Position numbers and translations under genes: made by a program
Shown here: piece after piece, positions 1 through 64,000 of the stretch
Layout: each line of letters opens with the position of its first letter
Position numbering within the stretch: position 1 is the first letter of the stretch
Assembly: GCA_963793265.1 (NCBI GenBank)
Contig: CAWBZI010000001.1
Location: 32,001 to 96,000, forward strand
Reading direction: 5' to 3'
DNA length: 64,000 nt
From: an uncultured cyanobacterium
Lineage (GTDB): Bacteria > Cyanobacteriota > Cyanobacteriia > Phormidesmidales > Phormidesmidaceae
The notes under the pieces: generated by a model
Databases searched by the model: none
The model's input: the letters and a program-made list of their open reading frames with translations, nothing else
What the model was told of the DNA's origin: nothing

Positions 1-302
1 GCATGAAACAAAAAGACGAACCCCCGCTCCTCCAAAACGACCTTGTAAAAACCACCGCCGAGAAAGAGAACGTAACCCCTGCTCAACTCCTGATTGCCTG
101 GGCACTAGCTCGCGACACCATCACCATTCCAAAATCTACAAACGCAGATCGTATAGCTGAGAACCTAGCCGCCACCAAACACACGCTCTCTTCAGAGGCA
201 AAATCAGCCCTAAATAGCATTGATATCCGATACCGATACGTCAGCCCAAAATCGTGGTTCTTCCCAGGCATCACTTACCAAGGAGAAGATTTTTGGGCAT
301 GA
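1..302 (+). CDS. Aldo/keto reductase, C-terminal part (5' end outside window)
   Basis: TPAQLLIAWAL...IPKS...RIAEN motifs typical of the AKR C-terminus. Confidence 0.85.
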   Translation, partial: MKQKDEPPLLQNDLVKTTAEKENVTPAQLLIAWALARDTITIPKSTNADRIAENLAATKHTLSSEAKSALNSIDIRYRYVSPKSWFFPGITYQGEDFWA

Positions 303-335
303 TCTTCAAAAGTCACCTATGGTAGAAAACGCCAG

Positions 336-1109
336 ATGGATATCCAGCCCCTCATTCAACAAGAACTCAACCGGATCGAGGCCGAGGAATCCGTCAAGAT
401 TATTTTCGCCATCGAATCAGGCAGTCGCGCCTGGGGGTTTCCCTCCCAAAACAGCGACTACGATGTCAGATTTATCTATGCCAGAGAGCCCTGGTGGTAT
501 ATCAACGTCTATAAAGGCCGTGACGTGATTGAGCGCCCAATCGAGGGAGACTTAGACATCAACGGCTGGGACTTGCAAAAGGCTTTTGGCCTCCTGCGCA
601 AATCTAATCCCGCGCTGATGGAGTGGATAAACTCACCCATCCTCTATCGCGAATACTCACCCCACGCAGATAATTTCCGTCAGTTTGCCAGACAGGCATT
701 TCTCCCCCTGTCCGCCTGCTACCACTACCGGTCAATGGCCTACAAACACCAAATTCGCAGCGCCCGAAAATCTCAGGTTCGGCTGAAGCACTATCTCTAT
801 ACCGTACGACCTTGCTTAGCGGCGCGTTGGGTCATAGAGCACGGCACGCAGCCGCCTATACTATTCGCTGAATTAGTCAATAGCTTGCTGCCCAACGGCG
901 AGATTCGCGACATTGTTGATCGCTTAGTCGAGATAAAGGCCAGCACTTTAGAGATAGATACTGTTGATCGCATTCCTGCACTCGATCATTTTATTGAACA
1001 AGAATTGACGACAATTAAGGATAGATTACCGGCAGCAAAACCTGCTATGAGTAAAGACAAGTGCAATCATTCATTTAGAACAATGCTTAAAGACTGCTGG
1101 CACAACTGA
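336..1109 (+). CDS. Pol-beta superfamily nucleotidyltransferase (YcgL/RlaP-like)
   Basis: ESGSRAWGFPSQNSDYDVRFIY (GS...DxD); GWDLQKA...KSNP...EW motifs. Confidence 0.85.
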   Translation: MDIQPLIQQELNRIEAEESVKIIFAIESGSRAWGFPSQNSDYDVRFIYAREPWWYINVYKGRDVIERPIEGDLDINGWDLQKAFGLLRKSNPALMEWINSPILYREYSPHADNFRQFARQAFLPLSACYHYRSMAYKHQIRSARKSQVRLKHYLYTVRPCLAARWVIEHGTQPPILFAELVNSLLPNGEIRDIVDRLVEIKASTLEIDTVDRIPALDHFIEQELTTIKDRLPAAKPAMSKDKCNHSFRTMLKDCWHN

Positions 1110-1148
1110 TAGAATCTGTTGTATCTCGCCATAAGGATCGCGTGCAAA

Positions 1149-1331
1149 ATGTCTGAAGAAAACTGGTACATCATCAAAGCCGCCTCTGAACAGTGCGAAA
1201 TTGTGACTGAGCAAAAGATCGCGTCGCTAGATACGCCGCCGACAGAACAATGGGGGCCGTTTAAAACGCAAAATCAGGCGATCGCAAAACGCGTCGGCCT
1301 GATTAGAGCGGGTAAGTGCAAACCAGCTTAA
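1149..1331 (+). CDS. Small conserved cyanobacterial hypothetical protein (~60 aa)
   Basis: WYIIK...WGPF...AIAKRVGLIRAGKC pattern; ATG at 1149 preferred over upstream TTG. Confidence 0.65.
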   Translation: MSEENWYIIKAASEQCEIVTEQKIASLDTPPTEQWGPFKTQNQAIAKRVGLIRAGKCKPA

Positions 1332-1361
1332 AGGCTGATTACTAAATAGATTCTCTACCGA

Positions 1362-2654
1362 TTAGCGAACACCAGCCGTATTTGAAGACTGACGAGCAGC
1401 TCGAATAGAATCTGTCAGCACGTCAATGGCCTTAGAGTACTGCGGATCTTCTAGCGTTCCAATTTTGTCACGGTCATCGGCTAGCTCTTCACGCTGTTCG
1501 TCAGAGAGTTCCACAATAAAGTCAGGCTCAATGCCTAGCTTATTAATGTCTCTGCCCGAAGGCGTTAGGTACTTAGCAATCGTCACTGCCACGCCCGAAC
1601 CATCCGCCAAACCGCGCACCGACTGCACCAGTCCTTTACCAAAAGTTTGAGTGCCGATCAAAACCGCACGATCGTTATCTTGCAACGCGCCCGAAAGGAT
1701 TTCGCTCGCACTCGCTGAGCCACCGTCTACCAAAACCACTAGCGGCTTGTCTGTCAGCGCCTGGTTCTTAGCAACTTCCTCATCGCTAATAGAGTTGCGA
1801 TCAACGGTCGAAACAATTGTGCCGTCGTTGATCCACATCTTTGCAATGTCAATACTCGCAAAAAGCAAGCCACCTGGGTTCGAGCGCAAATCAAGCACAT
1901 AGCCCGTCACGTTACGCTCTTCTAATGCCTTAATCGCATCTCGCATTTCATCAGAAGCGTTAGCGCTGAACTGAGTGAGGCGAATATAGCCAACCGTGCC
2001 CTCAGGCGATGTTTCAACCGAGTAGCGCACAGGATGAATTTCAATGCGTGCTCTGGTAAGTTCAAAGTCGCGGGGCTCGCCATCACGCGTAATGGAAATG
2101 GTCACCGTTGAGTCAACCGGGCCGCGAATAAGATTAACCGCGTCGCTCAGCTCTAAACCTTCTGTAGATTCGCCATCAATAGAGCGAATAACGTCGCCCG
2201 AGAGCAGTCCTGCCTCGTAAGCAGGCGTGTCTTCAATCGGGGCAACAACGACAATCTCTTCGGTTTCTTCTTCTTGCGTAATTTGAATACCGACCCCGGT
2301 AAGTTCTCCCGAGGTATCGATTTGCATATTGCTAAACTCTTGAGGATCCATAAACCGCGTGTACGGATCGTCAAGCTGTTCGAGCATTTCTCGAACAGCG
2401 GTGTAGGCTTCCTCTTGATCGGTATAGTTTCTATTTAGATAAGACGTACGAACGTCGTTCCAATCAACGGCATTAAAAGAGTCGTCAACGTACTCGTGAT
2501 CGATGAGTTGCCACACCTCATCAATGAGTTCTTTGGGGCTCTCCTTAAAAAAGGCTTGGCCATCGGATAAATGAATGCCGGTGCCGGTAATCACCACGGC
2601 GGCACTCGCTAGTGCTGTTGAGCCTAAAACAAGGCCGCGCTTCGTAATAGCCAT
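1362..2654 (-). CDS. ctpC: Carboxyl-terminal processing protease, S41A family with PDZ domain
   Basis: DLRSNPGG, SASASEI (catalytic Ser), TFGKGLVQ (Lys); N-terminus MAITKRGLVLG resembles the CtpC paralogue (paralogue assignment tentative). Confidence 0.85.
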   Translation of the reverse strand: MAITKRGLVLGSTALASAAVVITGTGIHLSDGQAFFKESPKELIDEVWQLIDHEYVDDSFNAVDWNDVRTSYLNRNYTDQEEAYTAVREMLEQLDDPYTRFMDPQEFSNMQIDTSGELTGVGIQITQEEETEEIVVVAPIEDTPAYEAGLLSGDVIRSIDGESTEGLELSDAVNLIRGPVDSTVTISITRDGEPRDFELTRARIEIHPVRYSVETSPEGTVGYIRLTQFSANASDEMRDAIKALEERNVTGYVLDLRSNPGGLLFASIDIAKMWINDGTIVSTVDRNSISDEEVAKNQALTDKPLVVLVDGGSASASEILSGALQDNDRAVLIGTQTFGKGLVQSVRGLADGSGVAVTIAKYLTPSGRDINKLGIEPDFIVELSDEQREELADDRDKIGTLEDPQYSKAIDVLTDSIRAARQSSNTAGVR

Positions 2655-3074
2655 AGACTAAAAAATCCTGTGTGGAGGACGTTAATTTACGCCCAATTTA
2701 GCACACCCTTCTTATTGCTAACCTGAGTTTAAGGTGAAGAGTCGCTGTTGTTGTATAAGAATGCGCAAGTATTGAGATTAAATTGCGCTGAGCACTACTT
2801 TTGTATGCAATGGGACAGTTTGAAAAGCGTACGTTCCATACCATTTATAGGCAAGCTAACAATCACGAGAGTAGTGCTGTTGCAAATGCTACTTAACAGC
2901 TTTGCGCACGTAATTGTGCAGGTCGCCATACGCACTATTGACGCGTTTTTTTCTTTTGGTAGTTTTTAAACGGCCTGAAAAAAGGCGATCGCACCCCTTC
3001 CAAAAGCAACCTCAAGAACAACCTTTCAGCCCGCAATATTCTCTCTTAAGCTGCTCTTTCAAAAGCCCTACACC

Positions 3075-4373
3075 TCATGCCTGCTCGTTTGGCGTCTGCT
3101 CGTCTGGTTCAACCCACCGACCATCTGATTTAATCAAACCGATCAGCTCTTCTACCCCTTGAGCCTCAGGCACCCGTTTTATCTCTTCTCGGCCTCGATA
3201 GAGCGCAATGGTGCCAGGCTGTTTGCCGACATAGCCATAGTCAGCATCGGCCATTTCGCCCGGCCCGTTCACAATACAGCCCATCACCGCAATATCTAAT
3301 CCGGTTAAATGGCTCGTTGCGTTGCGCACCTTATGCAGCACATCTTCAAGGTTAAACAGCGTCCGCCCGCACGAAGGGCAAGCCACGTATTCCACCATCG
3401 TTTTACGCAGGCCCAGCGCCTGCAAAATGCTGTAGCACACCGGAATTTCTTTTTCAGGCGCTTCGGTCAGTGAAACGCGAATTGTATCGCCAATACCCAT
3501 CGCCAGCAGCGTTCCAATCCCTGCGGTCGATTTGATCCGGCCATACTCGCCGTCGCCTGCTTCAGTGACGCCTAAGTGCAGCGGATAGTTCATCCCCTCG
3601 TCGTTCATGCGCTTCACCATCAGGCGATAGGCCGCGAGCATCACCGGCACCCGCGAGGCTTTAAGCGAGATAATGATGTTATAGAACGCTAGCGATTCGC
3701 AAATACGGATAAATTCTAGGGCCGACTCCACCATGCCCTCAGGCGTATCACCGTAAGTAAAGAGCATCCGTTCGGCTAAGGAGCCGTGGTTGACGCCAAT
3801 CCGCATTGCTTTGCCCTGATCGCGTAGGGAAATGACTAGAGGCTCTAGGGTTTCGCGAATTTTTGCGCCGATATTGTCAAATTCTGACTGGGTGTATTCA
3901 GTGCGATCGCTATCCGACTTCTCAAAAACGTACAGCCCTGGATTAATCCGCACTTTATCCACGTGCTTAGCCACTTCCAAGGCAATCTTCATACCGTTGT
4001 GATGCACATCAGCCACCAAAGGCACAGTCTGATAGGTGTCTTTTAGGCGAGTCTTAATCTCTGCCAAAGCTCGTGCGTGCGCCATACTAGGCACTGTCAC
4101 TCGCACGATTTCACAGCCTGCCTCATGCAGCCGACGAATCCCGGCGACTGCCGCCTCAACATCCAGCGTGTCTTCATTAATCATTGACTGCACCACCACC
4201 GGATGACCGCCGCCAATGGTAATATCGCCCACCTTTACCGGGCGAGTTTTGCGGCGCACAATCGTCGGTTCAAAGGCTTGCTCGGCGGTTTGCTCGGCGG
4301 TCTGCTCGGCGGTTACAGAGGCAGCATCACCCGTAGTCGGACTGGCAGCAGGTGGGGTAGACAGAGTTTGCAT
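3075..4373 (-). CDS. ispG: HMBPP synthase (GcpE)
   Basis: [38 protein letters not shown]. Confidence 0.97.
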
Positions 4374-4463
4374 AGTTCAAGTTTGAGCGCTCAAAGTACT
4401 CTAGCGCAAGTCGCTCTGGCGACATCTATACGCAAGGAAAATCTTATTTATCAGCCCAATTTA

Positions 4464-4934
4464 TTATTCCAGTTTGGCGGTGCATTCGAGGATCATTCGC
4501 TGATTAGAGAGCGCGTAGGGCTGCACTTCTAGAGCGCCACGAAAGGCTTGAATCGCAGCAGTATAGTTGCCAAGCTGGCTGTGGCATAGGCCAAGGCCGT
4601 GCAGTGCGCCAAAGTGATAGGGCACAAGCTGAATGGTCTTTTGGCAGTCTGCAAGTGCTCGCCAGTAGTCTGCCTCGGTGTAGCGCAATACCGCCCGCCG
4701 ATTCCACGCCTCAGCAAAATCTGGCTGGGCCTGCACTACTTCACTTAGCAGCTTATCGGCCTGAAACATTTGCTCAGAGTGCAGCAGCGTTTCGGCCTGC
4801 ATGAGCTGCTGCGCCCCGTAGGCCCCCTTTTGATGAAACCAGTGGTGCCATAGGGTAGAGGTGGCGCGATCGCGCGCAGCCGAATCGGGATCTTTCAGCG
4901 CAGCTAGCAAAGCTTCGATCTGAGCAGCATCCAT
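4464..4934 (-). CDS. Tetratricopeptide repeat protein
   Basis: PDFAEAWNRRA, PYHFGALHGLGLC TPR motifs. Confidence 0.8.
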   Translation of the reverse strand: MDAAQIEALLAALKDPDSAARDRATSTLWHHWFHQKGAYGAQQLMQAETLLHSEQMFQADKLLSEVVQAQPDFAEAWNRRAVLRYTEADYWRALADCQKTIQLVPYHFGALHGLGLCHSQLGNYTAAIQAFRGALEVQPYALSNQRMILECTAKLE

Positions 4935-5008
4935 AGACAAAAGATCCTCAAAAAACGTCACTCGAAAAGAGATATTACAACGAACAGAACGCGCTAATCA
5001 CATCATAG

Positions 5009-5045
5009 AAAAAGCTTGGCGACTAAAGTGTCAGCCAAGCTTTTT
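5009..5045. terminator. Intrinsic terminator-like hairpin with A/T tails on both sides
   Basis: AAAAAGCTTGGC...GCCAAGCTTTTT inverted repeat downstream of the PEP-CTERM gene. Confidence 0.65.
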
Positions 5046-5208
5046 ATTGAAAGGAGAGACTTCAGGCAGCCTTAAGAACTTACCGCCTTAACGATAGGGC
5101 TATACAGCGGTTAAGTGTAAGGATCAAGAGCTTAGTCAACACGTGGCTGTTTCTGGGGGCCATAAAACAGGTGGCTAGCCTCTCCTGGAGTCTCTCTTGC
5201 AGTTAGCC

Positions 5209-5631
5209 TTAAGCAGCCTGCTTACGCTTGACAACAATCAAACCGGCAGCGGCGATCGCTAAGCCAGCAAGTGCCGTGGGCTCAGGCACAGTTGCTACAG
5301 CTTCAGCAGCACCAATTGCCGCAGAAGCTACTGCATCTGCACCAGTCGCCTCGTCAGTCGTGGGTGCCGGAGGCAGCACGTCTGCGATAGTCGTTGGCTC
5401 AGGATCAGTGTCGATGCTAACTTCAGGCGCAGCCGGAGGTGTGGTACCTGTAGGAGTATTGCCAAAGCCACTGCTAGGCTGAGCGGCCACTACGATAGAT
5501 GCCGAAGCAGACTGCTCGGCGTCAGCTTGCTGAGCGGAAGGGGTCTCTTCGCCGCAGGCAGTTGCCAACAAGAGCAAAGGCAAGGATACTTTCAAACCTT
5601 GCTTCTTGAAGAATTGGATGGTTGGGTTCAT
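5209..5631 (-). CDS. PEP-CTERM sorting domain protein, low complexity, with lipoprotein-like N-terminus
   Basis: C-terminal VPEP + hydrophobic helix + KRK; N-terminal LLLLATA-C. Confidence 0.8.
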   Translation of the reverse strand: MNPTIQFFKKQGLKVSLPLLLLATACGEETPSAQQADAEQSASASIVVAAQPSSGFGNTPTGTTPPAAPEVSIDTDPEPTTIADVLPPAPTTDEATGADAVASAAIGAAEAVATVPEPTALAGLAIAAAGLIVVKRKQAA

Positions 5632-6058
5632 GAATGCCTCCATATGGGATCTGAATGAATGGGATCTACAAAACATTCCGTGCTACCACCGAGGCTTTAT
5701 CTCTGCGATAGGTTGGCGTCTGTGTACATCTATCCACAGAAACAATCGGAAGATCAGCAAAAACTAGGAGGCTTCACGAAGGCTATACATCGCTTTGGGT
5801 GAAAGCACTTAGAGCATTTTTAACCAGGTTTCTTTGAGTTCAATTTTACTTGATACGTCTGGCGTAAAAAGATTATGCAACAACGTCTGCACAGCAGCAG
5901 TTTTGACCTTTTTTGCGAAACCAAGCGCTCGCAGAACCCATCAACTTACTCAAATACGCAAGTGTCTTTTACGACTAACAGCAACCTCATGAAAACTAGG
6001 CATTTCTATATAAAGTTACCGACAATTGAGGCGTTGCAAAGTGCCTACTCAATCACCT

Positions 6059-6478
6059 TCACTCAACCGCTAAGGAAACGCTACGCCCACCGACCTCACG
6101 CAGCTCGCTAAGTAACGTCGCAATGTCGTCATACGGAAGGGCGCGGTCAGCTTTGAGCATAATGCTACCGTCAGGATTTTCTTGGAAATATGCTCTAATA
6201 GCCGGAGAAAGCTCGCTGATGCTTGTGATTTCACCGTCTATTAGCAGTTCTTTATCGCTGTTGAGCCCGATAGTAAAAGGTTTACGCTCATCCGCTCTAT
6301 CGGTTACGGCTTTGTCTGCACCTTCTACCGATCTCGGCAGCGTAACACCGTTGACTTTCACACCCGTTAGACCCATAGAAATAATTACGAAAAAGATCAG
6401 CACCGTCATCAAAACGTCCATCATCGGGACGAGATTGACTTCAGGAATGCGGCTTTTAGGACGGCGACGAGTACGCAT
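6059..6478 (-). CDS. exbD: ExbD/TolR biopolymer transport protein
   Basis: EVNLVPMMDVLMTVLIFF transmembrane segment with conserved Asp; KADRALPY. Confidence 0.9.
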   Translation of the reverse strand: MRTRRRPKSRIPEVNLVPMMDVLMTVLIFFVIISMGLTGVKVNGVTLPRSVEGADKAVTDRADERKPFTIGLNSDKELLIDGEITSISELSPAIRAYFQENPDGSIMLKADRALPYDDIATLLSELREVGGRSVSLAVE

Positions 6479-6544
6479 GAGTATTTGGTTCTATTGAGTT
6501 TAGGGATCTAAATCTGGTTGGGCTCTTTTGGTAGAGTTCGTGAC

Positions 6545-6964
6545 CTATTCTTCCAAGGCCAGTGAGACGCGATCGCCGCCCACCATCCGCATATCGCCCA
6601 AAAACCGCATCACCTGCTCGTAAGGCAGCTCGCGACTAGGCACTAAGTACACCACGTTCTGAGGATTCTGAGCCAGGTAAGCTTGCACCCTAGCAGAGAG
6701 CTGATCGGGGCCAATCGGTTCGCCATTTAATAGCTGCAGGCCCGTCGCGTCCATTTCAATAATGAAAGGCTCTTGCGCGGCAGCATCGGCTGTTGGCGTA
6801 TCTTCGCTCTGCTCCGGCGGCAAATCGACCTGTATAAGCTGCTCGCTGCCGAGGGCCACTGAAATCACCACAAAAAACGCCAGCACGCCCATCATCACCG
6901 TGAGCATCGGAATCAAGTCGATAGTCGGAATGTCGTTTTCTTCTGAGGTGTGGCGAAAGCGCAT
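6545..6964 (-). CDS. exbD: ExbD/TolR family protein (second paralogue)
   Basis: IDLIPMLTVMMGVLAFF TM segment; ends RVSLALEE; between exbB and exbD. Confidence 0.85.
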   Translation of the reverse strand: MRFRHTSEENDIPTIDLIPMLTVMMGVLAFFVVISVALGSEQLIQVDLPPEQSEDTPTADAAAQEPFIIEMDATGLQLLNGEPIGPDQLSARVQAYLAQNPQNVVYLVPSRELPYEQVMRFLGDMRMVGGDRVSLALEE

Positions 6965-7005
6965 GAGGTTAACTGCCTTAATATGCCTTAATATATGGAC
7001 GACTT

Positions 7006-7749
7006 TTAGAAAGAGGGCCGTTCAGTCGCACTCAAAGGTGGCGTCGTTCGCGCTGAAGAATCAGGCTGTGGCAGGCGACTTCTGGGCGGCGCAGCATTTT
7101 GAGGCACAGGGAGCCTGTCGGCCTCGTACCAATACTCACGATATATCAGCTCCAGCTCGTTCCCTGCTTCAGAAAAGTAGTCCATTTGCTGAGCTTGCAG
7201 CGTCACCATAACCCGTAAAACCAGTAGGGCTAAAATTGCCACCACCATGCCCGCAGCGGTGGTAACCAAAGCTTCACCAATGCCCCCGGCTGCTTCAGTT
7301 GCACCCACGCCGCCATCGCCACCGCCAATATCTAAGCTCTCAAAGGTCGCAATCAGACCCGTAACTGTTCCGAGCAGCCCGAGCAAGGGAGCCACTGCGA
7401 CAACGGTTTCTAGCAGCTTGTCGCCCTTTCGCATTTTTACAAATTCTTTATCGCCCGCGTTCTCCAAGGCCAATCGGAAGCTATCAGGAGAGGGATTTTT
7501 GAGACTCAAAGGGGCGAGGAGGAATCGAGCAATGGGAAGATCGCGATCGCGTGCAGCAATAGCCGCAGCCTCCGGCAAATCCCGACGGGCCATATCGAGC
7601 ACTTCATTAACCACGCGGGCCTCTCGCTTGAGCAAGTTCGTCCAAAAAGTAGCTCGCTCTAATGCGCAGGCCACCGTAAAGACAGACGCCCCTACAATAG
7701 GCACCATCACAGGGCCACCCTTGGCCAAAAAATCGAAGACGGTTGACAT
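7006..7749 (-). CDS. exbB: MotA/TolQ/ExbB proton channel protein
   Basis: APLLGLLGTVTGLI and GIGEALVTTAAG motifs. Confidence 0.92.
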   Translation of the reverse strand: MSTVFDFLAKGGPVMVPIVGASVFTVACALERATFWTNLLKREARVVNEVLDMARRDLPEAAAIAARDRDLPIARFLLAPLSLKNPSPDSFRLALENAGDKEFVKMRKGDKLLETVVAVAPLLGLLGTVTGLIATFESLDIGGGDGGVGATEAAGGIGEALVTTAAGMVVAILALLVLRVMVTLQAQQMDYFSEAGNELELIYREYWYEADRLPVPQNAAPPRSRLPQPDSSARTTPPLSATERPSF

Positions 7750-7909
7750 AGATTTTAAGAGATATCCGCAGATCTTCTGTAGTCTTAACTAGATATAGGA
7801 TTTGCCACCCGAAGGCGGCTGTAGATGCGAGAATTTTAAGTAAAAATCACTCAAAGGACTATAGCCGTTGCTGGCGATCGCTAAGTAAACAGAAGATTAA
7901 ACCTGAACG

Positions 7910-8302
7910 CTACACAAGCTGGCGACGATGCATTTCACTCAGCAGCCAGTTTGCCATGGTGGCCCTGCGCGTTAGCCGGGGCACAAGCTGATCGACCGAG
8001 TAACCCTTGAACCCCAGATAAGTTTTGAGCAACTGCTTATTCTCTTTGGGAATAGAGCGGGTGAGCTGCACCGTCGCCGGACGGCTTTCGATAAAGTTAG
8101 GCGGTTGGGGGTACTTTTCTCGCCATTTTTCGTCTACCTCATCAGTCAGCCATTGTGTTTGATCAGCCGCTTGATCAGGCGTACCCGTGTAGCGGTAGCC
8201 TAAGGTATGCCACACAAGCTGGTTCACAGTCTCATCGGGCAGCTCATTATTTAAGATCGCCCACAGCGTTTCGGTGGTTAGGGGAGGAAGGTTAGTCATC
8301 AT
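7910..8302 (-). CDS. Conserved cyanobacterial protein, DUF1823-like
   Basis: LPPLT...W...YPQPPNFIESRPATVQLTRSIPKENKQLLK...GFKGY...PRLTRRAT; start taken at MMTNL. Confidence 0.75.
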   Translation of the reverse strand: MMTNLPPLTTETLWAILNNELPDETVNQLVWHTLGYRYTGTPDQAADQTQWLTDEVDEKWREKYPQPPNFIESRPATVQLTRSIPKENKQLLKTYLGFKGYSVDQLVPRLTRRATMANWLLSEMHRRQLV

Positions 8303-9404
8303 AAAGTCGATAATACCAACCTCTACGGCGACGTGTCTTGGCCTAGAAGAAAGCCGAGAGAAAATAAGCACAATTCTGGCAGCAGACGGCGCAGATGTTG
8401 GCGTCTCTGCCGAGTTCAGACAAATTCGCTCCAAGTTCGACGTGCACACATTTGAGCAGGTGCCCTCAACGAATGCAAAGCTGTGGGAGATGATAGCGCA
8501 GGGGGCCAAGGCGGGAACTGTTGCGATCGCCCAGTCTCAATCTTCTGGCAAAGGCCAGCGCGGACGATTCTGGCAATCAGATCCTGGCGGACTCTATCTT
8601 TCATTAGCCCTAGAGCCCGACTGGCCCGTTACCCACAGCGCCCAGCTCACCTGCATTAGCGCCTGGGGCATCGCCACCGCCTTTAATAACCTTGGCCTAC
8701 CCATTCAAATCAAATGGCCCAATGACTTATATTTCCAGGGCAAAAAATTAGGCGGCATCTTAACAGAGACAAAACTGGCACCCGCCACATCTGTTACATC
8801 CGCGCTCGGCGATCGCACCAAAGCCCCGCCCCGCATAAAACAGGCCGTTATCGGCGTCGGCATTAACTGGCACAACGCAGTGCCCTCAACCGGCATCACA
8901 CTGGCACAAATACTAAAGCAAATGCCCGAGAGCACCGCCAAAAACAAAATAAATTGTTTAGAGATGCTAGCCGCGCTCGTCCTTAAGGGAATTCTTCAGG
9001 GGTACTTCTTCCAGCAGCGGGTAGGCAGTCAAGATTTCATGAAGGTCTACTCAAATTTACTGACACAGGTCGGCAGCACTGTTTTATTAGAAAGTAACTT
9101 ACGTTACCCTTATGTTCTCCGTGCTTCTGATGTCAGTATTACTGAAGAAGAGCCTTCAAAGTCCGTCCAAGCAGAGGAAAGCGCTCAGTTGGCCCTTAGT
9201 CAATCGGAACTAAGCCAATTGAAAAACCGTTCCGGAGAAGTGATAGGCGTCTCAGAAGAGGGTTACCTACAGGTCGCGATATCTCGCGCCCGAGCTAGCC
9301 CGATACGAGATAGGCCGCCAGATAGCGCAGTACCAGATTGCGTTGCGCAAGGATGTATCAAAGATATCTTGCTGATTAAACCGAGTGAGATTCACATAAG
9401 TTAA
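8274..9404 (+). CDS. birA: Biotin--[acetyl-CoA carboxylase] ligase (true start uncertain, probably downstream of 8274)
   Basis: STN, GKGQRGRFW, GGLYLS, IKWPND, KKLGGILTE, GVGIN. Confidence 0.9.
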   Translation: MVRGGRLVIIKSIIPTSTATCLGLEESREKISTILAADGADVGVSAEFRQIRSKFDVHTFEQVPSTNAKLWEMIAQGAKAGTVAIAQSQSSGKGQRGRFWQSDPGGLYLSLALEPDWPVTHSAQLTCISAWGIATAFNNLGLPIQIKWPNDLYFQGKKLGGILTETKLAPATSVTSALGDRTKAPPRIKQAVIGVGINWHNAVPSTGITLAQILKQMPESTAKNKINCLEMLAALVLKGILQGYFFQQRVGSQDFMKVYSNLLTQVGSTVLLESNLRYPYVLRASDVSITEEEPSKSVQAEESAQLALSQSELSQLKNRSGEVIGVSEEGYLQVAISRARASPIRDRPPDSAVPDCVAQGCIKDILLIKPSEIHIS

Positions 9405-9440
9405 TATTGATTGATTGGGATTATTTTTAGGTTATTGACT

Positions 9441-11465
9441 ATGACTGCGCCCCAGCATACTGCTCAGCCAAAAGCAGATCAAAGCGACCTGTCTTCTGTA
9501 GAAGACAAGTCCTCTACTAACAAGGTCAGCTCGCCCAACAGCTACCCGCAACAAAGGTGCTGGTTTATGGCCTTAGGGCTGCTAGGTGGCTTTGGCTTTG
9601 TCGCTGGTCAAGTAAGCTTTGCCCATGCTGAAGGCGACTTCTTAGTCAACGACTACGCCCTGAGCACTGAAAGTGCGAATCATTCAGTCGCAGACACTAC
9701 CTTTTCAATTTCTGAGTCTGCGCCTATTTCACAGCCCATACCCAATGCCTTCGTTGAAGTAGCACCGGCTCCGGGCGTGGCTGCTGAAACCTTTACGCCA
9801 GCACCCACGCCCGCGCCAGCACCGGCACCCGCCTACGTTCCCCCGGCACCTACCCCAGCGCCAGTCGTTGTAGCCGCGCCCACGCCCGCACCGCCCGTTC
9901 AGGTAGCCACACCCGTTGCCCCATCGGCCCCCGAGCCCTCTATCACCATCGAAATAGAGCCTGCCCAGAACGTGCAACCCGCCGTTACGCCCGTTGCCAG
10001 GCCCACCTTTACAACAGCCAACAGAACAGCCAACAGAACAGCCAGAAAGCCCACACCGAAGAAGACAGCGCGTCTTAATAATCGGCTAGTCGGTATGACA
10101 GAAGCAGGTGCCCTGGCCATCCCCTTCTCTAACTACATGACGCACAGCGGTGCGGTTGCCGCTGTCACTGCGCCCAGTCGTGGGCCTATTAGCCGTAGCG
10201 CAGCCACCCTAGGCGTTGTTGAAGTATCGGCCAGAGATATCGGTACGCTGGTAGCTACAGGTGATTTGACGGATGAGCTAGCGATAGAGGCCGCACCTGT
10301 AGAGGCTGCGCCTGCCGTTCCTGACTTTTTACCCGAGCAAATGGAAACGGCTGCGCCCCCGATTGTAGATATCGCGCCAGTTGCTGAAGAGATTGTGCCG
10401 GTTAGGCCCGCAGATAGCGTGCCGGTTGCGCTGCCTGAAGGCACTGGCCTGCCTGAAGAATACAACAGCATTTTTGTTGATCCTACTGACTACAGCGTCG
10501 GCGCAACGCAGTCGCCTGATGTGGTCGTTTCTGAGCAGTCTACAGGCTGTGAGTTTACGATAGGCGGTGGTCAGGGTGTGCCTAATGGAGCCTGCGGGAC
10601 AAGCCTGCCGACTGCACCTGCGCCTGCGCCCGTTGCTCAAGGCAATCAGCAGGCTCCGGTAGCAGCTGCCAGTGCCCCAGCGGCGACTGGCTATCACGAA
10701 CAGTCGCCAGTCGCCAGCAGCAGCTATAGTCAACCGGCTGTTAATGTCGGGCCAGTCAGCTTTAGCACGTCAGGCATCCGGTTTAATAGCTCAACGACAG
10801 CAGCCGGTCGCGAATATCTCAATCGCTCCGTACGTCCGCTGGTCAACCTTCAGGCGGCTCAGCAGTTTATTTTCCCGCTGGCAGTGCCATCTCCAATTAC
10901 GTCATTGTTTGGCTTTAGAATTCACCCAATTACGGGCACACGGCGGTTTCACGCCGGTACTGATATTGGCGCGGAGCAAGGTACGCCCGTACTAGCAGCT
11001 CAAGACGGTAAGGTGGTTACGGCTGACTATGCTGGTGGCTATGGCTTGATGGTGGTATTAGACCATTTGGTTGAAGACACAGAGTTACAGAGCCGCTATG
11101 CTCACCTTTCAGATATTTTGGTAGAGCCTGGTGCAGACGTGAAAAAAGGCGAAGTGATTGGGCTAGTCGGCAGTACGGGCAACTCGACAGGGCCTCACCT
11201 GCACTTTGAAATGCTGCAAAATACCGCTGATGGCTGGGTGCTGGTGAACGCTGACGGTCTGGTACAGAATTCTTTGGCTAATTTGGTCAAAGCGCTGAAC
11301 AATCCCGTGCAGGCATTCAAGCTAGCTGATCTCACGATGAACTTGCGATCGCTTAATCAGACCTCAGCACCGTCTCAGCCAGGCATAACAACTTCGCCAG
11401 TCTTGAATGATTTACCCGGACAAAACGGTGTGCCCTTCCGTCCAGCGCAGCCTAATGCTAGCTAG
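9441..11465 (+). CDS. M23 family metallopeptidase with long Pro/Ala-rich N-terminal region
   Basis: HAGTD, YAHL, STGPHLHFE zinc motifs. Confidence 0.9.
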   Translation: MTAPQHTAQPKADQSDLSSVEDKSSTNKVSSPNSYPQQRCWFMALGLLGGFGFVAGQVSFAHAEGDFLVNDYALSTESANHSVADTTFSISESAPISQPIPNAFVEVAPAPGVAAETFTPAPTPAPAPAPAYVPPAPTPAPVVVAAPTPAPPVQVATPVAPSAPEPSITIEIEPAQNVQPAVTPVARPTFTTANRTANRTARKPTPKKTARLNNRLVGMTEAGALAIPFSNYMTHSGAVAAVTAPSRGPISRSAATLGVVEVSARDIGTLVATGDLTDELAIEAAPVEAAPAVPDFLPEQMETAAPPIVDIAPVAEEIVPVRPADSVPVALPEGTGLPEEYNSIFVDPTDYSVGATQSPDVVVSEQSTGCEFTIGGGQGVPNGACGTSLPTAPAPAPVAQGNQQAPVAAASAPAATGYHEQSPVASSSYSQPAVNVGPVSFSTSGIRFNSSTTAAGREYLNRSVRPLVNLQAAQQFIFPLAVPSPITSLFGFRIHPITGTRRFHAGTDIGAEQGTPVLAAQDGKVVTADYAGGYGLMVVLDHLVEDTELQSRYAHLSDILVEPGADVKKGEVIGLVGSTGNSTGPHLHFEMLQNTADGWVLVNADGLVQNSLANLVKALNNPVQAFKLADLTMNLRSLNQTSAPSQPGITTSPVLNDLPGQNGVPFRPAQPNAS

Positions 11466-11498
11466 TCAAAACTTAGCAAAAGCGAATGGCTTTTTCGT

Positions 11499-11933
11499 AT
11501 GGCTTTCTCGTACGCTCGGGTGATTCGGTTTCATGAAACGGATGCAGCAGGCGTTGTGTATTTTGCGCGCCTGCTGACGCTGTGTCATGAAGCTTATGAA
11601 GCCTCTCTAGCGGCAGTAGGTATAGATTTGCGCGCGTTCTTTTCGAGTGCGGATGGCGTAGCGGTGCCAGTGGTACGGGCAGAGGCTGATTTTCTGCAGC
11701 CGATTTTTTGTGGTGATGTGATCGCTATCTCCCTCACGCCAAAACAGCTCAGCCCTCACAGCTTCGAAATTGCCTACACCATCACCAAAGCCGACAGCCC
11801 AAAGCCATTAGCCCAGGCGGCAACCCGGCACGTTTGTATCCGCACAGATAAAGCAGAAGGCGCTAGGCGTCGTCGGCCCCTAACGGCTGCGCTGGAAGAT
11901 TGGATAAACGATCTATCAAAGTCCGACGATTGA
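11499..11933 (+). CDS. Hotdog-fold thioesterase, probable DHNA-CoA hydrolase
   Basis: FHETDAAGVVYFA motif; adjacent to menE-menC-menA. Confidence 0.85.
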   Translation: MAFSYARVIRFHETDAAGVVYFARLLTLCHEAYEASLAAVGIDLRAFFSSADGVAVPVVRAEADFLQPIFCGDVIAISLTPKQLSPHSFEIAYTITKADSPKPLAQAATRHVCIRTDKAEGARRRRPLTAALEDWINDLSKSDD

Positions 11934-13312
11934 GCTTGCCTTGAGCATTACGGGGCAAAGCGGCTAAGGGCACCCAGTACTTTGGGTGTTTATATCGGCT
12001 GAGGGCGGGCGTAGATTTGGTCGAAGGCGCGGACGGGGAATTCATTAGAGATAGTTTCAGGCTTTCTATACAGACGCTTTCATCGGTAGGAACGTAGGCT
12101 GCGGTAACGGCTTCTCCCCATTCAGGATGTGGCAGACCGAGCACACACACATCTTTAACCAGGCCAGTGCTGCGCAAGGCCGCTTCGACTTCGGCTGGAA
12201 AAATATTCTCGCCGCCGCTGATGATTTTACCGCTGGCTCTGCCCGTGACGTGTAAGTGTCCGTTGTCATCTAGGTAGCCGAGGTCGTCTGTGTAAAAGGT
12301 GTCGGCGTCTGAACTGTCGGCGATCGGAGGCTTTGCCAGTGCGGCTGAACGGATAGCGATCGCCCCAACTTCACCCGGCAATGCCATCCGTCCATTTTTA
12401 AGAATCTGAATCGTGGCATGGGAGAGCGATCGCCCACTGCTCAAGCGTCCTCGCAAAAAATCATCAGGACTCAACGCACTCACCATAGCCGCCGTCTCAG
12501 TCATGCCATATGAAAGGCACAAAGGAATTTGTAAAGCGCTAGCCTGTTCTAACAAAGTCGGCCAGGCAGGCGCGCCCCCCAATAAAACGGCCCTGAACTG
12601 GTTAAGCCAAGCGCCTTTACCCGAGCGAATCAATCGCTCAAGCTGCGTAGGTACCAGGGAAATAAACCAGCCTTTATAGTCGTGAGGGAGAGCATCAGCC
12701 GCTTCTAACTGCTTAAAAGGCGCAATTCTCACCTGCGCATTGCTCACCCAGGCTCGCAAGATTTGCATTAGCCCGCTCACGTGATAGACCGGCAGCACGC
12801 AGTAGGTATTAACAGGGCAGCCTTCAGGGGTGAAAAACTGTTGAAATCCGCTGACTGAAGACATCAGGCTCGCCCAGGTATGATAGGCAAATTTAATCTG
12901 GCCGCTACTCCCACCAGTAGGAATGAGAATGGCAGATTCCGAAAAGTTCACTAGGCTCCGCAGCAGGCGCATCAAAGACCGCTGAACATTTACCCCATAC
13001 AAGATCTGGCGCGATCAGCTGACTGACGGACTGCCATTCCTGATAGCCCCACTGTGAATTGGCAAAAGCGACGTTCCATCCTGCTAACAATGCAGCTAGA
13101 AAGCAGGCTAAAAACGTGGCTGAATCGGGTTCGGCAATGAGAACTAAGGGTGAAGTTGAAGAGCTGGGATGACTTTCGAGCTGATGGCGGCGATCGCGCA
13201 CCTCTTCAAACCAGTCCTCTCCTTGATTCTCTAAAATTAGCCAATCTTGCCTCAACTGCGCCCATAGCACCTGCGGATCTGGCGCTAACATCTCGGACGT
13301 AGCCGCTGCCAC
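11863..13312 (-). pseudogene. menE: o-succinylbenzoate-CoA ligase, split by a frameshift near 12942-12945 (possibly sequencing error)
   Basis: N-part ORF 12905-13312; C-part has PTGGSSG, YGMTET, TDDLG, GGENIFPAEVE, PRNAQGK; frames join at an AAAA run. Confidence 0.85.
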
Positions 13313-14289
13313 AGCGCCTCCCAGTCAGGATCGTCTAGCCCATCATTCGGCAACCACTGCTGCGTACCCAAGCCCATCACCCGATGCGGCGCATTCGGTA
13401 GCACATCCGCAATTTCCAACGTCAAATCAATCAGCGCCTGGCGACCAATGTCCGTCTCAAAAACAGACGACACCACAACATCAATCGGATAGTCGGCGCA
13501 AAACTGCTTGAGCCGACTGGGCGATCCTAAAATCGCCGCCTTGATTACATAAATGCCGCGCCAGCCGCGAAAATAGTGGGACTTAAGCTGCTCAAGCGTC
13601 GTCACTGACTCGTCTAAGGCAATCGGCGTCTGGTAGCGGTGGGCGAGCTTGACTAGATCATCAAAGTGACTAGGGGGTAGCGGCTGCTCAATAAACTCAA
13701 TGCGGTGGCCGAGGCGATCGCACTGATCGAGCCAGCGATGTGCCGCTAGCTCATCAAGCCCACCGTTGGCATCAAGCCGTAACTTTGCCCCCAGCGGCAA
13801 TTGCGCCATCAGCCGATGCAGCCAGGCCAGCTCAACGGCTACCGGAGCCACCCCAATTTTCCACTTAAACGTGCGATGACCTAACGCCCAAAGCGTCGGC
13901 CAGGCAGAGAGCGCCGCCTGCCCGGTCGGCAGCAGGGCGCTGTACTGATCGGTTTCTAACTCAGCGGTGAGATGACCCGTCGTCAAATTACGAGCCAGGT
14001 TATTCAGGGCTACTTCAAAGCCAAACTTGCAAGCTGGTAGCGTCGGCAGTATGGCAAACACATTATGCTCCGAAAGCCGCTGCGGAAGCTGCATACAAAA
14101 AGAAACTGCCTGCGCCTGAGTTTCGGTGCCAAACCAGGGTAGGGGCGCAATCTCACCAAAGCCAATGCACCCACGATCATCAGTGAATTTTAAAATGATG
14201 CCTTCACGATATTTCCAGGCCCCATGGCTGGTTTTGAGCGTTCGACGAAACGGTCGCCGGTAAGCGCGAAACTCAAAGCGGTAGGCCAT
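13285..14289 (-). CDS. menC: o-succinylbenzoate synthase
   Basis: KWKIG, LRLDANG, EQP, ALDES enolase-superfamily motifs in men cluster. Confidence 0.92.
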   Translation of the reverse strand: MAYRFEFRAYRRPFRRTLKTSHGAWKYREGIILKFTDDRGCIGFGEIAPLPWFGTETQAQAVSFCMQLPQRLSEHNVFAILPTLPACKFGFEVALNNLARNLTTGHLTAELETDQYSALLPTGQAALSAWPTLWALGHRTFKWKIGVAPVAVELAWLHRLMAQLPLGAKLRLDANGGLDELAAHRWLDQCDRLGHRIEFIEQPLPPSHFDDLVKLAHRYQTPIALDESVTTLEQLKSHYFRGWRGIYVIKAAILGSPSRLKQFCADYPIDVVVSSVFETDIGRQALIDLTLEIADVLPNAPHRVMGLGTQQWLPNDGLDDPDWEALWQRLRPRC

Positions 14290-14295
14290 GTGCAG

Positions 14296-15363
14296 CTACC
14301 CCGCGCTCGGGCCGAACGGCATTGGGGCCGCTGAAACTAATAGACCTAGCACCAGCAGCAGCCCGCTCCAAAGGTGAAAGCGAATGGCCAAAAATTTGGC
14401 GTTGCTAATGCGTTTGGGCCGATCGTGAAACCGCAGCACATGCCTGCACAAACGCAGGGCAGCAGGCGCACTGCCCCATATCAGTATTACGCCCCAGGGG
14501 AGCCCGCCTAGCAGCATTGCCACTGCCGAAACTACGAACACACCTGCGCAGGCTAAGGGCAAAAGCTGCGAGCCTCTGCGAGTGCCGAGCCGCACAATGG
14601 GCGATTTCTTCCCAGCTTTCAGGTCGTCTTCAACCTGATGAAAATGGGAGCAAAAAAGCACTAGCGTCGTTGCAATGCCGACAATTGTTGCCGCCGGTAG
14701 CAGCGGCGTTTGCCAGCTCCAAACCAACGTCGAGCCAGCGGTAGAATCAACCTGCCAGCTTCGTGCTTGCGCGTAGTAAGCGGCCCCTACAGCTAAAGGG
14801 CCAAAGCTGAAAAAACACAAAATTTCTCCAAGCCCCTGATAGCCCAGGCGGAAAGGAGGCCCCTGATATAGGTAGCCGAGTGCGCAGCAGGCCAGCACCA
14901 TCGTTAGTACGGTGGCATCGTTTTGCCAGAAGGCGATCGCAACAATACCCGCAATCCCTAGCAGCAAAGCGGCATTCCCAACCCAAAAAATTAGCGAGCG
15001 ATTGCGGGTGAGATTCACCAAAGAATGGTGCTTGTTTTTATCAATGCCAGTCGCGGCGTCAAACACGTCATTACTGAGATTTTCCCAAACCAGTAGCAGC
15101 ACTGCTGAAAGCGCAAATGTCGCAAATATGCCAAAGCGGAACGCGCCCGTTTGAGCGTAGGCCACCGCGCTACCCACACAAATTGGCATCACCGCCACGC
15201 AGTACATCGGCGGCTTAATTGCAGCCATCCATAGCTTAGAACGGTCAGGCGCGCGATCAGATACGCGACCAGGTGGCAAAACGGCTTCGCCAAGCTGTTG
15301 GGAATGCCTGCTGAGAAGGGTATTCGATGACGCCTGACGAGGCTTGGCCGTTTGAATGGTCAT
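14296..15363 (-). CDS. menA: DHNA phytyl/prenyltransferase (UbiA family)
   Basis: AAIKPPMY, NDVFD...GID, YQGPPFRLGYQGLGE, HFHQVEDD. Confidence 0.92.
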   Translation of the reverse strand: MTIQTAKPRQASSNTLLSRHSQQLGEAVLPPGRVSDRAPDRSKLWMAAIKPPMYCVAVMPICVGSAVAYAQTGAFRFGIFATFALSAVLLLVWENLSNDVFDAATGIDKNKHHSLVNLTRNRSLIFWVGNAALLLGIAGIVAIAFWQNDATVLTMVLACCALGYLYQGPPFRLGYQGLGEILCFFSFGPLAVGAAYYAQARSWQVDSTAGSTLVWSWQTPLLPAATIVGIATTLVLFCSHFHQVEDDLKAGKKSPIVRLGTRRGSQLLPLACAGVFVVSAVAMLLGGLPWGVILIWGSAPAALRLCRHVLRFHDRPKRISNAKFLAIRFHLWSGLLLVLGLLVSAAPMPFGPSAG

Positions 15364-15546
15364 AAAGTCCGCAGTGTAAAAGCTCAGGGAACCAGCATAG
15401 CCTTTTGCACATAGGCGCTTGGCCGATGGCAAAAAAACTCAAAGGTTAGCCAAAGACTTTTCGTCGAGATCGATTAGATAAGAGTTTCTTCGGTCATTTT
15501 GTCAAGTTCTCTGCTACAGTGCAGTGCGACTATCTGGCTCAAGCGC

Positions 15547-17334
15547 ATGGAAGACTCAGCAACCACAAAAACGGCTCAGCCCACTAAGTTTGGGTTAAAG
15601 TCGCTGACAAAGCTACCTAAGCTGGTGACCTTTGGCGCTGCTTTTTTGCTAGCAGGTGGCGCTATTGCCTATCTCAATTTTGTCCAGCGCGCCCCTCGTA
15701 GCCTCTCCCCGGCAGGCACGCAGCTCGTGCCCCAAACGGCTTTGGCGACCATGACTATCACCACCGACGAGCTGACTTGGACAAAGCTGCGGCAGTTTGG
15801 CACCGAAGAAAGCCAGCAGCAGTTTGACGGTGTGCTCAGCCAGTGGAAAGACCTTTTATTTACGGATAATGGCTATAGCTTTAAGCGCGATATTAAGCCC
15901 TGGATAGGCGATCGCGTCACGCTAGCCATGCTCAAAGGCAAACCAACCGCCGATAGTTCCTTAGCAGGCATAGAAACCACCCTGCAAAACCTGGTTCTTG
16001 TCGTACCCATTAACGATCCGCTCAAGGCAAAAACACTCATTGGCGAAGGCCCTAAAAGCTCAGAGGTCACTTGGGAAGATCGCACCTACAAAGGCATATC
16101 GGTTAAAACAATTCAGTCGAAAGCAGGCGCTGCCGTTGAGTCAGCAGTAATTGGCAGCGACTGGCTATTGCTCAGCAACTCTACAGAAGGCATAGAGCAG
16201 GCGATTGATACGCATAAAGGCGGTCGCTCCTTGCTAGACGTATCGGGCTATCGTAAGGCGGCGCTGCGCATTGAATCTCCGCAGCCACCCGGCAAAAACT
16301 TCGCCCAGGTTTATCTCAATATTCCGGTAGCTACCGAAGCGCTAGGGTCACCTGTGTCTAACGCGCGGGGCAGTATTGTTCCGCTCCAAGGATCGCAAGG
16401 CTTAGTCGCAACCGCTCTGATTGAGCCCGAAGGCGTACGTTTTCAGGGCACAAGCTGGCTGGCTCCCAAAAACGATTTGGCCTACAGCAGCATGAGTAAC
16501 GAGGCCAGTGAAATGCCGCGTCGGCTGCCCGATGACACGTTAATCATGATGTCAGGCAGCAATCTTCAGCAGTTCTGGCGCGGCTTTAGAGAAGAAAACA
16601 GCTCGCCACCTTTCTTCCCTAATCCGCAGAACCTGGAGTCTGGCCTGCTGACGCAAACGGGTTTGGATTTGAACGAAGACATCATGCCCTGGGCCGCAGG
16701 TGAGTTTGCAGTGGGGCTACTGCCACCCGAGCTAGCCGCAGGCTCAGCAGAAGATCCTGACGAACCAGCAGAGATTGAGCCGATTGAGCCGGAGGGCGAT
16801 GAATCGACGATTGAGCCCACGATGGAGAGTGCGCCGCTGATGATTATGGTGCAAACCAACGACCGTAAGACGGCAGAGTCGGTGTGGGCGCAGCTTGACG
16901 ATGTGATGGTGAGCCGGTATCGGTATCAGGTTGAAACCGAAGAGGTTGAAGGCGGTTCGGTAACGCGATGGGTGTCGCCTTTTCAAGGGGTGCAGTTCAG
17001 CCATGGCTGGCTACCGGGGAACGTGACCTTTTTTGCGGTGGGCAGCGGTGCAGCTGAGGCGATCGCCCCCAGTCCTGAAAAGTCACTCGCTGAAACCCGT
17101 CAGTTTCAAACCCTCACCCGTCAGGCCCCACAGCCCAACAACGGCCACTTCTTTTTAGATCTGGCTCAAATTAATGCCTTAGACGGCGCGGTTTTCCCAC
17201 TGCCTGAACTGCCTGAAGAAGGCGCGACAAGAGCGATTCAGGCGATTGGAATGACGGCTACGGTGGGCGATCGCAACATGGACTACGACCTCTATGTAAA
17301 GTTAGCCAAAGCCGCCAAGCCAGCGCCACTTTAG
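15547..17334 (+). CDS. DUF3352-like membrane-anchored protein
   Basis: Single N-terminal TM; repeated DIxPW(I/A)G(D/E) motif; position upstream of glpX. Confidence 0.7.
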   Translation: MEDSATTKTAQPTKFGLKSLTKLPKLVTFGAAFLLAGGAIAYLNFVQRAPRSLSPAGTQLVPQTALATMTITTDELTWTKLRQFGTEESQQQFDGVLSQWKDLLFTDNGYSFKRDIKPWIGDRVTLAMLKGKPTADSSLAGIETTLQNLVLVVPINDPLKAKTLIGEGPKSSEVTWEDRTYKGISVKTIQSKAGAAVESAVIGSDWLLLSNSTEGIEQAIDTHKGGRSLLDVSGYRKAALRIESPQPPGKNFAQVYLNIPVATEALGSPVSNARGSIVPLQGSQGLVATALIEPEGVRFQGTSWLAPKNDLAYSSMSNEASEMPRRLPDDTLIMMSGSNLQQFWRGFREENSSPPFFPNPQNLESGLLTQTGLDLNEDIMPWAAGEFAVGLLPPELAAGSAEDPDEPAEIEPIEPEGDESTIEPTMESAPLMIMVQTNDRKTAESVWAQLDDVMVSRYRYQVETEEVEGGSVTRWVSPFQGVQFSHGWLPGNVTFFAVGSGAAEAIAPSPEKSLAETRQFQTLTRQAPQPNNGHFFLDLAQINALDGAVFPLPELPEEGATRAIQAIGMTATVGDRNMDYDLYVKLAKAAKPAPL

Positions 17335-17537
17335 AGGCACTAAAGGGGCAACAGGCGAGGAAACAGCGAGTTATTTTGCCAAATCTCAGCATGTAGAATG
17401 GTATCGATCTTTACGTAAATATGCCAACCGAATCAGGACAGCTACTATTCTCTGATAAACTCGATGGTGGCCCGCAAGAGAATTAAAGACTCTTTTAACA
17501 TCGGCTATATTCGGCAGTTTGGAGGAATAAATATCCC

Positions 17538-18575
17538 GTGGAAACCACCCTCGGATTAGAGATTATTGAAGTCGTCGAGCAGGCAGCGATCGCATCTGCC
17601 CGCTGGATGGGTAAAGGCGAGAAAGACATTGCTGACGAAGTAGCTGTAGAAGCTATGCGTGAGCGCATGAACAAAATTCACATGCGCGGCAAGATCGTAA
17701 TTGGTGAAGGCGAACGCGACGACGCACCCATGCTCTACATCGGTGAGGAAGTTGGCATCTGCACACAGCCCGATGCTGACAAGGTTTGCACCCCTGACGA
17801 GCTGATCGAAATTGACATTGCCGTAGACCCTTGCGAAGGCACCAACCTTTGCGCCTATGGTCAGCCTGGATCTATGGCCGTGCTCGCCATTTCAGAAAAA
17901 GGCGGTCTGTTCGCAGCCCCCGACTTCTACATGCGCAAGCTCGCTGCCCCTCCGGCTGCAAAAGGCAAAGTAGACATCAACAAGTCACCCGCTGAAAACC
18001 TCAAGATTTTGGGCGAGTGCTTAGAGCGCGGCGTAGACGAGCTAGTCGTGATTGTCATGAAGCGCGAGCGTCACAACGATTTGATCAAAGAGATCCGCGA
18101 TGCCGGTGCCCGCGTTCGCCTAATTAGCGACGGCGACGTTTCTGCCGCGATTTCCTGTGGCTTTGAAGGCACGAACGTTCATGCCCTGATGGGTATTGGC
18201 GCAGCGCCTGAAGGCGTGATTTCGGCAGCAGCTATGCGCTGCTTGGGCGGTCACTTCCAAGGTCAGCTCATTTACGATCCTGCGGTTGTGAAAACGGGTT
18301 TGATTGGCGAAAGCAAAGAGGCTAACCTTGAGCGTTTGTCTTCGATGGGCATCAACGATCCTGACAAGATTTATACTGCTGAAGAGCTTGCCAACGGTCA
18401 GAACGTCTTGTTTGCAGGCTGCGGCATTACGCCCGGTACGCTCATGAACGGCGTTCGCTTCTTTAACGGCGGCTACCGCACTCAGAGTTTGGTTATCTCT
18501 AGCCAGTCTAAAACGGCTCGCTTTGTTGATACCGTTCACATGGGCGGCAATCCTAAGCGTGTGAATTTGGTTTAA
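17538..18575 (+). CDS. glpX: Class II fructose-1,6-/sedoheptulose-1,7-bisphosphatase
   Basis: [43 protein letters not shown] upstream of GTG. Confidence 0.97.
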
Positions 18576-18583
18576 GTAGCCTC

Positions 18584-18667
18584 TTTCTCGGGCGTAGCAT
18601 GTCTATGCCCGAGAAAATGACACAGGGCGCAAAAAGAGACTTCGGAACTAATCCAAAGTCTCTTTTT
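18584..18667 (+). terminator. Two tandem hairpins after glpX; the second has a T tail
   Basis: TTTCTCGGGCGTAG/CTATGCCCGAGAAA and AAAAAGAGACTT/AAGTCTCTTTTT. Confidence 0.75.
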
Positions 18668-18868
18668 TGTGCTGTTGGCTGATGTTTTCTAACTATTAAT
18701 TATTAAGCACTGTTCTATTCCTATCTCTTAAAATGGAGTTTTGTTGAGTTTTCTTGAGATAGCGCTTAGGTTATTTAATACTTTAGGAATAGGGGTGTTT
18801 GCCCCTTCACTATGAATAGAAGATTCTTCATTCGCAGAACTCTTTAGGAAGCCAAGAAGGAAGCCAAG

Positions 18869-20167
18869 ATGAACATTGCCGTTGTTGGGCTCAGTCACCA
18901 GACCGCGCCCGTTGAAGTCAGAGAAAAACTCAGCATTCCTTCTGCACAGGTCGCAGACGCGATCGCTCATCTCAGCAGCTCGCACACCCTCGAAGAAGTT
19001 TCTATTCTCAGCACCTGCAATCGTCTCGAAATTCACATTGTCACCACCGAAACCGAAGCAGGCGTTCAGGGCGTGATGCGCTTCCTTTCCGAGCACAGTG
19101 GCCTTTCTTTAAACGAACTGCGCCCCCACCTGTTCGTACTGCTTCAGCAAGATGCGGTCATGCACCTGATGCGCGTCTCAGCAGGGCTCGACAGCCTGGT
19201 ACTGGGCGAAGGCCAAATTCTAGCGCAGGTAAAGCACGCGCTTAGCTTAGGCCAGCAGCACAAGGGCGTTGGTCGCATTCTCAACCGTCTGCTCAAAGAT
19301 TCTATTAAGGCCGGTAAGCGCGTTCGCACTGAAACGAACCTGGGCACGGGCGCGGTGTCGATTAGCTCGGCAGCAGCAGAGCTTGCGCTGATGAAAGTTG
19401 AGAGCTTTGACAACTGCCATATTGCAATTTTGGGCGCGGGCAAAATGGCTCGTTTGCTGGTGCAGCATCTCATTTCTAAGCGAGCCAGTAAAATCACGCT
19501 GCTCAATAGAACCATTAAGCGAGCTGACGAACTGGCCGCACAGTTTGGCGACGTTGATATTACAACCGGCACACTTGAGGGCATGTTGGATGCGGTAGTC
19601 GCCGCAGATGTGGTGTTCACCTGCACCTCTTCAGTAGAACCAATTTTGCACCGGGAGAATTTGGAGCCCGTTTGCGATGGTTCCTCAACGCTGGTGTTTG
19701 ACATCGCTGTGCCTCGTAACGTGCATAGCAATATCAGCGAAATTAACAATGTGTTTGCCTTTAATGTAGATGACCTGAAGGCGGTAGTGGCGCAGAATCA
19801 GGAGAGTCGTCGGCAGATGGCGATGGAGGCTGAGACGCTGCTAGATGAGGAGGTTGAGGCGTTTATGGACTGGTTGCGATCGCTCGACACCGTACCGACT
19901 ATCAGCAGCCTGCGCAGCAAAGTAGAAACCATTCGCACCCAAGAGTTAGAAAAAGCCATGTCGCGTTTGGGCTCAGAATTTTCTGAGAAGCATCGCGGCG
20001 TCGTTGAAGCGCTCACTCGTGGCATCGTCAACAAAATTTTGCACGATCCGATGACGCAACTACGCGCTCAAAGAGATATGGACGCGCGTGACAATGCAAT
20101 GGAGACGTTGCAGGTATTGTTTAATTTAGAAACTGCTGCTCGGGAAAAAGCGAATAGCAACCGATAG
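18869..20167 (+). CDS. hemA: Glutamyl-tRNA reductase
   Basis: [35 protein letters not shown]. Confidence 0.97.
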
Positions 20168-20215
20168 CGGTTCGATAATATAAAGCACAGCACTCCTGAG
20201 ACGAAGTGAATCAAT

Positions 20216-20473
20216 ATGGCGAAGTTAACAGTTGATATTCCAGATAGGTTAGTTAGCCAGGTTGAATCAGCAGGACAGTCAGTTGAGGCTGTCCTGCTCA
20301 AGGCATTCACTAAGTATGTAGACGACGAGCTGCCTAAACGAGATATTACAAAAACTCGTACTTGGGAGCTACGCGGTAGTTTTGCAGTTGCAGAGCCCGA
20401 AGCAAAAGGCTCTGAGGCAGTAGAAACCAACTATGCAGAGCATATTGATGATGTCCTTTATAAAGGACTTTGA
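20216..20473 (+). CDS. Putative antitoxin of PIN-domain toxin
   Basis: Small ORF (MAKLTVDIPD...) whose stop overlaps the start of the PIN gene. Confidence 0.6.
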   Translation: MAKLTVDIPDRLVSQVESAGQSVEAVLLKAFTKYVDDELPKRDITKTRTWELRGSFAVAEPEAKGSEAVETNYAEHIDDVLYKGL

Positions 20474-20877
20474 TGACGCGGGTTTTGTGGGATACTTCTG
20501 CGCTAGTTGCCTTGTTCGTTCAATCTGAGACTCGCTACGATCAGATTGAGCGCTACGTTTTGGAAAACTCCGATCTTGAATGGGTGATTCTCTCCACAGT
20601 GCTAGACGAAACAGTAACTTGGATGAGAGCGAAAATTTCTCCAAAAGCCTCTATCCAAGTGGGCTGCATTCTTCGGCAAGAGCACACATACATAAATCTG
20701 TCAGATTCAGATGACAAAGCAGTATGGGATGCTTTTTGCAATTATGACGATAAAAGGTGGAGCTATACAGATTGCTCGCTGTTAGCGATGTCTAATCGTT
20801 TAGGCATTGCCAACGTTGTCTCATTTGATAGTCATATTAAGCAAATGTCAGGTTTAGGAATCATTTGCGTTCCCTAA
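20473..20877 (+). CDS. vapC: PIN-domain (VapC-like) ribonuclease toxin
   Basis: WDTSA...VLDET...SYTDC...SFDSH acidic PIN motif. Confidence 0.85.
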   Translation: MTRVLWDTSALVALFVQSETRYDQIERYVLENSDLEWVILSTVLDETVTWMRAKISPKASIQVGCILRQEHTYINLSDSDDKAVWDAFCNYDDKRWSYTDCSLLAMSNRLGIANVVSFDSHIKQMSGLGIICVP

Positions 20878-21238
20878 GCGGTTAGTTGATAGCTACATTC
20901 ACTTGGCAAGGACTGCATATGCGGTAAATTAGAGCCGTTGTACGCAGCAGCTTATCGCCCCTTTGCTTATGCCTTTATTTGAGCGCGCGATTGGCGGCAT
21001 TGCCTGGTCGGTTGGCGATGAGTGCGATCGCCCGCAAAACCCAGTTCAAAGACGGCTCAAATAATGGTCGAACAAAAGTATATAGACTACTGGAAAGCCC
21101 AACAGACCGAGCAGGCAGCTCAAATAAAAGAGAGGGTGCTATCGACTGGAAGGGTTGTCTATGAAAGTAACGAATCCTCAAGTAGAAGCCGTAGATAATG
21201 ACCGACAATGGCAAGACATACTTGCTACACACCTTGCC

Positions 21239-22007
21239 ATGCCCCGTTCTATCTGCCAGTCATTAATTCAGCACTTCCGCCCCTTCGCCCGCATTTGCAC
21301 AATTTGCCTACTCCTGACGCTCACCATAGGCTGCGCCGCCAGTGCAACGGAACCCACTGACGGCCCCTACAGCTACAAAACGCCCAGCTCAGACGGCATC
21401 GGCAAAGTCTATTACGGTCGCGAAATTGCCGAAGTCATGGGCTATCAGGGCGCGAACTGGCTCGCTCGCCCAAGCCGTACTACCGAAGAACGATCGGATA
21501 TGGCGGTAGACGCGCTCATGCTAGAACGCGATGACGTGGTTGCCGATATTGGCGCAGGGCTAGGCTACATCAGCTTTCAGCTTGCGCATTGGGTAGATGA
21601 CAGGGAAAGTGATTGCAGTTGATGTGCAGCCAGAAATGCTGGCGCTGCTAGAGGCTGAACGCGATGAGTATGGCGTTAAAAACGTAGAGACTGTATTGAG
21701 CGCCGAGTCAGATCCAAATCTGCCTGATGAGAGCATTGATATGGCCGTGATGTTTGACGCCTATCATGAGTTTGCCTATCCAGCAGAAATGATGGCAGGT
21801 ATTGTGAAAGCACTCAAGCCGGGCGGGCAGGTGGTGCTGGCTGAGTATCGCGCTGAGAATCCTTTAGTACTGATTAAAAAACATCATAAAATGTCTCAAA
21901 AGCAGGTGAAAAAGGAGTTAACAGCAGCGGGCCTAGTGTGGACTAAGACAGATGATCGGTTACCGCAACAGCACCTTATGTTTTTTGAAAAGCCTGAGCG
22001 CGCCTAA
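21239..22007 (+). pseudogene. Class I SAM-dependent methyltransferase with lipoprotein-like signal, frameshifted near 21600
   Basis: VADIGAGLGY in first ORF; KVIAVDVQPEML, DAYHEF, LKPGG in second ORF, different frame. Confidence 0.8.
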
Positions 22008-22044
22008 GTAAACTGCTGAAAAGATTACTAGCAGGCACTGGCGG

Positions 22045-23469
22045 ATGAATCGGTTCGTGGGGCAGTTTCAATTAGGATTAGAAGCATCGGCCCTTCAGAT
22101 AGGGAGTCGAACGATTTCGGTGAGTGCGATCGCTCAGTTTCTGCTCATTGTTTTAGTCACGGTCGCTATCTCTTTGGGCATAAAGCGTGTGCTATCGCTT
22201 TATTTGCTGAACCGGCTCGGGTTGCAACAGGGCACAAGAGAATCTATCGCAGCGATTACAACCTATGCGTCAGGAACATTGCTGTGCATTGTTCTATTGC
22301 AATTTGCAGGGATTAACTTAGCTTCAATAGCTGTCTTAGCAGGGAGCTTAGGCATCGGTATTGGCTTTGGCCTGCAAGAAATTACCAAAGACTTTACCAG
22401 CGGGTTAGCGCTACTGATTGAGCGCAAGCTGAAAGTAGGAGACTTTGTTGAGCTTAATGACTTAAGTGGCTACATTGCCGAAATCTCTCTGCGATCTACT
22501 GTGATCAGAACCCTCACCCAAAAGCATATTGTTGTGCCTAATAGCCATTTGGTCAGCAATCAGGTCATCAACTGGACATACTCTAATACCAAAGGGTGGG
22601 TTTCTATGCTAGTTAGCGTGACGCACGAAAGCGATCCGCTACTGGTGATTGAAGTACTAATGGACTCGGCCTATCTAGAAGAAACAGTTTCGCTAGAGCA
22701 TCCACCGGAGGTCTACTTCACCGCAATTAGAGAAAACGCTTTGGACTTTAAGCTTTGGGTTTGGAGCAACCAGATTGATACGAAGTTTATGCTGGAAAGT
22801 TCGCTCAACTATATTATTTTGCAAAACTTGAAGCAGCACGGTATTCGGCTTGCCTCACCCCGACTGGACTTGTGGAACCGTACGCCTAATTTAGCGATCG
22901 CACAAACCTCATCAACCCACGAAAATAATTTAGACACCCTGTCTAAGCCCGTTGCCGTTAGAGACTTACTCAAGCAGCTTTCCTTTTTCAGAAACTGCAC
23001 CGAGATAGAACTACGCAAGCTCGTTGAAATCGGCCATCGCAAGCGACTAGAACCGTTTGAAACGCTTTATCAAGAAGGTGACCCAGGAGACGCATTCTAC
23101 ATTATTCTGTGTGGTGCGGTGGGATACACGCTTGAAAGTACTGACGCAAACCCCGAACAAGCGACCATCATGAGAACAGGACAGTTTGTCGGGGAGTTCT
23201 CTTTAATGTTGAACGTACCGCGAACGGTCACGGTCAGGGCAGTCGAGGAGACAACGCTGTTTTCTATTAGTCCCAAAGGATTCAAGAAGCTGCTACGCGA
23301 TCAGCCTCATCTGTACGATGTCATTGTCAAAGAAATGGCTCGTCATGAGGAAGAACTTTCCCAGCAGGGCCGTCAGCTACGAAAGCTGGGTCTGATCAAC
23401 TCGGACGATTACAATCTAAACCCGGTTGAGTGGATTCGGAAGCGTTTAGAAGGGTTGTTTGGGCTGTAA
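22045..23469 (+). CDS. MscS mechanosensitive channel fused to a cyclic-nucleotide-binding domain
   Basis: GIGIGFGLQE, VGDFVE, ISLRST, VPNS; C-terminal EGDPGDAFYII...GEFSL...PRTVTVRA. Confidence 0.9.
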   Translation: MNRFVGQFQLGLEASALQIGSRTISVSAIAQFLLIVLVTVAISLGIKRVLSLYLLNRLGLQQGTRESIAAITTYASGTLLCIVLLQFAGINLASIAVLAGSLGIGIGFGLQEITKDFTSGLALLIERKLKVGDFVELNDLSGYIAEISLRSTVIRTLTQKHIVVPNSHLVSNQVINWTYSNTKGWVSMLVSVTHESDPLLVIEVLMDSAYLEETVSLEHPPEVYFTAIRENALDFKLWVWSNQIDTKFMLESSLNYIILQNLKQHGIRLASPRLDLWNRTPNLAIAQTSSTHENNLDTLSKPVAVRDLLKQLSFFRNCTEIELRKLVEIGHRKRLEPFETLYQEGDPGDAFYIILCGAVGYTLESTDANPEQATIMRTGQFVGEFSLMLNVPRTVTVRAVEETTLFSISPKGFKKLLRDQPHLYDVIVKEMARHEEELSQQGRQLRKLGLINSDDYNLNPVEWIRKRLEGLFGL

Positions 23470-23501
23470 GCCCGTCTGCTGTCAGCCTAAGGGTCAGCAC
23501 C

Positions 23502-24374
23502 TCATTCGTGCCAGTCTACCAAATCAGCAACCGGGGCTCCTTGGGAGCTAACGTCTAACTCTTCGCGGCGAATAGTCTCTTGAGTTCTCACCACATCTTG
23601 CATGGTTTCTTTGCGAACCGTGACGTTTTGGTAGGGGACTACGCGGCGACAAACTTCAGCTTGGTCTTCGTAGATGCCCATGCGAACGGTGCCATCTTCA
23701 GCCACTTCAGCATCCCCAAAGTCTACACGTGTCTCTCCACCGTAAATAGACTCTATTTCAATAATGACTTTCTCTTTGGTGATAGGAATAGCGGTACCGT
23801 TCGTCTCAGTGACCGTACGCTTTGAAATTTTCACCTCGCCAGTTTTCACCCGTTGCCTTTGAGTGGTTATGCGTTCCTCGTATAGCTGAATAGGCCGATC
23901 TTTTTTCTCTGCCACGTCTTGAACAACATCTTCTCTGGCTACAGCTGGCTCAAATTCTCTCGTGGCCATAGGCTCAGTTGCAAGCCCTCGTTCCTCTACA
24001 GGCACCGTCATTTCAACCGGCACTGACTGTTCGAGCGGCGTCATCTGGTATATCTCTAGTCCCCGACCCACTACGTACTGACTATCGTCGTACTTTGATA
24101 GGTGACCAAACTCTTCTCGATTGAGAGTGCGGGTATAAATTCGATTTTCGTTAGGAAGGTCAGTACAGCGGTCAACCGGTACTAATACCCTCTTATGCCC
24201 ACCAGATTTGACGACTAGGTACTGTAACTGATCTTGCTCATCAACCAGCAGTTCGTCAACGCTTCCTACCTTATGATTTTCGGCGCTATAAACGTCTAGG
24301 CCCTTAAGGTCACGCCCCTTGAAGTAGGTATCTCTATAGTTGGGGTGGCGATCGCCTATTTTGTGCAGGGCCAT
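23502..24374 (-). CDS. PRC-barrel + DUF2382 (YsnF/AvaK-like) protein
   Basis: KVGSVDELLVD...YLVV...RVLVP; LYEER...TGEV...IRREEL. Confidence 0.85.
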   Translation of the reverse strand: MALHKIGDRHPNYRDTYFKGRDLKGLDVYSAENHKVGSVDELLVDEQDQLQYLVVKSGGHKRVLVPVDRCTDLPNENRIYTRTLNREEFGHLSKYDDSQYVVGRGLEIYQMTPLEQSVPVEMTVPVEERGLATEPMATREFEPAVAREDVVQDVAEKKDRPIQLYEERITTQRQRVKTGEVKISKRTVTETNGTAIPITKEKVIIEIESIYGGETRVDFGDAEVAEDGTVRMGIYEDQAEVCRRVVPYQNVTVRKETMQDVVRTQETIRREELDVSSQGAPVADLVDWHE

Positions 24375-24712
24375 AGTAGCTAACCTTCGTTTAAACGATT
24401 TACGACTGTGAGCCAGCATAGCCAAGTAGTTTTCTCTTTTCCTTCCACCGGAGGAGAGAGTATTGAAGGCTAGGCGATTCTAGAGGTACTGAAATGTTGT
24501 TATGAGTAAAACTATACCTACCTGGATGTTACTGTCTCTAACTTTCGGTAGGTTCATATAAAGCGCCGTCTGCATAGTCTAAAGGAGAAGCGTTTGCGAA
24601 AGACAACGCTCGTTAGCAGTCGTAGAGTGATGTCGGCGCTAGCAGCAGTTCTAGCCGTAAGAAAGCTAAGAATTAAGCAAACACAAAAGAATCTACAGCA
24701 CTTTAAGGAGTC

Positions 24713-25363
24713 TTGACTATGACATATACAGAGAGAAACGACAGAACTGACGTGGGCGTTCGCACTGCGCCCGTGCCTACTGGCATCGTAGCCGAATACC
24801 ATGACACCGTGCGATGGGGCCCAATCTTCGCCGGTATTGTTGTAGCTGTTGTTTCACAGCTAATGCTTAGCGCGCTGGGTGCATCCATAGGTGGATTTGC
24901 CGCAGGTGAAGCTGCTCCCGGAACAATCGGCACCAGCTTAGGCATTTGGGCTGTTATTAGCCTGTTAATCTCCTTATTCTTAGGCGCATGGGTGATGGCC
25001 TCATCGTGTGGCCCCATGAATAGCAAAACAGCTATGCTCAACGGCACTATCATGTGGGCAACCACGCTTGTGATTAGTGGCTGGTTGCTAGCTAGCGGTG
25101 TATCAGGTACCTTCGGCGTGTTAGCCACTAGCGTAGGCGATGCGGCAGGTGGCGTATTCAATCAGGTTCAACAGCCCGGTGGTTTAGAGATTCCTAGCCA
25201 AGAGCAGGTTGCGCAAGCCGTTCCTAATATCAATGCTGACCAGGCTGCTGCAACGGCTGCTAAAGGTGGGCTCTACTTCTTGATTGGTTCACTGCTCGGT
25301 TTGGTAGCCGCTCTGATCGGTTCTTCAGTAGGTGCTAAAAAGCCCAGAGCTGTTGTTCGCTAG
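24713..25363 (+). CDS. Hypothetical integral membrane protein (~4 TM)
   Basis: VRWGPIFAG followed by four hydrophobic segments; AAGGAG upstream of TTG. Confidence 0.7.
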   Translation: MTMTYTERNDRTDVGVRTAPVPTGIVAEYHDTVRWGPIFAGIVVAVVSQLMLSALGASIGGFAAGEAAPGTIGTSLGIWAVISLLISLFLGAWVMASSCGPMNSKTAMLNGTIMWATTLVISGWLLASGVSGTFGVLATSVGDAAGGVFNQVQQPGGLEIPSQEQVAQAVPNINADQAAATAAKGGLYFLIGSLLGLVAALIGSSVGAKKPRAVVR

Positions 25364-25405
25364 AAGCATTCTTCGCAAGATCTTACAATACAGGTTCGTG
25401 AATTT

Positions 25406-25442
25406 TAGAGAGTGCTGATGTATTGGCACTCTCTTTTCTTTT
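25406..25442 (+). terminator. Intrinsic terminator
   Basis: AGAGAGTGC...GCACTCTCT followed by T-rich tail. Confidence 0.7.
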
Positions 25443-25587
25443 GACTGTTCTGCTTACGCCTATTTGAGTACTTTGCAAAAAGAGTATCTCTCTCTATTTA
25501 TTCATGAAACCTCAAAGAGAAATCGCTACATTGTTTACATAGCGTTAAACACGCGAAGAACATAATTAGAAATGGAGAAACCAACGC

Positions 25588-26460
25588 ATGGCACTTGTCA
25601 GCCTGAAAGAAACTTACCCCGATTATCGCAACACTTTTAGCGATCCTAGTCTCAGTCACCTTGACGACTACAGCGTATACGCAGACGGCGACGATAAAGT
25701 CGGTACTATAGAAGACGGTTTGTTTGATAGCACCACGGGTCAATTCCGCTACCTGATTGTTGATACAGGCGTTTGGATCTTTGGTAAAAAGGTCTTGCTG
25801 CCGATCGGTCGCGCCCAGTTTGACAACTCCCAGAAACGTGTTTATGTCTCCGGCCTTACAAAAGAGCAGGTAGAGAATTTGCCTAAGTACGATGGTATTA
25901 GTAGCGTAGATTACGACTACGAAGAGAACGTTCGTGGTGTGTATCGCGAAAACACCGTTGGTCAGAGTGCGGCTGTTGCAGGCGCTACCCCAGTGAGCGG
26001 CAGAGCTTACACCAACGAAACCTATAGCTACGAAGATCACGACGCCGATCTTTATACGGTTCCTGAAACTGAGAGAGCCAACCAGCCTATTCGTCTTTAC
26101 GAAGAGCGCCTGATTGCAGGTAAAGACCGCTACAAAGCAGGTGACGTACGAGTTGGTAAGCACGTAGAAACTGAGACTACTAGCGTATCTATTCCTGTTG
26201 AGAAAGAGCGCGTTGTTATTGAGCGCTCAGCGCCTACGACAACGACTAGCACTGACGTTAACCACGCATTCGAAGATGGCGAAGTTGCTCGCGTAGAAGT
26301 ATACGCTGAGAAAGCAACCGTTGGTAAAGAAGCGTTTGTACGTGAAGAAGTGAACGTTCGTAAAGAGACAGAGCAGGAAATGGTCAGCGAGCAAGCAACC
26401 ATTCGCCGTGAAGAGCTAGACGTCGTAACTGATGGTGATGACACTGTTATTAACCGATAG
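25588..26460 (+). CDS. PRC-barrel + DUF2382 (YsnF/AvaK-like) protein
   Basis: RYLIVDTGVWIFGKKVLLPIG; LYEERL...VGKHVETE...VREEV...IRREEL. Confidence 0.9.
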   Translation: MALVSLKETYPDYRNTFSDPSLSHLDDYSVYADGDDKVGTIEDGLFDSTTGQFRYLIVDTGVWIFGKKVLLPIGRAQFDNSQKRVYVSGLTKEQVENLPKYDGISSVDYDYEENVRGVYRENTVGQSAAVAGATPVSGRAYTNETYSYEDHDADLYTVPETERANQPIRLYEERLIAGKDRYKAGDVRVGKHVETETTSVSIPVEKERVVIERSAPTTTTSTDVNHAFEDGEVARVEVYAEKATVGKEAFVREEVNVRKETEQEMVSEQATIRREELDVVTDGDDTVINR

Positions 26461-26537
26461 ATCTGCTGCATACTCCAAAATCTAGCCTGCGGTCAGATCG
26501 GCCGGACGAACAAATGGCTAGATAAATAGTGCCTTGT

Positions 26538-26578
26538 AAAGCGAAGTGCCCTTGTAAAGGTCGCTTCGCTTTCCTTTT
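26538..26578 (+). terminator. Intrinsic terminator
   Basis: AAAGCGAAG...CTTCGCTTT hairpin with T-rich tail. Confidence 0.6.
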
Positions 26579-26637
26579 GCGATTCACCGCCTCATGGCAC
26601 AATTGACAGTAGCTATGAGGATAGAGGGATCTTAAAA

Positions 26638-27186
26638 ATGTTTAAGCGATTTGCTACGCTGCTGTTGGTTGTTTGTTTGTTTGTAGGGGCACAGGGCTTG
26701 CAAAGCTGCTCTAGCACGACGAGTTTGCAATCGTACAACGACAGCTATGAGGGCTACGAGTTTAAGTATCCAACTGGGTGGGTAGAGGCGGATGTGCCTG
26801 GCGGGCCGGATACGGTTTTTCACGACATCATTAACGCCAGTGAAAACGTTAGCGTGGTCATTAGCCCCGTTTCAGGTGGCAAAACACTGCCGGACTTGGG
26901 TACCCCTACAGAAGTTGGCTACAAGCTTTCTAAAAGCATTACCTCGATGAGTACTGACGATCGCAACGTAGAGCTGGTCAATGCTCAGTCGTTTGAGGCG
27001 GGCGATAAGCTGTATTACATTTTGGAATATATTGCTAATTTGCCTTCGGGAACGCGTCATGATTTGGCGAGTGTGATTGTTCGTCGCGGCCAGCTCTATA
27101 CGTTTAATGCTTCTATTCCCGAGCGCAGATGGGACAAGGTGAAGCAGACGATGAAGCAGACGGTGGCGTCTTTCTCGGTGTATTGA
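26638..27186 (+). CDS. psbP: CyanoP (PsbP-like) lipoprotein
   Basis: Lipobox LQSC; GYEFKYPTGW, ENVSVVIS, YYILEY, SFSVY. Confidence 0.9.
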   Translation: MFKRFATLLLVVCLFVGAQGLQSCSSTTSLQSYNDSYEGYEFKYPTGWVEADVPGGPDTVFHDIINASENVSVVISPVSGGKTLPDLGTPTEVGYKLSKSITSMSTDDRNVELVNAQSFEAGDKLYYILEYIANLPSGTRHDLASVIVRRGQLYTFNASIPERRWDKVKQTMKQTVASFSVY

Positions 27187-27207
27187 TTACTTGCTTTTTG
27201 GGTTTTT

Positions 27208-27801
27208 ATGGCTGATATTCAATTTGTGCTGGCGTCTGCTTCGGTGGCGCGGCGAAAGCTGCTGATAGACGCTGGTATTCAGCCCTTTGTGTGTCCGAGC
27301 AACTTCGATGAAGATCAGGTTGTGATTAGCGATCCGCCAGAGCTGGTAAAGGTACTGGCGAGAGGCAAGGCTGAGGCGGTCGCGCCCCAGTTTCCAAGTG
27401 CGCTGGTGCTGGGCTGTGATTCGGTGCTGGCGATCGCAGGCACTATCTACGGCAAGCCTGAGAGTGAGGCCGAAGCGATCGCCCGCTGGCAGAAAATGCG
27501 CGGTGGCACAGGCGAACTCTACACTGGCTACGCCCTGATTGCCCCAAACTGCGAGCCCTTAGTCAGGTGCCGCATGACCAAGGTATTTTTTGCAAACGTC
27601 ACTGACGACGAGATTGAAGCCTATATCAGAACAGGCGAGCCAATGCAGTGTGCTGGGGCGTTTGCGACAGACGGCAAGGGCAGTATGTTTGTCGAAAAAA
27701 TTGAAGGCTGCAATACAAATGTTGTGGGTTTGAGTATTCCGTTGCTGCGAGAAATGATGGCTGAGTTGGGCTATCGTGCGATAGATTTTTGGGGACGGTA
27801 G
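27208..27801 (+). CDS. maf: Maf nucleoside triphosphate pyrophosphatase
   Basis: [30 protein letters not shown]. Confidence 0.92.
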
Positions 27802-27838
27802 CGGTCAGTCTTGGGACTGGTCAGTGGAGTAAATCAAG

Positions 27839-30800
27839 ATGGCTAGTGTTGACGATCGCCTTTCGGATCGCGTTTCTCAGCGGCCTGTTCGTCCGCATCG
27901 GCATCTGGGTAGTCGTTGGGTGAGAGGGGTGCGATCGCCCGCTGGTAAAAAAGCTGTGATCGCAACCATCCTCCTCCTGATCGCCGCCTACGTTCTCACC
28001 TACTACTGGGCCGAGGGCATGTGGTTTGCTGAGCTGAACTTTTTGAACGAGTTTTGGCTGCGATCGCTTACCCAAATCGGCCTGGGCCTGCTGGCGCTAT
28101 TCGTTAGCCTTGGCGTTTTCTTCTATAACTTTCGCATCGCTAACCGCCTCCAGGCTAGCCAAAACTGTCTGCTGCCGAACCAGGCTAACTTGCAAGTAGG
28201 CATCGGGCTAAGAGGACTACTGCCTCTGCTATTGCTACTAGGTATTCTCCTCAGCGCCAGCTTGATCTATCACGTTTACCTGGCCGCGATAGAACTCAGC
28301 ACCATACGCACCGCGATTCCAGCGCCCTTTGGCATAGACTTTGAACTCGACTGGATACTGGCCCGGCAGCTCGTGCAGCAGCCGATTGGATTAGGGCTGG
28401 CGGTAGGGGGTGCGATCACTTTAATTGCCTTTCCCCAGCGGCTTATTCAAATCGGGGCGATCGCCCTGAGCCTGTGCTTTAGCATCATCGCCGCCGAAGA
28501 ATGGGCCAGGGTATTGCCTGCGATTAACCCCTCTTCTTTTGGTCAAAGCGATCCCGTCTTTGGGCGCGAACTGAGCTTTTATATTTTTGAGCTGCCGCTG
28601 CTAGAGCTGGTGAACTTTTGGCTCTCAGGACTGCTGCTGTTTGTTTTGGTGGCAACGACGCTGCTGTATTTGCTGGCTGGCAAGACGCTTAGCCAGGGAA
28701 GATTTGCAGGGTTTTCGCGTCCACAGCAGCGGCATTTGTATGCGATCGCCGCCAGCCTGCTCATCGTCACTTCTATGAGCCATTGGCTAGGCCGCTTCGA
28801 GCTATTGTTTTCAGAGCAGGGCGTCACCTACGGCGCGAGCTTTACCGATATTCACGTTGATTTGCCCGTCGATTCAGCGCTGTGCCTAATTTCGTTAGGG
28901 CTCGGCATGTTTTTGGTATGGCGCACGGTCATGTGGCCCAAAATGGAGAAAATCGACGGGTTTCAGACGGTAGGGTCGCTTAGAGATATTGCGCTGAGAA
29001 ACGGTGCGCTGAGAAACGGTGCGCTAAGGAATGGTGCCTTTACGAACGGCTCAATCAGAAGTGGCCTGCCGAAAGGGCGTAAAAAGTGGAGCCAGTGGCG
29101 CAGATTTTTCATAGCGCATCCCGTTGTGTTTGCGATCGCCCTCTACCTGCTATGCGCGCTTCTAGGCAACACAATCGTACCCTGGGTCGTGCAGCGCATT
29201 GTTGTACAGCCCAACGAACTTCAGCGAGAAACGCCCTATATTGAACGCACTATCGCCTTCTCTCGCGATGCGTTTGGCCTCACAGATATCGAAACAGAAC
29301 AGTTTGATCCGCAGGGAAGCCTCACCACCGCCGACCTGGAAGAAAACGATCTGACCATTCGTAACATTCGCCTGTGGGACACGCGCCCGCTATTGGACTC
29401 CAACCGACAGCTCCAACAGATTCGGCTGTACTACGAATTTGCCGATGCCGATGTAGACCGGTACGCGCTAATCGGAGACGACGATGCTATCGACCGCAGA
29501 CAGGTGCTTATTTCAGCGCGCGAGCTGAACTACGAAGAGGTGCCAGCCGAGGCCCAAACGTGGGTTAACGAACACCTGATTTACACTCACGGCTACGGCT
29601 TTACCATGAGCCCAGTCAATACCGCAGGGCCCAGTGGCCTACCCGAATATTTCATCAAAGATATCGCACACAACCCCAGCTCGGCCAGCGTTGCCCGCTC
29701 GATTCCAATTGGCAAGCCGCGTATCTACTTTGGCGAACTCACCAACACCTACATCATGACCGATAGCCAGGTGTCGGAGCTAGACTATCCGAGCGGCAGT
29801 GAAAATGTGTACAACCGCTATGACGGTGATGGCGGCATCAATATTGGGGCGTTTTGGAAGCGGCTGCTGTTTGCCAAGCACTTGGGCGACTGGAAGATGC
29901 TGCTCACCGACAACTTTACCGCCGATACGCAGCTTATGTTTCGGCGTAATATCAAACAGCGCGTGAAGCAAATTGCTCCATTTTTGCAGTTTGACGGCGA
30001 TCCGTACCTGGTGGTTGCTGACGCGGAGGGTGAGTTTTCATCGCCCAAAGCAGAGTCAGGTGAGAACTATTTGTATTGGATTGTTGATGCCTATACGACG
30101 AGCGATCGCTACCCCTACTCCGACCCTGGCGATAACGCCTTCAACTACATTCGCAACTCCGTCAAAATTGTTGTCGATGCCTACAACGGCTCCGTTCGGC
30201 TCTTCATTGCTGACGCCAGCGATCCGATCATTCGCACCTGGTCAGAGGTTTTTCCTGGCCTGTTCGAGCCCCTTTCGGCCATGCCACCCGCCCTTTTCTC
30301 TCACATTCGCTATCCTCAAGATTTCTCTCTTATCCAAACCAATCAGCTTCTCACCTACCACATGACCGACCCTCAGGTTTTCTATAACCGAGAGGATCAG
30401 TGGCGGGCTCCTAACGAGATCTATGCCAACGAACAGCAGGTTGTAGAGCCTTACTATGTGACGATGGAACTCCCCGGAGAAGAAGCGGGAGAGTTTGTGC
30501 TATTGCGTCCGTTCACACCTGCCCAGCGCAACAACTTAGTCGCCTGGATTGCCGCTCGGTCAGATGGCGAACAGTATGGCCGTCAGCTTCTCTATCAGTT
30601 TCCTAAGCAAGAGCTGGTATTTGGCCCCGAACAAATTGAAGCGAGAATCAATCAGGAGCCCGATATTTCTCAGCGAATTTCGCTTTGGAATACACAAGGA
30701 TCTAGGGCTAATCAGGGTAATTTGCTGGTTATTCCGATTGAACAATCTTTGCTGTATGTGGAGCCCTTGTACTTAGAAGCTGAGCAAAACCGGCTGCCGA

Positions 30801-31024
30801 TTTTAGCCAGGGTAATTGTGGCCTATCAGAACCGAATTGCGATGGCAGAGACGCTAGATCAGGCGCTAGAGGCTATTTTTAATCGACCACAGCGCAGTAG
30901 TCCGGCGATTATTCGCGAGTTGGATAGTGAGGGTAGCGATGGCGTCGAAGAACTGCTGTTGCCTGACGTGTCCGATCCGGCCCCAATTGGTGATACGCCT
31001 TCTGAGAGCGTACCGTCTGAATAA
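27839..31024 (+). CDS. UPF0182 family membrane protein
   Basis: NIRLWD, HLIYTHGYG, RIYFGE, NYIRNSVK, YVEPLYL. Confidence 0.92.
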   Translation: MASVDDRLSDRVSQRPVRPHRHLGSRWVRGVRSPAGKKAVIATILLLIAAYVLTYYWAEGMWFAELNFLNEFWLRSLTQIGLGLLALFVSLGVFFYNFRIANRLQASQNCLLPNQANLQVGIGLRGLLPLLLLLGILLSASLIYHVYLAAIELSTIRTAIPAPFGIDFELDWILARQLVQQPIGLGLAVGGAITLIAFPQRLIQIGAIALSLCFSIIAAEEWARVLPAINPSSFGQSDPVFGRELSFYIFELPLLELVNFWLSGLLLFVLVATTLLYLLAGKTLSQGRFAGFSRPQQRHLYAIAASLLIVTSMSHWLGRFELLFSEQGVTYGASFTDIHVDLPVDSALCLISLGLGMFLVWRTVMWPKMEKIDGFQTVGSLRDIALRNGALRNGALRNGAFTNGSIRSGLPKGRKKWSQWRRFFIAHPVVFAIALYLLCALLGNTIVPWVVQRIVVQPNELQRETPYIERTIAFSRDAFGLTDIETEQFDPQGSLTTADLEENDLTIRNIRLWDTRPLLDSNRQLQQIRLYYEFADADVDRYALIGDDDAIDRRQVLISARELNYEEVPAEAQTWVNEHLIYTHGYGFTMSPVNTAGPSGLPEYFIKDIAHNPSSASVARSIPIGKPRIYFGELTNTYIMTDSQVSELDYPSGSENVYNRYDGDGGINIGAFWKRLLFAKHLGDWKMLLTDNFTADTQLMFRRNIKQRVKQIAPFLQFDGDPYLVVADAEGEFSSPKAESGENYLYWIVDAYTTSDRYPYSDPGDNAFNYIRNSVKIVVDAYNGSVRLFIADASDPIIRTWSEVFPGLFEPLSAMPPALFSHIRYPQDFSLIQTNQLLTYHMTDPQVFYNREDQWRAPNEIYANEQQVVEPYYVTMELPGEEAGEFVLLRPFTPAQRNNLVAWIAARSDGEQYGRQLLYQFPKQELVFGPEQIEARINQEPDISQRISLWNTQGSRANQGNLLVIPIEQSLLYVEPLYLEAEQNRLPILARVIVAYQNRIAMAETLDQALEAIFNRPQRSSPAIIRELDSEGSDGVEELLLPDVSDPAPIGDTPSESVPSE

Positions 31025-31035
31025 AGGGGCGCAAG

Positions 31036-34000
31036 CTACCTATCCGCAATAGAGAATTGCTCACTATATTCAGAGATGCTCTCATCGCTTCGGCTAGTGA
31101 GTCGGAACTGGTAGTTGTTGCCGCTCTGAATATAGGAAGGAATACGCCAGGTGTAGCTGCCATCGCTGGCGGTTGAGTTAGTGAGTATGCGCTTAAACTG
31201 ACCGTTTTGGTAAAGCTCGATTTTCAGAGTTTCGTCCAGGTTGTCGCGCCAGGTGATTTCGTAGCTGCTGTTGGTACTAAGAGAAGTGCCTGAGCTAGGT
31301 GAGTTAACGGTTAGCAAGGGCTTGGGACTAACGGTAAAGGGAATATCGCTAATGCTTGAGACGCCGCTGCTATCGACGCTACTCACCTTGATTTTGTAGA
31401 AGCTGTCACTGTCCAAATCGTTCGGCACCTGCCAGGTATACTGGCCGTCACTATCGGTTGAGCTTTCAATAGTGCGCCTGTATCTGTTGCCCTCGTACAG
31501 TTCGATCTTTACGGCCTCTGAAAAGTTATCTGACCAGCGTAGGGTGTATGAACTGCCATTTTGCAGTTTGTTCGTGTCCTGACCGTTTTGCTGGATAGCA
31601 AGAACTTCAATCTTCGGTACAGAATTTAGAGATGAATAGTCGATGGTGTAGCCAATATCGTCTAACAGCGCTACATCCAACCTAGTCAAAAGCTTTCTAG
31701 TGCCTTTAGAGAGTCTTGGATCTAATGCGTTTTCGCCCAGTCCAGGCACCTCAAAGTCGTCTTTAATATGAGAGCCCTTGGGATCTAAAGGAATAGGATT
31801 GCCATTATTAAGCGCTGTTGACTTTTCTCCCGTGAACTGTCCATTCTTTATTAGCGCGCTAAAAGCATCGGTGCTCGAAGAGATGCCTAAAATATGGCCG
31901 AGTTCGTGAACGGCAACCGATAAGAAATCAGCCTGGCCAAAAGGCACCTCGGGACTGCCTTGCAGATCTGAATCAACAAACCAGGATTCGCGGGTGTTGA
32001 AGTCAATTTCACCGAGCCAGGGTTGAAAGACGGAGGCGGTGTTGCGATCGCTCTCATAAGTCGTGGCCCCGGCCTGCGCTAGCGTCAAGGATGGCAGGTC
32101 TTTGGCAAAAGCAAACACCACCAAATCATCAATCTCATACTCTAATTCAAAGGCCCTGAGTCCACCGCCATTAGGGTCAGAAGCATGGACAGTTGTACCT
32201 GCTGCAATATTCTCGAAGTCATCTAAAATAATGGACTCCCAAATCTCGGCAGCGCTTTCTAAGGCGGCTTTCTTTTGACTATCGAACCAGTTGTTGATAT
32301 CAAAGCGATAGTCAAATTTGATGTCGAATCCGTCTTGCTCAAGTGCTTGCCCAAGTGCCTTAACAGCAGGCGCTGCGATTGAGCTAGCTATCATTGGTTG
32401 CCAGGAGCCGCTTAGATCAGCGATCGCAATTTCAGCTTCGATTTGAGTATTGTTAGCCCCGCCCATTTGCCAAACGCCGTTACGGCTAGCGGCTTCGTGA
32501 CGCCAAAAGATATCAGGATCGCCGTCTTTGTTGAAGTCGGCAACGCCTTGAATCTGCCAGCCCCCAGAGATTGTTTTGAGCGTAGCGTCAGACTGATAGT
32601 CCAGACCAGCTTCGCCGCCTAAGAACCAAATTGAGTTCTTTCCTGACTCGAGATCGCGCCACAGCAAATCAGCGCTGCCGTCTCGATTAAAGTCACCAAT
32701 GCCGCGAATATCCCAGCCACCGCGAACGGTCTTAATCGTGCCCGTAGATTGGATGGTTGAGTCATCTTCACCGCTCATAAACCAAACGCTGTTCTCGCCC
32801 GTCTCGGCATTGCGCCATAAAATATCAGTCTGGCTATCCTGATTAAAGTCAGCAACGCCTTTAATATCCCAATCCTTACTCAAGCTCTCTAGATTCTTTT
32901 CTCCCTGCTTTTGGGTGCCATTCTCGCCGCCCATAAACCAAACTTTGTTCTGGCCCGTGCGCTCATTACGCCATAGCAAATCGAGCTGGCCGTCTGCATT
33001 AAAGTCGGCGGTACTCTTGATATGCCATGCGCCACCTAAAGTATCGAGAGTAGCGCGCGATCGCACCTCATTCCCCTGCACACCGCTCATCTGCCAAAGC
33101 ACGTTCTCGCCCGAGGCTCGGTTGTGCCAAAGAATCTCCGAATTTCCGGCTTCATTAGCGCTCAGACTATCTGTATTCTCATTGGCAACAGGTGGCTCAA
33201 CAACGTTGTTTTCAGTGCCAGACTCAGCAGGCGCAGCACCTGTAGGTAGCCCCCAGCCCGAAATAATAGGCTGCCAAGCGCCACTCAGATAAGGCAGTAC
33301 AGCTTCAGCTTCTATTTGAGTATTGTTGTCTCCGCCCATTTGCCAAACAACATTTTTACTTGCACTCTCAGCCCGCCAAAAGATATCAACATCGCCATCT
33401 TGATTAAAGTCGGCTACGCCATGAATCTTCCAGTCAGTCGAAACTGCCTTCAGCCGCTCATACGATTGAAACTCAAGGCCATTTTCGCCACCCATAAACC
33501 AAACCGTATTCTCACCGGTTTGCTGGTTTCGCCATAAGGTATCAGCACTGCCGTCTTGATTAAAGTCACCAACGCCTCGAATATCCCAGTCGCTGCTCAC
33601 CGTATCTATCGCATCTGTTGAGAGCACTTCGAGGCCCTGCTCTTGACCCATAAACCAGACTTCATTCTCACCGGTTACGTCATTGCGCCACAGAATATCA
33701 ACCTTATTGTCCTGATTAAAATCAGCGACGCCTCGAACATCCCAATCTTGACCCATGCTCACTAGCTCATGCGTACTCTGACGGTCTGCGCCGTTCTCGC
33801 TACCCATCAGCCAAACCGTATTCTCACCGGTTTTCTCATTGCGCCACAGCAAATCCGAGTGGCCGTCCAAGTCAAAATCAGCCGCGCTTTTGATATGCCA
33901 GTCGCCGCTGAGCGGATCGATTTCTACCCTAGCGCGGTATTGATTATCAGCCTCGCCATCTGTAAGCCAGAGCGCATTTTCACCTGAAACAGCGTTGTGC

Positions 34001-34122
34001 CAAAGGATATCAGGACGGCTATCACCGTCAAAATCTAGACCGTAGGAGTCTGGAGCGATCGCAGCATCTCCACCCGTTAAAACAAAGTCACTATTGTTTG
34101 AAGCTGATGATTCGCTAAGCAT
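31036..34122 (-). CDS. FG-GAP/VCBS-like repeat protein with zinc metalloprotease domain and two C-terminal Ig-like domains
   Basis: Ten DFNxDGxxD(I/L)LWRN-type repeats (one degenerate); HELGHILG; two W.DN...KIELY...DG.YTW.(V/I)P modules. Confidence 0.8.
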   Translation of the reverse strand: MLSESSASNNSDFVLTGGDAAIAPDSYGLDFDGDSRPDILWHNAVSGENALWLTDGEADNQYRARVEIDPLSGDWHIKSAADFDLDGHSDLLWRNEKTGENTVWLMGSENGADRQSTHELVSMGQDWDVRGVADFNQDNKVDILWRNDVTGENEVWFMGQEQGLEVLSTDAIDTVSSDWDIRGVGDFNQDGSADTLWRNQQTGENTVWFMGGENGLEFQSYERLKAVSTDWKIHGVADFNQDGDVDIFWRAESASKNVVWQMGGDNNTQIEAEAVLPYLSGAWQPIISGWGLPTGAAPAESGTENNVVEPPVANENTDSLSANEAGNSEILWHNRASGENVLWQMSGVQGNEVRSRATLDTLGGAWHIKSTADFNADGQLDLLWRNERTGQNKVWFMGGENGTQKQGEKNLESLSKDWDIKGVADFNQDSQTDILWRNAETGENSVWFMSGEDDSTIQSTGTIKTVRGGWDIRGIGDFNRDGSADLLWRDLESGKNSIWFLGGEAGLDYQSDATLKTISGGWQIQGVADFNKDGDPDIFWRHEAASRNGVWQMGGANNTQIEAEIAIADLSGSWQPMIASSIAAPAVKALGQALEQDGFDIKFDYRFDINNWFDSQKKAALESAAEIWESIILDDFENIAAGTTVHASDPNGGGLRAFELEYEIDDLVVFAFAKDLPSLTLAQAGATTYESDRNTASVFQPWLGEIDFNTRESWFVDSDLQGSPEVPFGQADFLSVAVHELGHILGISSSTDAFSALIKNGQFTGEKSTALNNGNPIPLDPKGSHIKDDFEVPGLGENALDPRLSKGTRKLLTRLDVALLDDIGYTIDYSSLNSVPKIEVLAIQQNGQDTNKLQNGSSYTLRWSDNFSEAVKIELYEGNRYRRTIESSTDSDGQYTWQVPNDLDSDSFYKIKVSSVDSSGVSSISDIPFTVSPKPLLTVNSPSSGTSLSTNSSYEITWRDNLDETLKIELYQNGQFKRILTNSTASDGSYTWRIPSYIQSGNNYQFRLTSRSDESISEYSEQFSIADR

Positions 34123-34621
34123 AAGAAAAGCCTCTATCCGAATTGAAGGTGAAGAAGAGAGATGACCCGTTTTGCTTGCCAGAGAAAGTGACCGACAACA
34201 GCATGGCTGTCATCGGTCAGGCACTAATAAGGTTGCAAGCTAAAAAGATAGAAAAAGAGAAAGATTGGTCGTGCAGAAAAGTTGTCGTTCTACGACGACA
34301 AAATACACAAAAATGTTTTCAACTAGATTGTTGTTTGCAGCAAAAGCTTGCTGAAAGAATAGTGCCCAGCACGCCCGAAGGAATATACAAAAAGAACACA
34401 CTGGCCCCTTGTAAATGCCTATTCCTTTATATAAGAAGCAATGTAAATCGATAAACGCAGGTGAATGCACGCAGTAAAAACGTCATTTCAATCACACTTG
34501 TTATGTCCACTGTTTTCGCTTCTCAGTATTTCCGCTAAAGCCGCGAATCAATCATGCATAAAACATACGAGAATATCTTCCCGGATACTCCATACATCAG
34601 TATTCACAAGCATTTGAGGGC

Positions 34622-35851
34622 CTATTCAGAAAGCTCGCAGCCAGTTTTTGACCAGTCGATGCGATCGCTCACCGCCTTCAAGCTCACCTGCGGCAAAACC
34701 TCTCCATCCGCCTTCCATGCGTCCAATCCCGCCTTCAGCGCCATCAAATACACATAGTCACCCTTACAGGTGCCTAAATGATCGGCATCTGAAAACAGCG
34801 ACCAGTCGTCGGCATAGCCAAGCGATCGCACATTCAAATCAATCAAAGGAAAGCCAGACGCCTGAGCTAATTTCTCAATATCAGTACTATGCAGCTCTAA
34901 ACCATACGCTTCTTGAAAGGTCAAAAAATCGCTGCGAACCGGCGGCTGAAAAAAGACTATCGTCACCTGCTTAAGCCTGGCCCACTCTGCTAGCGCCTTG
35001 TACTCATCGCTCCACGGATAGCGACCTTCAATGCTCTCTAAGCGAGTAATTTTAGGATCGTCAGCCGCAATCGGTGTTGCCTTGCTATCGCTTTTACGAG
35101 TAGTCTCAAACGCCGCCGCTCCATTTTCCTGAAGCTGCTTAAAGATATTCGACGCCGTAACCGGCATTCGCTGCTGCGTTTCGTTGAGTTTTAGCAGCGT
35201 AGAAATTTTGAACTGGTCGCGGTGCTTTTCTAAATGAATCGGAATCGTGCGCCAGAAAAAATGGCTGTCGTTGATATGAGCAGACTGCTCAGACTGCTGA
35301 TTTATAAACGTATTGATATTTTCGCCCGCCGCCGTACCTGCCATTTCTAGGCCCAGCGCGGCTAAGAAAGGCAGATACTTACGGTGATCGGGCGTCATTA
35401 CAAAGTCAGGGGCAGGCGCTTGTCGGGTCAAAAGGGAGGTTTCTACAAAAACATACTTGAGATTAGGAAACTCGCGCTTGAGAACGTCTGCTTCGATTAA
35501 ATAGCTGTAAGAAATTTCACCGTATGAGTTACCGGCTGAAACAACGGCGCTATCCCATTCAACAATCTGAGGCTTTAGCAGTTTGGTTCGAGACGTGCCC
35601 AAAAAAGCGGTGTCTACTTGCTCATGGTGGCTGTGCCGCGAAAGCTTAGCGATGTTGTAAACAGTGTAGCGGCTATCAACCTCACGATTTTCGACGGTGC
35701 TGTTAGCCAGTGCTTGAATGGTCGTTTCAGGAGTAGGCGTGTTTGAGCGCTGAAAGCTAATTTCAGGCCGATAGCGGCGAGCCAATGAATCTGCGCCGAT
35801 GACAGTGGCCCAGGTTAGCGCGATCGCAAAGGCAAACTGACGAATTTTCAT
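34622..35851 (-). CDS. Putative SGNH-like (AlgJ/DltD-type) extracytoplasmic acyltransferase partner
   Basis: N-terminal TM, FLGTSR (Ser), FSDADHL (DxxH); directly downstream of MBOAT. Confidence 0.55.
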   Translation of the reverse strand: MKIRQFAFAIALTWATVIGADSLARRYRPEISFQRSNTPTPETTIQALANSTVENREVDSRYTVYNIAKLSRHSHHEQVDTAFLGTSRTKLLKPQIVEWDSAVVSAGNSYGEISYSYLIEADVLKREFPNLKYVFVETSLLTRQAPAPDFVMTPDHRKYLPFLAALGLEMAGTAAGENINTFINQQSEQSAHINDSHFFWRTIPIHLEKHRDQFKISTLLKLNETQQRMPVTASNIFKQLQENGAAAFETTRKSDSKATPIAADDPKITRLESIEGRYPWSDEYKALAEWARLKQVTIVFFQPPVRSDFLTFQEAYGLELHSTDIEKLAQASGFPLIDLNVRSLGYADDWSLFSDADHLGTCKGDYVYLMALKAGLDAWKADGEVLPQVSLKAVSDRIDWSKTGCELSE

Positions 35852-35873
35852 AAGCCTCCCAAACCTCGACCCT

Positions 35874-37260
35874 TCAAAACTGAAAGTAAATGAAATCTAC
35901 GCTATCGGTGTAATAAACAATAGAGAAGCAGAGTCAGCACGGGGAACAGAATATAGGCAGCTATCGGGCGATCGCTCACCGCCACCTCAGCCGTATACCG
36001 ATGCAATACAAACTGAGCTGGAATAAATAGCAAAACTAGCTCATAAAAACTACCGCCCAAGCTGCTCTCAAACCAACCGGCACCCGGCGTCACGACCAGG
36101 CCCACCTGCTGCCAGGCCGCCTGCACCGACGATGCCCGAAACAATATCCACGAAAGCGTCACTACCCCAAACGTCCACAGATAGCTGAGCGGCAAGAAAG
36201 TGGGTCGTTTACCCCACGCCCGCTCGGCGGCTAGTGCGCCCCCGTGCAGCAGCCCCCAAAAGAAAAACGTCCAGCTTGCCCCGTGCCAAATGCCGCCTAG
36301 CACCATCGTCAGCAATAGATTGCGATAGGTCATCACGGCCCCGCCGCGAGAGCCGCCCAGCGGAATATATAGATAGTCTTTGAGCCAGTTGCTCAGGGTA
36401 ATGTGCCAGCGTCGCCAAAAGTTTTGCAGGCTATGGGCGATGTAGGGCAGGTTGAAGTTGAACGGGATTTGATAGCCAAACAGCCGCGCTGAGCCAACGG
36501 CCATCAAGGAATAGCCGCAGAAATCGCCGTATATTTGAATGCCAAAGGCGATCGCCCCCATCAAATTGTCATAGCCGCTGTAATTACTCGGATTCTCAAA
36601 AATCACGTTGACGTAAGGCGCTATCCCATCTGCGATTCCTGATTTAAGAAAAAAGCCCGCAAGTAAGATAAATAGCCCGTTTATCAGATTGTTGAGCCGA
36701 AAAGATTGGATGCTTTTGAGCTGAGGCATTAGCTCCGAAATGCGGCAGATTGGCCCGGCAATGAGCTGTGGAAAAAAGGCGATGAACAGAATCAGGATAA
36801 GCGGATTTCGTTCGGCACAGATGCGATCGCGATACACGTCAGCCGTATAGGCAATGACTTGAAAGGTGTAAAAAGAAATACCCAGCGGCAAAATAATGTC
36901 TGGCGCTGCGGGTGAAAAGGAGAGTCCTAACAGGTTCGCACCCGCTACCAGATTGTCTAGAAAAAAATAGGCGTATTTGAAATAGGCAAGGGCAGCTAAG
37001 GAGAGCGCGATCGCCCCTACAAATACACCTTTACGAATAGGACTATGCTTACCAACGGGCGAATTTAGCCAAAGCGCAACGCCCCAGTGGAACAGCACTA
37101 TGCCTACTAGCAAAGGCACGAAAAGAGGATTCCAGGCAGCATAAAAAACCAAGCAAGCTAACAGCAGCACGCCCTGTCTAATCACGAGTATTTGAGTTGC
37201 CCAATACAGCAGAGCGGTTGCCAGCAGCAGTTCTACATATTGCCAAGAATTAAACAGCAT
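35874..37260 (-). CDS. MBOAT O-acyltransferase (AlgI/DltB-like); apparent frameshift near 35930 before the FIYFQF end
   Basis: LPLGISFYTFQ, FFPQLIAGPI, FWRRWHITLS, GIWHGA; IVYYTDSVDFIYFQF-stop lies in another frame. Confidence 0.9.
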
Positions 37261-37268
37261 CTAGACAC

Positions 37269-38456
37269 TCATACCAGGGCCAAAAGCTCCTTGACCTGAG
37301 CTTCTAACACATCCAAACTAAACGCCTGCGTGCAGTAAGCCTGACCGCTAGCGACCAAAGAGCGCCGTAGCGACTCATCATCCAAAAGCTGCCGAATTTT
37401 ATCAGCCCATTCGCCCGGCTTTGCCCGCACAATTTGCTCATCGGGTGCAAACTGCTCATACACATAGCCATCGCTCGCAATCGTCGGGATCCCACAGGTC
37501 GTATATTCAACGTACTTAGTAGGCGCTTTACAGCGATTAAACTCGGTGTCTTTTAGCGGGGCAAGGCCGATGTCCCAGTTGAGCTGATGGAGATGATTTA
37601 AGAAGCCCACGTAGTCAGTATTCGTTTTATAAGATTTAACGCGATCCGTAAATGACTGCAGCGCAGCAGGCATTGCGATGGTGCCAAAAGTTTCAAAGCG
37701 CAAGTCGGGGCGATCGCTCATTACCTGTGCAATCTCATCGGCAATCAAATCTAAATCAACTTGATGTCCTTTAGACCCCATATAGCCAACTGTAGGCGCT
37801 GCATTGGGCGGTCTAGAGCGACTGTCATCTTCTAACAGAAAGTCTAGATACGGCGCGTACATGCCGTAAAACACCTGCTGCTGAGGGAACTGCTCAGAGA
37901 AGCGATCGCCCAAAAAAGCGGTAGAAGCATAAATCAGATCCGTCTGCTCAAGCAAAACTCGTCTCGCCGCCTGCACCGCCGGATCGCCCTGCCGCTTTTG
38001 AATTTCCGCACCCAAATCCGCATTAAGATTTAGCAGGTCATCATCGATATGGCACACCGTCGCAATCTTTTGCTGCTTAAAGAGCCCTGGCAGCACGTCC
38101 CCATGCGGCACACCATACCGACTAAAAATCACCACCGTAGGCTGCACATCCTCAACCACCTGCTGCACAAAATCTTCAGGCGTTTTTTCCTTCGTCCACT
38201 GCTCAACCTCAGCGCTATCAATCACAAAAAACGCCAGACTCTCCGTTTCATACACTCGTTGCAGCACGTAATGAAAGCTCAAAAAGTAGGTCGCTCGCAC
38301 GTTGTCTACCAAAATTAAAATGCGAGGCCGCTTAAACGGCGACTGAAACGCATAAGCATAGCGAGGTGAATTTGGCCCTGGGTCGAACGTTTCTACCCCC
38401 GAAGCCGCGCCTAATGGCGGTTGGTTTCGCTTAAAAAGAGACTTAAATGAATTCAT
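37269..38456 (-). CDS. Glycosyltransferase, GT-B fold (GT4-like)
   Basis: IDDDLL, VGYMGS..H, DIGLAPL...FNRCK...KYVEY. Confidence 0.8.
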   Translation of the reverse strand: MNSFKSLFKRNQPPLGAASGVETFDPGPNSPRYAYAFQSPFKRPRILILVDNVRATYFLSFHYVLQRVYETESLAFFVIDSAEVEQWTKEKTPEDFVQQVVEDVQPTVVIFSRYGVPHGDVLPGLFKQQKIATVCHIDDDLLNLNADLGAEIQKRQGDPAVQAARRVLLEQTDLIYASTAFLGDRFSEQFPQQQVFYGMYAPYLDFLLEDDSRSRPPNAAPTVGYMGSKGHQVDLDLIADEIAQVMSDRPDLRFETFGTIAMPAALQSFTDRVKSYKTNTDYVGFLNHLHQLNWDIGLAPLKDTEFNRCKAPTKYVEYTTCGIPTIASDGYVYEQFAPDEQIVRAKPGEWADKIRQLLDDESLRRSLVASGQAYCTQAFSLDVLEAQVKELLALV

Positions 38457-38548
38457 AATGTAGATGCGAGCATTTTCATATGCTCTCCTAAATATCGACA
38501 CCCTAATATCAGCGTCTAAGCTGCGGTTATCTTAGCGGCATCTGAGCC

Positions 38549-39673
38549 CTATTCACCAACTGCTACGTTTGCTTCACACCAGGCCGCCAGCTTAGCCAGT
38601 CCCGACTCCAGGCTTACCTGTGGCTGCCAGCCCAATAGCTGATGCGCCTTCTGAATATCGGCCACCGCATGGCGAATATCGCCCGCTCTAAAGTCACCTG
38701 TGATCTTATAGGCGTTCGTTGGTTTCTCATAGAGCTTGAGTAGCAGCCTCGCCGTTTCTAGAATGGTGACGGGCCTACCGCTACCGATATTGATAATGCT
38801 GCCGTGTGGCACATCGGCTTTGCAGGCGAGCACCAGCGCATTCACCACGTCATCAATAAATACAAAGTCGCGGCCAATCTGACCGTCTTCATATATGTTG
38901 AGGGTTTTGCCTGAGAGAATTTGTCCTGAGAAGATCGACAGCACACCTGTGTAAGGGTTCTTGAGCGACTGACCGGGGCCGTAGACGTTTTGAAAGCGAA
39001 ATAAGGTGGCGCTCCAGCCTGCACCCGCGCCTGCTTGCGCGACCAAATGCTCCTGCATCAGCTTGGTAGAGGCGTAAATAGAAGACGGCGCAGGCGGAAT
39101 GGATTCACAGGTCGGTACGGCAGTTAGCTTTTTGCCAGGCACTAAGGGCTCGAATATGCCAGCCTGCATGTCTTCGATTTTGCGCGGCGGTGGCACGACG
39201 GTTTGACGATGGTGAGCGTCCCAGTAAGCGCCCTCACCGTATACCGCGCGCGAAGACATCAGAATGAAGCGCTTGAGCGGGATCTGGGTTTGCGCGATCG
39301 CCTCTAACAAAATCGCCGTGCCCATCACGTTCACATGGCAATACCGATAGATCTCGTCCATCGACTGTCCTGTACCCGTTTCAGCCGCCATGTGAATGAT
39401 GATTGTGGGTAGCGCCGTGCTAAGAAGCTGAGTGAGGAGGGGGCGATCGCTCACATCTCCTTTTACAAACGTCACCCCATCGGGAAAATCAGGCGGCTGC
39501 GGGCGATCGCCATGCACTTGCGGATGCAGGCTATCAAGCACCCAAATTTTCACTGCCTCTGAGCTGTTCTGTGGGCTATTCTGCGGGCCAGCAGCATCCA
39601 ACATTAGCTGCCGAACCGTACGACTCCCAATGAATCCGGCCCCACCCGTAATCAAAATCCGCTGCTCACTCAT
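38549..39673 (-). CDS. NAD-dependent epimerase/dehydratase
   Basis: TGGAGFIG, YASTK (YxxxK), NVYGPGQ, RDFVFIDD. Confidence 0.92.
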   Translation of the reverse strand: MSEQRILITGGAGFIGSRTVRQLMLDAAGPQNSPQNSSEAVKIWVLDSLHPQVHGDRPQPPDFPDGVTFVKGDVSDRPLLTQLLSTALPTIIIHMAAETGTGQSMDEIYRYCHVNVMGTAILLEAIAQTQIPLKRFILMSSRAVYGEGAYWDAHHRQTVVPPPRKIEDMQAGIFEPLVPGKKLTAVPTCESIPPAPSSIYASTKLMQEHLVAQAGAGAGWSATLFRFQNVYGPGQSLKNPYTGVLSIFSGQILSGKTLNIYEDGQIGRDFVFIDDVVNALVLACKADVPHGSIINIGSGRPVTILETARLLLKLYEKPTNAYKITGDFRAGDIRHAVADIQKAHQLLGWQPQVSLESGLAKLAAWCEANVAVGE

Positions 39674-39699
39674 ACTCTTCACCGCCGCACTGAAGCTTT

Positions 39700-40629
39700 C
39701 TATGATACGGCTTCGACGGCCTGACGTTCTTTGATGGCATTCTTACGAATTTTCTTCTGACGATAGACTTCCTTATGCGGTTTAAAGGGCTTGTCTATCA
39801 GACGCAACAGCTTTTGAAACTGAGGTTTTAGCGGCCCAGGCATGAGATGGCCCAGGCGCAAATCTAGCAGCAGGGACGGGCGGAAATGACCCAGTTCGAT
39901 TTCTTCTTTAAGCTGCGATCGCCTCAAAGATCTATCTTTCAGCATCAGCCGCACTTCAGCGAGCCACAGATCACCATACTGATTTTGCGCATACACCCAG
40001 GGCTGCGTCGCCATATCCGTATAGTGAATCAGCGACGTTTTACCCGCCTCATAGTGCTCCATGCTATTCCAACAGAAAGGCACCGCGTACTTAATATCCT
40101 GCTCCTCTAAAATGCACAGGTCATACATCAGCTTTTCGTAGTCGTAGCGGCCCTTATCAAAGCCGTCTATGATGTCGTCAATTTTCCAGGAGAGGCGATC
40201 GCAATCCAGCAGCATCACCGCGCACTGCTTCACTCGCTTTGCCGGAGCCCCCACCTTTTGGTTCGTCTGCTGGTGCTCCTCTGGTAGGTCTTCTTGAATA
40301 ATCACCTTTGCCGGGCCGTCAGCCGAGCCGTCATCGTGGTCAAAAGACACCTGCCACAGCGCCGCAATATCTGTAAACACCAGCATATCAGCATCTAAAT
40401 ACAGCGCCTTCCCCTGGTAGCCTGCTAGCTCAGGAATACAAAAGCGACTGAACGAAAACCCTGTTCGCTGCCAGTTCAGCGGGTCTACCGGCACCCGCAC
40501 TGGCAAATCCACCATCGCCTGCACGTCCACTGGCAGCTTAGTATGGCGCTTAATCGAATGCTCTAGCACCTTTACCGCAATCAGTTGAGAGCGATCTGCA
40601 CCCACAAAAACCCTAACTGGCTCACTCAT
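39700..40629 (-). CDS. Glycosyltransferase, GT-A fold (GT8-like)
   Basis: TGFSFSRF, YLDADM (DxD), WNS, IHYT...QPW. Confidence 0.8.
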   Translation of the reverse strand: MSEPVRVFVGADRSQLIAVKVLEHSIKRHTKLPVDVQAMVDLPVRVPVDPLNWQRTGFSFSRFCIPELAGYQGKALYLDADMLVFTDIAALWQVSFDHDDGSADGPAKVIIQEDLPEEHQQTNQKVGAPAKRVKQCAVMLLDCDRLSWKIDDIIDGFDKGRYDYEKLMYDLCILEEQDIKYAVPFCWNSMEHYEAGKTSLIHYTDMATQPWVYAQNQYGDLWLAEVRLMLKDRSLRRSQLKEEIELGHFRPSLLLDLRLGHLMPGPLKPQFQKLLRLIDKPFKPHKEVYRQKKIRKNAIKERQAVEAVS

Positions 40630-40636
40630 CTCAAAC

Positions 40637-41059
40637 TTACCTCGACGCTGGATAGAATACTCTCTCGAACGCCTGACTCCTGTAACGTCGATAAATATCA
40701 AAATCTTTATCTAGAGTCGCTATTCTTGAAATATCCAGGCGTTCAGAAATAACGACTAGCGATAAATCTGCAAAGTCTGCTGGCAAATCAGAATATTGAG
40801 TATTCAATTCAGCCATCCTCACAAAATCATTAGCTTGCATTGGCTCGCAATCGTAAACCCGCCCGTGCAAATGATGCAAAAATTCATTCTGGGCACGGCG
40901 GTCAGGTTCTAGTAGCCACATAACTTCAGTGACGCATCCCAGCGTCGTGATGAGCTGACCTCTACAGTTGCTCAAAAACTCAATCACTTGATCATGATGA
41001 AAGTCTGCTCTATCATACAGGGCAACCAAAATCCCTGTGTCTATTAACGTAACTAGCAA
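40637..41059 (-). CDS. vapC: PIN-domain (VapC-like) toxin
   Basis: IDTG...VTE...DFADLSL...TLDKDF.IYR. Confidence 0.85.
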   Translation of the reverse strand: MLVTLIDTGILVALYDRADFHHDQVIEFLSNCRGQLITTLGCVTEVMWLLEPDRRAQNEFLHHLHGRVYDCEPMQANDFVRMAELNTQYSDLPADFADLSLVVISERLDISRIATLDKDFDIYRRYRSQAFERVFYPASR

Positions 41060-41061
41060 CG

Positions 41062-41373
41062 TTAAGACTCTGATTTGTGCTTTTGCTGTAACCGGTTTGA
41101 GATAAGAGCACGCCTTCGATCTCTGTCTGATAGACCGCCGACAGAAATCGTGTGTTTAGGTTCGCCACCCATACGTTCCAGCACGGTTTTAGAAAAGTCT
41201 GGTTCCGACGCTTCGGATGATTGCGCTTTCGGCAACGCCTCTAGCATTTGTAGAATGTTGGGAATTTCTAGCTGCCTCTGCTGTAATTCTTTTAGCAAGG
41301 AAGCGAGCTGACTGATTTCTTCGTCAGGCGACTGACGGATCTTTTCAATTAGCTCCTCTTTGAGCGATACCAC
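41062..41373 (-). CDS. Putative antitoxin
   Basis: Small ORF with AAGGAG SD, ends 2 nt before the PIN gene. Confidence 0.6.
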   Translation of the reverse strand: MVSLKEELIEKIRQSPDEEISQLASLLKELQQRQLEIPNILQMLEALPKAQSSEASEPDFSKTVLERMGGEPKHTISVGGLSDRDRRRALISNRLQQKHKSES

Positions 41374-41436
41374 GTTATCTCCTTAGCCGCAAAGGCTATT
41401 TCTGTATATGCCGCTAGCAAAAACGGTTTTGCTTTA

Positions 41437-43062
41437 CTAACGTCTAAAACTACCAACTTTTGCGCTGGGGAAAGTTGGTAGTTCAACAGAGGCCATTGAA
41501 CCAATTTTCTTTTGCGATCGCAAAGGCTTTACCACAGGCGAAACGCTCGAATCAGTCGTGCCCTCAGTCGCCGGTAAATAATCAGTCGGGACGCTCTGAG
41601 CAACGGCTGGCTGAGGCTCAACGTTTGTCAGCGGTTGGCCCCAGGGAGAAGGCTCGGTGAAGTCAACCTCTTTCTCTAGCCGCTGCCGGGTAGCGGCGGT
41701 AAAAGAAGCCTCAACCGCAGCGGGATCTATCTCTGGAATAGGTGCTTCGGCGGGATCTTCAGCAGGCAGCGCTGGCGCAAGGTCGGCGGCAGAGGGCATA
41801 TCGTCATCAAGCTCAATGCCTTCGGCAGGCGTGTTTTTAAGCTGAGTCTGCCAGTTCAGCTTAGGCGTTTTAGAAGACTCGAAGCCAGAGGGTTCAGTCA
41901 CCGCTGCTGCCGTCTCAATAGTAGGTTCAGTAGGCACTTCAGCAGGCTTATCTTCAGTTTTCTCAGCCGCAGAATCAGTCAGAGAATCAGCCGCAGGCTT
42001 AACCGCAGAGGCCGTATTCATCACGCGCTCTAAATCTTGCCAAAGTTCAGCTTCAGCCTCAGCAGGCGGACTAACAGCGGCTACTTCGGTTGCTTGAGCA
42101 GGCTCATCTCTAAAAGGCTCAGCTTTAGGACTGACATTTGCAGCCTCGCCGGACTTGCCGACATTGCGAATAAGCGTCTCTAAGTGAGGATCAATGCCCT
42201 GAAACGGTGAGGACTCAGCAGAGGCCCAGGGCATGATGCGCTGCACTTTGGGCATGACGACTGAGGCCGAATCTTTGAAGGGCACGGGGCGAGTCACTTC
42301 AGCTTTAACCGAGCGGGCGCTGACGGTGAGTGATTTTTCTAGGGCAGCTTTGAACTGTAGGGTGTAGCGCTGCTGACGTTGGAGGCGCGATCGCAAATCT
42401 CGGCTGCTGGTTTCTGCTTTTACGCGGGCCTTGGCCTCTTCGGCATGTTGCTGAGCGCTCAGCACGCACTCCCGCTCTAGCTGAGCAATCCGCTCCTGGC
42501 TATTGTCTAGCTCTGTCTGTAAGTTTTCATTGATTAAGCGCTGGCGGCTCAGGCCCTGTTCGGCTGTTTCTAGCTGAGTGACTATTTTGGCAACCTGCTG
42601 CTGCGCGTTTTGCGACACCTGCTGAGCCGAAGCGTGCTCCACAGATAGCTGCTGCTTCATCTTATTGCGCGCGGCACTGGCCTCATCTCTAGCCTTCTCT
42701 ATCTCAGCTTTAGCCGTCGCCTGGCTCTGTGCTAGCTCGCCTTCTAAGCTTGCTACTCGTGAGAGCAGCACATCATTACACTCATTGAGATCGTGAATTA
42801 GGGCAAGCAGCTCGTTCTCACGTGTAATCGTTTTTATCTCAACTGGCTCTGTAGCTGCTGGCTCTGTAGCTGCTGACTCTGCAACTGTTGGTTCTGCGGC
42901 TGGCGCATCAACTGCCTCCCACATGTCCACCGGCTCAGGGTCTAAAGGTGGCGCGCTTTGCTGAGCACTCCCCTCGCTCATCAACTGGCTAACGCCGTCC
43001 ATGGTCACCTGATTAACGGATTGATTATTTGGCTGAGAAGGGGAGGACTGATTTTCACTCAT
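41437..43062 (-). CDS. Hypothetical coiled-coil protein with acidic disordered regions
   Basis: Long heptad region; DLRSRLQRQQRYTLQFKAALEK; C-terminal VELPTF. Confidence 0.75.
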   Translation of the reverse strand: MSENQSSPSQPNNQSVNQVTMDGVSQLMSEGSAQQSAPPLDPEPVDMWEAVDAPAAEPTVAESAATEPAATEPVEIKTITRENELLALIHDLNECNDVLLSRVASLEGELAQSQATAKAEIEKARDEASAARNKMKQQLSVEHASAQQVSQNAQQQVAKIVTQLETAEQGLSRQRLINENLQTELDNSQERIAQLERECVLSAQQHAEEAKARVKAETSSRDLRSRLQRQQRYTLQFKAALEKSLTVSARSVKAEVTRPVPFKDSASVVMPKVQRIMPWASAESSPFQGIDPHLETLIRNVGKSGEAANVSPKAEPFRDEPAQATEVAAVSPPAEAEAELWQDLERVMNTASAVKPAADSLTDSAAEKTEDKPAEVPTEPTIETAAAVTEPSGFESSKTPKLNWQTQLKNTPAEGIELDDDMPSAADLAPALPAEDPAEAPIPEIDPAAVEASFTAATRQRLEKEVDFTEPSPWGQPLTNVEPQPAVAQSVPTDYLPATEGTTDSSVSPVVKPLRSQKKIGSMASVELPTFPSAKVGSFRR

Positions 43063-43267
43063 ATCAATAAGTCGCAGACACAGCTGTAAGAGGCGGAACT
43101 TCACAAGAGATAGCAAGATAGTTTAAAGGGTTCAACTCAAAGTTTAATGCAAGTGAATTAAGCTGGTGAACTAGCCAGGCATAAGGTTCGTCGTGATAGA
43201 CATTAGGGAACCCTGCAAAATCTCTCTCTAAAGTAGTAGCACAGAAAAACAAAATAACCCTAGCACT

Positions 43268-43345
43268 AAACAAAAAACCCCGATAAGTTCAGTACAAACC
43301 CTCATGACTCCTTCTATACAAAGAACAGAACATCCGGGTATTTAC
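43268..43345 (-). ncRNA. Candidate small non-coding RNA
   Basis: Minus strand ACCCGGATGTTC...GAACTTATCGGGG closes a stem followed by a U run; intergenic. Confidence 0.4.
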
Positions 43346-43353
43346 AACAATGT

Positions 43354-43367
43354 GTAACATTCAATAC
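43354..43367. promoter_or_regulatory. NtcA-type box GTA-N8-TAC
   Basis: (T)GTAACATTCAATAC; no TAN3T element at the canonical 22-nt distance. Confidence 0.35.
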
Positions 43368-43437
43368 TCGTATTAGCAGATGATGGCTCAGTGGGAAAGC
43401 GTCTTATCACGGTGATTTGTCATGGCTGATGTCATAG

Positions 43438-44520
43438 CTAAAGGGAACTAGAAAATAAAGCTGATGCTAGTAGGTCTTTGTGCATAAAAGCGCGGTCTAC
43501 CTGCGACTGTATCTGATCCGGGTTAAGCGCTTCGCCGTTCACGTAAAAGTCTAGCCAGGTTTTGCAGATGGCCTGAGGGTCGGCGGGTAGCGGTGGTAAA
43601 GCGTCAGGCGTGGGAGAAAGATCCCATCCTGGTAAGTCCAAATCTTGAGCGAGGGCGTCTACTTTGGGGTCGTAGCTAATGGCAAAGCTGCGACAGCCTT
43701 CAGCCGCCGACATTACCAGCGCATGAAACCGCATTCCAATTGTCATTTCTACGCCGCGAAACAAGCCCTTTAGCTGTGATGGCTGGGTGAGCGCATAGAT
43801 ATGGTGAGGGCCACTTTGTTGCTCGGTAAGAACGCTGGCGATATATTGCGCGATCGCCATATCCTTCACGGGCTGAAACGGCACGAGCACCACACACACG
43901 CCCGTTGCTTTCTGAAAGTTCGCGATCGCCTGAGCCAAATTTTCTAACCGGCGATCGCTCAAATGCACATGTGGCCTCAGCGCCACGGCAACTCTAGGCG
44001 CGGGCAAATCCCACAGTCCTTTTACGGGCGAATGCTCTAGCCCCCACACCGGATCGGGCGCAAGCAAGCAGTCGCGCTGCCACTGGCCAAGGAGGGCTTC
44101 AGAATTGCGATCGCGCACGCTCACCCGGTCACACTTTGCCAGCGCCTTTCGCGTCAGCCACCGGCTAAATGGCTGATTCAAAGGCCCCACGCCCTGAGCC
44201 CACGCAATCGTTTTGAGCCCCATCATCTGCGCCAGCAGCATCAGCCCGCCGTAATACACCGGATTGAGCGCGCTACTGGCATCTTGCATCAGGCTACCGC
44301 CGCCCCAAATAAAGGCATCTGAGCTGCGGAGTGCAGCCATCACAGCGCTGAAAGATTTGCGGGGAACGGCCTCTACCTGATGGCGATCGCGCGTTTCTGA
44401 CGGATTACCCGAAAGCACCACGGGCGTCACCCTGGCAGGCAGCATTTGCAGCAGCGCAGCCAATAGCGCCTCATCGCCGCCGTTTCCCATCCCGTAGTAG
44501 CCACACAACACTGCTCGCAT
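43438..44520 (-). CDS. csaB: Polysaccharide pyruvyl transferase
   Basis: GYYGMGNGGDEA, GGGSLMQD, SVRD, GMRFHA, SYDPKV. Confidence 0.93.
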   Translation of the reverse strand: MRAVLCGYYGMGNGGDEALLAALLQMLPARVTPVVLSGNPSETRDRHQVEAVPRKSFSAVMAALRSSDAFIWGGGSLMQDASSALNPVYYGGLMLLAQMMGLKTIAWAQGVGPLNQPFSRWLTRKALAKCDRVSVRDRNSEALLGQWQRDCLLAPDPVWGLEHSPVKGLWDLPAPRVAVALRPHVHLSDRRLENLAQAIANFQKATGVCVVLVPFQPVKDMAIAQYIASVLTEQQSGPHHIYALTQPSQLKGLFRGVEMTIGMRFHALVMSAAEGCRSFAISYDPKVDALAQDLDLPGWDLSPTPDALPPLPADPQAICKTWLDFYVNGEALNPDQIQSQVDRAFMHKDLLASALFSSSL

Positions 44521-44624
44521 AAGTTTTGCCTTATTTCTGGCTTATTTTTTGGGCCGTCTCAATCGGCCTTGCCCCATGAATCCTTAGAATACAGAAGAAG
44601 GAACCCCTAAAAAGTATCTCGCCT

Positions 44625-44972
44625 ATGCACGCGCTCTCAATTCCAACCTGGATGGTTCACGTTTCTAGCGTGATCGAATGGATTGCCGCCATTTGGTTTG
44701 TTTGGCAATATGCCGAAGCCAGCGATCGCCTGGCCTGGCGTGCCCTCTCGTTTGGCATGTTGCCCGCCCTCATCAGCGCCATGTGTGCCTGCACCTGGCA
44801 CTTTTTTGACAACGCCGCAGCTTTAGACTGGCTCGTGGTGCTGCAAGCAGGCATGACCGTGGTCGGCAACTGTACGGTTTGTTTAGCGGCCTGGTGGATT
44901 TGGAAGCAGTCTAAAGTGCAGCCGGTTGGTGATATTAAAACTGGTGACATTAAAGAGGGTATTGAGGCATGA
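44625..44972 (+). CDS. Ycf49-like / DUF2499 membrane protein
   Basis: MHALSIPTWMVHVSSVIEW...MCACTWHFFDN. Confidence 0.88.
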   Translation: MHALSIPTWMVHVSSVIEWIAAIWFVWQYAEASDRLAWRALSFGMLPALISAMCACTWHFFDNAAALDWLVVLQAGMTVVGNCTVCLAAWWIWKQSKVQPVGDIKTGDIKEGIEA

Positions 44973-45283
44973 ACAAAGAATCTCTCTTTGCGATATCGCT
45001 ATTTCCCTACCTAGGATTTTTGTGGTTTCTCACAAAGTCCAATCAAACGCCCCGACTGGCGCTAATTGGGTTTTATGTGCTGCTCATCTTTGTTGCAGTC
45101 ACGATTCCAGCAGGCATTTATGCCAAGCAAGCCTACGGCACAGAGCTGGCAAATGTCGATTGGCTACACGGCAGCGCCGAATTGTTTTTGACGATCTCCA
45201 ACATATTGGTGGTTTTGGGCTTTCGGCAGGCGGCGATCAAATTTCGATCGGCCAAATTAGCCGTTAAGACTGGTGCAGAATGA
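44969..45283 (+). CDS. DUF3593-like membrane protein
   Basis: LFAISLFPYLGFL...LANVDWLHGSAE; ATGA overlap with upstream gene. Confidence 0.85.
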   Translation: MNKESLFAISLFPYLGFLWFLTKSNQTPRLALIGFYVLLIFVAVTIPAGIYAKQAYGTELANVDWLHGSAELFLTISNILVVLGFRQAAIKFRSAKLAVKTGAE

Positions 45284-45695
45284 GCCGATTGCCATCGGGG
45301 TCGTAGGCGTATATTTCCTGACCGTGGGAGGTGTGCATGATGTCGCCGGGTGGTGGGTAGCCGAGGGTGGTGAGGTGTGCGATCGCCCCCACCAAATCCC
45401 TTACTTCCAAACACAAGCTCATCGCTCCGCTAGTATCAGCAGCAAATTCAACCGCGTGGTTTGCCTTTGGCGTAAAGATAGCCAGTCGTAACCCTGCCAG
45501 CCTAAATTCGGCATACGCTGGCGTATTCAGCTTTGGCTCGGCCTTCAGAAGCTCGCGGTAGAAAGCAACTTGACACTCTATCTGGGTGCTAGCAAATGCG
45601 ATAAAGGCTTCGCTATAGAAGGTACTGTTCGCTGTCTTCTCAATTCTTTCCAAAGGCTTACCTGACAAGTTGTATTTGACAAAAGCTACATTCAT
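45264..45695 (-). CDS. VOC/glyoxalase family protein (start uncertain)
   Basis: FYRELL...SLCLEV...HGQEIYAYDPDGNRL. Confidence 0.8.
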   Translation of the reverse strand: MNVAFVKYNLSGKPLERIEKTANSTFYSEAFIAFASTQIECQVAFYRELLKAEPKLNTPAYAEFRLAGLRLAIFTPKANHAVEFAADTSGAMSLCLEVRDLVGAIAHLTTLGYPPPGDIMHTSHGQEIYAYDPDGNRLILHQS

Positions 45696-45746
45696 TGTGC
45701 TCCTCTGTTGGAGGATGAGACATAAGGTGTGCCGAAGGCAGGCAGT

Positions 45747-46127
45747 TCATATCGCTGCCTCTGCCTCTTTTATCACTCGCACTACGTCTGGTTTATCACT
45801 TACAACGACAGACTCTGGAAGATGCTTGTGATGAGGACAGGTAGGTAAGTCTGGGAAATGGGGAGTGCTGTCATAGCGAAAAAGTAAGCTATTTTGGCTG
45901 TCTTGGCAGTGATAGCGATAGTCGAGCGAAACTAGCTGATCATTTTTAACCTGAACTGCTTCATTAACCGCTAATAGGTGGCCTTGGCTAAAGCGAATGC
46001 GAATACGTAAGTTAACGCGCTCTGGAGTCAGAACCTCTTCGACATAGCGTTCTACGTAAGCGGATTTACACTGGGTAACCGCTTGCTCTACCCGATTCAA
46101 ATAATCAGACAGGCGCTTATGCAGCAT
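45747..46127 (-). CDS. tumE: DUF6516 / TumE-like toxin
   Basis: YRYH...FRYDSTPHFPDL...PHHKH motif. Confidence 0.75.
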   Translation of the reverse strand: MLHKRLSDYLNRVEQAVTQCKSAYVERYVEEVLTPERVNLRIRIRFSQGHLLAVNEAVQVKNDQLVSLDYRYHCQDSQNSLLFRYDSTPHFPDLPTCPHHKHLPESVVVSDKPDVVRVIKEAEAAI

Positions 46128-46347
46128 ATTGCAGCTTTTTTTCCAACACGCTACGAATTTCAAGATAGTGCTGATAGTCGTTAGCCCACTCAATAAAGAC
46201 AATATCGTCAGAGATCAGACCGTCTTTGTATTGGTCAAAGAAATCCTCTGAGTTAAGACCCTGCTGGTTTTCGTAAATGCTTAGCCGCTTTGTGACAGCC
46301 ACTAGAGCGTCAATGGGAGTCGTATGTTGTATGACTTGCTTTTTCAT
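46117..46347 (-). CDS. tumA: TumA-like antitoxin
   Basis: YENQQGLNSEDFFDQY..G...D...FIEW pattern; 11-nt overlap with the toxin gene. Confidence 0.7.
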   Translation of the reverse strand: MKKQVIQHTTPIDALVAVTKRLSIYENQQGLNSEDFFDQYKDGLISDDIVFIEWANDYQHYLEIRSVLEKKLQYAA

Positions 46348-46548
46348 GGGGATCTCTTAACTAGCTCTATATACAGCTAAACGCTAAGAGATAATAATAG
46401 AGCTAAAGACTATCCGTAAGGTAGGCGAAAATCCGTTGCGGCTCACGCTAGCTTATAGGCGAATCCGTAGAAGACGCTAATAGCCTGCGATTAACCTGTA
46501 GGTCGCGGTCTGCGCTAACGGATGTGACGTTTTGCGAGGAAAGCACCT

Positions 46549-47655
46549 GTGGTTGTAACATCTACGCAGCCTGGAACCAGCCAGTCTGAAGCCAATAAAT
46601 CTATTGCCGACTGGCTAGGCGATGAGGCCGATAGCCTACTTAATTACAAGGCCAAGGTCGATAAGGGTCAGCTACACCTGCCGGGCTCAGATTGGGTAGA
46701 CCGCATCTTTTCACAAACTGACCGCTCGCCTCAGGTACTCCGCAGCCTGCAACAGCTCTACAGCACAGGTCGCTTAGCTAACACAGGCTACCTCTCTATT
46801 CTGCCAGTAGACCAGGGCATAGAGCACTCCGCCGCCGCCTCTTTTGCACCCAACCCCATCTACTTCGACCCCGAAAATATTGTTAATTTAGCCATATCAG
46901 GCGGCTGTAACGCAGTAGCGACCACGCTCGGCGTGTTGGGCATGACCTCTCGTAAATACGCCCACAAAATCCCTTTTATCGTCAAGCTTAACCACAACGA
47001 ACTGCTGAGCTACCCCAAAGAATACGACCAAACCATGTTCGCCTCAGTTGATCAGGCATGGAACTTAGGCGCAGTTGCCGTGGGCGCAACTATCTACTTT
47101 GGCTCAACTGAATCCACTCGCCAAATCCAAGAAGTCAGCAAGGCGTTTGCGCGCGCTCACGAACTGGGTATGGCGACTATTTTGTGGTGCTATCTGCGCA
47201 ACGACGTATTCAAGCAAGACAAAGACTACCACCTATCTGCCGACCTTACCGGACAGGCAAATCATCTTGGCGTAACAATCCAGGCCGACATCATTAAGCA
47301 AAAACTACCCGAAAATAACGGCGGCTACAAAGCAGTTGCAGACGCCACTGGAAAGTCTTATGGGAGAACCGATGATTTGGTTTATTCCGAACTCACCAGC
47401 GATCATCCGATTGATTTAACACGCTATCAGGTGTTGAACTGTTATGCGGGCAGAGCGGGGCTGATCAACTCTGGCGGTTCGTCAGGAAAGAATGACTTTG
47501 CCCAAGCGATTCGGACGGCTGTAATTAACAAAAGAGCGGGCGGCTGTGGTTTGATTTCAGGTCGCAAAACATTCCAAAGAGACTTCAAGGAAGGTGTAAA
47601 GCTGTTCCATCTCATTCAAGACGTTTATCTCTCTGACGAAATTTCAATCGCATAG
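46549..47655 (+). CDS. fbaB: Class I fructose-bisphosphate aldolase (DhnA type)
   Basis: [33 protein letters not shown]. Confidence 0.93.
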
Positions 47656-47664
47656 TAAGACAAC

Positions 47665-47708
47665 CCCCTACGATGCAATTATCGTAGGGGCGTAAGGCTT
47701 TACGCCCT
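47665..47708. repeat. Overlapping hairpins, GTAG-type REP-like element or bidirectional terminator
   Basis: CCCCTACGAT/ATCGTAGGGG overlapping GGGCGTAA/TTACGCCC between convergent genes. Confidence 0.55.
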
Positions 47709-47739
47709 CCGGCACAACAATCTTCAGGCTCCCCAACCC

Positions 47740-48138
47740 TTACTCAGATTTATCCATATTCACTAGCTCTTCTTTTGAAAAGTCCTTGCCTATCTGCTCA
47801 GGCAGCACCTCATTAAGCGGGCCTTCTCGCTCATACGAGTTCTCAGCAGTCGGCTTACTCTCTGGGTTATTCACATTGTTCGCAGTGGCATCTTCTACAA
47901 TGTCGCGGATGCCTTCACCATAGTGCTCAATTGTTTTTTCCTTACGCGCTTCGTCCATCTCATAGTCAATATCGTAAGCAACAATCGCTGAAGCTTCGGG
48001 ACTATAAGAAGGCATCTCAGCAGGCGAAAGCACGAGCACAGACAGCATTAAAAGCGCTGCGGCTGTAGTGCAAAGCCATTTGGCACGGCTTAGTGTTGCA
48101 AGCACGCTTGAAAGAGTGTTGATTAGCGGCAAAATCAT
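47740..48138 (-). CDS. Hypothetical exported or membrane-anchored protein
   Basis: N-terminal hydrophobic segment, acidic C-terminal part. Confidence 0.6.
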   Translation of the reverse strand: MILPLINTLSSVLATLSRAKWLCTTAAALLMLSVLVLSPAEMPSYSPEASAIVAYDIDYEMDEARKEKTIEHYGEGIRDIVEDATANNVNNPESKPTAENSYEREGPLNEVLPEQIGKDFSKEELVNMDKSE

Positions 48139-48217
48139 GGGCGATCGCTCAAAAAAACAATTAACCCTCTCATCCTGACCGCCCCCGGCCTATTTTCCCT
48201 CTATCCAAATATCGAAG

Positions 48218-48640
48218 TTACGTTGTCGATTCACTAGATGAAGACCCGTATGGTTTTGCGCACCATGCGGCCCAGGCGATGAGTACAAACTGAAACGGCA
48301 GACGAAAGCCGTGCAGCCACCAGCTATCAGGAATGCCCGTGAGCTTGATGTGATTGAACGCCATGTTGAGATTAGCAGGATAAACGGCGATGAATAAGGC
48401 CACCAAGCCCCAGGCGGAGATCCAACGGGTTGCGGGGAAGAACAGCCCTATGCCGAGCAAGATTTCAAAGACGCCGCTGATGTAGACTAGCGCGGCGGGA
48501 TATGGGAGAAAGCCGGGTACGATTTTGATAAAAGGCGTAGGTATGGCGAAGTGTAGGAAGCCTGCGATGATCATTAAAACGGCTAGCAGGTTGCGCAGCG
48601 TTGTTTTGTTTTGCTGAAGAATTCTCTTGATTGTGTCCAT
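48218..48640 (-). CDS. DoxX-like membrane protein
   Basis: AGFLHF...YISGVFE...AVYPAN...RLPFQ. Confidence 0.85.
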   Translation of the reverse strand: MDTIKRILQQNKTTLRNLLAVLMIIAGFLHFAIPTPFIKIVPGFLPYPAALVYISGVFEILLGIGLFFPATRWISAWGLVALFIAVYPANLNMAFNHIKLTGIPDSWWLHGFRLPFQFVLIAWAAWCAKPYGSSSSESTT

Positions 48641-48723
48641 GACTGTGCGTAAAGTCTAATAACTGTATGTGTAGCAGACTTGGTGAGCGTTTATCTTCTC
48701 TCTGAAGGGTTAGCGCGGCACAT

Positions 48724-48773
48724 CGAACCCGCCCCGCCCTAGTCAGATGGCGCGCAGCGACGGGGTGGGTTCG
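48724..48773. repeat. GC-rich inverted repeat (REP-like) downstream of the small ORF
   Basis: CGAACCCGCCCCG ... CGGGGTGGGTTCG, 13-bp arms with one mismatch. Confidence 0.55.
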
Positions 48774-48803
48774 GCAACCCTAACGGACAGCCAGCGCTAC
48801 CAC

Positions 48804-49067
48804 TTAATGCTCCTTCTGCACACGCTTAATCAAGATACAGGTCACCTCATCAGCCTTACCCGTAGCAAGCGGCCTGCTCCAATCATTAACTTCGGCGTAG
48901 CCTAGCTGATGCAACTGTCGAATAGTCGTTTTCACCGCTGTAGGCGCACCCGTCAGCATATGCCGAATGCGGTTCGGGTCGTCCTTCTGCGGCGTAGTTG
49001 GCGGCTCGTAGCCATTGGCAAATGAAGCTTTGGGCGTGGGTTCGCCCTGGCTAGCTATTGTAAACAT
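48804..49067 (-). CDS. Small hypothetical protein (87 aa)
   Basis: AGGAG SD before ATG; RHMLTGAP.AV..TI..LH.LGYAEV.DWS resembles a family I recall from cyanobacteria (not verified). Confidence 0.65.
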   Translation of the reverse strand: MFTIASQGEPTPKASFANGYEPPTTPQKDDPNRIRHMLTGAPTAVKTTIRQLHQLGYAEVNDWSRPLATGKADEVTCILIKRVQKEH

Positions 49068-49308
49068 GAGATTCTGATCTCCTACGTTTGTTGTTTTGAG
49101 GAAACCAGAACCCAACAGAGCAGAGCCACCCCGCAACTTGGATGCAAATCGGGGTGGCTAAAGGATACAGTGTATCCTAAGCCGCCAGACTGCTGTAATC
49201 AGTGTGGGGGTGAGCCCTCGGTTTGGTGCTGGTTACACCTGCCGAGGGTGCTCGACAAAATTGAGTTCTGATGAAACGGGCGTGATAGGCATCACAGCCT
49301 TAGTACTG

Positions 49309-49337
49309 ACCATAGGCTGATTTTCTTTTGCAGTCAA
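49309..49337 (-). promoter_or_regulatory. sigma70-type promoter driving the structured leader and small ORF
   Basis: TTGACT-17 nt-TATGGT on the minus strand. Confidence 0.55.
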
Positions 49338-49493
49338 GCTGATTTCACGACAAAAGCAGCTTAATGGAACCTAAAAATATCCGAAAAATTTGACCTAATT
49401 GACTCAGATAGTGACCCTGAAACCTCAAAATCGATCTACGGTATTGTACTAACCTATTTTTTGCGTGCAGGTGATAGGTACCTGCCGAAGCCC

Positions 49494-50666
49494 ATGAAGC
49501 TCGCCTCCCGCATCCGTCAAGTAACGCCCTCTATGACACTGGCCATTTCGGCTAAGGCCAAGGCGATGAAAAAAGACGGACTAGATGTCTGTAGCTTCAG
49601 TGCAGGCGAGCCCGATTTTGATACGCCAAAGTACATTTGCGAAGCAGCTAAAAAGGCAATTGATGAGGGTAAGACACGCTACGGCCCAGCGGCGGGGGAG
49701 CCTGCTTTGAGAGATGCGATCGCTCAAAAGCTCCAATCCGACAACCACCTCAGCTACCGCCGTGAGAACATCATGGTCACCAACGGCGGCAAGCACTCCC
49801 TTTACAACCTGATCATGGCGATGATTGAGCCGGGCGATGAGGTGATTATCCCTGCGCCCTACTGGGTGAGCTATCCCGAAATGGTTAAGCTGGCAGGCGG
49901 GGTTCCTGTCATCGTGACGGCCACCGCTGAGACTAATTACAAGGTGACTGCCGCCCAGCTAAAGGCTGCGATTACGCCGAAGACGCGGTTGTTCATTCTC
50001 AATTCACCAAGCAACCCAACGGGAATGGTGTATACCCGCAATGAGATTCAGGCGCTAGCAGAGGTGATTGTTGAAGCGGATATTTGGGTGGTGTCGGACG
50101 AAATTTACGAGAAAATTCTTTACAACGGCGCTGAACATGTCAGCATCGGCTCTATTAATTCAGAGATATTTAAGCGCACCATCGTTAGCAATGGATTTGC
50201 CAAGGGCTATGCGATGACGGGCTGGCGGCTGGGCTATTTGGCAGGGCCTGCTGATCTGATCAAAGGGGCTAATACGCTGCAAAGTCATAGCACTTCAAAC
50301 GTGTGTACGTTTGCGCAGTATGGGGCGATCGCTGCGCTTACCGAACCCTCAGAGAGTATGCAAGTTATGCTCAGCGCTTTCACCAAACGGCGCTTAGCCA
50401 TCATGGATAGAGTGGCCAATATTCCAGGGCTGAGCTACGTAGAACCTAACGGCGCGTTCTACTTGTTTGTAGACATGAGCCAAACAGGTTTGGGCTCTGA
50501 AGAATTCTGTCAGAAGCTGCTGGAAGAGAAGCATGTGGCCGCTATTCCCGGTGTGGCGTTTGGCGCAGAAGGCACAATTCGTATCTCCTACGCCACCGAT
50601 TTAGACACCATCGAGCGCGGCATGGATCGGATCGACGGATTCGTTCGTGCTTACGGGGCTTCGTAG
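49494..50666 (+). CDS. aspC: Aspartate aminotransferase (PLP class I/II)
   Basis: [32 protein letters not shown]. Confidence 0.9.
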
Positions 50667-52334
50667 TTCAAAGCCAGCAACAGCCGCCACGGCCTGCCGC
50701 AGCGCCTCCGTTCTATCGTCTATAAACCGCTCGGCAGGCACCATCTTGAGTAGCCCTAGCTTCGTGAGTCGCTTATAGGTTTGGTCTTTTGCACCCACAA
50801 TGTAGACTGTGCGATCACCCTCCACGGCCTCCTGCACCACATTCTCAATCGAGAGCGAGGTGGTCACGCCCAAGTGCGGCACTTCGCTCAAGTCCAAAAC
50901 CAAAGCCTTACAGTTTTGCACCGCTTCGCGCTGACGTGCGATTGCCTTAGCCACCCCAAAGATCATCGGCCCACTTAGACTAAAGAGCAAAATCCTATCT
51001 TTGCCCTGATCCAGCAGCGCTTTCTCCTCAGGATTGAGTGAGATAGTGTCGTCATCATCCGTAATCGCAGTCACGCCCTTATCTGACCGGAGCTGCGAGA
51101 GCTTATCGATTGTGAGAATATTTGCAACAAAAATGCCGACGCCCACCGCCACCATCAAATCAACAAACACGGTGAGAATAATCACGCCGTACATAATCAT
51201 CGCAGACTTGCGAGAAATATAGTGCGCCCGCTTCAAAAAGCCCCAGTCAATAATGTCGATACCCACTTTGATGATGATGCCAGCAAGCACCGACAGCGGG
51301 ATATTTCGGGTGAGCCCGCTCGCACCCAGCACCACAATCAATAAAATTACTGCCCGAGATAGCCCCGAAAGCGCCGTGCGTCCGCCCGCTTTAATGTTCA
51401 CCACCGTGCCCATCGTCGCCCCAGCGCCAGGCAGTCCACCGCACAGCCCTGAGACAATGTTGCCGATTCCCTGCCCGATCAGCTCCTTATTAGAATCATG
51501 CTCAGTACGCGTCAAACTATCGGCTACCACCGACGTTAGCAGCGCGTCAATGCTGCCTAATATGCCAAGTACGCTCGCATCAATCAGCATGTTACGCATC
51601 TGATCGCCCGTGAAGGTAGGCACCGTCAGCGTCGGCACATCAAAGGGCACAAGCCCGATTCGCGGCAGATCTTCAACACCGCCAAATATTGTTAGAGACA
51701 GCACCGTCCCGATAATCATCGCTACAAGCTGAGGCGGCGCAAATTTCCGCAGCCCCTTTGGGAAGTAAACGATTATGAGTACCGTTAGCAGCGTTAGGAC
51801 AGCGGCGCTCGGCAAAGCACCTCCTAGCAGCGTAGGTATATCGCCCAAAGTGCCTAGCACACCACCTTTAGGCGCGCTTTGGCCTAACGCTGGCCCAATC
51901 TGTAAAATGATTAGAATCAGCCCAATGCCTGACATAAAGCCAGAAACCACGTTATAGGGCATCAGCGTGACGTATTTTCCTAGCTTGAGCGCGCCAATAA
52001 CAATTTGCAGCACCCCGGCCATCATCACCACGGTAAAGGCCATCGCCATCCCGTTGACTTCATCAGCCGCCATCAGCCGGGCAATCACGGCGGTGATCAC
52101 CACGGTCATCGGGCCAGTGGGCTCAGAAATTAGGGTCGGTGTGCCGCCAAATAGGGCCGCAAAAAAGCCGACTAGTATGGCTCCGTATAGCCCAGCGACA
52201 GGGCCCGCCCCTGAGGCAAAGCCAAATGCTAACGCCATCGGCAGGGCAATTACCGCTGCGGTTAGCCCCCCAAATAGGTCGCCGCGCAGGTGCCGGAAGT
52301 TTATTTGATTCGTGAATTTGTAAGATCGGGTCAT
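50601..52334 (-). CDS. bicA: SulP family anion transporter with STAS domain, BicA-like
   Basis: [46 protein letters not shown] domain; substrate not provable from sequence. Confidence 0.8.
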
Positions 52335-52417
52335 GGCAGAAAAGCAGCCCTCAACGTCATCTCTGCTACTTAGTGTCTCACGACTCTTGACTTGAACCTA
52401 CAGGATTCTACAGAGCC

Positions 52418-53872
52418 TTATAGAGTTAGCACTACACGGCCTACAGGTTTTGCAATGCAGGTGAGCACACAGCCGCCTGCGCGATCGCCCTCACTTAAGC
52501 CCTTTGGCTCCACGTCATAACAAACCTCACCGGCAGCTATTGTTTGTTTGCACATCCCACAGCTCCCCATCCGACAGCCGCTTGCAATCGTCACGCCCGC
52601 TTGTTCGGCAGCGTCTAATAAAGTGTCAGACTCATCGCAGGCGATCGCCTCTCCCGAAGCCGAAAACTCCACCAAAGGCGCTTCTGTAGAATTGCCTTCA
52701 GAACCAGATGAGAAGGGAACCGCGACAGGCATTGACGCTTTAGCCGCCTCAGGCTTCACCGCTGAAGATCCACCAAAACTTTCCTCGTAATAGTTCTCCA
52801 TCGGAAACCCTTCCGCTTCGAGCAGATTTTTAGTGCTGCTCATAAAGCCCGCTGGCCCACAGACAAAAGCATGACGCTTGGCAAAATCAGGACAAATAGC
52901 CGACAGCATCGCCGGGTTCAACCGCCCCCGGTAGCCTGCCCACGGCACGAGAGGCGTCTCCTTCGTCAGCGTAAAAGCCAGCTTAAAGTGAGGGTGCTGA
53001 GCCGCTAACAGTTCTAATCGCTGACGAAAGATAATATCGTGCGGGGTACGCGCAGCATGGATAAAGGTGATATCGACAGTTGCAGCCCGGTCACTAAGCC
53101 ACTGCGACATTGCCATCATTGGCGTAATCCCGCTGCCCGCTGAAATTAACAACAGCTTATCGGCAGGATAGTCCACACAGTTAAACTGTCCAAACGGCCC
53201 CTGCATGAGCAGCGTCATCCCTACCTCAAACTGGTCGTGCAGCCAGTTAGACACTATTCCCGGCGGCAAATCCTGACTCGCCGCCCCCACTCTTTTCACC
53301 GTAATATCCAGCGTATGAGGCCGCGAAGGGCTCGATGAAATCGAATACGAGCGCATCACCGGTTTGTTGTCGGCTCCATCAATCGGCACTTGCAGCGTCA
53401 CGAACTGACCAGGCTTAAAGTCAAATAGCTGCTCAGGTTCGCTTACAAAGCGAAAGGTCTTTACATCGTGAGTTTCTTGAATAATCTGAACGCAGCGGCC
53501 CGTAAAGGCTTCACCGGCTGAGCGCGAGGTTGTTAGGTTTTGAACCGCGGGCGTGGGCTTTAGCGATTCTACAATAAGGGCAAAATCACCAATCCTGATC
53601 ACATCATCAGGCGCGATCGCATACCCTTGATTCACCTGAGCCTCCTCGTTGTTCAGCCGCGATCCGTCCGTACTGCCTAAGTCGGTAAAAAAACAGCGAT
53701 CGCCCTCAAACAAAATCCGACCGTGCACCCGGCTCACCGCAGGCCCGTCTAGGATCAAATCACAGTTGGGATGCCGACCGATCAAACACTCCGACTGCTG
53801 CATTGAGCGAGGCAACAGCTCAGCAGAGTAAACATCATTTGTGTTGTAGTTAACAATCTTTGTTTTCAACAT
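52418..53872 (-). CDS. FHA domain + FAD/NAD(P) reductase (FNR-like) + 2Fe-2S ferredoxin fusion
   Basis: IGRH...VSRVH...DLGSTDG (FHA); RSYSISS, AGSGITP, CGP; CRMGSCGMC...C. Confidence 0.88.
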   Translation of the reverse strand: MLKTKIVNYNTNDVYSAELLPRSMQQSECLIGRHPNCDLILDGPAVSRVHGRILFEGDRCFFTDLGSTDGSRLNNEEAQVNQGYAIAPDDVIRIGDFALIVESLKPTPAVQNLTTSRSAGEAFTGRCVQIIQETHDVKTFRFVSEPEQLFDFKPGQFVTLQVPIDGADNKPVMRSYSISSSPSRPHTLDITVKRVGAASQDLPPGIVSNWLHDQFEVGMTLLMQGPFGQFNCVDYPADKLLLISAGSGITPMMAMSQWLSDRAATVDITFIHAARTPHDIIFRQRLELLAAQHPHFKLAFTLTKETPLVPWAGYRGRLNPAMLSAICPDFAKRHAFVCGPAGFMSSTKNLLEAEGFPMENYYEESFGGSSAVKPEAAKASMPVAVPFSSGSEGNSTEAPLVEFSASGEAIACDESDTLLDAAEQAGVTIASGCRMGSCGMCKQTIAAGEVCYDVEPKGLSEGDRAGGCVLTCIAKPVGRVVLTL

Positions 53873-53922
53873 GACAAAAAGAATCCTTACGGTGTGAGTG
53901 ATATTGACTTAAACGCTGCCGT

Positions 53923-55470
53923 CTATGGTTTTTGCATCGTTTTTTTAGGCACATACGTTGAGCGAATAACTGTTTTTGGCGCTTCACTTTTAGGCCGACG
54001 AATGGCGGTCTTAGGTAAGGGCAAGTCTTTTTTATCTTCACTAGCAGCAGGCTTAGCGATCGCCCGAGGCAGCACCTTCGCCAGCACATCAACCGTTTCT
54101 ACCCCAAGCTGTTCGGTCGTATAGCCCTCACCCAACAGCTCATCTACATTCACGGCAAGCTTTTTAAGCTGACGGTGACGCTTACCCACCAAGCTCTCCT
54201 GTTCATATAGCTGCTCGCTACGGCTCCAGGTTCGATACAGCCACAAACTGCTCACCACAGCTATCAGCGTTTGAAAAGCAAACTGAACAACTATCGGCAG
54301 TCGAATAATTTCGGGGCGACCGCCATAGATAAAGAAGAAGTTGACGGCAACGAACGTACAAAGAGAGAACATTCTATGAAGGCTTTTATCTGCAATGTTC
54401 TCAGAACTTCCAACAGATTTTGCTTTCAAGTAGCCCCGGTAGTAGCGCTCTAAACCGGTACATATCCAGCAGCTTGCAGCGGCGAAGATGGCAAGTGTTA
54501 GGGGTGCAGCAAGAATTTTAGGAATTGCGATCGCCTGCCCAAACAAATAGAAACCAGGCTCAACCAGCGATATCACCGTTCGAGGATCATGGCTCCAAAC
54601 GCCCGAAAAGTAGTACCTAAAATTACCTGCATACAAACCGTAGTAGCAAAAGTAGCCAATCACCAGGCCCAAATAGCCATACTGCACCAGCTTTCGCCCT
54701 GGCTTACGCATCTGATCCCAATACGACTGCTCAGCATCTATGTCCATACAGGCTGACTTACAAGAAACGCAGGCGCTCTCTTCATTCCCCTGGCTATCGA
54801 CTGTGCGACACATTGATTGGGTCAGGCTATAGGGCTCAGCCTCATGCGCCTTGCTATCGAGCAGGCCGCGCGGCCCGGTCAAAACGGTCTGCACCATACC
54901 GAAAGGGCATACATAGTGGCACCAGCTCCGCCCGCCATATAAAGCAACCACCCCAGCCGCCAACAGCAGCGTCATAATAAAGAACACGCCGACCGCACTT
55001 CTCACCGAGTTAAACAGCAAGATCCGCCCTGTAATGCCTAAAAAGAACAGAACAAATTGAAGATAAAGGTGGTTTTGTTTTAGCCACTGGTTTTGCTCAA
55101 TGCTAAGCAAAGGCTTCATGCCTAAAGCTCTAGGTAGCTGAGAGAAAAAATACAGCGGACAAATTCGTCGCCAAACCTCATGACCGAACACAAATACAAC
55201 AAAGAAGGCGGTAGGAATGACCATGCCCCAAAATACGCGAGTGGAGATTTCATAGGGCGCTGAATTAACGCAATATCCTTGAGCGCTCACGCAGAGATTG
55301 TATTGTTGGGATGTTGCGATCGCCTCATCAGCTAGCCACCCACCATTAGCCGGGTCAGTCAGCGCCGCAGACACAGGATCGTAAAACAAAGACACTATCA
55401 GCAATCCCCACGCCAGCAAAACGGCCCAGCGAATCGTGTGCATTTTCTTTTCAGACAAGGTAGATAACAT
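53923..55470 (-). CDS. Polytopic membrane protein with Fe-S binding motifs (NapH/FixG-like)
   Basis: Multiple TM helices; RRICP, WCHYVCP, C...CVSCKSAC. Confidence 0.8.
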   Translation of the reverse strand: MLSTLSEKKMHTIRWAVLLAWGLLIVSLFYDPVSAALTDPANGGWLADEAIATSQQYNLCVSAQGYCVNSAPYEISTRVFWGMVIPTAFFVVFVFGHEVWRRICPLYFFSQLPRALGMKPLLSIEQNQWLKQNHLYLQFVLFFLGITGRILLFNSVRSAVGVFFIMTLLLAAGVVALYGGRSWCHYVCPFGMVQTVLTGPRGLLDSKAHEAEPYSLTQSMCRTVDSQGNEESACVSCKSACMDIDAEQSYWDQMRKPGRKLVQYGYLGLVIGYFCYYGLYAGNFRYYFSGVWSHDPRTVISLVEPGFYLFGQAIAIPKILAAPLTLAIFAAASCWICTGLERYYRGYLKAKSVGSSENIADKSLHRMFSLCTFVAVNFFFIYGGRPEIIRLPIVVQFAFQTLIAVVSSLWLYRTWSRSEQLYEQESLVGKRHRQLKKLAVNVDELLGEGYTTEQLGVETVDVLAKVLPRAIAKPAASEDKKDLPLPKTAIRRPKSEAPKTVIRSTYVPKKTMQKP

Positions 55471-55575
55471 GAGTCGTTACATGCGCGATATAACGAGCTA
55501 TCATCACAACAACGACTTTTTCTGCAAATTTACTGCTACCTTGATTGTGTAAGACTTACCGAAGGAGCAATAGCT

Positions 55576-56223
55576 GTGGTTTCTCAGATACCAACATCTA
55601 AAGCCATGGAGGTTTTCTACCCAGATACCGACGGGCAGCCTATGGCAAGCAATACGGAGCAATATCGTTGGATTGTGACTATCCAGCAAAACTTAGACTG
55701 GCTACTTCCCGACGCCTTTGTAGCAGGCGACTTATTTTGGTATCCCATCGAAGGTCGTTCAGATATTTCAGTGGCTCCCGATGTGATGGTTGCCATAGGT
55801 CGTTTGAAGGGTAAACGACTCTCATACAAGCAGTGGCAAGAAGATGATACACCGCCTCAAGTTGTCTTTGAAATTCTTTTGCCTAGCAACACAAGAAGAG
55901 AAATGGATGCCAAACTGCTCTTCTTTGATCGTCACGGCGTTCAAGAATACTACCTGTACGATACCGAACGCCACGAACTGAACGGATTTGTCAGAGATGA
56001 GTTGGGGCTAACCCCCATCATAGATATCGTGCCTGACTGGATCAGTCCTTTACTCAAAATCCGTTTTGATATGACTAAAGACGTACTACAACTGTTTCGC
56101 CCAGACGGTACGCCCTTCTCAACCTATCAAGAAGTTATGCAGAGAGCTGAACTAGCCGAACAAAAAGCAACGCGACTAGCCGAAAAGCTCAGAGAACTAG
56201 GCGTTGACCCTGACCAAATCTAA
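55576..56223 (+). CDS. Uma2 family (PD-(D/E)xK) endonuclease
   Basis: YPDTDGQPMA, GDLFWYP, APDVMV, PQVVFEIL, GVQEYYLYD. Confidence 0.9.
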   Translation: MVSQIPTSKAMEVFYPDTDGQPMASNTEQYRWIVTIQQNLDWLLPDAFVAGDLFWYPIEGRSDISVAPDVMVAIGRLKGKRLSYKQWQEDDTPPQVVFEILLPSNTRREMDAKLLFFDRHGVQEYYLYDTERHELNGFVRDELGLTPIIDIVPDWISPLLKIRFDMTKDVLQLFRPDGTPFSTYQEVMQRAELAEQKATRLAEKLRELGVDPDQI

Positions 56224-56897
56224 GGCAATAGATCCAAATCTACAACAAGCGGGCGATGGTCGCTGCTGTTGAACTGCTCGAAGCCAGGTATCGCTACGCT
56301 AGAAATTTTAGAGGCCCAAGGTTTCGGTAGAAAGCAGTAGTCAATGTGAAAAGGTTGCGTCACTTTCCACTGCCAGTAGTAAGTCGTATCGAGTTCGTCT
56401 CCATGCTTACAACCGTGATACGTATGGTAAGCGCTGACTAATCCAAGATCTTCTAAATCATGCACCAGGTCGTCGTGATTGTAGGATTTGTTGGTAGCGT
56501 TGAACTTACGATGGCTGTTAAAGTCGCCCAGCAAGATAGTAAGATTTTTACGAATAGAGTCAGCGTTCGCCTCTAAGGTAGCTTTTAGGCTTTTAGTATA
56601 CGAAGGCTCTTTGTGTGTCCAAATGCCGATTGCATCAAAGCTGACTGACCCGCTGATAGAGGCTTTTAGGTGATGAGGCGCTTCTTGGTTAGTCGTTGAG
56701 TTCGCGATCGCCCATCCCTCTTTTACCCAAACCGCAATCCCCTGCTGCGTATTCCGCTGACTCGCAACGACCTGACCGTTCGTAACAACACTGCCACAGC
56801 ACTCTTGCAAACAAACAACATCGGGCTCAAGCTGACTCAGCGCCTTCACCCTTTTATCTACGTCCCCGCGATAGCAGTTCCAAGAAATAATTCTCAT
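56220..56897 (-). CDS. Endonuclease/exonuclease/phosphatase family protein
   Basis: ISWN, DVVCLQE, GDFN, HIDY, SDHRP. Confidence 0.9.
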   Translation of the reverse strand: MRIISWNCYRGDVDKRVKALSQLEPDVVCLQECCGSVVTNGQVVASQRNTQQGIAVWVKEGWAIANSTTNQEAPHHLKASISGSVSFDAIGIWTHKEPSYTKSLKATLEANADSIRKNLTILLGDFNSHRKFNATNKSYNHDDLVHDLEDLGLVSAYHTYHGCKHGDELDTTYYWQWKVTQPFHIDYCFLPKPWASKISSVAIPGFEQFNSSDHRPLVVDLDLLP

Positions 56898-56970
56898 TTT
56901 ATACAACAAGACATAGGGTTTTACTTACCAACATGTTCTATCTTTTAGTCATTCATCTACACTAATTGAC

Positions 56971-57585
56971 TTGATAGCCTCTAACGTTTTAACTGCCGAC
57001 TGGTTCAACCGCCCCTCTCCTAAAGTTGCCGAAGACTTAATCGGATGTACTTTGGTGCGCGTGATCGACGATGAAACAGTGCGCGGAAAAATTGTTGAAA
57101 CCGAAGCCTACGAATCAGGCGACCCGGCTATGTATGCCTACGAAACCAAAACGGCCCACAACGAAGTTGTCCACGGCCCCGCTGGATTCGCCTACGTCTA
57201 TCGCATTTATCACCAGTATCACTGCTTCAACATCGTGACCGACCGCGACGGATTTCCTAGCACCATTTTGATTCGAGCCGTCGATTTAGAACAGCGCCCA
57301 AGCTGGATAGATCCGAACAAAGAAAAATTGCCTCGGGTAGCAGCAGGCCCCGGTAAAATGTGCCGCACCCTGAAAATTGACGAGTCTCTCAAAGGCATTC
57401 CTATTCATCCAGATTCTGGGCTCTGGGTAGAAGCGCGCGCCGAAGATCCTTCAATAGCAACTCCAACACTATTTGATACGCCTCCAGCCATCACCCAGAC
57501 CACTCGCATCGGCCTTTCCAAAGGCGTTGATGTTCCGTGGCGCTGGTACCTCACCGACTCTCCGGCGGTATCTCGCAAAAAATAA
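56971..57585 (+). CDS. DNA-3-methyladenine glycosylase (MPG/AAG)
   Basis: IVETEAY, YVYRIY, ILIRA, GPGK, RIG, WRWY. Confidence 0.92.
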   Translation: MIASNVLTADWFNRPSPKVAEDLIGCTLVRVIDDETVRGKIVETEAYESGDPAMYAYETKTAHNEVVHGPAGFAYVYRIYHQYHCFNIVTDRDGFPSTILIRAVDLEQRPSWIDPNKEKLPRVAAGPGKMCRTLKIDESLKGIPIHPDSGLWVEARAEDPSIATPTLFDTPPAITQTTRIGLSKGVDVPWRWYLTDSPAVSRKK

Positions 57586-57683
57586 GGCCGACGAAGCTTT
57601 CCTAAAAAAGACCTCATCGGCTTTATTTATCTTCTAAGTACTTGATAGAACGTTCTACCAACACACCACCAATAGGCAGCTTT

Positions 57684-57908
57684 TTAGTAGCTATTTCCAA
57701 ATTCAGCCCATAGCGTACCTTCACCTGGCACAATGACTTGAACTTCCGCGTCGTTGCTAGTCGTAGCAGCTTGAGTCGTTTCAGCTAGGCTCGCGCGAAC
57801 AACCGTATAGCCTAAAACAAACATAACGCCTGCAACAAAAGCACCGGTAATCGCCTTATCAAGACCAGACGTGCGAGTTGCGTTTTGAGTGGCTGTGTTA
57901 TAGCTCAT
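57684..57908 (-). CDS. Small hypothetical single-TM protein
   Basis: 74-aa ORF with one hydrophobic helix; shares an imperfect hairpin (~57582-57630) with the convergent MPG gene. Confidence 0.5.
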   Translation of the reverse strand: MSYNTATQNATRTSGLDKAITGAFVAGVMFVLGYTVVRASLAETTQAATTSNDAEVQVIVPGEGTLWAEFGNSY

Positions 57909-58366
57909 TTGAATAAAAGTCCTTGTATTGACTGAGTACATAGCCATACTCTCAGACTTTTCGGTATACGCTTATACCGTTTACTTTTATTTAATATCTA
58001 CATATAGAGGTATTAATAATTGAGAATATCTGTAAACGCTGACTTTAGTCTTTTAGGACTCTATTGCTCTCAAAGGGCTGCGTAATTTGCTCACCCAAAG
58101 ACATCGGTAGGTTGGAATAATGAGAGACTACGCCGTGACCCATACCCGCTGCCAGTCCTAGAAAAGCAGGCAAAAACAAAGCAACCAAATTATTCATAAA
58201 ATTTCAATACGCTACTCTCCTAAGATTCCCAAGAATAGCGGCTTGTTTTTGTAACCAGCTTTACCATTTGCAACAAACCTAAAGGAGTATATGTAATAAT
58301 TACATCTCTTGTATGCAACTTTATTTTCCTGGTTAGGCCAGTAGGTCATAAGCTCACAAAAAACAC

Positions 58367-58403
58367 TGAACGCCGTACAGAAGTGTCATCTGTACGGCGT
58401 TCA
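58367..58403 (-). terminator. Terminator of the T1SS operon
   Basis: Perfect 15-bp inverted repeat TGAACGCCGTACAGA/TCTGTACGGCGTTCA followed on minus strand by GTGTTTTTT. Confidence 0.8.
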
Positions 58404-58428
58404 ATTTTAGAGCTAGTGTTAAAAACAC

Positions 58429-60012
58429 CTACCCACCAGATTTCAGCGCATCCGTCTTCCGTACAAAGATGTCTGTGAAGAACGTAATAATCCGACGCTT
58501 GCGCAAATTGATATTGGCACTCAGAGACATCCCCGAGCGCAGCTCAAGCATCAGATCGTCTGACATCATTTCTTGAGCATCTAGCTCTACCTCAGCCGGG
58601 AATCGGTAGTACGGAAACGTTTCATCAGGCGGTAGCGCATCGGTACCAATCCTTGTCAAGGTGCCTTCCATATCGCCAAATTCGCTGTACGAAAAAGCAT
58701 CAATTCGAACGTCTACTTTTTGCCCAACTTCAATAAAGCCAATGTCTTTATTAGGAATAAAGATGCGTGCTACCAAGGCATCTTGAGGCACAATCTCCAT
58801 CATCGGCTCGGTAGAGTTAGCGACATAGCCCGGACGATTTGCCTTGAGGTTAAACACCGTACCTGTAATCGGCGCAGTCAAAGCCTGTTGGGTTTGACTC
58901 TGCTGTAGCTGAATTAGCTCGCTGTTGAGCTGCGCAATCTGCCGGTTGTTGTCAATAATTCGCTGACCGAGCTGGCTTTCAATATCGTCAATCCGCTGCT
59001 GGTTGACATCAATGCGATTGTACAAATCTACCTGAGAGCTAGATTCTGTGCGCTCAACTTCTGTCTCTGCCTGAGAAATTTGAAAGGTCAGAACAGCAAT
59101 ATCTTCTCTGAGCGTATCAACGGCTGCTTGCTTATCGTTCACTTCTTGCTCTTGCTGCAAAAAGGAAAGCTCGGCAACTGCCCCTTCCTTAAAGAGTCTC
59201 TCAAGTCGATCTAGAATCTCTTGATTGGTAGCCAAGTCGTTTTGGGCATTGCCAAGCTGAATTCGCGCCTTATCGAGCTGTTCACGCAGTTCACCGGCTC
59301 TAGAGCGATTGATACTTTGCTCGTTGCCAATATTGCTTCTAGCCGCTTCAAAGCGATCGATTTGATCGCTAGAGAGCCCCGCTGAGCTGCCCTCAAGCTG
59401 CGCTCTATAGAGACGATTAGTTTCAATCAGGCCCAAGCGATCGCTTCCCCGCTGTGTCAACGCTGGCGAAACGCCCTCTGGAGCCACTGCATCCACATCA
59501 CCTGCCTTTTGAGCGCTGTAGTAAGCATTCTCTTCCTTTAGCCCCTTAAGTCTTTCTTGTACAGACTCAATCTGCGCTTCAGTAGCCGTCTCATCTAAAG
59601 TCGCAACCACTTCTCCTTTTTCAACCAGCTCTCCTTCCTCTACCATTATCTCATCTACAACACCGCCCAAAGGAGCCTGTACCACCTGCACCGCGCTTAT
59701 CGGCTCCAGCTTGCCCTGGGCCCCGATGTTCTCGTCTACCTTAAAAATAAATGCGGCCAGCACCGAGAGCGTCGTAAAGCCCATAATGCTAATTGTGATC
59801 CACCGCGCCCACTGCGGCGACTGCCGTAGAATAACCGGCTTGTCAAAAGACTGAGGCACGTAGCTGTCAAACTGAGGGCTGTTGCCGTTCGCTGGCGCTT
59901 GAATACCGCCGTTGCCATTGCCGTTACTAGAACCATTCATATGGCCGTTCGTAGCACCGTTGCCATTACCGTTGCCGTTTGTAAACTGCGGTCTGTTAGA
60001 GGTACTTGTCAT
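58429..60012 (-). CDS. hlyD: HlyD family type I secretion membrane fusion protein
   Basis: TM, GKLEP, lipoyl-like halves, coiled coil, KDIGFI..GQ.VDVRIDAF...FG, LRSGM. Confidence 0.92.
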   Translation of the reverse strand: MTSTSNRPQFTNGNGNGNGATNGHMNGSSNGNGNGGIQAPANGNSPQFDSYVPQSFDKPVILRQSPQWARWITISIMGFTTLSVLAAFIFKVDENIGAQGKLEPISAVQVVQAPLGGVVDEIMVEEGELVEKGEVVATLDETATEAQIESVQERLKGLKEENAYYSAQKAGDVDAVAPEGVSPALTQRGSDRLGLIETNRLYRAQLEGSSAGLSSDQIDRFEAARSNIGNEQSINRSRAGELREQLDKARIQLGNAQNDLATNQEILDRLERLFKEGAVAELSFLQQEQEVNDKQAAVDTLREDIAVLTFQISQAETEVERTESSSQVDLYNRIDVNQQRIDDIESQLGQRIIDNNRQIAQLNSELIQLQQSQTQQALTAPITGTVFNLKANRPGYVANSTEPMMEIVPQDALVARIFIPNKDIGFIEVGQKVDVRIDAFSYSEFGDMEGTLTRIGTDALPPDETFPYYRFPAEVELDAQEMMSDDLMLELRSGMSLSANINLRKRRIITFFTDIFVRKTDALKSGG

Positions 60013-60018
60013 TGGTCG

Positions 60019-63000
60019 TTATTCTCCCTTCTGCTCAGATAGGCAGTAATAGCGGCCTTTGAGGGCCATGAGTTCTTCGTGGGTGCCCAGTTCAACAACC
60101 GAGCCTTTGTCCATTACCAATATTCGGTCGGCCTGACGAATGGTGCTGAGGCGGTGCGTAATGAAAAACACCGTGCGGCCATTGGCCCAGCGCTTGAGGT
60201 TGTAGCAAACTTGGGCTTCGGTGTCGTAGTCGAGGGCGCTAGTGGCTTCGTCTAAGATTAGGAGTCTTGGGTTTTGGAGGATTGTGCGGGCGATCGCAAC
60301 CCGCTGCCGCTGCCCGCCCGACAGAGAAGATCCGCGCTCACCGACCCGTGAGTTGTAGCCACTCGGCATATCCATAATGAAATCGTGGGCATTAGCAATT
60401 TTAGCCGCCTCAATAATTTCTTCGGTGCTCGCCTGCGGATTTGTCAGCGCGATGTTCTCCTGAATGCTGCCTTCAAACAGCAAGCTGTCTTGCGGCACAA
60501 TACCGACCTGCTGCCTTAAGGAGTACAGCTCTACTTTGCGAATGTCATAGTTATCTATCAAAATTCGGCCAGACTCAGCATTATACAAACGCGGCAGCAG
60601 CTTCATCAGCGTACTTTTACCCGAACCACTCTGCCCCACAATGCCAATAAACTCTCCAGCATGGAACTCCAGGTTCACGTTCACAAGCTGCAAGGGGCCA
60701 GAAGGCGCAAACCGGAACGACAGGTTCTCGTAGGTCACATTGCCCACAATCTCTGGCATCGGAATTTGGCTACGGTCTTCTTCAGCCTGCTCTTGAGGAT
60801 TGTCGATAATATCGCTCAAGCGCTCCAAAGACAGCGCCGTTTCTTGGAAGTTCTGCCAGAGCTGAGTTAGGCGCAGCAACGGCTGAGTAACGTAGCCAGA
60901 GATAATTCGGAAGGCAATGAGTCCACCCAAAGTCATCTCGTTATCTAGTACCAACGCAGCGCCAAACCAGAGAACCAGTAGGCCAGACATCTTGTTCAAA
61001 AAGCCACTGGCTGAGCCTGCCGTAGTTGAGGTCAATACAGTCTTAAATCCGTCGCTGACGTAGCGGGCGTACTTTTCCTGCCACTTCCAGCGCGTCTTCA
61101 GCTCCATATTCTGAGCTTTCACTGTCTGAATGCCTGAGAGCGCCTCTACTAAGAATGATTGAGTCTCAGCGTTCCGCTCGGCCTTAGCGCGCAACTGACG
61201 CCGCACAATCGGCGAGACAAAGAAGGTCAAAATCATGAACAGCGGAATCGTCGCTAGCGACACAAAGGTCAGCTTGATGCTGTAAATGAACATCACCAGA
61301 ATGTAGAGCACTGAGAATACAGCGTCTAGCACAACCGTTAAGGCGGTACCGGTTAGGAACTGACGGATATTTTCTAGCTCGTTAACGCGGCTAGAAAGTT
61401 CACCTACCGGGCGGCGGTCGAAGTATCTCAGCGGCAACCTGAGCAGATGGTCAATAATCTCGGCCCCTAAGGCCATGTCAATCCGGTTGGTGGTATCGAC
61501 AAACAAGTAGGTTCGTAGGCTTGTTAATATCGCCTCAAAAATAGCGACGACAACCAGAATGCTGCCGAGTACATGTAGCGTATCAATGCTGTTTTGGCCG
61601 ATTACCCGGTCGATAATGACCTGCACCATCAGCGGGTTAGCCAGGCCGAATATCTGTACAAACAGCGAGGCTACCAGTACGGTCGTCAGCACGCCCTTGT
61701 ATTTTTTGAGCGAAGGGATAAACCAGGCTAAGCCAAACTTTTGCTGAGGCGTTTGCTCGGTGGTTTCTATCAGCAGGATCTCGCCTTCTGGGCCCCAAAT
61801 CTCTTCAAAGGCCATGGGTGAATGGCGTACTAGCTTGTTGTCAGCAGGTACACCCAGCACGTATTCGGTTTCAGAGGTTTCATAGACAATCGCAAAGCCT
61901 TCACGCCATTTGATTACAGCTAGCTTGGGGAGGCGGGCGATCGCACTAGCAGGCACCTTAGCGAGCTGCGGCTTCAGGCCCACCAGATCAGCCACCGCGC
62001 CACAGGCCGTCAGCGACAAATGTCCTAACCGCTCATTCTGGTTCATCAGCACCCGCTGCACCACGTCGCGCTTAAACGGCATTCCCAAGTGCTGAGCCAC
62101 CATAGCAAAGCAGGCTAAGGCCGTGCCGACCTCATCGCGACCTCGCATCACCGGATACTTAATTGCTTTGGCTCGCGCCGATCCTTCTTCAACAATATTA
62201 GAGTCGTAGTTGAGATCGTCAGAGGCGTAGGGCAGCTCGCTGCGGCTAATGGCACCTCCGGCTGAGCGTACGGCTAGTCCACCGCCATTAGGTGAGCCAT
62301 CGAGCGGATATCCCGAGGAGCCATTTGTACCGCTGACGTCTGGAATATAAGGTCTGACGCGGGTTGAACTGCCGTTTTGACCGACCGAATCGACAACACC
62401 AGCCGCGTTTTGGTTCGCTAGCTGGCGCATATCAAGCCCAACGAGCCGCGTGCTTTTTTGGCTAACAATCCGGCCATCTAGCATTTCTGGGAGCAGCCAG
62501 TTACCCGCCGGGTGACTAGCAATGCTCTCTGAGCTAACAAACCACAGTCGGTTTGGATCAGGGTCGCTCAGGGCAATAGAACCAGCTCTTAGCGTCGTCG
62601 CGGTGGCCCCTTCTAGCAGCACTTTCGCGGTACCTGCCGCGTCGCTGACGTTGCGAGCCTGCGTTTTAAAGTACTGACTGGCTAGATCAAACACCTCAGC
62701 CAAATAGCAGCGCCCCGTCACGGCCTCAGCAAACCGGGCGTGCTCAGCAATCATCTGCCGCACCGCTGTAATTGGCACCGTTACGGCGGTTACTTCAGAT
62801 GAGGCGATCGCACTCTCACAAGGCACTCCTCGCACTAAGCCTGCCAAACCCAGCACCGAGCCGGGCTGCAGCAGCTCCAGCGTCATCGGCGTTTTTTGAT
62901 AGGGGTCGTAGCCCAGCAGTCGGCCTTTGCCCTCAACAATCACCACGAGCTGATAGGGCATCGACTCGCGCCGCAGCATCGGCTGACCGATTCGATATCG

Positions 63001-63108
63001 CAGCATTTGACAGCCGCTAGCCAACGACTCTAAGGCGTTAGCCGGGAGCTGATCGAATGGGAAAACACTTCCTAAGCTTTGTTCGAATGAAACTTTGGTA
63101 TAGGTCAT
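60019..63108 (-). CDS. hlyB: Type I secretion ABC transporter with cNMP-binding and C39-like domains
   Basis: GQSGSGKST, LSGGQRQR, ILDEATSALD; N-terminal cNMP-like and degenerate C39 regions. Confidence 0.92.
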   Translation of the reverse strand: MTYTKVSFEQSLGSVFPFDQLPANALESLASGCQMLRYRIGQPMLRRESMPYQLVVIVEGKGRLLGYDPYQKTPMTLELLQPGSVLGLAGLVRGVPCESAIASSEVTAVTVPITAVRQMIAEHARFAEAVTGRCYLAEVFDLASQYFKTQARNVSDAAGTAKVLLEGATATTLRAGSIALSDPDPNRLWFVSSESIASHPAGNWLLPEMLDGRIVSQKSTRLVGLDMRQLANQNAAGVVDSVGQNGSSTRVRPYIPDVSGTNGSSGYPLDGSPNGGGLAVRSAGGAISRSELPYASDDLNYDSNIVEEGSARAKAIKYPVMRGRDEVGTALACFAMVAQHLGMPFKRDVVQRVLMNQNERLGHLSLTACGAVADLVGLKPQLAKVPASAIARLPKLAVIKWREGFAIVYETSETEYVLGVPADNKLVRHSPMAFEEIWGPEGEILLIETTEQTPQQKFGLAWFIPSLKKYKGVLTTVLVASLFVQIFGLANPLMVQVIIDRVIGQNSIDTLHVLGSILVVVAIFEAILTSLRTYLFVDTTNRIDMALGAEIIDHLLRLPLRYFDRRPVGELSSRVNELENIRQFLTGTALTVVLDAVFSVLYILVMFIYSIKLTFVSLATIPLFMILTFFVSPIVRRQLRAKAERNAETQSFLVEALSGIQTVKAQNMELKTRWKWQEKYARYVSDGFKTVLTSTTAGSASGFLNKMSGLLVLWFGAALVLDNEMTLGGLIAFRIISGYVTQPLLRLTQLWQNFQETALSLERLSDIIDNPQEQAEEDRSQIPMPEIVGNVTYENLSFRFAPSGPLQLVNVNLEFHAGEFIGIVGQSGSGKSTLMKLLPRLYNAESGRILIDNYDIRKVELYSLRQQVGIVPQDSLLFEGSIQENIALTNPQASTEEIIEAAKIANAHDFIMDMPSGYNSRVGERGSSLSGGQRQRVAIARTILQNPRLLILDEATSALDYDTEAQVCYNLKRWANGRTVFFITHRLSTIRQADRILVMDKGSVVELGTHEELMALKGRYYCLSEQKGE

Positions 63109-63195
63109 AACGAGCAGGGGGCTAAGCGCATCTCAATAAAAAAACAATTAAGGCAGTCAACACAAGGAAATGGAACGATAGAAAGTTCCGTGACG

Positions 63196-63939
63196 CTAGC
63201 CAGATGAACCGGCAAGCTGGCTGTAGGGCTCCTCAACAGTCGTCGCCTGTAGCTTTTCTGCTAGCCACGATTGAAACTGCTCAGCGAGCAATCGCTGGCG
63301 CATCGCCTCATCAAACTGAGCGGGCACAAACTGCTCCAAACGAGCAATCACCAGCCACTCCCCAATCTGGGTCGGAGCCCAAAGCTGATTGGGCTTACTC
63401 ACCATCAGCATCCTGGCGAGCACCGGATGGGGCACGTTCAGCTCTACGGGCCCAACCATACCGCCCGTTTTGGCCTCCTGGCCTTCTGAATACTGGCTCG
63501 CTAAGCTCGAAAAAGACTCGCCATCGTCGTTGAGCCTGAAGTAAATTTCTTGAGCCAGGCTCGCATCTTTAGTTCTAATCAGCGAGTAGCGCACGCGATC
63601 TAGCTGAGCTTTGCGCTGCAAAAAGTAGGACTCTATCTGAGCGCCCCAGGTCTGTTCCTGAAATGTCAGCAGCTTCTGCTCTCTCAGCGCCGCCGATGTC
63701 ATTTGCTCAGGCGACATTTGCTGCTGTTGGCACCACGCCTGCTGCTGCTCCCGCGAAAACAGCCCTCTTTTCGCGCAAAAGGCTTGCAGTGCTTCTTGCG
63801 GGTCGCAGGCCACACCTGCGATCGCCTCATCAATAATGATTTCTTGCACGAGCTTGGGCATCAGTTGATGCTCTTTAAGCTTTGCAATCAGTGCAGGTGC
63901 ATCTAGCACCGCCTGACCAATCTGAAGAACCGCTGCCAT
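63196..63939 (-). CDS. Parvulin/PpiC-type peptidylprolyl isomerase associated with T1SS
   Basis: YSLIR...AQEIYFRL...F..LASQYSEG.E..TGG..GP. Confidence 0.85.
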   Translation of the reverse strand: MAAVLQIGQAVLDAPALIAKLKEHQLMPKLVQEIIIDEAIAGVACDPQEALQAFCAKRGLFSREQQQAWCQQQQMSPEQMTSAALREQKLLTFQEQTWGAQIESYFLQRKAQLDRVRYSLIRTKDASLAQEIYFRLNDDGESFSSLASQYSEGQEAKTGGMVGPVELNVPHPVLARMLMVSKPNQLWAPTQIGEWLVIARLEQFVPAQFDEAMRQRLLAEQFQSWLAEKLQATTVEEPYSQLAGSSG

Positions 63940-64000
63940 ACCCTGGTTTCTTATAACAAGTTTGGTTTATTAAACCCACAATAGAATGTACACATATCAA

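Follow-up and report, generated by a model that had tools for sequence, protein, structure and literature searches.

A structured leader with a predicted antisense RNA in front of a multicopy cyanobacterial gene family: a candidate type I toxin-antitoxin-like switch

Why should a gene encoding only 87 amino acids be preceded by an untranslated leader of about 235 nucleotides, and what might such a gene be for? These questions are raised by a locus on the minus strand of the window (the whole 64,000-nucleotide stretch of DNA analysed here, to whose positions unprefixed coordinates refer), where an open reading frame (48804..49067, with its ATG at 49067) is flanked by genes for a DoxX-like protein and an aminotransferase (the latter named from its sequence) and where the predicted fold of the leader is much more stable than expected by chance (z -5.35; 0 of 200 shuffled sequences). 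A first-pass annotation, made from the letters alone, had proposed a self-contained RNA-regulated cassette resembling type I toxin-antitoxin (TA) or phage c4-type control. Each of the elements that it listed (i.e., promoter, repeats, hairpins, the AGGAG ribosome site, the ATG and the 87-aa ORF) lies where it had been placed. The notion of a self-contained cassette has likewise held up: leader and ORF recur together, and a protein search combined with a covariation check finds the leader conserved and its stems covarying across families.

Copies of the cassette and their distribution

An iterated profile search of this genome finds 24 paralogues of the ORF, which form two subfamilies of 12 (termed here A and B); 23 of the 24 have the same promoter and ~235-nt leader. 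A covariance model of the leader, trained on 29 A-type leaders, yields 23 strong matches in the genome (E ≤ 6e-10), every one directly 5' of a paralogue and 13 of them outside the training set, including all 12 of B type; seven weaker matches are partial. The remaining paralogue (L066, G000:C4:698547-698765) lacks a leader and is 5'-truncated by a toxin-antitoxin-like gene pair. Within this genome RNA and ORF are coupled one-to-one.

More widely, the protein occurs in at least 60 of the family's 61 genomes (matches per genome range from 0 to 73) and the leader RNA in at least 44 of the 151 genomes of the class, over 10 families; one draw of 151 genomes from the phylum contained the protein in at least 21 and the RNA in at least 14. 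One family (f7) has the protein in at least 8 of 22 genomes and, among the matches listed, the RNA in 0 of 22. When 185,579 species were scanned for an exact motif, 74 matches resulted, 72 of which are titled as cyanobacteria; strains of Microcoleus, Coleofasciculus and Leptolyngbyaceae are among the carriers. Comparison with 19 congeners identifies the cassette at this locus as an accessory insertion: in none of them does the RNA adjoin the aminotransferase gene, and the nearest relative has a different gene in that slot.

The GC hairpin downstream of the ORF (48724..48773, minus strand), which had been counted as part of the module, proved to belong to a separate repeat: the 23-nt core of this hairpin has 10 genome copies at three or fewer mismatches, and the 3' hairpins of other paralogues are unrelated to it. 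The hairpin may end the transcript. The repeat is REP-like, occurs here and at nine more sites in the genome, and deviates in its right half in this copy.

Leader folds and the predicted antisense RNA

The leader would be transcribed from a sigma70-type promoter, TTGACT-N17-TATGGT (49309..49337, minus strand), with a predicted start site near 49302. A lone promoter-like site is at chance level at this locus (1 found, 1.0 expected); among homologous leaders, TTG-N16-19-TAnnnT occurs 5' of 92 of 98, compared with 11±3 in shuffles. The inverted repeat CAGCCT/AGGCTG that had been noticed around the -10 (49319-49314 and 49300-49295) is indeed present, with 6 bp here only and 3-5 bp in the other 21 copies scored; it is peculiar to this copy and was rejected as a component of the module.

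Next on the minus strand are a 5' hairpin, H0 (49282..49295), which differs from copy to copy, and the 5' strands of two long-range helices, P1 (49270-49263) and P2 (49253-49250). These are followed by two hairpins that can form on either strand, H1 (49212..49253) and H2 (49189..49203), each with a hypervariable loop (49229-49235 and 49193-49199, respectively); by H3 (49153..49186); and by H4 (49124..49159), the 10-bp stem of the off state, with which the 3' arm of H3 competes. Finally, a switch strand (49113-49099), which includes the 3' strand of P1 (49113-49106), can pair either with the 5' strand of P1 or with an arm (49083-49070) containing the Shine-Dalgarno (SD) sequence AGGAG (49083-49079). 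H2 and P1 were absent from the first-pass annotation. The palindrome at 49162-49178, which it had taken for an operator, is instead the core of H3: of 99 leaders, 4 have perfect arms of at least 8 bp, and in 92 the arms extend to 1-3 bp.

Patterns of compensatory change indicate that the leader has two mutually exclusive folds: a closed fold (P1, P2, H1, H2, H3 and inner H4), which would leave the SD free, and an alternative fold (full H4 plus an anti-SD hairpin), which would hide it. In a plain MAFFT alignment, pairing reaches 90.6% for the closed fold, 19 of whose 40 pairs show two-sided changes, and 89.3% for the alternative fold, where 17 of 35 do so; the covariation score of either was reached by 0 of 500 shuffles, slid controls scored far lower, and RNAalifold returns the closed fold unprompted. 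H1 and H2, which are common to both folds, hold most of the two-sided changes, and all four pairs of H2 covary. P1 is paired in 232 of 232 cells, with one two-sided change within A type; across families its sequence is wholly replaced with pairing kept (two-sided changes at 8 of 8 pairs in a model-fitted alignment, in agreement with inspection by eye). For the SD helix pairing stands at 90%, and 3 of its 10 pairs show two-sided changes.

For this copy the predicted energies of the on and off states are -94.1 and -94.6 kcal/mol, and the predicted probability of P1 is about 1.0 as the transcript grows from 49104 to 49080 (that is, while the SD emerges) and about half later. A start codon was found for 84 of the 99 leaders; of these, 68 adopt the closed form when folded only up to a point short of the SD, and 34 when folded at full length. 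The ribosome site is masked chiefly by a 14-bp hairpin (49112-49099 with 49083-49070) and not by the short GAGAT/ATCTC pairing to which its partial masking had been attributed. H4 resembles a terminator in the B subfamily, since a U tract follows it there; in this copy no U tract follows H4.

Several features point to an RNA transcribed from the opposite strand. Two invariant bases of the H3 loop correspond to -11A and -7T of a plus-strand -10 box (TACAGT, 49166..49171; family consensus TGn-TAAAAT). Defined as a hexamer with -11A and -7T and at least 4 of 6 matches, this box occurs at a nearly fixed distance in 98 of 99 distinct leaders, versus 31±4 when shuffled, and the same test is passed by 45 leaders on the sense strand and by 17 in the H4 loop; an extended TG accompanies the antisense box in 41 of the 99. 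A held-out set of 69 loci, taken from the exact motif scan after five overlaps were dropped, has the box in 68 (10±2.8 when shuffled), 52 of them with TG, the sole miss being a copy that is cut off at H3 and has no ORF. Because the leader sequences are related, and kin are not independent, these shuffle margins overstate the difference. No antisense -35 element is conserved among the 99 leaders.

Wobble pairs tell a similar story. H1 contains 102 sense A.C versus 5 sense G.U cells in the model alignment (32 versus 2 in the MAFFT alignment); since an A.C mismatch in the sense strand is a G.U pair in the antisense strand, the wobbles of H1 fall on the latter, where this hairpin appears to be selected, whereas P1, H3, H4 and the SD helix show the opposite bias. 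In 96 of 99 leaders, and in 62 of 65 held-out ones, the antisense version of H1 is predicted to be the more stable. Within six sets of close paralogues, each from a single genome, the per-site difference is 0.29-0.71 in the H1 and H2 loops, versus 0-0.17 in H3 and 0-0.35 in the H4 loop, and the H1/H2 loops are distinct in all 23 copies of this genome. The pattern of antisense signatures spans ten families.

Taken as a whole, these features make it likely that the leader is switched by a cognate antisense RNA. In this copy the RNA would start near 49178, where the first-pass annotation had suggested that a plus-strand transcript might begin (the TACAGT box that it had singled out is the conserved antisense -10), and would extend for about 85-95 nt through two stem-loops to about 49262-49272, its 3' end being uncertain. 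Two observations count against such an RNA: there is no universal antisense terminator, a U-rich tail being present after antisense H1 in 36 of the 99 leaders, this copy not among them, and YUNR loops are not universal either, such motifs occurring in only about half of the antisense loops.

A mechanism may be proposed as follows. The nascent leader would first close P1 and P2, whose 5' strands would capture the anti-SD strand and open the ribosome site, leaving the SD free as it emerges. Each copy would make its own antisense RNA of about 85-95 nt, the loop-loop binding of which during transcription would release H4 and the anti-SD hairpin, thereby flipping the leader to its SD-hiding fold and, in those copies where a U tract follows H4, terminating transcription there. 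The geometry suits such a role: an antisense RNA from 49178 to 49270 spans the 5' strands of P1, P2 and H3 and no strand of the off state. Diversified loops would allow dozens of copies to coexist without silencing one another, and the protein would presumably appear when a copy enters a cell that lacks the cognate RNA or when transcription stops (due to a phage or stress, for example).

When the antisense region was blocked in folding calculations, predicted access to the ribosome site went down in 29 of 84 leaders, went up in 7 and was unchanged in 48, this copy (0.21 to 0.23) among them; the mean moved from 0.33 to 0.28. Blocking has little effect in many leaders because, at full length, these already fold into the off state. 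Since folding at equilibrium thus favours the proposal only in part, regulation would need to be kinetic and to target a transient open state.

The encoded protein and other cargo

The 87-aa ORF matches no Pfam, NCBIfam, PHROG or PADLOC family and, specifically, no toxin, defence or phage family; there is a weak match, for one homologue only, to PHROG 6336 (of unknown function), a sequence search of the PDB gave nothing useful, and Atlas clusters of the protein are all hypothetical and cyanobacterial. Its predicted structure consists of a disordered N-terminus and a confidently modelled, conserved beta-alpha-beta domain. Fold searches with this model reached neither Z ≥ 5 nor a Foldseek E < 0.001: MinE heads a flat Foldseek list (E 0.33) and by VIA-align (Z 4.6, rmsd 3.2, 59 residues aligned) is tied with unrelated folds, without a Pfam hit; ribosomal uS10-like domains show a weak resemblance (Z 4.7).

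The protein is predicted to be a homodimer. Modelled in three copies, it pairs through strand 1 (beta1-beta1) with a score of 0.54 versus 0.01 for the best control, a contact agreement of at least 72% and a pLDDT of at least 74, although one of three runs scored 0.02. In a calibration that differed from the present job, 20 of 30 homodimers of solved structure and 1 of 23 single chains attained the mark used. A 163-aa homologue (P0019) with two matched stretches is perhaps a tandem domain fusion, consistent with the predicted dimer. Uncorrected pN/pS ratios of 0.13, 0.42 and 0.27 in three groups indicate that the domain is under purifying selection.

The leader also precedes other genes. The 168 leaders are followed by a member of the 87-aa family in 129 cases, by a second family in 16 and by some other ORF or no match in 14, the remaining 9 being cut by contig ends. 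Among the 129 family ORFs, 106 are intact by a strict rule and 23 are flagged, of which, by eye, most look intact and a handful broken. The second family (~120-200 aa, 438 relatives) corresponds to no known family; members at L146:300-890, L191:1126-1503 and L105:1159-1503 have an alpha/beta head followed by one or two three-helix repeats, with a weak likeness to T4 UvsW.1, and a fold search returned only generic helical bundles, barely covering the N-terminal part. Further cargo includes winged-helix proteins (a weak HTH_36 match), once in an operon arrangement, and a 72-aa helical protein (L115, L119, L122, L131, L134, L137, L139, L140) that recurs in genomes G226 and G242; at most of the latter loci a short ORF lies between the SD hairpin and the gene, which suggests translational coupling. 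At one locus (L112:1690-2328) the RNA is followed by a 213-aa ORF directly 3' of a gene resembling that of a tRNA-modification GTPase; by eye, this ORF has a PD-(D/E)XK-like motif, and it has no Pfam or PADLOC match.

Conversely, the protein can occur without the RNA, which is absent at all 25 loci of such homologues that were tested. An HTH or RHH gene lies just 5' of the homologue in 16 of 26 RNA-less loci scanned (E < 0.01), from which it follows that the gene is usually under dedicated repression. At four loci (L014, L023, L052, L056) a DUF7662-XRE gene is directly 5' and an inverted repeat spans the -35 and -10 of the ORF promoter; this repeat is likely to be the true operator of the repressor-controlled form. 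At a number of RNA-less homologues (L002-L005, L010, L016, L024) the leader is short and contains a single H1-like GC hairpin, which is duplicated in L003 and may represent a minimal antisense target.

Among the neighbours of the cassette are genes for PIN, HigB, Fic, DUF433 and DUF4258 proteins, and 6 of 24 copies have a Uma2 gene no more than 1.5 kb away, compared with 2.7% of random sites, by a profile that was itself seeded from those six neighbours. Control by either a repressor or an antisense RNA of the gene's own, together with location in toxin-antitoxin hot spots, is most simply accounted for by a harmful cargo, and harm upon expression is on balance somewhat favoured here as a property of the protein.

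Related systems and competing explanations

Structured leader RNAs that repress small downstream genes, and that are dispersed on chromosomes, are familiar from the phage P1 c4 and P4 CI immunity RNAs, which are processed from the same strand as their target. The c4-type control suggested in the first-pass annotation is not supported: the evidence here concerns an opposite-strand RNA, and Rfam searches gave no match to c4. The window contains 0 Rfam matches at the gathering threshold (best E at the locus, 2.2), and ten homologous loci match no riboswitch or other curated family (best E, 0.076). That best value belongs to a sub-threshold SymR match, at one of the ten loci (L107:1611-1683, plus strand; 29.5 bits versus a cut-off of 61), which coincides with the predicted antisense RNA.

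The closest mechanistic parallels are plasmid countertranscript attenuators. RNAI of pSK41 and other staphylococcal RepA_N plasmids is described (in the pertinent part of PMC5703833) as a countertranscript of about 83 nt with two stem-loops that attenuates translation of rep, being complementary to the leader about 100 nt 5' of the start and causing a hairpin to form in which the ribosome site is occluded. The predicted antisense RNA of the cassette is similar, at about 85-95 nt, in having two stem-loops and in starting 111 nt 5' of the ATG; unlike pSK41, the cassette is chromosomal, multicopy and cyanobacterial, has no origin, carries cargo other than Rep (at this locus no Rep family is matched) and has loops that diversified within one genome. 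The same account describes transcription attenuation by pT181 RNAI and pIP501 RNAIII, where the 5' arm of the off hairpin is kept paired to a pre-emptor strand lying 5' of it, except when the antisense RNA removes that strand (PMC5703833). B-type copies, with H4 and a U tract, resemble these systems, whereas this copy lacks a U tract after H4 and the cassette has no replication function; a sequence relationship is not expected. The geometry of a countertranscript attenuator is found here: the predicted antisense RNA lies 5' of the ribosome site instead of over it and would cover the strand that prevents formation of the off hairpin.

The arrangement of copies, on the other hand, recalls type I TA families. 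Helicobacter aapA/IsoA is a multicopy chromosomal type I system in which, according to the portion of PMC5416894 dealing with it, a 5' UTR antisense RNA with two stem-loops achieves cognate specificity through kissing loops. The cassette shares these multicopy loci, a (predicted) 5' UTR antisense RNA with two stem-loops and loop-based specificity, and was likewise found through its RNA fold. AapA is described there as a 30-aa membrane peptide, IsoA as covering the ribosome site directly, and activation as requiring 5'-3' pairing and 3' processing (PMC5416894); the cassette differs in encoding a soluble 87-aa protein, in placing its predicted antisense RNA off the SD and in giving no sign of 5'-3' pairing. 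The TA-like architecture proposed in the first-pass annotation stands, without the 3' fold-back: cognate pairing between 3' UTR and leader, of the hok/aapA kind, was not found over 110 nt after the stop (mean rank of a copy's own 3' UTR, 11 of 20), and the 3' regions of the copies are unconserved.

Type I toxins are typically shorter than 60 aa and have a transmembrane helix, as characterized in sections of PMC2887945 and PMC8167048, whereas the present protein is of 87 aa with a soluble beta-alpha-beta model. Yet SymE and RalR, whose symE/SymR and ralR/RalA systems combine a soluble toxin with a cis-encoded 5' antisense RNA (in the part of PMC8167048 concerned with them), imply that a small transmembrane toxin is typical of type I but not obligatory. 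The cassette, which likewise would place a soluble protein under such an RNA, differs from them in matching neither the SymE nor the RalR family, in that symE and ralR are single-copy and in that SymR overlaps the translation start (PMC8167048, same part). By these comparisons the cassette would work in the manner of a countertranscript attenuator, is arranged like a multicopy type I TA family and, as tested, is a member of neither. The main text of Fozo et al., in the sections bearing on this, mentions no cyanobacteria (PMC2887945), PMC5126843, in its relevant part, treats type I toxins in general terms only, and the literature search found no description of the element in cyanobacteria, with an unnamed entry in the supplement of a large RNA-motif survey being possible; the RNA switch family is real and apparently undescribed.

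The explanation preferred here, tentatively, is that a two-state leader and a per-copy antisense RNA keep a probably growth-inhibiting protein off, as a type I TA-like selfish or abortive module. A broader and more conjectural form of this proposal posits a cyanobacteria-wide family that combines plasmid-style attenuation with a soluble novel effector, interchangeable cargo and hypervariable loops serving as a per-copy address code, such that up to dozens of orthogonal switches might operate within one chromosome as an abortive-defence or addiction network.

The same antisense switch could instead govern harmless early or establishment proteins of mobile DNA (with roles in anti-defence, recombination or replication help, and expressed briefly on entering a naive cell), of which the chromosomal copies would be stranded remnants. 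It is in keeping with this idea that the leader fronts unrelated ORF families, that homologous ORFs occur on 13 plasmids, one adjoining parG and a replication gene, and that the alternation of repressor and leader parallels the pLS20 family, where, within the part of PMC8708921 on the establishment regulons EGeRS1/EGeRS2, variable small genes are reported behind either a repeated structured leader or an RHH repressor. EGeRS1, however, is 400-600 bp long, plasmid-borne and from Bacillus, is without a constitutive promoter and is not described there as having an antisense RNA (PMC8708921). Nor was a mobile context seen for the copies: no integrase, relaxase or phage gene appeared among 92 neighbours scanned, phage and viral collections gave no match (to the extent that an exact motif and a single peptide pattern can reveal one), and both plasmid copies tested lack the RNA, a leader search of plasmids having yielded chance matches only. 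With loop diversification and purifying selection apparently ongoing in chromosomal copies as well, the remnant hypothesis seems rather unlikely.

It is quite improbable that the genes are host stress or developmental regulators tuned by antisense RNA, with the switch setting a low level of a small adaptor that forms dimers, may resemble MinE and act on division, and is neither selfish nor lethal. Such a role would suit the near-universal presence of the protein within its family, the predicted beta1-beta1 dimer and the rank of MinE in both fold searches, but those fold scores are below any useful mark, copy number varies from 0 to 73 without synteny, and a host regulon would be expected to have one common regulator in place of per-copy loops.

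Less probable still is a cis-acting riboswitch or autoregulatory leader, wherein the closed multiloop is stabilized by a ligand or by the encoded protein, any antisense transcription being incidental. The nearly equal energies of the two folds, with an anti-SD hairpin, conserved bases at the leader junction and the weakly uS10-like alpha/beta fold could all be read in this way; the fixed antisense -10, the antisense wobble bias and the hypervariable loops would go unexplained, however, the cargo families are unrelated and none is metabolic, and Rfam offers no riboswitch match. Passive spread of a non-autonomous repeat, its structure kept for mobilization as single-stranded DNA, would fit dispersed, patchy copies in accessory hot spots and is scarcely credible in view of strand-specific wobble signatures and conserved promoters on both strands, a protein domain apparently under purifying selection and flanks in which no terminal repeats are evident by eye.

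If the antisense switch is real, then filamentous cyanobacteria harbour an abundant, uncatalogued family of cis-regulatory RNAs, countertranscript attenuation reaches from plasmid replication to large chromosomal gene families, and the naturally orthogonal loop pairs offer those who engineer cyanobacteria a ready-made set of RNA switches.

A TumE toxin/TumA antitoxin pair, both members of which score above the NCBIfam cut-offs, lies within the window at 45747-46347 on the minus strand, 2.5 kb from the cassette.
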